Positions 1 through 32,000 of a stretch of DNA of 32,000 nt are shown piece by piece. Each line of letters begins with the position of its first letter. The first letter of the stretch is position 1. The stretch covers positions 360,001 through 392,000 of the forward strand of contig JAFVFD010000005.1 of the NCBI GenBank assembly GCA_017475605.1. The letters are read 5' to 3'. Source of the DNA: Alphaproteobacteria bacterium (GTDB lineage Bacteria; Pseudomonadota; Alphaproteobacteria; Rs-D84). The notes under the pieces are model-generated. The model had not been told where the DNA came from, did not search any database, and worked only from the letters and a program-made list of their open reading frames with translations. The translations under genes were made by a program, and so were the position numbers.

Positions 1-113
1 ATTATAACGACCGCCATAACCCCAATAACGATGCCCAGAACCGTCAGGAACGACCGAATTTTGTTCCCGCTAATAGACAACCACGATTCTTTTAAGATGT
101 CGTTAAATGTCAT
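1..113 (-). CDS. ABC transporter permease, FtsX/MacB type (N-terminal fragment; gene runs off the window start)
   Basis: Minus-strand ATG at 113..111 overlaps the stop of the upstream ATPase gene (ATGA). Hand translation gives MTFNDILKESWLSISGNKIRSFLTVLGIVIGVMAVVI, a typical N-terminus plus first TM helix of MacB/FtsX permeases. It is missing from the ORF track because it is truncated. Confidence 0.7.
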   Translation of the reverse strand, partial: MTFNDILKESWLSISGNKIRSFLTVLGIVIGVMAVVI

Positions 114-859
114 TTTTTGTGCACCCTTGCTTCCGATTTAGTAAGGACAGATTCCGATTTCGGTACCGGCCCATCATACGCGATATGCCCGTCATAAATA
201 TGAATTATACGATGCGCATAACTGGCAATATCAAATTCGTGGGTAATCATGATAATAGTTATGCCTAAATCACGATTTAATTTTTCAAAGAACTTTAATA
301 TCTCGTTTCCCATTTTGGAATCAAGTGCACCCGTTGGTTCGTCCGCCAAAATAATTTTCGGGTCGCCCGCCAACGCACGCGCAATTGCAACACGTTGTTT
401 CATGCCACCGGACAATTGTGTCGGCAGATATGTTTCGAATTTTTCCAGCCCCACCAATTTTAACATTTCGCGTGCGCGCCGTACGCGTTCAGACATAGGC
501 AGCCCGCGATACATTAACGGCAACATTACATTGTCCAACACACTTCGTTTAGGTAATAAATTAAAGTTCTGAAAAACGAAACCAATATATTCGTTTCGCA
601 CACGCGCCAATTCGTCTGCATCCATGGTGGTAATATCGCGACCATATAATTCATATACACCCGATGTTGCGGAATCCAGCGCACCAATGATATTCATACA
701 GGTTGATTTGCCCGAACCCGACGGTCCCATAATCGCGACAAATTCACCAACACGAATATCAATATCGATATCAAACAAAACCTGTTGTTCCCCGCCCATT
801 TCAAGTGGGAAACTTTTACAGACTTTCCGCATAGAAACGACACTGTCAGATTTTTTCAT
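110..859 (-). CDS. ABC transporter ATP-binding protein (MacB/LolD-like ATPase, separate polypeptide)
   Basis: Walker A GPSGSGKST, ABC signature LSGGMKQRVAIARAL, Walker B ILADEPTGALD and an H-loop ITHE. It sits in an operon with a HlyD adaptor and a TolC-family gene. Confidence 0.93.
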   Translation of the reverse strand: MKKSDSVVSMRKVCKSFPLEMGGEQQVLFDIDIDIRVGEFVAIMGPSGSGKSTCMNIIGALDSATSGVYELYGRDITTMDADELARVRNEYIGFVFQNFNLLPKRSVLDNVMLPLMYRGLPMSERVRRAREMLKLVGLEKFETYLPTQLSGGMKQRVAIARALAGDPKIILADEPTGALDSKMGNEILKFFEKLNRDLGITIIMITHEFDIASYAHRIIHIYDGHIAYDGPVPKSESVLTKSEARVHKK

Positions 860-870
860 TTTTCAATTCT

Positions 871-2091
871 TTACATTGGTGGACGTCCGCCGCCCATGCC
901 ACCGCGATTGCCGTTTGTATTTGTCCGGGCACCCGTTGCGCCAACCTTGCCTATAACAATTTTATCGCCGTCAACGATACCATCAGATACGATTTCTGTT
1001 TCTGTTGCACCAACCAACCCCTTGGTATATTCAACAAATGTTATTTTTCCATCACGTAATATAGCCAGGTGTGTCGCCGGTGTTGCGCCATTTGTTTCCG
1101 CACCCAATGAATCAAAAGAACGAATCAAAAATGCCGAGTTTTGAACCTTGAATGTATTAAACCGTTCATCGACAATAATTGTTACAAATGCTGTCATCCC
1201 CGGCATCAATGAAAGGTCCGAATTATCAACTTCTATTACGACGGTATAAACAACAACATTTGATGTCGTTGTTGGCGAAAGGCGAATTTGATGTACACGC
1301 CCTTCAAATGTTTTGTTCGGGTATGCGTCAACTGTAAATGTTACGCGTTGACCTTCTTTGACGGCACCGATATCAGCCTCGGATACAGATGTTTCAATTT
1401 GCATTTTTGATAAATCTTCGGCGATTTCAAAAAGGTCTGGTGTTTGGAACGATGCCGCAACGGTTTGACCGACATCCACCTTGCGCGAAATAACAGTACC
1501 ATCAACCGGCGATGTAATTGTCGCATAGCCACGATTTGTTTTTGCGCGTTCATATTGCGATTTCATGCGAACAACATCTTGTTCGGCTTGTTCGTACGAT
1601 GCCTGGGCTTGTTCCATTTCTGCGCGCGCAATAAAGTCTGATTCGTACAATGTTTTTGCGCGTTCATATTCACTTTTTGCCAAACGCGCCTTGGACTGCG
1701 AACTGGTTAACGATGCTTCGGCTTCGCGTACCTGGGCCTCTAGCACTGATGGTTCAATAGTCAGCAATAAATCACCCTTTTTCACCTTGGAATTATAATC
1801 AACATAGATATTGTCAATTGTGCCAGATACCTGGGAACCAATGTTAACAGTATTTACAGGTTTGATTTCACCGGTTGCGCTTACAATTTGCCGCATATCG
1901 CCACGTGTAATCTCAACGGTGGAATAGCCTGCTTTTTCCGCCTTTTTGGTGCCACCAAAAATCATATTTGCGCCAATAACAATAACCGCAATAATCAGTA
2001 TCCACCATTTTTTACGCCAAAGCCATGACAGTGCACGCCGAACGAATGAACGACGCGACCCATTTGGTGTGTTTTGTTTTTTGCTTACCAT
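871..2091 (-). CDS. HlyD-family periplasmic adaptor (membrane fusion protein, MacA-like)
   Basis: N-terminal TM anchor (WWILIIAVIVIGANMIF), a long coiled-coil segment (EAQVREAEASL...QYERAKT) and a beta-barrel-like C-terminal half. The start shares one nucleotide with the TolC-family stop (TAATG). Confidence 0.88.
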   Translation of the reverse strand: MVSKKQNTPNGSRRSFVRRALSWLWRKKWWILIIAVIVIGANMIFGGTKKAEKAGYSTVEITRGDMRQIVSATGEIKPVNTVNIGSQVSGTIDNIYVDYNSKVKKGDLLLTIEPSVLEAQVREAEASLTSSQSKARLAKSEYERAKTLYESDFIARAEMEQAQASYEQAEQDVVRMKSQYERAKTNRGYATITSPVDGTVISRKVDVGQTVAASFQTPDLFEIAEDLSKMQIETSVSEADIGAVKEGQRVTFTVDAYPNKTFEGRVHQIRLSPTTTSNVVVYTVVIEVDNSDLSLMPGMTAFVTIIVDERFNTFKVQNSAFLIRSFDSLGAETNGATPATHLAILRDGKITFVEYTKGLVGATETEIVSDGIVDGDKIVIGKVGATGARTNTNGNRGGMGGGRPPM

Positions 2092-3416
2092 TATTCATTT
2101 CCCCCATTTTCCAATTGCGCCTTGATATCACCAATGGCCAGTGCAACCGCCGCGCGTTTAATATACAAATCATATTTTGCGGCATTGTTTTGTTTTTGTG
2201 CATCCAACAATTCAGACTGTGCTGTTTGCCAATCAAGCATCGTTGCGCGTCCAACCTTGTACATACCGCTGGTTACGCGTTCGCTTTCGGTTGCCGATTT
2301 CAACAATGTTTCAGTTTGTGTTAAAACCGTACGCGCGGTCTTGTAATTCTGATAGGCCGTAAACACGTCCAGCATCGCCGCGTTTGATGTGTTGCGTTCT
2401 GATTCGCGCGCGCTTTCGTAATTTGCTGCGGCACTGCGTACACCATACATGTTTGCGAACCCAGCAAAAATAGGCATAGATGCCCGAATGCCAATTGTCC
2501 CATTAAGACGTTCTGATTCTGGGCCAAAAATACCATTTAATTTATCATCGTTCCACCCAAGCGAACCCGTCAAAGATATTGACGGCAGGTTTTTCAAAAA
2601 AGCCGAATTACGACGATTCCATGCGGCATCAGTCTGGGCGTTTGCGCGCAACAAATCAGGCCGCTGTTTTTGCGCAATTTTTATTAATTCATCAATGCTT
2701 TTCATATCGGTATCACTGCCGAACACAGATTCCATATCGGCAATTGTGATTTCCTGGTCCGCCGGGAAAGACAGTTGTGTAAGTAATTTCCCCTTGGCAA
2801 TTTCGCGATTGTTTTTTGCGCGTTCCAGGTCCAGTTCGCGACTTGCCAATGTGGTTTCTGCCTTTAACACATCGGCGCGCGCAACGGCACCGGCGGAATA
2901 TTTTTTCTTGGCTGTATCATGGGCTGTTTTTGCCACATCGCGCGCGGATGTCGCACTTGTAACATCGGCATCGGAATTAAGCAAACCGTAATATGCCCCA
3001 ATTAAACCGTACACATAGTTTTGTACAGTTTCATCATATCCAAATCCGGTTGCGCGATATGTTGCCAATGTTGCCGCCATATCGGACGACCGCTTGCCAA
3101 AATCAAACAATAAATACGATGCGGAAAGTGATGCGCCATACGACCAATCGTCCCAATGCTTGTCAGAATAGTTTTTACCGGCATTTGCCCCCAAATTAAC
3201 AGACGGCAAATATGCCGAATAAGCCGCGTTTTTATCGAATCGGGCCGCCCGTAATGCGGCATATGCAGATGCCGTCTGGGGATTGCGACAAAGGCCCATA
3301 TCCACCACTTCGGATATGGTAAAAACTTTTTCTGGCACATTACGCATGGTTGCGCAATCATCCGCCGCAAATGCCAAACCCGGCAAAAAACCGCATAAAA
3401 TCAGTAGTTTTTTCAT
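2091..3416 (-). CDS. TolC-family outer membrane efflux protein
   Basis: Signal peptide MKKLLILCGFLPGLAFA followed by an internally duplicated helix-rich architecture typical of OEP/TolC proteins. It is the first gene of the efflux operon, preceded by a GAGAGAG SD. Confidence 0.85.
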   Translation of the reverse strand: MKKLLILCGFLPGLAFAADDCATMRNVPEKVFTISEVVDMGLCRNPQTASAYAALRAARFDKNAAYSAYLPSVNLGANAGKNYSDKHWDDWSYGASLSASYLLFDFGKRSSDMAATLATYRATGFGYDETVQNYVYGLIGAYYGLLNSDADVTSATSARDVAKTAHDTAKKKYSAGAVARADVLKAETTLASRELDLERAKNNREIAKGKLLTQLSFPADQEITIADMESVFGSDTDMKSIDELIKIAQKQRPDLLRANAQTDAAWNRRNSAFLKNLPSISLTGSLGWNDDKLNGIFGPESERLNGTIGIRASMPIFAGFANMYGVRSAAANYESARESERNTSNAAMLDVFTAYQNYKTARTVLTQTETLLKSATESERVTSGMYKVGRATMLDWQTAQSELLDAQKQNNAAKYDLYIKRAAVALAIGDIKAQLENGGNE

Positions 3417-3464
3417 TAAACTCTCTCTCGCACAATATTGTTAAGTATTTTAACAATTTTTCTG

Positions 3465-3493
3465 TTGAATTACAATTATTTTTTGTCTAGGAT
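3465..3493 (+). promoter_or_regulatory. Candidate sigma70-type promoter for tRNA-Cys (and possibly recF)
   Basis: TTGAAT (3465..3470), 17-nt spacer, TAGGAT (3488..3493). The predicted TSS is about 7 nt before the tRNA 5' end. Confidence 0.35.
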
Positions 3494-3506
3494 TCAAAGG
3501 CAAATT

Positions 3507-3580
3507 GGCCAGGTGGCAGAGTGGTTATGCAGAGGACTGCAAATCCTTGTATGCCGGTTCGATTCCGACCCTGGCCTCCA
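3507..3580 (+). tRNA. tRNA-Cys (anticodon GCA), CCA encoded
   Basis: Hand-folded cloverleaf. The 7-bp acceptor stem is GGCCAGG/CCTGGCC, the anticodon loop is CUGCAAA, the T-loop is TTCGATT (one C-A mismatch in the T stem), and the 3' end is TCCA. Confidence 0.9.
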
Positions 3581-3593
3581 GATTTCTTGTATT

Positions 3594-4670
3594 ATGATTG
3601 AAACGCTTGTACTTACCGATTTTCGTAACCATACAATGTGTCGAATAAAAACGCATGGTCGGCAAAATGTGATTATTGTTGGCCCGAATGGTGCCGGTAA
3701 AACAGCAATACTGGAAGCTCTTTCTATATTATCTGGCGATCGCGGAATGCGTGCCGCACAAATGACGGATATTGCGCGCTTTGGTGGCAACGGCGGTTTT
3801 TCAATTTTCGCAACATTATCAGACGATACTGAATTATCTGTATCTTTTGTATCGGGCGATGCAAATCGCCACGCAAAAATAGACGGCGATAATGCGCCAT
3901 TGGCCGATTTAACATCGCATTTACCAATGGTGTGGATAACCCCACGCGAAGACAGACTTTTTGTCGATTCCGCCGCCGAAAGACGCGCGTTTTTTGATCG
4001 CCTGGTATCAAGTTTTGATTCCACACATTCGGGGCGCGTTGCGCGGTTTACTAAATTATTATCTGAACGCGCGTTCGCATTAAAATCTGGGCGCGATATG
4101 CGCTGGGTTGATGCGCTGGACGATCAAATCGCCGCCACCGCCACCGCTATCGCAGATGCGCGAATAAAATACGCGGGCGAATTAAATTATTTTCTGGAAA
4201 ATTGCGCGGTGTCGGTGTCTGGAATGTTGGAACAAATGTTCATTGACCAACGGTCAGCGGGCGATATTGAACGCGCATATCGTGAATACCTGGGAAATAA
4301 TCGTGAAATCGTTGGCGATAAAATGGTAATTGATGGTGTACATAAATCAGATTTTGGTGTGTTTAATAAACAATTAAAATTACCTGCGCATTTAACAAGT
4401 ACCGGCCAACAAAAGACCGTTTTAATGGAATTGATTTTGGCACACGCAAAATTATTACATACACGCACAAACAAAAAACCATTTATTTTATTGGACGAGG
4501 CCGCTGCCCACCTTGATGCGAATGCCCGCGCAAAATTGTTTGCGGACCTGGCCACATCAGAGGCGCAGGTTTGGGCAACCGGACTGGATGCGGATGCATT
4601 CAGTGATGTGCCAAATGCTGTATTTGTTTCTTGCGCGGATGGCGATATAAGTAATATACTGGTTTCATAA
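3594..4670 (+). CDS. recF: DNA replication and repair protein RecF
   Basis: N-terminus MIETLVLTDFRNH, Walker A GPNGAGKTAILEA, signature STGQQKT, Walker B ILLDEAAAHLD. The start was moved from 3438 to the ATG at 3594 because the longer ORF reads through the tRNA gene. Confidence 0.9.
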   Translation: MIETLVLTDFRNHTMCRIKTHGRQNVIIVGPNGAGKTAILEALSILSGDRGMRAAQMTDIARFGGNGGFSIFATLSDDTELSVSFVSGDANRHAKIDGDNAPLADLTSHLPMVWITPREDRLFVDSAAERRAFFDRLVSSFDSTHSGRVARFTKLLSERAFALKSGRDMRWVDALDDQIAATATAIADARIKYAGELNYFLENCAVSVSGMLEQMFIDQRSAGDIERAYREYLGNNREIVGDKMVIDGVHKSDFGVFNKQLKLPAHLTSTGQQKTVLMELILAHAKLLHTRTNKKPFILLDEAAAHLDANARAKLFADLATSEAQVWATGLDADAFSDVPNAVFVSCADGDISNILVS

Positions 4671-4681
4671 CAGGAATGGAA

Positions 4682-5149
4682 ATGGCGAAAATAAACTATC
4701 AGGAATTATTGGACAACGCACTTAAATCGGTCGTAAAAGAGGCTTTGATTTATGCCCAGGTAAACGGCCTTGGGGACGGAACGCATTTCTTTATTACATT
4801 TAAAACGCGTGACCCGGGGGTTGTTTTGCCGGACTTTTTGCGCATGCGCTATCCGGACATAATGACAATAGTTTTACAGTATTCGTACAATAACCTTAAT
4901 GTGTCCGATCGTGAATTTGGGGTACAATTGACATTTGATGGTCGCCCGTTCTTTATTCGCGTGCCGTTTTCTGCGTTGGTAGAGTTCAAGGACCCATCAA
5001 CCGATTTTATGTTGTCGTTTCATCCAAAATCAACACCGGCGGCGGCGGATAACGATATGGAATTACCGCTGGACGAAAAACCCGGCACCGTCCCCGATGA
5101 TAAACGTGTTGTGTCCCTGGACGAATTTAGAAAGAAAAGAAATCAATAA
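4682..5149 (+). CDS. sspB: ClpXP adaptor SspB (alphaproteobacterial type)
   Basis: The core matches the SspB fold pattern (THFFITFKTRDPGVVLPDFLRMRYPDIMTIVLQYSYNNL...FRVPFSALVEFKDPS). A disordered linker is followed by a C-terminal ClpX-binding-like tail, VVSLDEFRKKRNQ. An AGGA SD lies 6 nt before the ATG at 4682; the alternative ATG is at 4676. Confidence 0.75.
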   Translation: MAKINYQELLDNALKSVVKEALIYAQVNGLGDGTHFFITFKTRDPGVVLPDFLRMRYPDIMTIVLQYSYNNLNVSDREFGVQLTFDGRPFFIRVPFSALVEFKDPSTDFMLSFHPKSTPAAADNDMELPLDEKPGTVPDDKRVVSLDEFRKKRNQ

Positions 5150-5211
5150 TAGTTTGTGATTGCCGGTCGTCATCCCCGCGCAGGCGAAAACGCTAGGCGT
5201 TTTATAACAAT

Positions 5212-5239
5212 TTGCTTTTATTCGGAATTATGTTAAAAT
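5212..5239 (+). promoter_or_regulatory. Candidate promoter of leader RNA A
   Basis: TTGCTT (5212..5217), 16-nt spacer, TAAAAT (5234..5239), with a TGT extended -10 context. Confidence 0.5.
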
Positions 5240-5245
5240 CAGAAT

Positions 5246-5430
5246 TGAATCCAATGGGAATTGGGTTCGGGCTGTGGTAAGCCTTCAAAAATCCGGTGCA
5301 AAAGCATCGTAATCTGAAAATTCGGCGCAAACGCACCGTTTGAGCCCCGATTTATTGGTCGGGGAGCAGACTAGTTTCTTGGTCTTTACCACCTCTCCGG
5401 TCACCAATTTCGTTGGTGGTTTATTTTTTT
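5246..5430 (+). promoter_or_regulatory. Structured leader RNA A (about 185 nt, riboswitch/attenuator-like, class unknown)
   Basis: Hand-folded helices. H1 is 5247..5255/5260..5268 with a GGGA loop. The long-range H2 is 5274..5281/5385..5392. Three hairpins are 5294..5309, 5345..5364 and 5369..5384. The antiterminator 5354..5366/5393..5408 is mutually exclusive with the terminator at 5401..5419. Boundaries are approximate. Confidence 0.55.
5401..5430 (+). terminator. Intrinsic terminator ending leader A, 18 nt before the next start codon
   Basis: Stem TCACCAA/TTGGTGG, loop TTTCG, then TTTATTTTTTT. Confidence 0.6.
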
Positions 5431-5448
5431 CAAAAAAAGGGGAATGAT

Positions 5449-5805
5449 ATGAAAAAATTATCTTTAACACTGTTTATTTTGTTATGTAGTGCTTGTACGA
5501 TAAGCGACACATACTACAAACCAGATGTCGGCAGAAAAAATGTTGGTTCCGTATACGGAACTATTACTAATGAAAGCACTTCTTTTTTTGGACAATCTGA
5601 AGACACCACCCCAAAATTCGAGAAAATATCAGATTATTGTTGGTATTTATTGGATTTTAAAATGAACAGTGATTGTTCTCCAGATATGATTGCAAACAAT
5701 TATGGTCTGGAAACCATCACAGAAATAAACACACAATGGCAGTTATTCCCTTTTGTGTTAGTACAAAGAACCAATTTAATTGGTATTCCGAAAGAGGATA
5801 AATAA
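5449..5805 (+). CDS. Small secreted protein or possible lipoprotein, function unknown (AT-rich orphan)
   Basis: A GGGGA SD precedes the ATG at 5449. Signal peptide MKKLSLTLFILLCSAC carries an imperfect lipobox (LCSAC). I recognise no conserved domain. Confidence 0.6.
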   Translation: MKKLSLTLFILLCSACTISDTYYKPDVGRKNVGSVYGTITNESTSFFGQSEDTTPKFEKISDYCWYLLDFKMNSDCSPDMIANNYGLETITEINTQWQLFPFVLVQRTNLIGIPKEDK

Positions 5806-5834
5806 AAAACACCGGTATTTGCCGGTGTTTTTTT
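5806..5834. terminator. Bidirectional intrinsic terminator (copy 1 of a repeated palindrome)
   Basis: AAAAACACCGGTATTTGCCGGTGTTTTTTT between convergent genes. The T-tract overlaps the gpsA stop codon. Confidence 0.8.
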
Positions 5835-6696
5835 ATAATCCCATCTTGTTCCGCATTGCGCATAATATGGGGGTTGGAACACCCAACTTTTCTGCGCGGG
5901 CAATTAAGCCACGTAACGCAGAAACACCTTCGACGGTGCCGACCATTTCGGTCCCACGCGCAATCGCCATGCCACCCGAAAAATTACGGCTGGTTTCCGA
6001 TGTTGCAGAAAGGAACAAGTCCCCCACCCCGCACAAATCTAAAAATGTTTCGCTTTTTGCGCCCATTTTACGCCCAAGTGTTGCAACTTCGCACCAGGCG
6101 CGTGTAAATATCATCGCGCGTTCGTTTTCGCCGGCACCTGCCACAAAGTTATAGCCCGCAATCAACGCAACCGCATTTTTACCAACACCGCACATTTGTA
6201 CGCCGACGATATCATCGCTGTCGCTTAAATATAATTTATTTAAGATTTCATGCCCTGTTTCGCGCGCGATTTCATCACCCGCGATTGTTGAACCGGTGGG
6301 AACACCACGCGCAACCTCGGCTGCGAATTGTGGGCCGGATAATACACCAACATGTTCGGCAGACGGCAAGACTTCGGCTAAAACCTCTGACATAAAGGCA
6401 CCGGTTGTGGGTTCTGCGCCCTTGGTACAAATAATGATTGGTTGGTTTTTGTAATACTTCTGCGCATTTTTCATTGTTTCGCGGAAAAACGCCGCCGGTG
6501 TTACAATCAACCACGCATCCATATCTGCCATATCCGCCATATCACGCGATATTTTCAGGTTTTGCGGCATATCGACACCATCAAATGCCTTGTATTCGCC
6601 ATCATACGACCATAACACAACATCTGCACCACCGCGCGCAGACACCACCCCCAGCGCAGTGCCCCATGCACCCGCACCAATAATTCCTATCTTCAT
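5833..6696 (-). CDS. gpsA: NAD(P)H-dependent glycerol-3-phosphate dehydrogenase
   Basis: N-terminal Rossmann motif MKIGIIGAGAWGTAL, a GVGKN active-site region and a conserved C-terminal helical domain. At 287 aa it is compact. Confidence 0.88.
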   Translation of the reverse strand: MKIGIIGAGAWGTALGVVSARGGADVVLWSYDGEYKAFDGVDMPQNLKISRDMADMADMDAWLIVTPAAFFRETMKNAQKYYKNQPIIICTKGAEPTTGAFMSEVLAEVLPSAEHVGVLSGPQFAAEVARGVPTGSTIAGDEIARETGHEILNKLYLSDSDDIVGVQMCGVGKNAVALIAGYNFVAGAGENERAMIFTRAWCEVATLGRKMGAKSETFLDLCGVGDLFLSATSETSRNFSGGMAIARGTEMVGTVEGVSALRGLIARAEKLGVPTPILCAMRNKMGL

Positions 6697-8306
6697 TTCA
6701 TATTCCTTAGTTTTTGTTGAACACGTGGCGCAACAACCAATCCATCGTCTGATAATTCAATCGCCCGCAAATACGCATCACGCGCCATTTTCGTATTTCC
6801 AGACAAAGCATATAAATCGCCCAGGTTATCAAACAATGATGAACAGGTGTTCGCAACCTCGGCCACACGTGCAAGCATTTCAATTGCCGCATCGACACCT
6901 TCGCGGGCGGCAACAACGCGCCCCAATACATCCCATGCGAAAACATCACTTGGGTTTTGTTTTACCAAACCGATTGCGTATTCGTACGCAGTATCCAGTT
7001 CGCGATTTTCTGCGGCCCATATTTTCGCCTGTAAGGCCGATATTTCGCCGTCTATAATAAGGACATCCGCCGCCGCACGCAAATCAGCCTGGGCACGCGT
7101 TAAATCGCCAAACGCAAAATAGATTTGCGCCCTGCTCTTTAAGAAAAAGCCATGGTTATAATCAGACAACGCATCGTTATCCAACGCGCGATTTATTATT
7201 CGCAATGCCGCACGTTTGTTACCATGCGAAATATGATACGCAACCAACTTGTTTATCGCCGGCACAAATGTCGGATATTCACGCAAAACACTACGCAATT
7301 TTAATACATCGCCCGCGCCTTCGGCCATGCGCAACATGGCAAATGGATAGTATGGACTGGACGATTTTATTTGCGAAAAATATTTTTCATAATCGCCATT
7401 GTTATTAAAGAAATATTGTCCTAGATAATAATTTATCGCACCGGTGTCGCCCGATACCCCCGCCCCTGTTACCTGGGCAAAGCGCAATAACAATACCGCC
7501 AAATCAGAATACATCATAACCTGGGTATGCGAAACATTCTGAATCAAACTAAATGCCAATGCGTTTTTAATCCCAGAATATTCAGACCAATCAGGTATAT
7601 TATTAAAGTCCGCCATAAACATTCCACCTGGTTGGGCCGTAAATTCGTTTTTCAAATCATTGGCAAAATCGTCAAAACCATGATGAATATAAAACGACAT
7701 GATATATAAATAATCATTTATATTCATAAAACTTGGCGACACAGCAATAAATTCTTCCTTGGCCTTGTCTATATCGCCAGTTTCCGCGTATATTTGACCA
7801 CGAACAAAAGATTTCCATGCGTTACGCGTTTCCAGTGATTCTACAAACTTTAACACCTCGGTCTTGTGATTAACCGCGACAGACGACCATATACGCAACG
7901 GTGCCGCCAACGCAGATTTGTCGTTTTTATGGCGCGAATACAGTTCGTCCCACTTGTCGTTATTAACCAACCATGCGTCATAAATTAATCGCGCAGGGGT
8001 CCCCGATTCTTTCTTTAAATCGTCGACATTTTCGGGCAGGGTACCCGCCAAAAATTGCGACATCATTTTTATATTTTGAACCGATGCGACATCGGTTGCC
8101 GTTAAGGCGCCACTAAAATCCTTGGCCGCATCAAAGTCATTTACATATATTGCATGTTGTGCCGCCAAAAATGCGCCATATTGTGATTCTGGAACAGATG
8201 CGCCCGATTTGGAATACATCGCGCCGTTCCGCCAAAAAACTGTGCCGGCCGCCACAACAGCACCAACCAGCATAAAAAATATTAATAAACTTCCTGTCTT
8301 TTTCAT
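6693..8306 (-). CDS. Membrane-anchored TPR-repeat protein, function unknown
   Basis: N-terminal TM (LLIFFMLVGAVVAAGTVF), then repeated TPR-like A/Y/L helical patterns (for example GDLYALSGNTKMARDAYLRAIEL). The stop overlaps the gpsA start (ATGA). Confidence 0.7.
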   Translation of the reverse strand: MKKTGSLLIFFMLVGAVVAAGTVFWRNGAMYSKSGASVPESQYGAFLAAQHAIYVNDFDAAKDFSGALTATDVASVQNIKMMSQFLAGTLPENVDDLKKESGTPARLIYDAWLVNNDKWDELYSRHKNDKSALAAPLRIWSSVAVNHKTEVLKFVESLETRNAWKSFVRGQIYAETGDIDKAKEEFIAVSPSFMNINDYLYIMSFYIHHGFDDFANDLKNEFTAQPGGMFMADFNNIPDWSEYSGIKNALAFSLIQNVSHTQVMMYSDLAVLLLRFAQVTGAGVSGDTGAINYYLGQYFFNNNGDYEKYFSQIKSSSPYYPFAMLRMAEGAGDVLKLRSVLREYPTFVPAINKLVAYHISHGNKRAALRIINRALDNDALSDYNHGFFLKSRAQIYFAFGDLTRAQADLRAAADVLIIDGEISALQAKIWAAENRELDTAYEYAIGLVKQNPSDVFAWDVLGRVVAAREGVDAAIEMLARVAEVANTCSSLFDNLGDLYALSGNTKMARDAYLRAIELSDDGLVVAPRVQQKLRNMK

Positions 8307-8330
8307 AAAGCATATGCTACAATATTGTTC

Positions 8331-8885
8331 ATGAATAATAAAGTTAAATTTAATAAATACGCAGAACTGTTACGTGATTGGTCGGAACGTATGAACCTTG
8401 TTGCGCCAAGCACCCTGGGCGATATTGAAACGCGCCATTTCGCAGATTCTGCGCAATTGGCGGATGTTTTGCCACACAATGTTTCCATTATTGATTTGGG
8501 CAGTGGTGCCGGTTTTCCCGGCGTTGTTTTGGCTATTTTGGGCTGGAATGTAACATGTATCGAATCGATTGGAAAAAAGGTTGCGTTTTTATCCGCTGTC
8601 AAAGACGAATTAAAATTGGACAACCTGACAATTTTTCATGGTCGTGTCGAAGACTTTGTCCGGCAAATGCCGGCCGATTCTTCAAATTTTGTATTTACCG
8701 CACGTGCTTTTGCACCATTGGTTAAAATTTTGGACTATACAAAATCAAAAAATTGCCGGCTTTTTTTATTAAAAGGCCGGGAAATAGAATCTGAAATATC
8801 TGTCGCAAAAAAGAAATACAAATTCAAATACGAATTAACACCATCTAAAACCGGCGACGGATTTATAATTACTGTTACAAAATAA
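8331..8885 (+). CDS. rsmG: 16S rRNA (guanine527-N7)-methyltransferase RsmG (GidB)
   Basis: SAM-binding motif IDLGSGAGFPGVVLAI and conserved N-terminal LL..W....NL. I prefer the ATG at 8331 over the TTG at 8325 given in the ORF track. Confidence 0.88.
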   Translation: MNNKVKFNKYAELLRDWSERMNLVAPSTLGDIETRHFADSAQLADVLPHNVSIIDLGSGAGFPGVVLAILGWNVTCIESIGKKVAFLSAVKDELKLDNLTIFHGRVEDFVRQMPADSSNFVFTARAFAPLVKILDYTKSKNCRLFLLKGREIESEISVAKKKYKFKYELTPSKTGDGFIITVTK

Positions 8886-8887
8886 AT

Positions 8888-8903
8888 TATTTCATGTGAA
8901 ATA
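8888..8903. promoter_or_regulatory. parS-like ParB binding site 1
   Basis: TATTTCATGTGAAATA matches the canonical parS TGTTTCACGTGAAACA at 13 of 16 positions. It lies immediately upstream of parAB. Confidence 0.6.
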
Positions 8904-8983
8904 ACATATAACATATTGTTTTTAAGTGTTTTTTATGTGCAAAAACCACAACAAAACGAATCGGTATACATCAACCGAAATAT

Positions 8984-8999
8984 TATTTCATATGAAATA
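8984..8999. promoter_or_regulatory. parS-like ParB binding site 2
   Basis: TATTTCATATGAAATA is the core of a perfect 18-bp palindrome, TTATTTCATATGAAATAA (8983..9000). It lies 96 bp from site 1. Confidence 0.6.
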
Positions 9000-9113
9000 A
9001 CAGGTATTGTATTGAGTGTACTGTATTTTTATTGTGTAAAAATATTTGTTTTTTAATCGCTTGACCGGCATAAACTTATTTTTTAATCTTATGTTTGTTA
9101 TGGAAAGGAAATT

Positions 9114-9887
9114 ATGACACAGATAATAGCATTTGCGAATCAAAAGGGCGGGGTTGGAAAAACAACAACCGCTATAAATATTGGTGCGTCGTTGGCAACT
9201 ATTAAACGGCGTGTTTTGTTAATTGACCTGGATTCCCAGGGAAACGCCGGAACGGGCCTTGGGTTCGTACGCAGTGCGCATCGTCAAAGTGTATATGGTG
9301 TTTTGATGGGGACGGCGCATGCCGCGGATAATATTTTAACAACCGCGGTTCCAAATATGCACATAATGCCGTCAACCATGCAATTAGCGGACGCGGAATC
9401 AGAATTATTGGATGTTGAACGTCCACAATATCGCCTGCGTGATGCGTTGATGGAAATTGCACCACATTATGATTATATATTGCTGGACTGTCCGCCGGCA
9501 TTGGGGTTGGTAACAATCAACGCGTTAACGGCGGCAAATTCTGTAATTATTCCTATGCAGTGTGAATTTTACGCACTTGAAGGCATAACCCATATGATTA
9601 ATTCTATTCGGGAAGTAAAAAACCGTTGGAACCCAGAATTAGAAATACTTGGGGTGTTGCTTACCATGTATTCAAAGCAATACGGCCTTACTCGCGCGGT
9701 CGAGGCCGATGTTCGCAAAAAATTCGGTGATGTGGTATTTAAAACAGTTGTTCCGCGTAATGTTCGTGTGTCCGAAGCACCAAGTTTCGGCAAACCGGCA
9801 TTATTTTACGATTTTAATTCATCTGGCGCGCAGGCATATTTGCGTGTCGCCACAGAAGTTATTCAGAAAACAGAGCAGGGGGCTTAA
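9114..9887 (+). CDS. parA: Chromosome partitioning ATPase ParA (Soj)
   Basis: Deviant Walker A KGGVGKTTT, DLDSQGN and DCPP motifs, and an AAAGGA SD. Confidence 0.93.
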   Translation: MTQIIAFANQKGGVGKTTTAINIGASLATIKRRVLLIDLDSQGNAGTGLGFVRSAHRQSVYGVLMGTAHAADNILTTAVPNMHIMPSTMQLADAESELLDVERPQYRLRDALMEIAPHYDYILLDCPPALGLVTINALTAANSVIIPMQCEFYALEGITHMINSIREVKNRWNPELEILGVLLTMYSKQYGLTRAVEADVRKKFGDVVFKTVVPRNVRVSEAPSFGKPALFYDFNSSGAQAYLRVATEVIQKTEQGA

Positions 9888-9895
9888 TAATACAA

Positions 9896-10774
9896 ATGGC
9901 AAAATTTGGATTGGGACGTGGTCTTGATGATTTGGAGCGCGAAATTGGCAATGTGCCGGATATATCTATATTGACGGGTGTGGAACGGGTTGTGGTAAAG
10001 CAAATACCGCTTAATCAAATTGGCACTAACCCAGACCAGCCGCGAAAGACATTTTCAGATGCAGAACTGGCGGAATTGGCGGCATCAATCAAAGAAAAAG
10101 GGGTTTTACAACCAATTTTACTGCGAACCGTTGCTGGTCGCCCATATATGTATGAAATTGTCGCGGGTGAACGCAGATACCGCGCATCAAAATTGGCGGG
10201 AAAGACAGAAATACCTGCATTGATAAAGACGTTATCAAACGAAAATGCGATGGAAATTGCGTTGATAGAAAATGTCCAACGCGAAAACCTTAACCCCATA
10301 GAAGAAGCAAACGCGTACAAAAACCTTATGCACGCATGCGGGTACGAATTGGGCGATATTGTGCGTTTAATTGGAAAATCGGAAAGCTATATTCGCAACG
10401 CGATGCGTCTAATGGAATTGCCAGATTCTGTACAAGACATGGTTAAACGCGGCGATTTGTCGGCATCGCACGCACGTGCAATAGCGGTTGCGGCAAACCC
10501 AGAAAAATTGGCACACGAAATAATCAATAACAACCTTACGGTTGCGGCGACCGACAAATTGGTCAAGGGTGCGAAACGTTCCGCTAAAAGCCGTACATAT
10601 ACAACGCACACAATTGATTCTAAGACATTACGCGCAATCGAATCGGGTATAAAATCGTCCATTGGGGTACCCGCAAAAATCATTGAAAAGCGGGGCGGGG
10701 CGGGGCGCATAGTTTTGGAATATTCATCAAGAATGGAATTAGACGAATTAATCCAAAAACTAACCAAAAAATAA
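9896..10774 (+). CDS. parB: Chromosome partitioning protein ParB (Spo0J)
   Basis: ParB box IVAGERRYRASKLAG, N-terminal NPDQPRK motif and an HTH region (GYELGDIVRLIGKSESYIRNAMRL). Confidence 0.93.
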   Translation: MAKFGLGRGLDDLEREIGNVPDISILTGVERVVVKQIPLNQIGTNPDQPRKTFSDAELAELAASIKEKGVLQPILLRTVAGRPYMYEIVAGERRYRASKLAGKTEIPALIKTLSNENAMEIALIENVQRENLNPIEEANAYKNLMHACGYELGDIVRLIGKSESYIRNAMRLMELPDSVQDMVKRGDLSASHARAIAVAANPEKLAHEIINNNLTVAATDKLVKGAKRSAKSRTYTTHTIDSKTLRAIESGIKSSIGVPAKIIEKRGGAGRIVLEYSSRMELDELIQKLTKK

Positions 10775-10789
10775 TGCGTTTTACACAAC

Positions 10790-10819
10790 AAAAAAACACC
10801 GGCATTTGCCGGTGTTTTT
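10790..10819. terminator. Bidirectional intrinsic terminator (copy 2 of the repeated palindrome)
   Basis: AAAAAAACACCGGCATTTGCCGGTGTTTTT between convergent parB and pal. Confidence 0.8.
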
Positions 10820-10835
10820 AATAACAATTAAACAA

Positions 10836-11255
10836 TTATTTAACTGTCGTTGTGGCGTTACGATTCCATTTCCATGCGTTTTCGCCAGAACCCTGGACCA
10901 ATGGGCGTTCTTTACCATAGGAAATCGTAGAAACGCGTTTTGCATTGATACCATCTTTAACCAAGACAGCCTTAGCCGCGTTTGCACGACGTGCACCCAA
11001 TGCCAAGTTGTATTCTGTTGAACCACGTTCGTCGCAGTTACCAGCAATCTGAATCTTCACATTGTCGTGATTCTTCAAGAATGCAGACTGACCCAACAAG
11101 TTCGCACGTGCCGCATCAGAAATTTCCGAAGAATTGAATGCGAAGAACACGCGTTGATCGTTCAAATCAGCTGGTTCTGTGATTTTAGAGGAATGATGAC
11201 ATGCCGCCAACATGGCCGCAGCACCCGCCAACATAGCAAAGTTTTTAATTTTCAT
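10836..11255 (-). CDS. pal: Peptidoglycan-associated lipoprotein (OmpA-like domain)
   Basis: Lipobox LAAC in the signal peptide MKIKNFAMLAGAAAMLAAC. OmpA-like motif NCDERGSTEYNLALGARRANA. AAGGGAG SD. Confidence 0.88.
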   Translation of the reverse strand: MKIKNFAMLAGAAAMLAACHHSSKITEPADLNDQRVFFAFNSSEISDAARANLLGQSAFLKNHDNVKIQIAGNCDERGSTEYNLALGARRANAAKAVLVKDGINAKRVSTISYGKERPLVQGSGENAWKWNRNATTTVK

Positions 11256-11335
11256 GAAAATACTCCCTTGAGTTTACTGTTGCTCGTGCTATAGTCTATA
11301 ATAAAATATTGGAAAAATCAAGGAAAAACACAACT

Positions 11336-12094
11336 ATGCAAAGTGAAGAATTGCGCGATTTATTGATATGTGGTGTAAAATGGGAATTAAATGAAAAACC
11401 AAATACATATATGAAGTCAAATATTCAGCCCGCACAACAATCGTCATCTTTTTCCATGGGGCAGCATGCCACATCTGCGATTGTTCCGCCAATTGCGCCC
11501 GCGCAATCTATTTCGACAGCGACCGCGGTGGCAATGGCGGCACGTCCGACCGATATAGATGCGCTTTGTCGTATGATTTCCGAATTTGGCCACCCATTAC
11601 GTGCAGGTGCAACAAATGTTGTTTTGCCATCGGTTGCAACAAATCCAAATGGGTTACTTATATTAACTGATATGCCAGGGGCGGACGATGATGCATCGGG
11701 CAAAATATTATCTGGGCCGACCGGTGAATTGATGGACAAGATGTTGGCGGCAATTGATATGTCGCGCGAAAATGTGTCTATTGTGCCAATGCTTTTTTGG
11801 CGCACGCCCGGTGGTCGCACCCCAACGCGTGATGAAATTGATTTGGCGCGACCATTCGTTGACCGGGTTATTGAAATGCTGGCCCCACGCGTGATATTGA
11901 CACTGGGGTCTTTGCCCGCAGCCGAGGTTGGTAATATTCAAATTGCGCGCGACCATGGTAAAATCGTTGATTTGGCAAATGGGGCTAAATTGATTGCTAT
12001 GTATCACCCAAATTACCTGTTACTTAAACCATCGGCAAAACGCGAAGCGTGGACCGCGTTACAAGATGCACAAAAATTGTTGAAAACAGTATAA
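11336..12094 (+). CDS. Uracil-DNA glycosylase family-4-like protein with an N-terminal extension
   Basis: Core LLILTDMPGADDDASGKILSGPTGELMDKML and C-terminal YHPNYLLLKPSAKREAW resemble family 4 UDG motifs A and B. The canonical GE(A/G)PG is replaced by TDMPG. I prefer the ATG at 11336 (AAGGA upstream) over the TTG at 11309. Confidence 0.7.
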   Translation: MQSEELRDLLICGVKWELNEKPNTYMKSNIQPAQQSSSFSMGQHATSAIVPPIAPAQSISTATAVAMAARPTDIDALCRMISEFGHPLRAGATNVVLPSVATNPNGLLILTDMPGADDDASGKILSGPTGELMDKMLAAIDMSRENVSIVPMLFWRTPGGRTPTRDEIDLARPFVDRVIEMLAPRVILTLGSLPAAEVGNIQIARDHGKIVDLANGAKLIAMYHPNYLLLKPSAKREAWTALQDAQKLLKTV

Positions 12095-12136
12095 AAATAA
12101 TAAATAATTTATTTATGTTTAACAAAGGAGTTTAAC

Positions 12137-12685
12137 ATTAAACCTGCATTTAATAATGATAACCGTCGCGACATGGGACCGCGTATGAACAACCGAATTT
12201 TCGCAAAATCGGTCCAGGTAATCAGCGCAACTGGGCAAAACCTGGGGGTTATGCCAACGGCGGCGGCACTGCAAATCGCATCTGATGATGGAATGGATTT
12301 GGTAGAAATTAATTCCTCGAATACGCCACCGATTGTAAAAATTATGGACTATGGCAAATTCAAATACGAACAGAAGAAGCGCGCAAACGAAGCACGCAAA
12401 AACCAAAAGACAATTGAATTAAAAGAAGTTTGGGTTAAACCGTTCATAGAAGAAAACGATTTAAACATCAAAATGAAAAAGGTGTTTGAATTTTTAGATT
12501 CTGGAAACAAGGTTAAGATTGCCGTTATGACACGCGGTAATAAAAAGGTTTTGGCCCGTGGCAAGGATGCCGTACCGGAATTGTTCGCACGCATTATGGA
12601 AATTATTGGTCCGCGCGGAACAATGGAATCTAAATCAAAACCGGATGAACGAACAAAATCTATTATCGTTGCCCCGGCAAAATAA
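12137..12685 (+). CDS. infC: Translation initiation factor IF-3, probable AUU start codon
   Basis: IF-3 N- and C-domain sequence (IVKIMDYGKFKYEQKK..., KVKIAVMTRGNK...). A strong SD AAGGAG (12125..12130) is followed 6 nt later by an in-frame ATT at 12137. Neither in-frame ATG (12173, 12185) has an SD. Confidence 0.85.
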   Translation: MKPAFNNDNRRDMGPRMNNRIFAKSVQVISATGQNLGVMPTAAALQIASDDGMDLVEINSSNTPPIVKIMDYGKFKYEQKKRANEARKNQKTIELKEVWVKPFIEENDLNIKMKKVFEFLDSGNKVKIAVMTRGNKKVLARGKDAVPELFARIMEIIGPRGTMESKSKPDERTKSIIVAPAK

Positions 12686-12700
12686 TCTTATTTAATAACA

Positions 12701-12735
12701 AAAAAGGACGTGGTTTGAAGACACGTCCTTTTTTA
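12701..12735. terminator. Bidirectional intrinsic terminator between infC and der
   Basis: AAAAAGGACGTG-GTTTGAAGA-CACGTCCTTTTTT, a 9-bp stem flanked by an A-run and a T-run. Confidence 0.8.
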
Positions 12736-12749
12736 TAATACATACATTA

Positions 12750-14081
12750 TCAATCAAATGGATTATCTGCCTTTTTATATTCAATTACAATAGGCAGGTG
12801 TTCCCATTTTAATTCTGTTGCAATTCCGCGCCGCAAATAACGTGTATAAGATTCCGGTATATCGGATGCCCCACCAACATTGATTGCGATTCGCATTGGG
12901 TGGCGACCAATTTGCCGCGCGAATTTGATTTTCATTGGTCGTTTAAGGCGCGACATCGGTGGCTGGCGCGATTCAACCAGTTTTTCAACAATTCTGTTTA
13001 GTAAACTTGTTGGAACAGTCGCATTTGCCAAATCATATTGTTCATATATGCGACGGAACATATTTTGAACACCAGTTCCTGTTTCTGCCGATACCGCCAA
13101 AATCATTGGCTTTATAATCTGATGAAAAGAATTGGTGAATTGGTGTTTTAACTTTAACAGTTTTTCATCACGAATTTCTGGTTCAACCAAATCCCATTTA
13201 TTAAGTGCGACACATAATATTTTTCCCGCATCATAAACGCGCCCCGCAATACCCAGGGCCTGATTTTCAATATTACGCGTGGCATCAACCATCAAAATAA
13301 CAACATCTGCTTTATCAATAGCGTCCAATGATTTCAACGCAGACAATGTTTCCACATCATCTGTAACCCCCGCCTTGCGACGAAGGCCCGCGGTATCCAT
13401 TATAACAATATCGCGACCATAATATTTTGTTGGTATTTTGACCGTATCGCGTGTAATGCCCGGCGCATCTTCGACTATTTGCCGCTTTTCGCCCAATACG
13501 CGATTTACGAAAGTTGATTTACCAACATTTGGTTGGCCAAGAATCGCAATTTTGATACGCGAATCGTTCCCGGTATTTTCCGGTGTTTTTTCGTTGTTAT
13601 CATTGGCAACTTTTTCTAAAAATTCATAAATCGCATCAAAACCGCGTTTGTGTTCCGCAGATACCATTACGGGTTCACCAAACCCCAGTTTATAAAAATC
13701 ATTTATATCCGCCAGACGCGATTTAGATTCGGCCTTGTTTGCCAACAACAAAACCGGTGATTTAGTTTTGCGACGAACAATGCGCGCCCAATTCAAATCT
13801 TCATTGGTAAGGCCCACGCGTCCATCTACAACAAATAAAATCGCATCGGCCGATGCGATTGCGCCTATTGCCATATCGGTTGAATCATGTGCAATACCGG
13901 CCTTGGCATTTTCAAGACCCGCCGTATCCATAATATCCCAACCGCGCCCGGCGACAATTCCGCCAATTGTATCGCGTGTAACGCCCGGCCGGTCATGGAC
14001 CAGCGCATCGCGCGTCCCCGTCAGCGCATTAAACAAAGTCGATTTGCCGGTATTGGGTCGGCCTGCTATTACTATTTTCAT
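12750..14081 (-). CDS. der: Ribosome biogenesis GTPase Der (EngA)
   Basis: Two tandem GTPase domains (G1 GRPNTGKST and GQPNVGKST; DTAG twice; NKAE and NKWD) plus a KH-like C-terminus. The start is set at MKIVIAG (14081), not the 19-codon upstream extension. Confidence 0.92.
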   Translation of the reverse strand: MKIVIAGRPNTGKSTLFNALTGTRDALVHDRPGVTRDTIGGIVAGRGWDIMDTAGLENAKAGIAHDSTDMAIGAIASADAILFVVDGRVGLTNEDLNWARIVRRKTKSPVLLLANKAESKSRLADINDFYKLGFGEPVMVSAEHKRGFDAIYEFLEKVANDNNEKTPENTGNDSRIKIAILGQPNVGKSTFVNRVLGEKRQIVEDAPGITRDTVKIPTKYYGRDIVIMDTAGLRRKAGVTDDVETLSALKSLDAIDKADVVILMVDATRNIENQALGIAGRVYDAGKILCVALNKWDLVEPEIRDEKLLKLKHQFTNSFHQIIKPMILAVSAETGTGVQNMFRRIYEQYDLANATVPTSLLNRIVEKLVESRQPPMSRLKRPMKIKFARQIGRHPMRIAINVGGASDIPESYTRYLRRGIATELKWEHLPIVIEYKKADNPFD

Positions 14082-14149
14082 ATTATTTTCTCGTTGCTTT
14101 TTTACAATTATAAAGCAAAAATATAAATAATCAAACAAAGGAAGTGAAT

Positions 14150-14746
14150 ATGAAAAAGCAGAACAAAATTCGTCATAATCATATCTGGGACATTATTACG
14201 CGCCCGAAACGGTATTTTTCAAAGATAGTAGCAGACGGTAATTTGGACGAATCTATGTTCAAGGCATTCATTTATGGTTTGCTGGGGGGCTGTTTGGTGT
14301 TGGGTATTCGCCTGTTGGGTGGTGCGACAATTACTATCGGTTCAGTATTTACCGCAATTATAATTATGCCTGTGTTGGCGGTTGCGTTGTTATTTGTTGG
14401 TGGTGGGCTGCTTATGTTGGTATCTGAAATAACTGGTGGCGAACGCGATTGGGAAATTGCGATTAAGGGGTTGGCATCAACCATGTTTGTGTACCCTGTT
14501 ATTTTGGTATTAAACGCATTGGCATTTAATTGTACAAGTTTATGGATAATAAGCATACTGTGTGATGCGTATGTATTATTCTTGTTCTATAACATTGGTG
14601 CGTATTGTATGCGCGGTAAAAAGTCTAATGTTATGATGGTTGTTGCGATGTTGGCATTGTTTATGTTAACGGTGTATGTAACAAACTATCGCATTGGCTG
14701 GTTTATGCTTAAAAATGCATCTGCGGCATTGGCCTGTTTGATGTAA
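14150..14746 (+). CDS. Yip1-like polytopic membrane protein, function unknown
   Basis: A short cytosolic N-terminus (WDIITRPKRYFSKI) is followed by about 5 hydrophobic helices. An AAAGGAAG SD precedes the ATG at 14150. The family assignment comes from sequence pattern only. Confidence 0.6.
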   Translation: MKKQNKIRHNHIWDIITRPKRYFSKIVADGNLDESMFKAFIYGLLGGCLVLGIRLLGGATITIGSVFTAIIIMPVLAVALLFVGGGLLMLVSEITGGERDWEIAIKGLASTMFVYPVILVLNALAFNCTSLWIISILCDAYVLFLFYNIGAYCMRGKKSNVMMVVAMLALFMLTVYVTNYRIGWFMLKNASAALACLM

Positions 14747-14765
14747 AAAATAACGACTAAAATAT

Positions 14766-14794
14766 TTGCAAACAGCCAAAAATACTTCTATAAT
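14766..14794 (+). promoter_or_regulatory. Near-consensus promoter of pnp
   Basis: TTGCAA (14766..14771), 17-nt spacer, TATAAT (14789..14794). It predicts a leader of about 119 nt. Confidence 0.55.
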
Positions 14795-14824
14795 CACGCA
14801 CGACGGGGGGTAAATTGTTCTTTT

Positions 14825-14853
14825 TTGTACTTGGGGGGTATCCAAGAGTACAA
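14825..14853 (+). promoter_or_regulatory. Hairpin in the pnp 5' leader (possible RNase III / autoregulatory stem)
   Basis: TTGTAC-TTGG/CCAA-(GA bulge)-GTACAA, with loop GGGGTAT. Confidence 0.4.
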
Positions 14854-14919
14854 GAATGAATAATTTTTCCCTGTCGCGTATAAAAAGAAAATAAACTAAA
14901 CAAAAACAGGAGAAAAAAT

Positions 14920-17085
14920 ATGTTATTCGGTTTATTGAATAAAGACGAAAAAACACATTTGAATAATCCAGTTGTAGTGGAAGTCCAATATGGTGATGAA
15001 ACACTGCGTCTGGAAACAGGCCGCATGGCCAAACAGGCAAACGGTGCCGTTTTGGCGACAATGGGTGGCACAATGGTTTTGGCAACCGTATGCGCAGAAA
15101 AAACAGCAGTCGAAGGTCAGGACTTTTTCCCATTAACCGTTGATTATCAGGAAAAGTTTGCGTCCGCTGGTCGTATTCCGGGTTCACGCGACAGACGTGA
15201 AGGCAAGGCATCAACCGCAGAAACATTGATTGCGCGTTTAATTGACCGTCCAATTCGTCCGTTGTTCCCAGAAACATTTAAAAACAAGGTTCAGATTATC
15301 GCACAAACATTTTCATACGATAAAAAGAATCAACCTGATATTTTGGCAATGATTGCGTCCAGTGCTGCATTGGCATTATCCGGTGTTCCATTTGCGGGCC
15401 CAATTGGTGCGGCGCGTGTCGGGTTTGCCAACGGACAATATATTTTGAACCCATCGAAAAAGGCGGTCGAAGATTCCGAAATGGATTTGGTTGTTGCCGC
15501 AACAAAAGATGGTGTTTTGATGGTTGAATCTGAAATCGGTGAATTGGACGAAAAGACAACTTTGGGTGCGGTCAAATTTGGTTTTGATGCACAGCAAACT
15601 GTTATCAACGCGATTAACGAATTAACGGCCAAGGCCGGCAAAGAACGTTGGGCAACACCTGAAAAGACCGCTGAATATATCGCGATGGAAAAAGATTTCG
15701 AACAATTTGCTGGTCAAATTGAAGAAGCATTAACCATCAAGGAAAAATTAGTGCGTCTTGAAACATTGGGCAACATTCATGTTGCGGCCAAGGCGCGTAT
15801 CCCTGAATTATTCCCAGATACAACGGTTGCGACATCTACATTGGAATCGGCCGCCGATGAAATTATTGAAAATATTACTGCACGCATTATGCGTTCAAAT
15901 ATTTTGGCGGGCAAACCACGTATTGATGGTCGTGATACAAAAACTGTTCGTCCGATTGAAATTGAATTGGGCGTATTGCCACGCGCACATGGTTCTGCGT
16001 TGTTCACACGTGGTGAAACCCAGGCATTGGTTTCATTAACATTGGGTGGCGGCAAAGATGCATTACCAATCGAAAGTTTGGATGGTGCCGAAGAACGCGA
16101 CTTTATCTTGAACTATAACTTCCCGGGCTATTCAGTTGGTGAAGCCAAGGGGTTAAAATCGCCGGGTCGTCGTGAATTGGGCCATGGTAATTTGGCATGG
16201 CGCGCATTACACCCGATGGTACCAAGCCGCGAAAAATTCGACTATGTTATTCGCGTTGTATCGGATATTTTGGAATCAAATGGTTCATCGTCAATGGCGA
16301 CAACATGTGGTGCAACATTGGCAATGATGGACGGTGGTGTTCCATTAACGCGTCCGGTTGCAGGTATTGCGATGGGCCTTATCAAAGAAGGCGATGATTA
16401 CGCAATTCTTACCGATATTTTGGGTGATGAAGACCACTTGGGCGACATGGACTTCAAGGTAACAGGTACAGATCGTGGTATTACCGCGTTGCAGATGGAT
16501 ATTAAAATCACATCTATTACATTTGAAATCATGGAACATGCATTGGCCCAGGCAAAAGATGGCCGTATGCACATTTTGGGTAAAATCGAAAAGGCTATCA
16601 AGGCACCGCGCAAAACGGTTTCTGAATTTGCCCCGCAAATGTACACCATGAAAATCAATCCAGACAAGGTTCGTGATGTTATCGGCAAGGGTGGTTCTGT
16701 AATTCAGGCATTAACCCGCGACACAAACACAACTATTGATTTGGAAGATGACGGTACAGTCAAGATTATGGCAACATCAAAGGAAGATGCAGATGCCGCA
16801 ATTGCGCGTATCAAAGACATCGTTGCTGAACCAGAAGTTGGCGAAATCTATGAAGGTGTCGTTTCTGGAATCAAGGACTTTGGTTTGTTCGTAAAAATCT
16901 TGAATGGTTTTGAATCTATGGTTCATATTTCTGAAATCACAGGCGAACGTATTGCCAAAATCGAAGATACCAAAATCAAAGAAGGCGATAAAGTATTCGT
17001 AAGATACTTGGGCGCAGACAAACGCGGTAAAACACGTATGTCTATGGTTGGTATCGACCAGAAAACTGGCCAAGAAACCAAATAA
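14920..17085 (+). CDS. pnp: Polyribonucleotide nucleotidyltransferase (PNPase)
   Basis: Two RNase PH-like domains (FFPLTVDYQEKFASAGRIPG, GSSSMATTCG), a KH domain (IGKGGSVIQAL) and an S1 domain (GEIYEGVVSGIKDFGLFV). A CAGGAG SD lies 7 nt upstream. Confidence 0.96.
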   Translation: MLFGLLNKDEKTHLNNPVVVEVQYGDETLRLETGRMAKQANGAVLATMGGTMVLATVCAEKTAVEGQDFFPLTVDYQEKFASAGRIPGSRDRREGKASTAETLIARLIDRPIRPLFPETFKNKVQIIAQTFSYDKKNQPDILAMIASSAALALSGVPFAGPIGAARVGFANGQYILNPSKKAVEDSEMDLVVAATKDGVLMVESEIGELDEKTTLGAVKFGFDAQQTVINAINELTAKAGKERWATPEKTAEYIAMEKDFEQFAGQIEEALTIKEKLVRLETLGNIHVAAKARIPELFPDTTVATSTLESAADEIIENITARIMRSNILAGKPRIDGRDTKTVRPIEIELGVLPRAHGSALFTRGETQALVSLTLGGGKDALPIESLDGAEERDFILNYNFPGYSVGEAKGLKSPGRRELGHGNLAWRALHPMVPSREKFDYVIRVVSDILESNGSSSMATTCGATLAMMDGGVPLTRPVAGIAMGLIKEGDDYAILTDILGDEDHLGDMDFKVTGTDRGITALQMDIKITSITFEIMEHALAQAKDGRMHILGKIEKAIKAPRKTVSEFAPQMYTMKINPDKVRDVIGKGGSVIQALTRDTNTTIDLEDDGTVKIMATSKEDADAAIARIKDIVAEPEVGEIYEGVVSGIKDFGLFVKILNGFESMVHISEITGERIAKIEDTKIKEGDKVFVRYLGADKRGKTRMSMVGIDQKTGQETK

Positions 17086-17090
17086 TTTAC

Positions 17091-17117
17091 ATACCCCACA
17101 CAACACGTGTGGGGTAT
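17091..17117 (+). terminator. Stem-loop downstream of pnp (probable terminator or 3' stabiliser, weak U-tract)
   Basis: ATACCCCACAC-AACAC-GTGTGGGGTAT, an 11-bp perfect stem. It is followed by ATAAAG rather than a T-run. Confidence 0.45.
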
Positions 17118-17140
17118 ATAAAGTTATGGGAGAGATAAAA

Positions 17141-17440
17141 ATGGATATGGAACAATTGATGGCGCAAGCCAAAGAATTACAAGACAAGGTTGCCGCCGCC
17201 CAGGATAAATTAGCGAAAACAAAAATTACAGGTATGGCATCGGGCGGTGCGTGTATTGTTGAAATGACCGGCAAATATGATTTGTTGTCTGTAAAATTAC
17301 GCGAAGATATCGCAGGGCGCAGCGCAGATCAAATTTCCAAAATTGTAATGGATGCGTTCCGCGATGCCAAGGCCAAGGCCGACAAAACTATTGATGCCGT
17401 TATGGGGGATGCAACCGCCGGCATGCCGTTGCCAATGTAA
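17141..17440 (+). CDS. ybaB: Nucleoid-associated protein YbaB/EbfC family
   Basis: MDMEQLMAQAKELQDKVAAAQDKLAKTKITGMASGGACIVEMTGKYDLLSVKL matches the YbaB family pattern. A GGGAGAG SD lies 6 nt before the ATG at 17141; the alternative ATG is at 17126. Confidence 0.82.
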   Translation: MDMEQLMAQAKELQDKVAAAQDKLAKTKITGMASGGACIVEMTGKYDLLSVKLREDIAGRSADQISKIVMDAFRDAKAKADKTIDAVMGDATAGMPLPM

Positions 17441-17455
17441 GTTATGGGGGCCAAA

Positions 17456-17659
17456 ATGGAAGAAAACAAATTATCTTTTGAAGAAGCATATAAACAATTA
17501 ACCGAACTGGTTAAGAAAATGGAATCTGGCGAATTGCCATTGGCTGAATCTGTTGCGGCATATGAACAGGGTATTAAGTTAAAAGCATACTGCGAACAGA
17601 TGTTAAAAGAAGCCGAATTGAAAATCGAAACATTAAAGGTATCCACCACACAACAATAA
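17456..17659 (+). CDS. xseB: Exodeoxyribonuclease VII small subunit
   Basis: LSFEEAYKQLTELVKKMESGELPLAESVAAYEQGIKL is the typical XseB helical hairpin. A GGGGG SD precedes the ATG at 17456; the alternative ATG is at 17444. Confidence 0.82.
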   Translation: MEENKLSFEEAYKQLTELVKKMESGELPLAESVAAYEQGIKLKAYCEQMLKEAELKIETLKVSTTQQ

Positions 17660-17669
17660 CGGTAAAAAC

Positions 17670-20207
17670 GTGTCTGAAAAAAGTAAATTAACGCCCGTTA
17701 TGCAGCAATATGTTGATATGAAATCGGAAAATCCCGATGCGTTGCTTATGTTCCGTTTGGGCGATTTTTACGAAGCGTTTTTTGATGATGCCAAAACAGT
17801 AAGTGAAAATCTGGGGCTGGTATTAACATCGCGTGGGTCCGATTCTGATGGTGAAAATATCCCTATGTGCGGCATTCCATGGCATGCAGCGGATAATTAT
17901 TTTGGTCGTCTGGTGCGAAGCGGTTTTAGTGTCGCACTGGTTGAACAAATGGAAACCCCGGCCGAGGCGAAACAGCGCGGACACAAGTATATTGAACGAC
18001 GCGTTATTCGGGTTTTAACACCGGGAACACTTACCGATGAAAACCTGCTTAATCCCAAAAATAGTAATTTCTTGATTGCGATTGTGCCAATGGAAAATGG
18101 CGCATTTGATATTGCGGGCTGTGATATTTCAACGGGCGAATTTTTTGTTGGTGAATCAGTCGATTTAATAGACGATATGGTGCGTGTTGCGCCGGCGGAA
18201 ATTATTTATCCGTCTGGTGTTGCGGAAAACGAAACTGTTTTACATATTCGCGATACATTTAAAACAACACCTGTATTTGAAAAGACATATATTCGCGCAG
18301 ATATTGATACGGTTGTATCGCGCGTATTCGGTGGCGCAATTGATGCCACGCGTGCCACAAAAAATATGAACAGTGCGGTATGTTTACTTGCGGGATATCT
18401 GTTTAATACGCAACGCGGTGCGGAAATAACTTTTCGTGCGCCACATGGATTTAAAAGTGGTGCGCAATTATTGATTGATTCGGCAACATGGAAAAGTTTG
18501 GAAATAGATGCCCCAATTAACGACGGTGGTGTTTGTTTGTTGGACGTTATCGACAGAACAAAGACATCGGCCGGTGCGCGTAAATTGCGTGGCTATCTGC
18601 GGTCGTTGTCGGGCGATATTGATACAATCAATTCGCGCGCAGAACATATTTCACATTTGTTAATAAACCCAAATGTTGCGGGTATGGTTGCAAATATGTT
18701 GGAATCGGTGCCGGATGTTGGACGCGCGTTATCACGTCTGTTGTCGGGGCGCGGCACACCACGCGACATGCGACATATTTACGATTTCTTGGTTCAATTG
18801 CCAAATGCGAAAATGATGGCATCAAAATTGGATGCCGGATTGGCACATGTATTTGAATCAATAAATACACACGATGCATTAACGGTGGAATTAAAATCTG
18901 CGCTGGCGGACGAATTGCCAACATTTTTCCGCGACGGTGGTGTGATTCGTGATGGCTTTGATTTGGCATTGGATAAGATGCGGGGCCTGTCGCATGGGGC
19001 GCGTGAAACTATCGCGGGCCTGCAATCGCAATATGCCGCGCAAACCGGTGTTCATACATTAAAGATTAAATATAACAATATCCTGGGGTATTTTATAGAG
19101 GTTCCATCCGCACGTGCCGATGTGTTAATGGCACCGGAATCGGGCTTTATACACCGTCAAACAATGGCGGGCAACATGCGTTTTACAACCGCGCAATTAA
19201 TTGATTTGGATAACGATGTTCGTAATGCTGCGGAACGCGCCGCTGGGATAGAGGCAGAAATTATCGCAAACCTTGTTTCCAAGATTCGTGATATTGCAGA
19301 TGATATTTTATCAACCGCCGATGCGTTGGCGGACCTGGACGTGTGGTTTGCGTTATCGCGGTGTGCATCTGAATATAATTGGGTGCGTCCAACAATCACA
19401 ACCGATAATGCGTTTGATATTGTTGGTGGTCGCCATCCTGTGATTGAATATGCGCTGCGCAAGAGTGGGGACGCATTTGTTAAAAATGATTGTAATTTAA
19501 ATGTTCGCCCAATCGCATTATTAACCGGACCAAACATGGCTGGTAAATCGACATATCTGCGCCAGAACGCGTTGATTGTTGTGTTGGCGCACATGGGTTC
19601 ATTTGTGCCGGCAACGCGCGCCACAATCGGAATTTGCGATCAATTATTTAGTCGTGTTGGGGCATCTGATAATTTGGCGGCGGGGCAATCAACCTTTATG
19701 GTGGAAATGAGTGAAACCGCCAACATTTTGCGTCGCGCAACAAACCGGTCTTTTATTATTTTTGATGAAATAGGGCGGGGCACTGCAACATACGACGGTA
19801 TGGCAATTGCCCAGGCGGTGTTGGAATATATGAATAACCTGCGGGCGCGAACATTGTTCGCAACACACTATCATGAATTAACCGCACTGGTTGGGGATAC
19901 GCCGGACAAATTACAAAATGTTGCGTGTTTAACAATAGATGTGCGCGAATATAACAACGAAATTATATTTATGCATAAAATTGTCGCGGGGGTCGCGAAT
20001 CGTTCATATGGTATTCATGTCGCGCGCATGGCGGGCATGCCGGTGGACGTTGTTGCGCGGGCGGCGGATGTTTTATCGGGTCTGGAAAATCGCACAAATG
20101 ATATTCCCACGCAAAAACAAAACGCGCCAACGCCACAAAAGCCGGCACACAGCGGGCGCGTGTCATCGCCCGGCGCCACAACACAACAACTTGATTTGTT
20201 CGGGTAA
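17670..20207 (+). CDS. mutS: DNA mismatch repair protein MutS
   Basis: TPVMQQY N-terminus with GDFYE mismatch-binding motif, Walker A GPNMAGKSTYLRQ, FDEIGRGTATYDG, and C-terminal QLDLF. GTG start. Confidence 0.96.
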   Translation: MSEKSKLTPVMQQYVDMKSENPDALLMFRLGDFYEAFFDDAKTVSENLGLVLTSRGSDSDGENIPMCGIPWHAADNYFGRLVRSGFSVALVEQMETPAEAKQRGHKYIERRVIRVLTPGTLTDENLLNPKNSNFLIAIVPMENGAFDIAGCDISTGEFFVGESVDLIDDMVRVAPAEIIYPSGVAENETVLHIRDTFKTTPVFEKTYIRADIDTVVSRVFGGAIDATRATKNMNSAVCLLAGYLFNTQRGAEITFRAPHGFKSGAQLLIDSATWKSLEIDAPINDGGVCLLDVIDRTKTSAGARKLRGYLRSLSGDIDTINSRAEHISHLLINPNVAGMVANMLESVPDVGRALSRLLSGRGTPRDMRHIYDFLVQLPNAKMMASKLDAGLAHVFESINTHDALTVELKSALADELPTFFRDGGVIRDGFDLALDKMRGLSHGARETIAGLQSQYAAQTGVHTLKIKYNNILGYFIEVPSARADVLMAPESGFIHRQTMAGNMRFTTAQLIDLDNDVRNAAERAAGIEAEIIANLVSKIRDIADDILSTADALADLDVWFALSRCASEYNWVRPTITTDNAFDIVGGRHPVIEYALRKSGDAFVKNDCNLNVRPIALLTGPNMAGKSTYLRQNALIVVLAHMGSFVPATRATIGICDQLFSRVGASDNLAAGQSTFMVEMSETANILRRATNRSFIIFDEIGRGTATYDGMAIAQAVLEYMNNLRARTLFATHYHELTALVGDTPDKLQNVACLTIDVREYNNEIIFMHKIVAGVANRSYGIHVARMAGMPVDVVARAADVLSGLENRTNDIPTQKQNAPTPQKPAHSGRVSSPGATTQQLDLFG

Positions 20208-20210
20208 AAT

Positions 20211-20816
20211 CTATTCGTTTAAAAAAACAGAGATGTTTTTAGCAAAATTTTCTAATGTTGTATGATACTCTTTTGATGTATCTAAAAAAACAAACTTGTT
20301 TTTTGATTCATTTTGATATTGTTTGCTTATGTTTATAAAATTTTGAATGCATAATCTTATTTGTTTATCATCAAGTTTGCTTACCGGGCTATTATTATCA
20401 AATTTTTTAATATTCGTAATTTTTTCATCTATATCCGCATTTGGGTATCCAATTACAACTATTTTGCACTTGTTTTGATCGAACAAATATTCTGATTGAG
20501 AAGGGGTAATTTGTGATCCTTCGAATATTATTGGAAAGTCTGATGTGGTTTCCTTAAAAAACCGTCTAACAAATCGGTAAAAATTACGTCGCAGTAATTT
20601 TTTACTTGTTCTTTTTACCGATGGAAAAATGTGTCGCAACGGTCTAATAAATATTCTCCACGCCAAACTCGCACGCTGGTCTGTTAAGCCACCAATAATA
20701 GCATCGCCTGACATCAATGTAACAGGAATCCCTTCTGTCCCAAGTTGTTCTATAACATATTTTACTAACGTAGATTTTCCTGCACGTGGCACACCAATTA
20801 TTATTAAGTTTTTCAT
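20211..20816 (-). CDS. P-loop NTPase / small-molecule-kinase-like protein, function unknown (AT-rich orphan)
   Basis: Walker A at the N-terminus (IIIGVPRAGKSTL) and a candidate Walker B (PIIFEG). I recognise no other motif. Composition is much more AT-rich than the flanking mutS and truB. Confidence 0.7.
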   Translation of the reverse strand: MKNLIIIGVPRAGKSTLVKYVIEQLGTEGIPVTLMSGDAIIGGLTDQRASLAWRIFIRPLRHIFPSVKRTSKKLLRRNFYRFVRRFFKETTSDFPIIFEGSQITPSQSEYLFDQNKCKIVVIGYPNADIDEKITNIKKFDNNSPVSKLDDKQIRLCIQNFINISKQYQNESKNKFVFLDTSKEYHTTLENFAKNISVFLNE

Positions 20817-20842
20817 TTTGTATTCTGCCTTTTGTTTTTGTT

Positions 20843-20875
20843 AAAAACAAAAACCACCAAAAATGAAATTGGTGG
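20843..20875 (-). terminator. Intrinsic terminator ending leader B, upstream of the P-loop gene
   Basis: On the minus strand: CCACCAA-TTTCATTT-TTGGTGG followed by TTTTTGTTTTT. Confidence 0.6.
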
Positions 20876-21034
20876 CAGGAGGTTCGTTACTATAATTGTT
20901 AGGAAAATAGTGTACAGTATTGGATATTTCTGCACCCTCCTGCCATATAACGGCAGGAGATGTTTTTCATCATTCCCTGATGCTAACAATTTCGAGGTAA
21001 CGACACCCCAATACAGATAAAATCACCTGTATCA
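20843..21034 (-). promoter_or_regulatory. Structured leader RNA B (about 190 nt, apparent paralogue of leader A)
   Basis: Hand-folded on the minus strand. H1 is 21032..21027/21016..21011. The long-range H2 is 21002..20997/20890..20885 plus 20991..20983/20902..20894. Three hairpins are 20982..20968, 20959..20937 and 20935..20912. The 10-bp antiterminator 20945..20936/20882..20873 overlaps the terminator 5' arm. Boundaries are approximate. Confidence 0.55.
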
Positions 21035-21040
21035 AGCCTG

Positions 21041-21069
21041 ATTATACATTAAATTTTTAAAAATAACAA
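21041..21069 (-). promoter_or_regulatory. Candidate promoter of leader B
   Basis: On the minus strand: TTGTTA (21069..21064), 17-nt spacer, TATAAT (21046..21041), preceded by TGT. Confidence 0.5.
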
Positions 21070-21086
21070 TTTATATTATATTTATG

Positions 21087-21115
21087 TTGTAAATCCGTTA
21101 ATCAAAATAGATAAT
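21087..21115 (+). promoter_or_regulatory. Candidate promoter placing the TSS on the truB start codon (leaderless)
   Basis: TTGTAA (21087..21092), 17-nt spacer, GATAAT (21110..21115). The ATG at 21122 lies 6 nt after the -10, and there is no SD. Confidence 0.4.
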
Positions 21116-21121
21116 ATAAAT

Positions 21122-21991
21122 ATGGACGGTTGGATAATTCTTGATAAAGATTCTGGTGTTTTTTCACGCACTGCGGGCGGTCGCGTGGCGCGTATGTTTG
21201 GCAATAAAAAATTCGGACATATTGGCACATTGGACCCGATGGCATCGGGGGTATTACCAATCGCAATCGGAAATGCCACAAAAATGATTCCGTTTGTCGA
21301 AGAAATAAACCCCGCAACCAAGGAATATTTGTTTTCCATGCGCTTTGGTTTTGAAACCGATACATTGGATATAACGGGGGCAACGGTTCGCGATGGTGGT
21401 GCGACACCGGCCGAATCGGAAATAGAAAAAATATTGCCGTCTTTTATCGGTGAACAGTTACAGACACCACCAATCTTTTCCGCGGTTCATGTTGCGGGCG
21501 CGCGGGCATACGAACTGGCGCGAAACAATAAAGAAGTTGATATTCCACCACGCAAAATCACAATTTACGAATTGGAATATACCGGAAAAAACGGCGATTC
21601 GTTTGGGTTTCGGGTGCATTGTGGCCGCGGTACATATGTACGCGCCATCGCGCGTGATATTGCGTATAAATTGGGAACAATTGCGACGGTTGATATGATA
21701 CGGCGCACAAAATCGGGGTGTTTTGATATAAAAAACGCGCAAAAACTTGATTTTCTGGAAAATCTGGTTAATAATGGGGGCGACATTGGAAAATATCTGA
21801 TGCCGGTGGATTCTGGACTGGGGGACATTCCGGTTTTGAATCTGAATGATAAGGATACCGAACTTTATGTTCATGGTGGCTTTATCAATGTGGCGCGGGA
21901 TGATGGATATTGCCGCATCTATAATGGTAAAACCTTTATTGGTGTTGGTGTGATATCCGGTTGGATCCTGCGACCGAAACGAACAATTTAA
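21122..21991 (+). CDS. truB: tRNA pseudouridine55 synthase TruB
   Basis: MDGWIILDKDSGVFS N-terminus, catalytic-Asp motif GHIGTLDPMASGVLPIAIG, and GTYVRAIARD. Confidence 0.93.
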   Translation: MDGWIILDKDSGVFSRTAGGRVARMFGNKKFGHIGTLDPMASGVLPIAIGNATKMIPFVEEINPATKEYLFSMRFGFETDTLDITGATVRDGGATPAESEIEKILPSFIGEQLQTPPIFSAVHVAGARAYELARNNKEVDIPPRKITIYELEYTGKNGDSFGFRVHCGRGTYVRAIARDIAYKLGTIATVDMIRRTKSGCFDIKNAQKLDFLENLVNNGGDIGKYLMPVDSGLGDIPVLNLNDKDTELYVHGGFINVARDDGYCRIYNGKTFIGVGVISGWILRPKRTI

Positions 21992-22009
21992 AAACAAAAG
22001 GAAACAATA

Positions 22010-22282
22010 ATGTCCGTTACAAAAGCAAAAAAAGCAGAATTGGTTGCTGCATATAAAACAACTGAAAAAGACAACGGGGGCAGTGCTGCATCCCAGGTTG
22101 CAGTTTTGACCGAACGCATTCGCAATTTGACCGAACATATGAAGGCGAATCACAAAGACGAACATTCAAAACGCGGTCTGTTGTTGATGGTTAACCGTCG
22201 TAAAAAGTTGTTGGCTTATATCAAGAAAAACAACGTTTCTGAATACGAAGATTTAATTAAGAAATTAGGTCTGCGTAAATAA
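22010..22282 (+). CDS. rpsO: 30S ribosomal protein S15
   Basis: 89-aa protein with [47 protein letters not shown]. An AAAGGA SD is present. Confidence 0.96.
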
Positions 22283-22283
22283 T

Positions 22284-22314
22284 AAAAAAACACCGGCATT
22301 TGCCGGTGTTTTTT
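22284..22314. terminator. Bidirectional intrinsic terminator (copy 3 of the repeated palindrome)
   Basis: AAAAAAACACCGGCATTTGCCGGTGTTTTTT between convergent rpsO and infB. The core is identical to copy 2. Confidence 0.8.
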
Positions 22315-22335
22315 ATTAATCGCCAGTGTCGATTA

Positions 22336-24723
22336 TTACAATTGTGTCTTTACTTCTTGAACCTCGTAACATTCAACACGGTCGCCTTCTTTCAGGTCGT
22401 TGTATTTTTCAAAACTCATACCGAATTCGACACCGCTTGATACTTCTTTAACTTCGTTCTTTTCACGACGCAGTTCGCCGATTTTACCATCGTAAATAAC
22501 GACATTGTTGCGCAACAGGCGAACAAAGGCATCTTTCTTGATTGTACCTTCGGTAACGCGGCAACCCGCAACACGTACCCCTTTGCCAACGGTGAAAAGT
22601 GCGATAACATCGGCATATCCGATAAAGTTTTCTTTCTTTTCAGGGGCCAATTTACCCGACAAAATATCTTTGATTTCATCGGTTATGCGGTAAACAACAC
22701 TGTGATAACGAATGTCAACACCCGCACCACGTGCCATATCACGAACCGCGGCATCGGCACGAACATTAAACGCAATAATAACCGCATTTGATGCCGCCGC
22801 CAATCTTATATCGCCTTCGGTAATCTGGCCAACACCAGACGACAATATTTCTACCCCGGCCTTGTCAGAATTAATTTCACGCAACATATCGGTAATGGCT
22901 TCTACACTGCCCTGGACATCTGCGCGCAGAATAATTGGCAAGGTTAATTTCTTGGTTTCATCGCGTTTGGCAAATAATTCTTCCAGTGAAGAACGTTTAA
23001 CCGCGTTGGCCTTGTTCTTGGCTTGTTGTATGCGATATGCCGCGACTTCACGTGTTTGAGCCTCGGTTTCCATAACGTGTAATTCATCACCCGCAGATGG
23101 CACCGCATCCAACCCTAATACGATTGCTGGCTGTCCCGGTTTAACCGATTTAACGCGTTCGCCGGCGGAATTGATAAGCCCACGTACACGACCAAATGTT
23201 TCGCCAACAACGAAAACATCACCAATTTTCAATGTGCCCTGGCGAACCAAGACGGTTGCAACCGCCCCCAGTCCGCGTTCCATTTTTGCCTCTACTACGT
23301 GGGCAACGGCCGGCATTTCTGGATCGGCCTTTAAATCCATAATACTGGCCTGTAATAAAATAGCCTCTTCCAGTTTATCAAGGTTGATTTTCTGTTTAGC
23401 AGATATTTCAACGCATTGAACATCGCCACCCATTTCTTCTACCTGGACTTCCTGTTGTAACAAATCTGTTTTAACACGTTCTGGGTTGGCTTCTGGTAAA
23501 TCAATTTTGTTAATCGCAACAATGAATGGTACATTGGCCGCACGAATGTGGTTAATCGCTTCTATTGTTTGTGGCATAATAGAATCGTTTGCCGCAACAA
23601 CCAATACCACAATATCAGCCATTTGTGCACCACGCGCACGCATGGCGGTAAATGTTTCATGTCCCGGTGTATCCAAAAATGTAATCATTGGACCTGATTT
23701 AGATTTTACTTCGTACGCAGAAACATGCTGGGTAATACCACCCGCTTCGCCGGCAACAACATTTGCATTACGGAATGCGTCCAACAAAGATGTTTTACCA
23801 TGGTCAACATGTCCCACAACGGTAACGACCGGTGGACGTGGTTGTAATTTTGCTGGGTCTGGTTGACGTTCCAGTTGTTCTGCGTATGGTTTGACAACAA
23901 CGCGTTTGACGGTTGCGCCAAATTCACCCGCAACCAATTCGGCGGTATCTGCATCAATCGATTGATTGACGGATGCCATCATGCCCATTTCCATCAATTT
24001 TTTAATAACATTACCGACTTTTTCAGCCATCGCCGCCGCCAAATCTTTGACAGTAATTGTTTCGCCAATGGTAACTTCGTGGGAAACTTTTTGTGGGGCG
24101 GTAAATATAGCACGCGCTTTTTCGCGAAAACGTTTTAACGATGCTTCGGACCGGCGACGGTTTGCACCACGAATACCGATTTCTTCGTCATCATCTTCGC
24201 CACCGATAACAATGTCGTGGATAGATATTTTGCCGGCCTTTTTAAAGTCGCGTTTGAAATTATTTTTTTGTGGACGTTCATCATCAATATCGCGTTCATT
24301 GTTGCGATTGTTGCGTCCGGAATTATTATTGTTGTTCTGTTGTTTTTTTGGAGTATTTACAACCGGCGCTTTTTCTTCTGTATCGGCTGTATCAGCGGTA
24401 TTTTCGCGTGTTGCCAGTTTAGATTTAACCTGTTCGTATTCATCTGCTTCGCGGGCAATTTCTGCTTCGCGTGCGACGCGCGCGGCTTCTTCGGCGGCCT
24501 CTCTGGCTTTGCGTTCTTCTTCGCGGGCGCGTGCAGCCTCTAGAACGGCACGCAATTTTTCATCGGCCGCATTGTGTGGTTGGGTCGGTGTGGTCGGTTC
24601 TTCACGCAATTCTTTGCTGCCTGGGGCAACAATACGACGGCGACGTTCTACGAAAACGTTGTCGCCTTTCTTGCTTTGTACCGCATCGATTGTCACAGAT
24701 TTTCCAAGTGTCAATGTCGCCAT
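22336..24723 (-). CDS. infB: Translation initiation factor IF-2
   Basis: GTPase motifs [20 protein letters not shown] and NKID. The N-terminal region is charged and low-complexity ([26 protein letters not shown] run). A GGAG SD lies 7 nt upstream. Confidence 0.96.
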
Positions 24724-24740
24724 AAAATACTCCGTTTTTT

Positions 24741-24787
24741 AAAGTGTTCAGAGTACAAGTATTTGTACCCTGAACTTTATACACTTT
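24741..24787 (-). promoter_or_regulatory. Long imperfect hairpin in the nusA-infB junction
   Basis: A 13-bp stem (24746..24758 / 24763..24775) has one A-C mismatch and a 4-nt loop (GTAT as read on the plus strand). An outer AAAGTG/CACTTT extension overlaps the nusA stop codon. Confidence 0.45.
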
Positions 24788-26321
24788 ATTCTTCTGTTGT
24801 TATGCCATAGGCTAATTCACGCGCCTTCATAATCACGCGCCCAGCCAAGCGTTCGCTCATTGTGTCTTCGCCAATGATTTCAACCAATTCATCGGATGAC
24901 AGGTCGGCCAAATCGTCCAAAGACTTGATGCCGTTTTCGCCCAACTTCATAATGATTGGACGTTTGATGAAATCAAATTTCAACAAGTCATCTGACATGC
25001 CCATTTTGTGTCCGTTATCAATATAGTCTTGTTCGGCATGTGCCAAATAATCGCGTGCGCGTTTTTGTAATTCGGCCGCCAATTCAGAATTAAAGCCTTC
25101 GATAGATTCCAATTCCTTGATATCGACGAATGCGACTTCTTCGATTGTACGGAACCCTTCTGTGATTAACAGGTGGGCAATCATTTCGTCAACGTCCAGA
25201 CCACTGATAAACAATTCTGTCTTTTCCTTGAATTCACGTGCGCGACGTTCTTGTTCTTCGGCTTCGTTCATAACATCAATGTTCCAGCCCGTCAATTGAG
25301 ATGCCAAGCGGACATTTTGACCACGACGACCAATCGCCAAAGATTGTTGATCTTCGTTAACAACAACGGCCGCGGTGCGTGTATCTTCATCAACGATGAT
25401 TTTTGCTACCTTGGCGGGTTGCATCGCGTTAACGATAAATACAGCCGGGTCTTCGGAATACAAAATAACATCAATTTTTTCGCCATGGCATTCGTTGATA
25501 ACAGGCTGAATACGTGTACCCTTGATACCAACAGTCATACCAACCGCATCAATGGACGGATCAGATGTTTCCACCGCGATTTTTGCGTGTGAACCCGGTG
25601 CACGTGCCACAGATTTGATTTTAATTAAACCTTCATAGATTTCAGGCACTTCCTGGACAAACAATTTTTCCATAAACAATGGATGCGTACGGGTTAAAAA
25701 GATTTGTGGACCCGAATTAGAACGTGTTACGTCCATAATCAATGCGCGGACACGATCACCAACCGCCAAACGTTCGCCTGGGATTAATTCTGAACCCTTG
25801 ATATAACCTTCGGCCTTGCCGTTGATATCAACAAATACATTACCAAATTCAATGTGTTTAACAACGCCCGATACAATATCGCCAATGTTGTCTTTGAATT
25901 CTTCGTATTGACGACCCTTTTCGGCATCACGAACGCGGGCCGTCATTATTTGACGTGCGGTTTGGAATGCCATACGGCCAAATTCAGGTTCTGGTAATTG
26001 GTCTTCAACAGTATCGCCAACCGATGGGTTTTTAGCATATTTTTTAGCCTGGGCAACGGTTAACATTGTGCTTGGGTCATATTCTTCACCCGCAGATTCA
26101 GGCGATTCAATAACACTAAATAAACGTTTTACGTGGATTGCCCCGTTTTTGCGGTCAATGTTTGCGACAATATTAAATTCTTCGCCATATTTATGCTTGG
26201 CGATTTTGGCAATGGCCGCCTCTAATGATTCAATAACGATTTCGCGATCAATTTGTTTTTCCTGGGCCAGGGAATCGATGGCCAACAACAAATCTTGACG
26301 AGGCATAGATTCAAAAGACAT
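24786..26321 (-). CDS. nusA: Transcription termination/antitermination factor NusA
   Basis: N-terminal domain (LLLAIDSLAQEKQIDREIVIESLEAAI), S1 domain (GDIVSGVVKHIEFGNVFVDI), two KH domains (GIKGTRIQPV, IGRRGQNVRLASQLTGW) and a C-terminal HhH-like repeat. The start is set at MSFES (26321), with an AAGGAG SD 6 nt upstream. Confidence 0.94.
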   Translation of the reverse strand: MSFESMPRQDLLLAIDSLAQEKQIDREIVIESLEAAIAKIAKHKYGEEFNIVANIDRKNGAIHVKRLFSVIESPESAGEEYDPSTMLTVAQAKKYAKNPSVGDTVEDQLPEPEFGRMAFQTARQIMTARVRDAEKGRQYEEFKDNIGDIVSGVVKHIEFGNVFVDINGKAEGYIKGSELIPGERLAVGDRVRALIMDVTRSNSGPQIFLTRTHPLFMEKLFVQEVPEIYEGLIKIKSVARAPGSHAKIAVETSDPSIDAVGMTVGIKGTRIQPVINECHGEKIDVILYSEDPAVFIVNAMQPAKVAKIIVDEDTRTAAVVVNEDQQSLAIGRRGQNVRLASQLTGWNIDVMNEAEEQERRAREFKEKTELFISGLDVDEMIAHLLITEGFRTIEEVAFVDIKELESIEGFNSELAAELQKRARDYLAHAEQDYIDNGHKMGMSDDLLKFDFIKRPIIMKLGENGIKSLDDLADLSSDELVEIIGEDTMSERLAGRVIMKARELAYGITTEE

Positions 26322-26477
26322 ATGTTTCTCCTTGTATGTTATAATCGTCTTTCTTACTGAAAGAGCGGGGTTTTGCAACCCCGCCCTTAAATAAACTTTT
26401 AAGAACAAGCGTATTATTAACCCCGAATCGTCTAAAATCAAGCAAAAAATATATATTACAAATCGTTAATCACTTAA

Positions 26478-26506
26478 TTGACACCCGGGGGTTTGGGCTT
26501 TATACT
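26478..26506 (+). promoter_or_regulatory. Near-consensus promoter placing the TSS at or next to the lptF/G start codon (leaderless)
   Basis: TTGACA (26478..26483), 17-nt spacer, TATACT (26501..26506). The ATG at 26514 lies 7 nt after the -10. Confidence 0.5.
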
Positions 26507-26513
26507 GGGGATT

Positions 26514-27572
26514 ATGAGCATAATAAACAAGTATTTTTCGCGTCAATTAATAACGATTTTTGTTATGTTATTGGCGGTTTTGGCGGGTTTGGCATGGATG
26601 GTTCAGATTATGTCCATGATGAAATTCGTTCTTAACTATGGTGTACAGGTAAGCAGTTTTATCGGTCTTACCGCACTGATGATACCATTTATTATCGCAA
26701 TTATTATCCCATTTGTTACCTTTATCGCCATTATTTTTGTATATAACAAATTGATTGCTGATAACGAAGTAACGGTTATGGCATCTACTGGTTTGGCACC
26801 GCGACAAATTGCGCGCCCGGCGATGATGTTTGCGGTTGTGATGACTTTGATTCATCTTGGACTTAATATTTTTGTTGTGCCATCAACCCAGGCCAAGTTT
26901 TACGATACACAATGGAACCTGCGTTATGGGTTGGCGCATTTGAAATTACAAGAAGCGGCATTTACAGAATTGTCATCGGGGCTGGTTGTGTATGTTGACA
27001 AGGTTTCAGGTTATGATTTATCCCAGGTGATGTTGTCCGATATGCGAAATGAAAGGGCCGAAATGATTATTTTCGCAGAAAAAGGTAAATTGGTCGCGAC
27101 ACAACGCGGGCTGTCTATTGTTATGACAAATGGTTCAGTCCAGGGGCGTGGCGATATGATGGTGTCGGGTACCTTTGAAACGTTTGATATGGACCTTAAT
27201 GTTGCGGACAAGGGTGGAATGACGGGTTATCGTGTGCGCAGTGTTTCAACAGGTCAATTATTTCAAGATGTCCTTGATTCACCAACGGCAAAACGGCATC
27301 GGACGGTTTTAACAGAATTGGCAACGCGTCTTTTGGAACCGTTTATGAATATTATTTTGGCGGCACTTTGTTTGGCGATATTGTTGCGTACGTCGCTGTT
27401 GCGTAGACGGGCCAGTTTTGCGCCTGCGGCGGCGGTGGCATCAATGGCGGTTGTGATGGCTGTATTTATGTCCGCATCAAATATGATGAACAGTATTACA
27501 GATTTTGGTATTTTGTCGCTTGGGGTGTTGGGGACAATGATGGCGGTGGTTTTTGCGCTGTACAGAAAATAA
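26514..27572 (+). CDS. LPS export ABC permease, LptF/LptG (YjgP/YjgQ) family
   Basis: N-terminus MSIINKYFSRQLITIFVMLLAVLAGLAW, three TM helices, a periplasmic beta-jellyroll-like insert, then three TM helices. It lies immediately upstream of lptD. Confidence 0.85.
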   Translation: MSIINKYFSRQLITIFVMLLAVLAGLAWMVQIMSMMKFVLNYGVQVSSFIGLTALMIPFIIAIIIPFVTFIAIIFVYNKLIADNEVTVMASTGLAPRQIARPAMMFAVVMTLIHLGLNIFVVPSTQAKFYDTQWNLRYGLAHLKLQEAAFTELSSGLVVYVDKVSGYDLSQVMLSDMRNERAEMIIFAEKGKLVATQRGLSIVMTNGSVQGRGDMMVSGTFETFDMDLNVADKGGMTGYRVRSVSTGQLFQDVLDSPTAKRHRTVLTELATRLLEPFMNIILAALCLAILLRTSLLRRRASFAPAAAVASMAVVMAVFMSASNMMNSITDFGILSLGVLGTMMAVVFALYRK

Positions 27573-27575
27573 AAA

Positions 27576-29582
27576 ATGAAAAGATTGGTTGCGCTTTTAT
27601 CAATGTTAGGAATGGCAAATGCGTATGCGTTGCCATTGGATGTTAATTCGCCAAAAACTATCAAAAGCGAAAAAATTGAATACGATATTAAAACCGGTAC
27701 GGTCAAGACAACTGGTAAAACAGAAATTACAAATGCCGCCGGCCAGCGCATGACACTGAAAGATTCTTATATGTCTGGGCGTGGTCAAGAATTGTCGGGT
27801 GATGATATAAAGATATGGTTGGGACAACATGTCTATGTTGAATCGGATAATATAACCCGCAATGGCGATGATACTATTGCGCGGCACGCATCGTTTACGG
27901 CGTGCTATGATTGTGATAAGTTTGGAAATGCATGGAAAATAAACGCATCTAAAATTGTCCATGATATGTCGGACCGTATGTTAAGTTTCCATAATATGGT
28001 CTATTATATTTATGATGTGCCTGTGCTGTATTTGCCATACTATACCATGCCAGATCCGGGGGTTAAGCATAAAAGTGGGTTATTGATACCAAACATGGAA
28101 TCGACAAACAAGATGGGGTTACAAATCAACATCCCGTTATATTTGTATTTGTCAAATACGCATGATGCAACTTTTACACTTTCGTATTTAACCAAAGAAA
28201 ACCCGTTAATGCAGGCAGAACACAGATTGAATCTGGCGCATTCTGAATTCAGAACCCGCGGTTCATATACACATAATCGCGCAGGTGAAGATCGTTGGCA
28301 TATATTCAATGATGATGTAATTGAATTGGGTGAATATGCGCGTGCATCAATATTTATCGCGCGTGCATCTGACAAGACTTATTTACAGAAATACGGGTTC
28401 TATGAAGACCAACCGTATCTAGATTCGGGGGCACGTGTGGAATTATTTGGTCGTTCCAGTTATGCTGTTGCCGATGCGCATATATTCCAGGAATTACGCA
28501 GCAGCAGACGCAATGTTTCGGTCCCCGGTGGTAATATTTTGCCAAATATTCGCGGGGTATACCAATCTGACCCATTGTTTGCGGAAACATATTTTACATT
28601 ATCGGGTGATGTATTGGGCATTGTTGGGGACGGTACTTCATCGCAACGTATGGTGGGCGAAGCGCGTGTAACATCGCCATGGACATTATGGGGTGGAAAT
28701 CGTATAACGGCATCTGTCGCGGCGCGTTATGATTTATATAACTTTAACAATGTTGATATGGTTGATGGCGATAAATATAGCGGACTAAAAAATCGGTTCC
28801 TGCCAAATGGGTATGTCGAATGGGGTTTGCCTTTTATTAAATCTGGTGCAAATTGGACACAAACAATTGAACCGCGTGCGCGTTTAACGATGGTAAGAAA
28901 AACAAGCCAAGATGAATTTGCGCAAAACAACGATTCCGCCGGAACATTTCTGTCGGATACCGTTTTGTTTTCAGATAATCGATTTGCGGGATATGACCTT
29001 TGGGAAAATGGAACATTTGCAGATTATGGGGTGCGCTGGGCTGCATTTAACAACGATGGGCGTACGGTAGAAGTTTTCCTTGGGCAATCTTATGATTTAA
29101 CAGACAGGGCCGCAACCGATATAAACAGCGGGTTTCATGATGGTGCATCGGACTATGTTGGGCGCGTTGGTTTTAATAATTCTGATTGGCTGGATATATC
29201 AAGTCGTTTTCGTTTTGACCGCGACAGTTTTAATCTGCGACACGCAGAAACTTCGGCGGTTATTGGCAAGGAAAATTATATCACCATTGGGCATATTTGG
29301 GCGCGCCAGTTTATTGATGCGCAAACATTGGCACCCGATATTAACGAGGCAATGATTGGTACAGGATTTCGCATAACAGATCGTTGGTCGGTTCAATTTA
29401 ATGCGATTTATAATTGGACAGAAAATACGTTTTTGCGTCACAGTGGAACATTATTCTATAATCATCCATGCTATTATTTATCGTTGGGTTATCGTCGTGA
29501 TAATGCGGTACGCGAAGACTACGAAGGAAATACAACAATTCAATTTCGGTTTGGCATGACAATCGATGGACAGAAATATTAA
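27576..29582 (+). CDS. lptD: LPS-assembly outer membrane protein LptD
   Basis: Signal peptide MKRLVALLSMLGMANA, an OstA-like N-terminal domain, the conserved PYYTMPDPGVKHKSGLLIP motif, and a large beta-barrel-like C-terminal region. Confidence 0.9.
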   Translation: MKRLVALLSMLGMANAYALPLDVNSPKTIKSEKIEYDIKTGTVKTTGKTEITNAAGQRMTLKDSYMSGRGQELSGDDIKIWLGQHVYVESDNITRNGDDTIARHASFTACYDCDKFGNAWKINASKIVHDMSDRMLSFHNMVYYIYDVPVLYLPYYTMPDPGVKHKSGLLIPNMESTNKMGLQINIPLYLYLSNTHDATFTLSYLTKENPLMQAEHRLNLAHSEFRTRGSYTHNRAGEDRWHIFNDDVIELGEYARASIFIARASDKTYLQKYGFYEDQPYLDSGARVELFGRSSYAVADAHIFQELRSSRRNVSVPGGNILPNIRGVYQSDPLFAETYFTLSGDVLGIVGDGTSSQRMVGEARVTSPWTLWGGNRITASVAARYDLYNFNNVDMVDGDKYSGLKNRFLPNGYVEWGLPFIKSGANWTQTIEPRARLTMVRKTSQDEFAQNNDSAGTFLSDTVLFSDNRFAGYDLWENGTFADYGVRWAAFNNDGRTVEVFLGQSYDLTDRAATDINSGFHDGASDYVGRVGFNNSDWLDISSRFRFDRDSFNLRHAETSAVIGKENYITIGHIWARQFIDAQTLAPDINEAMIGTGFRITDRWSVQFNAIYNWTENTFLRHSGTLFYNHPCYYLSLGYRRDNAVREDYEGNTTIQFRFGMTIDGQKY

Positions 29583-29597
29583 TGGGGGATGTGTAAA

Positions 29598-30422
29598 ATG
29601 AAACCTTGTGTAATTATGGCTTTGTTGGTGATGTTGGTTTCGGTGCCGGCTTTTTCGGCAACGGTTGTGGCGACCGTTAATGGCACACCTGTTACAGATA
29701 CGGATATTACGGCACGAACAAAACTTATGGCGCGCCAGGGTAAAGTATCGACCGATAATCGTCGGGTTGCGTTGCAAAATATTATCGACGATTCTGTCAA
29801 ATTAAATTATGCGGCTAATTTTGGGGTGAAACCAACAGATGCCGATGCAGAAAAAGAATTAAAGCGCATGAATATGTCTGACCTGACCGCATCTGAACGG
29901 GCGATGGCGATATCTGCGATTAAGGCGGATATGGCATGGCAGGTTATTGTTGCGCGAACAATTTTACCAACGGTTGATGTGTCCGCCGAAGATGTACGTT
30001 CAATGAAAAATGATTTGGCGCGGGACCAGGGGTTGCCGATTGAAATGACGATTGTGCGCCTTACTGACATCCCAAGTGATGTTGCGGAAAAACTAACAAA
30101 ACCGAAAAATTGTGATGATGCGGTCCAAATGGCAGAAAAACTTGGTGGGTATCCGCAACGATTCACCGCACAGCAATATGAATTGTCGGCTGACATTCGT
30201 GCACGTGTGGTTGGGTTACCGACACTTACATGGTCGCCGGTTGTTGATGACAGTGTTTTATTGGTATGCAGTAGCAAGAAATCATCAGAATATGGAAAAC
30301 TGGATGATATTATTAAACAAAATGCCATGTTTAAACAGGCTATGTTTATTTCGGATCAACAATTGAAGCAACTGCGGCGGCGCGCGGTCGTTGTTATAAA
30401 TGATGACAGATATAAATTATAA
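29598..30422 (+). CDS. SurA-N-domain periplasmic chaperone-like protein
   Basis: Signal peptide (...LVSVPAFSA) followed by VVATVNGTPVTDTDI, typical of the SurA N-terminal domain. Its position after lptD matches the conserved lptD-surA synteny. A GGGGGA SD favours the ATG at 29598 over 29589. Confidence 0.7.
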   Translation: MKPCVIMALLVMLVSVPAFSATVVATVNGTPVTDTDITARTKLMARQGKVSTDNRRVALQNIIDDSVKLNYAANFGVKPTDADAEKELKRMNMSDLTASERAMAISAIKADMAWQVIVARTILPTVDVSAEDVRSMKNDLARDQGLPIEMTIVRLTDIPSDVAEKLTKPKNCDDAVQMAEKLGGYPQRFTAQQYELSADIRARVVGLPTLTWSPVVDDSVLLVCSSKKSSEYGKLDDIIKQNAMFKQAMFISDQQLKQLRRRAVVVINDDRYKL

Positions 30423-30423
30423 A

Positions 30424-31527
30424 ATGAAACCGGTATTATTTGATTTTAATGATTCAGAATTGGAAAAGTTTATAACAGACTTGGGCCAGCCACGTTTTCG
30501 CGCAAAACAAATTCGTGATTGGCTGTCGCGTGGTGCGCCAGATTTTGCGTCTATGAAAAATTTGCCGGCAAATTTACGTGAACAACTGGACGGGTGTGCG
30601 CAAACCCTGCCGGTGCGGTTAACTAAAAAACTGGAATCATCGGACGGACAAACGACCAAATTTTTATTGGAACTGGGCGATTGTGAACAGATTGAATGTG
30701 TTTTAATGCGCACCAGTTACGGCAACAGTGTTTGTGTCAGTTCCCAGGCAGGTTGTGCCATGGGGTGTCGTTTTTGTGCCAGTACACTGTTGGGTCTTAA
30801 ACGCAATTTAACTGTTAACGAAATGTTCGCGCAAATATTGATGGCACAATGGACATTACGCAACAGCACAGATGAAAAATCTATTCGCGCCAATGGTGAT
30901 GCGAATAACGATGATGTATCGCATATAGTAATTATGGGAACGGGTGAACCATTACAAAATACTGAAAATGTAATCGGTTTTATGGAACGCGCAAACGCGG
31001 AAATGGGCATCGGTTGGCGCCGCATCACATTATCAACATGCGGAATTGTGCCTGGTATTCGTCGATTGATAGAATGGGGACGACCGATAAACCTGGCCAT
31101 ATCTTTACACGCACCAACGGATGAATTACGCAGCCAAATTATGCCAATAAATAATAAATATAAATTAGAAGAGGTGTTGTCGGCGGCGGACGATTTCACA
31201 AATACCCATAATCGTCAGTTGATGATTGAATATATATTGTTGGGTAAACGCGATGAGAATGGCGAAACGGTGCTTTATAACGCGACACCTGAATATGCGG
31301 AAAAGTTGTCGGCATTGTTGCGTGGTAAAAATTGTATGGTGAATCTTATTCCATGGAACGCGGTTGATGAACGCGATTTTGCATCACCGTCCGGTAATGC
31401 CGTTCATCGTTTCCAGGATATTTTAATTAAAAACGGTATTCATACGCGCATTCGGAGGGAACGCGGAACAGATATTGGCTCTGCGTGTGGGCAATTGCGC
31501 CTTAAACACAAAAGGGGTGAACAATGA
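30424..31527 (+). CDS. rlmN: 23S rRNA/tRNA adenine-C2 methyltransferase RlmN (radical SAM)
   Basis: N-terminal FRAKQIRDWL, radical-SAM cluster CAMGCRFCAS, GTGEPL, and C-terminal GSACGQL. The start is set at MKPVLFDF (30424), 1 nt after the surA-like stop. Confidence 0.93.
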   Translation: MKPVLFDFNDSELEKFITDLGQPRFRAKQIRDWLSRGAPDFASMKNLPANLREQLDGCAQTLPVRLTKKLESSDGQTTKFLLELGDCEQIECVLMRTSYGNSVCVSSQAGCAMGCRFCASTLLGLKRNLTVNEMFAQILMAQWTLRNSTDEKSIRANGDANNDDVSHIVIMGTGEPLQNTENVIGFMERANAEMGIGWRRITLSTCGIVPGIRRLIEWGRPINLAISLHAPTDELRSQIMPINNKYKLEEVLSAADDFTNTHNRQLMIEYILLGKRDENGETVLYNATPEYAEKLSALLRGKNCMVNLIPWNAVDERDFASPSGNAVHRFQDILIKNGIHTRIRRERGTDIGSACGQLRLKHKRGEQ

Positions 31528-32000
31528 ACCTTCGATATATAACCTGTTCTGATCCGCGTGAATTTAATGATATTCATGATATTGTAAAATTGGGACAAAT
31601 GTCGTCACGTGTCGAAATCGCGGTCCAGGCACATCCGTCAAAAATGTCGCCGGGTATGCCACGCAACGAATGGTTCCACGATTTACTAGATTATGTTATG
31701 ATGGATAAATATAAAATAAGACTGGCATTACATGTTAATCGTGAATGGTGTGATGCAATTTGTCGTACCGGGCAAATACCAAAAGAATTGACAGAGTTTT
31801 TTGATTTACACCGTAATGGCAATATTTATAATTCTGTTGTTAAGCGGTGGCAATTGAACATCCCGGCGGAAACAGTGCCATATGTGAATATACCGGCGTT
31901 AAGCAGATTTATTGATGAAAACCCGGAAAAGTATTTTATATTACAATATAACCCCAGGACCGAAAAAGTGGTGAACGAATTATACAAGTCTGGGGCGCGC
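31524..32000 (+). CDS. Hypothetical protein (N-terminal 159 codons; continues past the window end)
   Basis: The ATG at 31524 overlaps the rlmN stop (ATGA). Hand translation (MNLRYITCSDPREFNDIHDIVKLGQMSSRVEIAVQAHPSK...ALHVNREWCDAICRTG...) stays open to position 32000. It is missing from the ORF track because no stop lies in the window. Confidence 0.6.
   Translation, partial: MNLRYITCSDPREFNDIHDIVKLGQMSSRVEIAVQAHPSKMSPGMPRNEWFHDLLDYVMMDKYKIRLALHVNREWCDAICRTGQIPKELTEFFDLHRNGNIYNSVVKRWQLNIPAETVPYVNIPALSRFIDENPEKYFILQYNPRTEKVVNELYKSGAR

What the first reader, a model, noticed from the sequence alone, without database searches (positions are those of the whole stretch)
5212..5448. Riboswitch- or attenuator-like structured leader (A) upstream of an AT-rich orphan secreted-protein gene
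A good promoter (TTGCTT-16-TAAAAT) drives about 185 nt of non-coding RNA. That RNA ends in an intrinsic terminator (TCACCAA/TTGGTGG plus a U-tract) only 18 nt before the start codon at 5449. The RNA folds by hand into several elements. H1 is a 9-bp hairpin capped by a GNRA loop (5247..5268). An 8-bp long-range helix (5274..5281 with 5385..5392) closes a multi-stem domain. A sequestor hairpin lies at 5345..5364. The segment 5354..5366 can alternatively form 13 bp with 5393..5408, which consumes the terminator 5' arm. This three-way exclusive pairing is the classic expression platform of a ligand- or factor-controlled transcription attenuator. By eye I could not match it to TPP, cobalamin, glycine, SAM-II, GEMM, fluoride, ykkC or yybP-ykoY consensus cores. 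A second copy with the same architecture lies at 20843..21069.
Basis: partly seen in the sequence, partly recalled or inferred. Interest (0 to 1): 0.68.

Follow-up and report, generated by a model that had tools for sequence, protein, structure and literature searches.

The report
New terminator-switch leader RNA family
Both "leaders" in this window are real members of a previously undescribed family of about 190-nt structured RNAs that sit, with their own promoter and terminator, in front of unrelated accessory genes in uncultured gut and rumen bacteria and their phages, and that look built to switch those genes on or off.

Summary
This includes the second copy, which lies on the minus strand.

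- **Rfam:** Release 15 has no hit for either window copy.
- **Homologues:** Related metagenomic contigs gave seven further loci, falling into three sequence subtypes.
- **Cross-detection:** A covariance model built only from A-type relatives finds leader B full-length (31.7 bits, E=3e-7). A model built only from B-type finds A.
- **Shared architecture:** All copies have a sigma-70 promoter placed so the RNA starts at hairpin H1. Next come a small hairpin P2, a 'sequestor' hairpin (r1:r2), and a segment r3. The P2 loop pairs with a distant 3' segment, and every paralogue uses a different sequence for this pairing. r3 copies r1, pairs 9-10 bp with r2 and overlaps the terminator 5' arm. A terminator follows, then the SD/ATG of an unrelated ORF.
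- **Covariation:** r1, r2 and r3 change together across subtypes, as a terminator/antiterminator switch predicts.
- **Default state:** The predicted default fold is the terminator (gene OFF). The signal that switches it is unknown.
- **Distribution:** The element is patchy. Closest relatives lack leader A and its ORF, which form a 655-bp insertion. Some lineages lack B.
- **Closest known family:** sRNA-Xcc1 (RF02221), and only below threshold, in relatives.

The RNA family is real and looks new. The attenuator mechanism is likely. Ligand-binding riboswitch status is unproven.

The parts
5150..5805 (+). Inserted cassette: leader A with its own promoter plus the 118-aa ORF. It lies exactly between the sspB stop codon and the sspB/gpsA bidirectional terminator.
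   Evidence: The closest relatives (SspB 93-95% identical, GpsA up to 92%) read TCAATAA + AAACACCGGnnnnnCCGGTGTTTT + gpsA with nothing in between.
5212..5239 (+). Promoter of leader A: TTGCTT, 16-nt spacer, TAAAAT. The -10 box ends 6 nt before the UGAA that begins H1.
   Evidence: Read from the sequence. All six full-length members first compared have a -35/-10 pair in the same register relative to UGAA/UGAU.
5246..5431 (+). Leader RNA A, A-type, about 186 nt.
   Evidence: CM R1 scores 161 bits. Fold z = -3.5. No Rfam hit.
5247..5268 (+). H1: 5'-terminal 9-bp hairpin with a GGGA loop.
   Evidence: Identical in L166, L213 and L214. The stem covaries in the B-type copies.
5269..5284 (+). P2 local hairpin, GGGC/GCCU, with the 8-nt loop L2 (UGUGGUAA, 5273-5280).
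   Evidence: The closing pair is C-G in four members, A-U in L166 and U-A in B (read from the sequences).
5294..5309 (+). P3 hairpin, CGGUGC-AAAA-GCAUCG.
   Evidence: L166 has CGGCAC/GUGUCG, two compensatory changes. P3 is absent in L240.
5345..5366 (+). Sequestor hairpin: r1 (5345-5352, CCCCGAUU) paired with r2 (5357-5366, GGUCGGGGAG).
   Evidence: 100% of cells paired in six sequences (helix 5).
5385..5392 (+). S2b: the 3' strand of the long-range or pseudoknot helix with L2.
   Evidence: Cognate versus non-cognate duplex test: cognate is the best of 5040 permutations.
5393..5405 (+). r3 (CUCUCCGGUCACC): a degenerate copy of r1 that can pair with r2 and overlaps the terminator 5' arm.
   Evidence: Forcing r2:r3 costs only +2.3 kcal/mol in A. 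In relatives r3 is a perfect 9-10-nt complement of r2.
5399..5431 (+). Intrinsic terminator: GGUCACCAA-UUUCG-UUGGUGGUU followed by a U-tract.
   Evidence: Listed by the terminator scan. The hairpin is conserved and covaries (A-U to G-C) across members.
5439..5805 (+). SD (GGGGA, 5439-5443) and the 118-aa lipoprotein-like orphan ORF (ATG at 5449).
   Evidence: No promoter-like site lies on the + strand between the terminator and the ATG.
21041..21069 (-). Promoter of leader B: TTGTTA, 17-nt spacer, TATAAT.
   Evidence: 10 of 12 matches in the promoter scan.
20839..21034 (-). Leader RNA B, B-type, about 196 nt. Its elements are: H1 21033-21010; P2 and L2 21009-20994; r1 20959-20951; r2 20944-20936; S2b 20890-20884; r3 20882-20874; terminator 20876-20853.
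   Evidence: R1 scores 31.7 bits, E=3e-7. R2 scores 237 bits. Orthologues occur in L239 and L240.
20211..20816 (-). 201-aa P-loop NTPase gene downstream of leader B, syntenic between truB and mutS.

Best explanation
Leaders A and B are two paralogous members, of different subtypes, of a lineage-restricted family of cis-acting 5' leader RNAs of about 180-235 nt. The family occurs in uncultured gut and rumen bacteria labelled 'Alphaproteobacteria' in public MAG records, and in two phage-like contigs.

**Layout of each unit.** Every unit is self-contained. It has its own sigma-70 promoter, an RNA that starts at hairpin H1, and an intrinsic terminator 15-45 nt before the SD/ATG of the next gene (about 150 nt in the partial member L154).

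**Proposed mechanism (inferred).** The RNA can adopt two folds.
- **OFF, the default and thermodynamically favoured fold.** A long closing helix forms from GGGG:CCCC plus the variable helix L2:S2b. The local sequestor hairpin r1:r2 forms and the terminator is complete, so transcription stops and the gene stays silent.
- **ON.** The 5' GGGG is held in the small P2 hairpin, while L2:S2b persists as a pseudoknot. r2 leaves r1 and pairs 9-10 bp with r3. This removes 2-4 nt of the terminator 5' arm, so RNA polymerase reads through.
- **The switching signal is unknown.** It could be a protein, a small molecule or a kinetic cue.

**Shown.** The family exists, the helices are conserved and covary, r2 is complementary to both r1 and r3, and the element has been inserted at these loci and has a patchy distribution.

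**Inferred.** That termination and read-through actually occur, and that the two folds interconvert in response to a signal.
For: **Family membership**
- Homologues were found in L166, L212, L213, L214, L154, L219, L239 and L240.
- The two covariance models detect each other's subtype. R1 finds B at 31.7 bits. R2 finds A at 25.8 bits, L212 at 30.2 bits and L219 at 44.7 bits.

**Structure**
- All six minimum-free-energy folds have the same architecture.
- RNAalifold gives 44 pairs, 9 of them with compensatory changes.
- Counting on the model-fitted alignment gives 96.9% of cells paired and 20 of 44 pairs with changes on both sides. No shuffle out of 500 reaches this, and slid controls reach at most 52%.
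- L2:S2b differs in all seven independent members. Cognate pairs average -5.7 kcal/mol against -1.2 for non-cognate pairs, and the cognate arrangement is the best of 5040 permutations.

**Switch elements: r1 / r2 / r3 change together**
- A-type: CCCCGAC / GGUCGGGGAG / CUCCCCGACC.
- B (window): CUCCUGCC / GGCAGGAGG / CCUCCUGCC.
- L239: CUCCUACUG / GGUAGGA / CCUCCUACC.
- L240: the same r1 and r2 as L239, but r3 is CCUCCUGCC, giving a U.G intermediate.
- C-type: CUCCAACU / GGUUGGAGG / CCUCCAACC.
- Sources.

**Energetics**
- The OFF fold is favoured by 11-17 kcal/mol (2.3 in A) before the pseudoknot, worth about -4 to -8, is credited to the ON fold.

**Selection**
- The B-type leader has 72% invariant columns, against 57% for the P-loop CDS it precedes.

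**Cis role**
- The element lies upstream of and co-oriented with an ORF at all eight distinct loci.
- No promoter-like site lies between the terminator and the ATG in A.

**Independent support for r2:r3**
- It corresponds to the closing helix of the Rfam sRNA-Xcc1 consensus in sub-threshold alignments of L214, L213 and L212.
Against: - There are no expression data. All sequences come from metagenomes.
- Only about nine loci and three subtypes are known. Within a subtype r1, r2 and r3 barely vary. Within the B-type alone the shuffle controls are not significant (161/500 and 331/500).
- The alignment used was fitted to the model, which favours the structure.
- The U-tract is weak in L213 (AUUAAUUUAU).
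- In B, r2:r3 overlaps the terminator by only about 2-3 nt.
- The nested-only energies strongly favour OFF.
- No unpaired nucleotides are conserved across all subtypes, as a ligand pocket would require.
- A has lost the P6 domain and L240 has lost P3.
- A weak promoter-like match (9 of 12) lies between the terminator and the ATG in B.
Confidence: 0.6

Rival explanations
1. It is a true small-molecule riboswitch of the ON type. The aptamer is either the r2-P6-r3 three-way junction, which resembles sRNA-Xcc1, or the H1-P2-pseudoknot domain. Ligand binding stabilises the r2:r3 helix and prevents terminator formation.
For: - The expression platform follows the standard ON-riboswitch logic: the 3' strand of the closing helix overlaps the terminator.
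- The fold contains a pseudoknot and a multi-helix junction.
- The leader is more conserved than the adjacent CDS.
Against: - The downstream genes are unrelated orphans with no shared pathway.
- No unpaired nucleotides are invariant across the A, B and C subtypes.
- Window copy A lacks P6 altogether, and L240 lacks P3.
- H1 and P2 differ in sequence between subtypes.
Confidence: 0.15
2. It is a protein-dependent antitermination or attenuation leader. A host or phage RNA-binding factor recognises H1 (a GNRA-capped hairpin, as boxB is) and/or P2, and shifts the fold or the polymerase towards read-through.
For: - H1 is invariant in sequence, not just in pairing, among A-type paralogues whose other helices have diverged.
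- A-type copies occur in phage-like contigs as moron-like units: next to a terminase in L213, and next to a serine recombinase and a retron in L214.
- The default-OFF energetics call for an activator.
Against: - No candidate protein was identified.
- B and C subtypes have different H1 sequences, so each subtype would need its own factor or a shape-based recognition.
- No co-occurring gene was found in the loci examined.
Confidence: 0.25
3. It is mainly a stand-alone trans-acting small RNA, as sRNA-Xcc1 and Brt1 have been described. Its terminator is constitutive, and the position upstream of an ORF is secondary.
For: - It has its own promoter, a 5' hairpin and a strong terminator.
- It is highly conserved.
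- The closest Rfam family is annotated as an sRNA gene.
- The Bartonella Brt RNAs show the same layout and were proposed to act both in trans and in cis (PMC5387305).
Against: - The coordinated r1/r2/r3 changes are not explained by a purely trans-acting role.
- The ORFs have no promoter of their own, so they depend on read-through.
- The most variable segment (L2) is complementary to the RNA itself rather than being a conserved seed.
Confidence: 0.2
4. Control is translational. The CCUCC/CCCC segments (r1 and r3) act as anti-SD sequences that mask the downstream SD, and the 'terminator' is merely a structural hairpin.
For: - r1 and r3 resemble the 16S anti-SD, while r2 and the gene's SD are GGAG- or GGGG-like.
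- The SD flavour follows the subtype: GGGGA in A and L166, GGCAG in B.
- L213 has a poor U-tract.
Against: - In the minimum-free-energy folds that include the SD, it is not paired with r1 or r3.
- Most members have good U-tracts directly after the hairpin.
Confidence: 0.1
5. It is a mobile-element remnant (MITE or cassette scar), a retron non-coding RNA, or a leader-peptide attenuator. Its structure would then be incidental or serve another process.
For: - The element has been inserted at these loci and is patchily distributed.
- L214 has a type VI retron HTH+RT immediately upstream.
- An AUG in the H1 loop opens an ORF, MGIGFG..., of 7 to more than 60 codons (reading).
Against: - There are no terminal inverted repeats, the orientation relative to the ORF is fixed, and the helices carry compensatory changes.
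- Eight of nine loci have no RT. Type VI retron RNA lies upstream of SP-HTH-RT, not downstream of the RT (bioRxiv 10.1101/2025.10.22.683967).
- The small ORF has no SD, its AUG is buried in a 9-bp stem, its stop position varies, and B-type copies lack the AUG.
Confidence: 0.04

Closest known systems
sRNA-Xcc1 (Rfam RF02221), an sRNA borne on integrons, transposons, plasmids and phages
   Same: - The r2-P6-r3 domain of A-type relatives aligns to the full 87-nt model. Our antiterminator helix r2:r3 corresponds to the model's closing helix, and the AUACAAnAC...GAAAGG hairpin matches (L214 37.1 bits, L213 25.3, L212 19.0).
- Xcc1-family RNAs also sit upstream of variable accessory ORFs in mobile DNA. 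Examples are symE in Xanthomonas integron cassettes and ORF6N/ant genes in phages.
   Different: - All scores are below the 53-bit gathering threshold.
- The two window copies give no hit at all.
- Our RNAs are two to three times longer. They add H1, P2 and the pseudoknot, the r1 competitor and an overlapping terminator.
- Model R1 does not recognise genuine Xcc1-like loci in Aaphi23 or P13374, which also lack the overlapping terminator.
- Xcc1 is described as a trans-acting sRNA.
Brt1-9 RNAs of Bartonella henselae (PMC5387305)
   Same: - A lineage-specific, multi-copy family of about 200-nt RNAs (194-203 nt).
- Each copy lies immediately upstream of a gene and ends in a terminator-like 3' structure.
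- They were proposed to be terminator/antiterminator 'riboswitches' with an unknown trigger.
- Both are reported from bacteria labelled Alphaproteobacteria.
   Different: - All Brt downstream genes are homologous (Trp HTH proteins), whereas ours are unrelated orphans.
Classical ON-type transcriptional riboswitches (e.g. the adenine pbuE/ydhL riboswitch) and protein-dependent attenuators (own knowledge)
   Same: Three mutually exclusive pairings form the expression platform: sequestor, antiterminator and terminator. The 3' strand of a closing helix overlaps the terminator.
   Different: - No ligand or protein is known.
- No binding-pocket nucleotides are conserved across subtypes.
- The regulated genes share no function.
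- The unit carries its own promoter and occurs as a portable insert.
Lambdoid late leader (PR'-6S RNA-tR') and phage morons (own knowledge)
   Same: - A promoter, a short leader RNA and a strong terminator, which must be read through to express downstream genes.
- Autonomous transcription units inserted between conserved genes, including in phage genomes (L213, L214).
   Different: No Q or N homologue or qut/nut site has been linked to these RNAs, and here the RNA itself carries a competing antiterminator helix.

Membership tests
sRNA-Xcc1 (RF02221) | cmscan score at or above the gathering threshold (53 bits) | tested here: not met
   Window A and B give no Xcc1 hit even at E<=10. Relatives score 37.1, 25.3 and 19.0 bits.
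sRNA-Xcc1 (RF02221) | Three-way junction: a closing helix plus two hairpins, including the conserved AUACAAnACCC-GAAA-GGG | tested here: not met
   Window copy A has only one short hairpin between r2 and S2b, because the P6 domain is absent. B has a different P6. The feature is present only in L214, L213 and L212.
sRNA-Xcc1 (RF02221) | Location in an integron cassette, transposon, plasmid or phage | tested here: inconclusive
   A is a 655-bp chromosomal insertion, and L213 and L214 are phage-like. attC and intI were not searched for, and BLAST against the plasmid and phage collections found nothing.
Intrinsic-terminator attenuator (terminator/antiterminator leader) | Promoter, then a leader, then a G+C hairpin with a U-tract just upstream of the regulated ORF | tested here: met
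   The same layout occurs in eight further loci.
Intrinsic-terminator attenuator (terminator/antiterminator leader) | An alternative helix that is mutually exclusive with the terminator and is conserved | tested here: met
   r2:r3 forms 9-10 bp and overlaps the terminator 5' arm. r1, r2 and r3 change together in three subtypes. Statistical power is low because there are few sequences.
Intrinsic-terminator attenuator (terminator/antiterminator leader) | Termination and conditional read-through actually occur | not testable with these tools
   No transcriptome data or biochemistry was available.
Metabolite riboswitch | A conserved aptamer with invariant ligand-contact nucleotides across the family | tested here: inconclusive
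   Within each subtype the sequence is highly conserved. Across the A, B and C subtypes only helices, G-runs and an A-rich linker are shared, and whole domains (P6, P3) are dispensable.
Metabolite riboswitch | Association with genes of a coherent pathway or transport function | tested here: not met
   The downstream genes are a 118-aa lipoprotein-like ORF, a P-loop NTPase, four different ORFs with signal peptides, a 102-aa ORF, and an operon of 82, 181 and 188 aa. Apart from weak sub-threshold P-loop matches for the NTPase, none has a Pfam family.
Any Rfam 15 family (TPP, cobalamin, GEMM, T-box and others) | A hit at the gathering score | tested here: not met
   Only tRNA was found in the window and in eight related loci.
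Retron non-coding RNA (msr-msd or type VI hyRNA) | Adjacent retron reverse transcriptase, with the RNA upstream of it | tested here: not met
   No RT lies near A or B. Only L214 has an RT (type VI), and there the RNA lies downstream of it with its own promoter. Type VI RNA precedes SP-HTH-RT.

The most novel reading that the evidence does not exclude
These leaders may represent a new class of portable 'promoter + sensor + terminator' cassette. In it, an sRNA-Xcc1-like junction, or the H1-P2 pseudoknot domain, would sense a small molecule or an infection or host signal and license expression of mobile accessory genes. By extension, the widespread sRNA-Xcc1 family in integron cassettes and phages would be a cis-acting regulatory element rather than a trans-acting sRNA.
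Probability: 0.2. Interest if true: 0.8.

Novelty: new variant of a known kind. Interest (0 to 1): 0.62.

Why it matters
If the mechanism holds, this is an undescribed family of regulatory RNAs that travels as a plug-in unit. It has its own promoter, a switchable terminator and a variable 'address' helix. It gates horizontally acquired, mostly secreted or surface orphan genes in abundant but uncultured gut and rumen bacteria and their phages.

It would give a handle on how accessory and moron genes are kept silent until needed.

It offers a compact natural design for orthogonal terminator switches, because each paralogue has its own L2:S2b pairing.

It also raises a testable hypothesis about the poorly understood sRNA-Xcc1 family of integrons and phages, namely that it acts in cis.

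There is a practical point for annotation as well. Gene callers have swallowed the RNA into an over-extended ORF in L219-L228.

Tried and rejected
**Searches that led nowhere**
It returned 120 chance matches in unrelated phyla, with no similarity beyond the hairpin. This was a wasted scan.
2. BLAST of leader A and of the L214 RNA against the phage and plasmid collections found nothing.
3. Rfam gave nothing for the window copies, either at gathering scores or at E<=10.
4. A looser H1 pattern in IMG/VR gave four chance hits inside coding sequences. B-type and C-type patterns were absent from IMG/VR.
5. nhmmer and a custom scan for the architecture (r1 hairpin, r3 repeat, terminator) found no further members in about 630 kb of DNA from the clade. 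The only extra hits were tandem sspB terminators.

**Hypotheses rejected**
6. Retron RNA was rejected on gene order and the absence of an RT.
7. Leader-peptide attenuation was rejected. The mini-ORF MGIGFG... has no SD, its AUG is buried in a stem, and its stop position varies.
8. The lipoprotein homologue P0032 (50% identity) has no such leader. It follows a tRNA gene instead, so the leader is not tied to that protein family.
9. R1 does not recognise genuine Xcc1-like loci in Aaphi23 or P13374, so the two families are not simply the same.

**Technical failures**
10. Several remote calls failed. The planned pairwise-identity script was replaced by counting invariant columns in alignments A7 and A8.
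Full report
**1. The observation**

These are:
- the promoter TTGCTT-16-TAAAAT (5212-5239);
- the 9-bp hairpin H1 with a GGGA loop (5247-5268);
- the 8-bp long-range helix between 5274-5281 and 5385-5392;
- the hairpin at 5345-5364;
- the alternative pairing of 5354-5366 with 5393-5408;
- the terminator at 5399-5421 with its T-run (also listed);
- the ATG at 5449.

The RNA folds better than any of 200 shuffles (z = -3.5).

The second copy is real but lies on the minus strand. Its promoter is at 21069-21041 (10 of 12 matches), the RNA spans 21034-20839, and the terminator is at 20876-20853. Its fold has z = -7.05.

Rfam 15 reports only a tRNA in the window and nothing meaningful for either leader at E<=10.

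**2. Source and local history**

The flanking genes are sspB and gpsA for leader A, and truB and mutS for leader B. The contigs come from rumen and gut metagenomes. Public records label close SspB homologues 'Alphaproteobacteria bacterium' MAGs.

I fetched 80 related sspB loci. In the closest relatives the sspB stop codon is followed directly by the bidirectional terminator AAACACCGG...CCGGTGTTTT and then gpsA. In the window, 655 bp (5150-5805) sit exactly between that stop codon and that terminator. These 655 bp carry leader A with its promoter and the 118-aa ORF.

That ORF is an orphan. It has one other protein cluster, at 50% identity, and no Pfam family. Its single homologue sits in a different context without the leader.

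Leader B precedes a P-loop gene that is syntenic in relatives. Four lineages have only a 75-80-nt truB/P-loop spacer (L126, L127, L241, L242-244). Two lineages carry an orthologous leader (L239, L240).

**3. A family, not two look-alikes**

| Member | Subtype | Where it lies |
|---|---|---|
| L212 | A | after sspB, before a 102-aa ORF |
| L166 | A | before a 287-aa Cys-rich secreted ORF |
| L213 | A | IMG/VR contig, next to a terminase, leading three small ORFs |
| L214 | A | IMG/VR contig, after a serine recombinase and a type VI retron, before a large secreted protein |
| L154 | C | partial, cut by the contig end |
| L219 (and near-identical L220-L223, L225-L228) | C | between mreB and a lipoprotein-like ORF |
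| L239, L240 | B | upstream of P-loop orthologues |

Model R1 was built from five A-type sequences only. It finds B over its full length at 31.7 bits, E=3e-7. Model R2 was built from the three B-type sequences only. It finds A at 25.8 bits, L212 at 30.2, L219 at 44.7 and L154 at 24.1.

In all six full-length members first compared, the -10 box ends 6 nt before UGAA/UGAU. The RNA therefore begins at H1.

**4. Anatomy and covariation**

All six minimum-free-energy folds have the same architecture. In 5' to 3' order it is:
- H1;
- a long closing helix, made of GGGG:CCCC, then a variable helix L2:S2b, then a second variable helix;
- this closing helix encloses P3, the r1:r2 hairpin and P6;
- the terminator.

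RNAalifold on the A-type alignment predicts 44 pairs, 9 with compensatory changes. On the six-sequence model-fitted alignment, 96.9% of cells are paired and 20 of 44 pairs have changes on both sides. None of 500 shuffles reaches this, and slid controls reach at most 52%. This alignment leans towards the structure because it was fitted to the model.

The L2:S2b helix differs in every independent member:

| Member | L2 strand | S2b strand |
|---|---|---|
| A | GUGGUAA | UUACCAC |
| L214 | UGAGAA | UUCUCA |
| L213 | UGGUG | CACCA |
| L166 | UUAGAACA | UGUUCUAA |
| L212 | UUCACAG | UUGUGAA |
| B | UCGUUAC | GUAACGA |
| L219 | UGAUAAC | GUUAUCA |

Cognate duplexes average -5.7 kcal/mol and non-cognate duplexes -1.2. 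The cognate arrangement is the single best of 5040 permutations.

A small local hairpin, P2 (GGGC/GCCY), flanks L2. Its closing pair is C-G, A-U (L166) or U-A (B). L2:S2b can therefore exist either within the long helix or as an H-type pseudoknot on P2. I read this from the sequences.

**5. The switch elements**

r2 is complementary both to r1, giving a local hairpin of 7-9 bp, and to r3, giving 9-10 bp. r3 overlaps the terminator 5' arm. The three segments change together across subtypes:

| Copy | r1 | r2 | r3 |
|---|---|---|---|
| A-type | CCCCGAC | GGUCGGGGAG | CUCCCCGACC |
| L166 | as A-type | ends ..UG | begins CG.. |
| B (window) | CUCCUGCC | GGCAGGAGG | CCUCCUGCC |
| L239 | CUCCUACUG | GGUAGGA | CCUCCUACC |
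| L240 | as L239 | as L239 | CCUCCUGCC (U.G intermediate) |
| C-type | CUCCAACU | GGUUGGAGG | CCUCCAACC |

Sources.

Within the B-type alone, three sequences are too few for significance. The case rests on the concerted differences between subtypes.

Forcing r2:r3 costs 11-17 kcal/mol, or 2.3 in A, in nested-only folding. P2 then forms spontaneously in these forced folds. The uncounted pseudoknot would return about 4-8 kcal/mol. Transcripts truncated before the terminator 3' arm still prefer r1:r2.

The default state is therefore predicted to be termination, with the gene OFF. This is an inference.

**6. Selection**

Across three species whose P-loop proteins are 64-66% identical to the window's, the B-type leader keeps 141 of 197 columns invariant (72%). 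The CDS keeps 345 of 606 (57%). The few changes in the leader's stems are compensatory. Examples are H1 CAGG/CCUG changing to UGGGC/GCCCG, and P6 GUGCAG/CUGCAC changing to GUGUGG/CCACAC.

**7. What it most likely does**

Each unit is a self-contained promoter-leader-terminator module. At all eight distinct loci, the ORF it precedes is co-oriented with it. In A there is no promoter-like site between the terminator and the ATG. In B there is only a weak 9-of-12 match overlapping the ATG. Downstream expression must therefore pass through the terminator.

The best-supported reading is a conditional transcription attenuator. The trigger is unknown.

The downstream genes are unrelated orphans. By eye, five of the eight start with Sec or lipoprotein signal sequences. 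This argues against a metabolite-pathway riboswitch. It fits better with a common regulatory signal for accessory, surface or moron genes.

**8. Comparison with known families**

The only Rfam family that resembles any member is sRNA-Xcc1 (RF02221). It gives full-length but sub-threshold alignments to the r2-P6-r3 domain:
- L214: 37.1 bits, E=3.6e-5;
- L213: 25.3 bits;
- L212: 19.0 bits.

The gathering threshold is 53 bits. In these alignments the Xcc1 closing helix falls on r2:r3. The window copies do not match, because A has lost P6.

Xcc1-family RNAs are reported upstream of symE in Xanthomonas integron cassettes and upstream of an ORF6N protein in APSE phages. The Rfam consensus hits 30 phage records, next to ant/antB genes in those whose annotation I examined. 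However, these loci lack the overlapping terminator, and R1 does not recognise them.

The best functional analogue is the Brt RNA family of Bartonella. It has nine copies of about 200 nt, each upstream of a trp gene. These were proposed to be terminator riboswitches with an unknown trigger (PMC5387305).

The retron explanation fails on gene order and the absence of an RT.

**9. Verdict**

- The RNA family is real. I put this at about 0.95.
- It is absent from Rfam 15.
- It is best described as a new variant of the terminator/antiterminator leader kind, possibly a distant and much-extended relative of sRNA-Xcc1.
- Conditional attenuation is likely, at about 0.6.
- A ligand-binding riboswitch is possible but unproven, at about 0.15-0.2.

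Noticed in passing
window 5246-5280 (also L212, L213, L214, L166): An AUG in the H1 loop opens a mini-ORF, MGIGFG.... It runs 8 codons in A, 7 in L166, 17 in L213, 19 in L212 and more than 60 in L214. The single H1 difference in L212 (G to C) is synonymous in this frame. There is no SD and the AUG is buried in the stem, so it is probably not translated.
   Followed up: partly
window 5187-5203: A small hairpin, AAAACGC-TAG-GCGTTTT, lies just after sspB inside the inserted DNA. It may substitute as the sspB terminator, because the insertion separated sspB from its original bidirectional terminator (now at 5806-5833).
   Followed up: no
sspB-gpsA spacer in L137, L145, L140, L151, L212, L166, L154: The region downstream of sspB is a hot spot for variable DNA. 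L137 and L145 carry an additional ~260-aa ORF (function not checked). L140 has a 170-nt non-coding insert. L151 has a 2-kb insert. Several loci carry leader+ORF cassettes.
   Followed up: partly
L219-L223 and L225-L228, about 4590-4775 (-): Gene callers extended the downstream lipoprotein-like ORF to 260 or 288 aa, running through the whole C-type RNA. The likely true start is the ATG at about 4565, giving 196 aa. L224, which has an identical SspB, lacks the element.
   Followed up: partly
L214 3449-4746: A type VI retron (HTH_VI plus RT_VI, PADLOC E=1e-74) lies immediately upstream of the A-type RNA in a prophage-like contig that also has a serine recombinase. Its own non-coding RNA and small-protein region, expected upstream of the HTH gene, was not examined.
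   Followed up: partly
L129 3621-3860: The only homologue of the 118-aa lipoprotein follows a tRNA gene and a 24-nt duplicate of that tRNA's 3' end (GAATCCCTTCGCCGCTACCAAAA). This resembles an att-like scar of an integrated element.
   Followed up: no
window 3507-3577: A tRNA gene (59 bits) lies between the outer-membrane efflux gene and the RecF-like ATPase. The mechanical ORF at 3438-4670 (TTG start) overlaps it, so the real start must be downstream. The same tRNA occurs in L212, L154, L166 and L219.
   Followed up: no
window 5422-5438 and 20852-20826 (-): In A and in the B-type copies, the terminator U-tract is followed directly by a complementary A-tract (UUUUUUUCAAAAAAA; UUUUUGUUUUUAACAAAAAC). 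This could form a weak second hairpin just before the SD. Its function is unknown.
   Followed up: no
window 8801-9200: This is the lowest-GC stretch of the window (0.295), upstream of the ORF at 9114-9887. It was not examined.
   Followed up: no
H1 loop versus terminator loop in A-type members: The H1 loop (UGGGAA) is complementary to the terminator loop (UUUC or UUCC), giving 4-5 bp with G.U pairs, so a loop-loop contact is conceivable. B-type copies lack this complementarity.
   Followed up: no

Follow-up and report, generated by a model that had tools for sequence, protein, structure and literature searches.

What does an intrinsic terminator do when it lies between a promoter and the start of the next gene? 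The question is raised by a 32,000-nucleotide stretch of DNA (hereafter the window) from a metagenome-assembled Alphaproteobacteria bacterium represented in ruminant gut datasets. Here the minus strand specifies a predicted RNA of approximately 190–195 nt that ends in an intrinsic terminator and lies 5′ of an open reading frame (ORF) for a P-loop protein. We call this RNA leader B; a loosely similar paralogue in the same window is leader A. Our tentative answer is that leader B may be a cis-acting transcription attenuator in the 5′ untranslated region (UTR) of a P-loop kinase gene. The case is built upon thermodynamics and geometry, in a single sequence and one paralogue, and conservation forms no part of it: leader B occurs in one strain only, so that its function is read from one sequence.

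An earlier reading of the sequence alone had described a promoter, a 5′ hairpin, a two-part long-range helix, three hairpins and a terminator, and every one of these was recovered where that reading had placed it (Table 1). The minimum free energy of 20817–21040 is −77 kcal/mol as against −47.2 ± 4.3 kcal/mol for 200 dinucleotide shuffles (z = −6.93), none of which (0/200) folded as well. The architecture itself was predicted over 21036..20842, which begins at the probable transcription start and ends with the U-tract, and in that fold the predicted helices have pair probabilities that are mostly 0.9–1.0 (0.8–1.0 for the closed domain). The palindrome of hairpin P3 can also be written CTCCTGCC/GGCAGGAG. 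No tandem repeats were found in the leader B RNA. Promoter-like matches are common in this DNA – 49 across the window, with 42.8 expected from shuffles – and because the count is no lower than in shuffles the leader B promoter is plausible by virtue of its position only.

Table 1. Positions, strands and properties of the features discussed (coordinates are those of the window unless otherwise given).
Feature	Position	Strand	Remarks
Strain-variable cassette, 913 bp	20208..21120		P-loop ORF, leader B and divergent promoter region; between mutS stop and truB start
P-loop kinase-fold ORF, 201 aa	20211..20816	-	AlphaFold pLDDT 91
Promoter-like TTGTTA-17-TATAAT	21069..21064 and 21046..21041	-	10/12 consensus match; start site inferred
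5′ hairpin GAUACAGGUG/UAUCUGUAUU	21010..21033	-	10 bp, loop AUUU; pair probability 0.98–1.0
Closed multi-stem domain (P0/P1a/P1b)	20879..21009	-	three hairpins inside; probabilities 0.8–1.0
P0 GGGGU/ACCUC	21009..21005 and 20883..20879	-	long-range helix extension, absent from the sequence-only reading
P1a UCGUUAC/GUAACGA	21003..20997 and 20890..20884	-	contains CGUUAC/GUAACG
P1b AAUUGUUAG/CUAACAAUU	20991..20983 and 20902..20894	-	from fold and inverted-repeat listing
GAAAUUG	20993..20987	-	complements end of terminator 5′ arm plus loop, CAAUUUC (20871..20865); absent from the sequence-only reading
Hairpin P2 CAUCA-GGGAA-UGAUG	20968..20982	-	probabilities 0.95–0.98
Hairpin P3, segment 1 CUCCUGCC and segment 2 GGCAGGAG(G)	20936..20960	-	probability 1.0
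Hairpin P4 GUGCAG-12 nt-CUGUAC	20912..20935	-	probability 0.98–1.0
Segment 3 CCUCCUGCCA	20873..20882	-	pairs with P0 or segment 2; 4-nt overlap with terminator 5′ arm
Intrinsic terminator GCCACCAA-UUUCAUUU-UUGGUGGU (20876..20853), then UUUUUGUUUUU	20842..20876	-	probability 0.9–1.0
Leader A	5212..5448	+	same overall shape; shared 45-nt 3′ module CCUCUCCGGUCACCAAUUUCGUUGGUGGUUUAUUUUUUU
Repeated bidirectional terminator	5804-5833, 10792-10819, 22285-22314; locus L092, 11962-11991		fourth copy just outside the window

A critical issue is how the P-loop gene could be expressed. Its ATG, at 20816, lies 25 nt past the U-tract, and in these 25 nt we found no usable promoter; with no room for one between terminator and ORF, expression must be by read-through. 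Neither does the terminator serve a gene upstream, since truB is divergent. A terminator within a 5′ UTR, with no promoter before the ORF, is the arrangement that marks an attenuator, and it is the arrangement found in leader B. Across the window and related loci (L003–L010, L035–L048, L092 and L093), convincing 5′-UTR terminators placed 20–40 nt before an ORF start were found in leaders A and B only; the other matches comprised a site inside truB on the opposite strand (L003) and an end-of-gene terminator (L045–L048).

Evidence that the terminator may be open to competition comes from three segments of leader B, CUCCUGCC, GGCAGGAGG and CCUCCUGCCA, which form an exact repeat, inverted repeat and repeat. 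Segments 1 and 2 make up a hairpin of −14.6 kcal/mol. Segment 2 can pair instead with segment 3, UGGCAGGAGG (20945..20936) joining CCUCCUGCCA (20882..20873) in a duplex of −19.5 kcal/mol that takes GCCA out of the terminator stem. Both the CTCCTGCC/GGCAGGAG hairpin and this 10-bp alternative had been proposed from inspection of the sequence, and they withstood scrutiny: the pairing is perfect, and when the upstream 154 nt were dinucleotide-shuffled 1000 times only one shuffle paired equally well with the terminator-proximal 18-mer. When the antiterminator is forced, the best structure adds a further helix between GAAAUUG and CAAUUUC, and through this complementarity the entire 5′ half of the terminator can be taken up in the alternative fold. 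The energies of the two folds were compared at two lengths of transcript. In RNA cut just before the terminator 3′ arm they differ by 1.4 kcal/mol (−57.3 versus −55.9 kcal/mol); in the full-length RNA the terminator fold is favoured by 13.5 kcal/mol. Near-equality in the cut transcript, followed by a win for the terminator at full length, is in these modelled energies the pattern that would be expected of a kinetic switch. The sequence elements, the folding energies and the non-random nature of the alternative pairing were all computed directly. The repeat CUCCUGCC/GGCAGGAG/CCUCCUGCC could also have an origin other than switching.

A mechanism can be proposed from these elements. Transcription would begin immediately past the TATAAT; in the nascent RNA a protective 5′ hairpin would fold first, and the closed multi-stem domain, with P0, P1a and P1b arranged around three hairpins, would fold second. 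Within the closed domain segment 2 (GGCAGGAGG) would be locked with segment 1 in P3, which would thereby serve as an anti-antiterminator, and the upstream G-run would hold CCUC in segment 3. This would leave the terminator (GCCACCAA/UUGGUGGU with its U-tract) free to form, and transcription would stop 25 nt before the ATG. Were the domain to remain unformed, or to be opened, segments 2 and 3 could form their 10 bp and GAAAUUG could pair with CAAUUUC; both alternative helices would cover the 5′ half of the terminator, and RNA polymerase would read into the P-loop gene. This would be the behaviour of an OFF-type riboswitch expression platform, for which a ligand, a protein, an RNA or temperature are candidate signals. 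Termination, its conditionality and the direction of the switch are what we infer from the folds.

Competition between terminator and antiterminator, of OFF type, is found in many Firmicutes riboswitches. Like these platforms, leader B sits in a 5′ UTR with a closed multi-stem domain directly upstream of an intrinsic terminator; its alternative helix is likewise formed from part of the domain and the terminator 5′ arm, and the competing folds are near-isoenergetic. Unlike them it has no Rfam match, no conserved aptamer core and no orthologues, and its antiterminator draws on the 3′ arm of a hairpin inside the domain and not on the 3′ strand of the closing helix. The comparison to Rfam (release 15, 4227 families) returned, at gathering thresholds, a tRNA at 3507-3577 as the sole match in the whole window; at E ≤ 10 the surroundings of leaders B and A gave only chance-level matches to eukaryotic snoRNAs and miRNAs, far below threshold.

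A 1:2 / 2:3 / 3:4 arrangement of segments is typical of proteobacterial trp- and his-type attenuators. Leader B has this arrangement, and shares with leader-peptide attenuators (trp, his, thr) both the four-segment layout and an intrinsic terminator just before the ORF. It also contains a 24-codon ORF, MMKNISCRYMAGGCRNIQYCTLFS (AUG at 20973/20970), that runs across segments 1 and 2 and whose codons 5–8 span segment 1. Were a ribosome to stall on segment 1, at Cys codons for instance, segment 2 could be released to form the antiterminator. We nonetheless consider ribosome-mediated attenuation highly improbable. The candidate ORF, unlike those of known leader peptides, has a poor ribosome-binding site, in which a Shine-Dalgarno-like GGGA is spaced 0–3 nt from the AUGs; its start codons fall inside hairpin P2, and it has no regulatory codon run; the gene downstream does not belong to amino-acid biosynthesis, and a comparable ORF is absent from leader A.

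Leader A lies between sspB and an orphan ORF of 118 aa with secreted/lipoprotein-like character (5449-5805), and the sequence-only reading regarded leader B as its second copy. That description holds for the 3′ end and for overall shape and fails for the remainder. The two leaders have in common a 45-nt 3′ module, comprising CCUC and a near-identical terminator (alignment z = 5.9), and the string CACCAATTTC..TTGGTGGTTT (..TTGGTGG), which both possess, is found nowhere else in the window; over their 150-nt bodies the alignment is no better than that of shuffled sequences (z = −0.02). The common coarse shape begins with a 5′ hairpin, continues with a long-range stem around a three-hairpin junction and ends in a terminator. 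By tree-edit distance A and B stand 111 apart. Shuffles gave 186 ± 19, and 150 natural segments of the window gave 183.5 ± 17, no control coming as close; once the terminator is removed, 1–2 of 300 natural segments match the closeness of A to B, which places the pair in approximately the top 0.5% of controls. RNAalifold, given a sequence-based MAFFT alignment of A and B, returned a consensus of −12 kcal/mol and no usable structure. Our data support the same architecture and the same platform in the two leaders.

Closer claims of kinship fared less well. The elements had been said to follow the same order in A and B, yet the hairpin whose 3′ arm matches segment 3 comes second of the three in B and third in A. 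The long-range helix had been said to keep its pairing while changing its sequence, as though by covariation; the observation rests on two sequences whose bodies are non-homologous and so cannot count as covariation, for with two sequences only a compensatory change is indistinguishable from non-homology. In the alignment of A and B, no junction or loop nucleotides are conserved in a way that would point to a shared ligand pocket. Moreover, the antiterminator of leader A, at −11.4 kcal/mol with three G-U pairs, is equalled by 219 of 1000 shuffles and does not rise above chance: an exclusive, above-chance antiterminator helix over the 5′ arm of the terminator is found in leader B and not in leader A.

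The shared terminator must also be set against the habits of the genome. A near-identical bidirectional terminator of 28–30 nt, AAAAAACACCGG-CAAAT(G/A)-CCGGTGTTTTTT, lies between convergent genes at three loci in these 32 kb. Given that the genome re-uses this other terminator verbatim at three or more loci, possession of a common terminator is weak evidence for a shared RNA family, and the likeness between the terminators of A and B may reflect genome habit in place of any constraint imposed by a switch.

T-box leaders are present in many copies per genome, with a conserved antiterminator/terminator module and differences elsewhere. There is a likeness here to A and B, which are two leaders in one genome with a common 3′ platform and architecture, differing bodies and unrelated genes. 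The likeness is one of logic only. A T-box sequence, a specifier loop and a Stem I motif are all lacking from A and B, the Rfam T-box model gave no match, and the genes that follow are not related to aminoacyl-tRNA. Leader B is plausibly a new, lineage-specific member of the class of terminator/antiterminator leaders. A bolder proposal is that A and B are undescribed, lineage-restricted modular attenuators that travel with, or are grafted onto, strain-specific cassettes in uncultured ruminant-gut Alphaproteobacteria. It would join a conserved platform (CCUC and the CACCAAUUUC..UUGGUGG terminator, with arm and loop pairing to an upstream GRAAUUG) to a variable four-way-junction sensor, and genes newly gained would come under one shared conditional terminator. 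We think this decidedly unlikely.

The same data can be read in another way. The unit from promoter to terminator may be an independent sRNA gene of ~190 nt that landed in intergenic space, the ORF being expressed by leaky read-through; the sRNA might possibly act in trans via an exposed, C-rich, anti-Shine-Dalgarno-like CCUCCUGCC. A promoter, a protective 5′ hairpin and a terminator predicted to be strong all belong to the unit itself, which is missing at orthologous loci in relatives, as a separately acquired gene would be. The C-rich motif and terminator common to A and B are of the sort often shared by paralogous sRNAs, and the lack of significance of the leader A antiterminator fits as well. 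In the dominant fold, however, the CCUC is paired with the G-run and not exposed, and a seed function leaves unexplained the highly significant complement to segment 3 within leader B. Both units, furthermore, fit precisely into the interval that separates a −10 box from the Shine-Dalgarno site of an ORF and leave 20–25 nt to spare, which is the geometry of a leader. An sRNA gene is an unlikely, though serious, alternative to attenuation. Type III toxin-antitoxin loci likewise combine a promoter, a structured RNA, a terminator and an ORF, as does the leader B locus on its accessory cassette; the latter differs in having no tandem repeats and in encoding a kinase fold in place of an endoribonuclease, and leader A differs in that it precedes a small secreted protein. 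A CsrA sponge was considered and dropped, there being only one or two GGA loops.

Insight into the history of leader B comes from comparison of contigs that encode an identical S15 protein. The cassette is missing from strains that are 95–98% identical (L036, L039, L044) and from relatives at 80–87%; in all of these 6 nt separate the TAA of mutS from the ATG of truB, and in the 95–98% identical strains the junction reads TAA-tcgcgt-ATG. That close strains have only this 6-nt gap identifies 20208–21120 as a clean presence/absence polymorphism. The 3′ end of mutS shows lower, mosaic identity to the cassette-less strains (78–95%, versus 97–98% on the truB side), which suggests recombination at the mutS/truB cassette site. 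truB has a promoter-like sequence of its own, TTGTAA-17-GATAAT (21087-21115), that ends 6 nt before the ATG.

More distant relatives, at ~70% nucleotide identity, carry the P-loop gene in the same slot between mutS and truB. Their intergenic region is a mere 75–92 bp and is leaderless, with TTTACA-17-TATAAT, a UTR of ~25 nt and a Shine-Dalgarno site; the TTTACA-17-TATAAT is ~25 nt closer to the conserved GGATTTACAA block. Nor is there a leader at a still more distant P-loop homologue that occupies a different locus. The gene behind leader A has one homologue (50% identity), which is non-syntenic; it follows a tRNA gene, its promoter is plain and it lacks a leader. Both leaders, then, fill a gap whose two borders, a −10 box and a Shine-Dalgarno site, directly adjoin each other in relatives. 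The question had been posed whether the leader always precedes the same gene families; it does not, the homologues of the P-loop and lipoprotein genes elsewhere having simple promoters and short UTRs. Neither leader is conserved with its gene, and both precede accessory genes. Leader B, in particular, is not ancestral to the P-loop gene and is carried on a 913-bp accessory cassette specific to this strain group.

Wider searches gave a consistent picture. BLAST of A and B against the collected related loci and the flanking loci L092–L094 found only copies from the same strain, 100% identical. A scan for CACCAATTTC..TTGGTGGTTT gave 24 matches among genome contigs, 43 among metagenome contigs and 6 among viral contigs; those from genomes and metagenomes belong to unrelated taxa and have no CCUC context, and are therefore chance matches, and the six viral matches to the terminator module are presumed to be so too. 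Neither of these two collections, of genomes and of metagenomes, includes the source genome, so that the scans are silent on further copies within it. The cassette had no match among phages or plasmids. Orthologous loci yielded no leader homologue that could lend covariation to a conserved sensor, and neither did the collections of genomes, metagenomes and viruses; with no homologue of leader B in the sequences searched, there is neither covariation nor cross-species conservation to draw upon.

Such a distribution raises the possibility that leader B has no regulatory logic. It could be a recombination or MITE-like scar, the long-range helix being a 15–27-nt inverted repeat, or a patchwork of re-used terminators in which the GC-rich palindrome at 20937-20959 acts on the plus strand as a terminator for mutS transcripts running antisense through the cassette. 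The clean presence/absence polymorphism of the cassette accords with this, as do the re-use of identical terminator sequences at several loci of the genome, the plus-strand palindrome with its trailing ATGTTTTTCA, the resemblance of the long-range helix to terminal inverted repeats, and the want of conservation beyond this strain. Of the features that define a MITE, however, only the inverted repeat is present: there is no target-site duplication, the other copies are at the same locus in the same strain, and neither a second near-identical copy nor tandem repeats exist. Phage, plasmid and viral collections gave no match. The alternative pairings align exactly with the 5′ arm of the terminator and are near-isoenergetic at the decision point, which would be unexpected of a scar, and leader A has the same shape despite a different sequence. 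We judge an origin as scar or patchwork to be improbable, if by no means fanciful.

Three further candidates were set aside. That leader B is a diverged duplicate of the gene's own promoter, Shine-Dalgarno site and start, an idea prompted by the repeated AUGAAAAAC, was rejected when local alignments proved no better than shuffles. A retron was dropped as there is no reverse transcriptase nearby, and an integron attC site as there is no integrase nearby and the GTTAG/CTAAC order is the reverse of attC R″/R′. On the plus strand at 20937-20969, the CTCCTGCC...GGCAGGAG palindrome (20937..20959) followed by ATGTTTTTCA forms a terminator-like site, an arrangement that could terminate mutS transcripts antisense through the P-loop gene.

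The P-loop protein is, on the strength of its predicted structure, a kinase-fold protein: the closest PDB folds, at TM 0.5–0.6, are PSTK and the adenylate, gluconate, dephospho-CoA and shikimate kinases. It matched no Pfam or NCBIfam family above threshold and no defence-system model, and PADLOC gave no convincing match. Its 30 detectable homologues are all from similar (ruminant-gut alphaproteobacterial) metagenomes, and viral contigs contained no relatives. Neither the kinase fold nor the position of leader A, which precedes an unrelated protein, gives a clear hint as to a ligand. Within the ORF, codons 6–9 contain AAUUGGUG (20792-20799), which perfectly complements CACCAAUU (20867-20874) in the 5′ arm of the terminator, and which encodes the conserved IIGV strand that precedes the Walker A motif. 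Pairing of AAUUGGUG with CACCAAUU could enclose the ribosome-binding site in read-through transcripts.

Terminator-based riboregulator platforms are considered uncommon in Alphaproteobacteria. If the switch is real, leader B would be one more such regulator for this class, and a cis-regulatory RNA, so far unclassified, of an uncultured gut lineage that has been little studied. As a regulatory leader it would also have arrived together with a strain-specific accessory gene, as opposed to having been inherited with a conserved operon, and would bear upon the control of newly acquired genes; it is chiefly for this arrival with a strain-specific gene cassette that leader B is notable. Were it a constitutive dampener, or a scar, its interest would be local only.

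Several observations from elsewhere in the data deserve mention. In two independent Logan assemblies a contig ends at position 5272 and another begins at 5243; the 30-nt overlap (5243-5272) is exactly the 5′ hairpin of leader A. The branch in the assembly graph indicates that a co-occurring variant, or another copy, has the hairpin and then diverges. The sole homologue of the leader A gene lies in a small islet beside a tRNA gene (L045, 2600-3400; also in L046–L048). Three copies of the 3′ end of this tRNA (GCTACCAAAA...) bracket the islet, and its downstream terminator, CCCCGATTTATTCGGGG, has 12 consecutive nucleotides in common with the CCCCGATTTATTGGTCGGGG hairpin inside leader A. The tRNA gene of the window, at 3507-3577, scores 59 bits with Rfam and has the anticodon GCA (Cys), as read from the cmscan alignment. 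It falls inside the N-terminal extension of the listed recF ORF (3438-4670), from which it follows that the true start of recF is further downstream.
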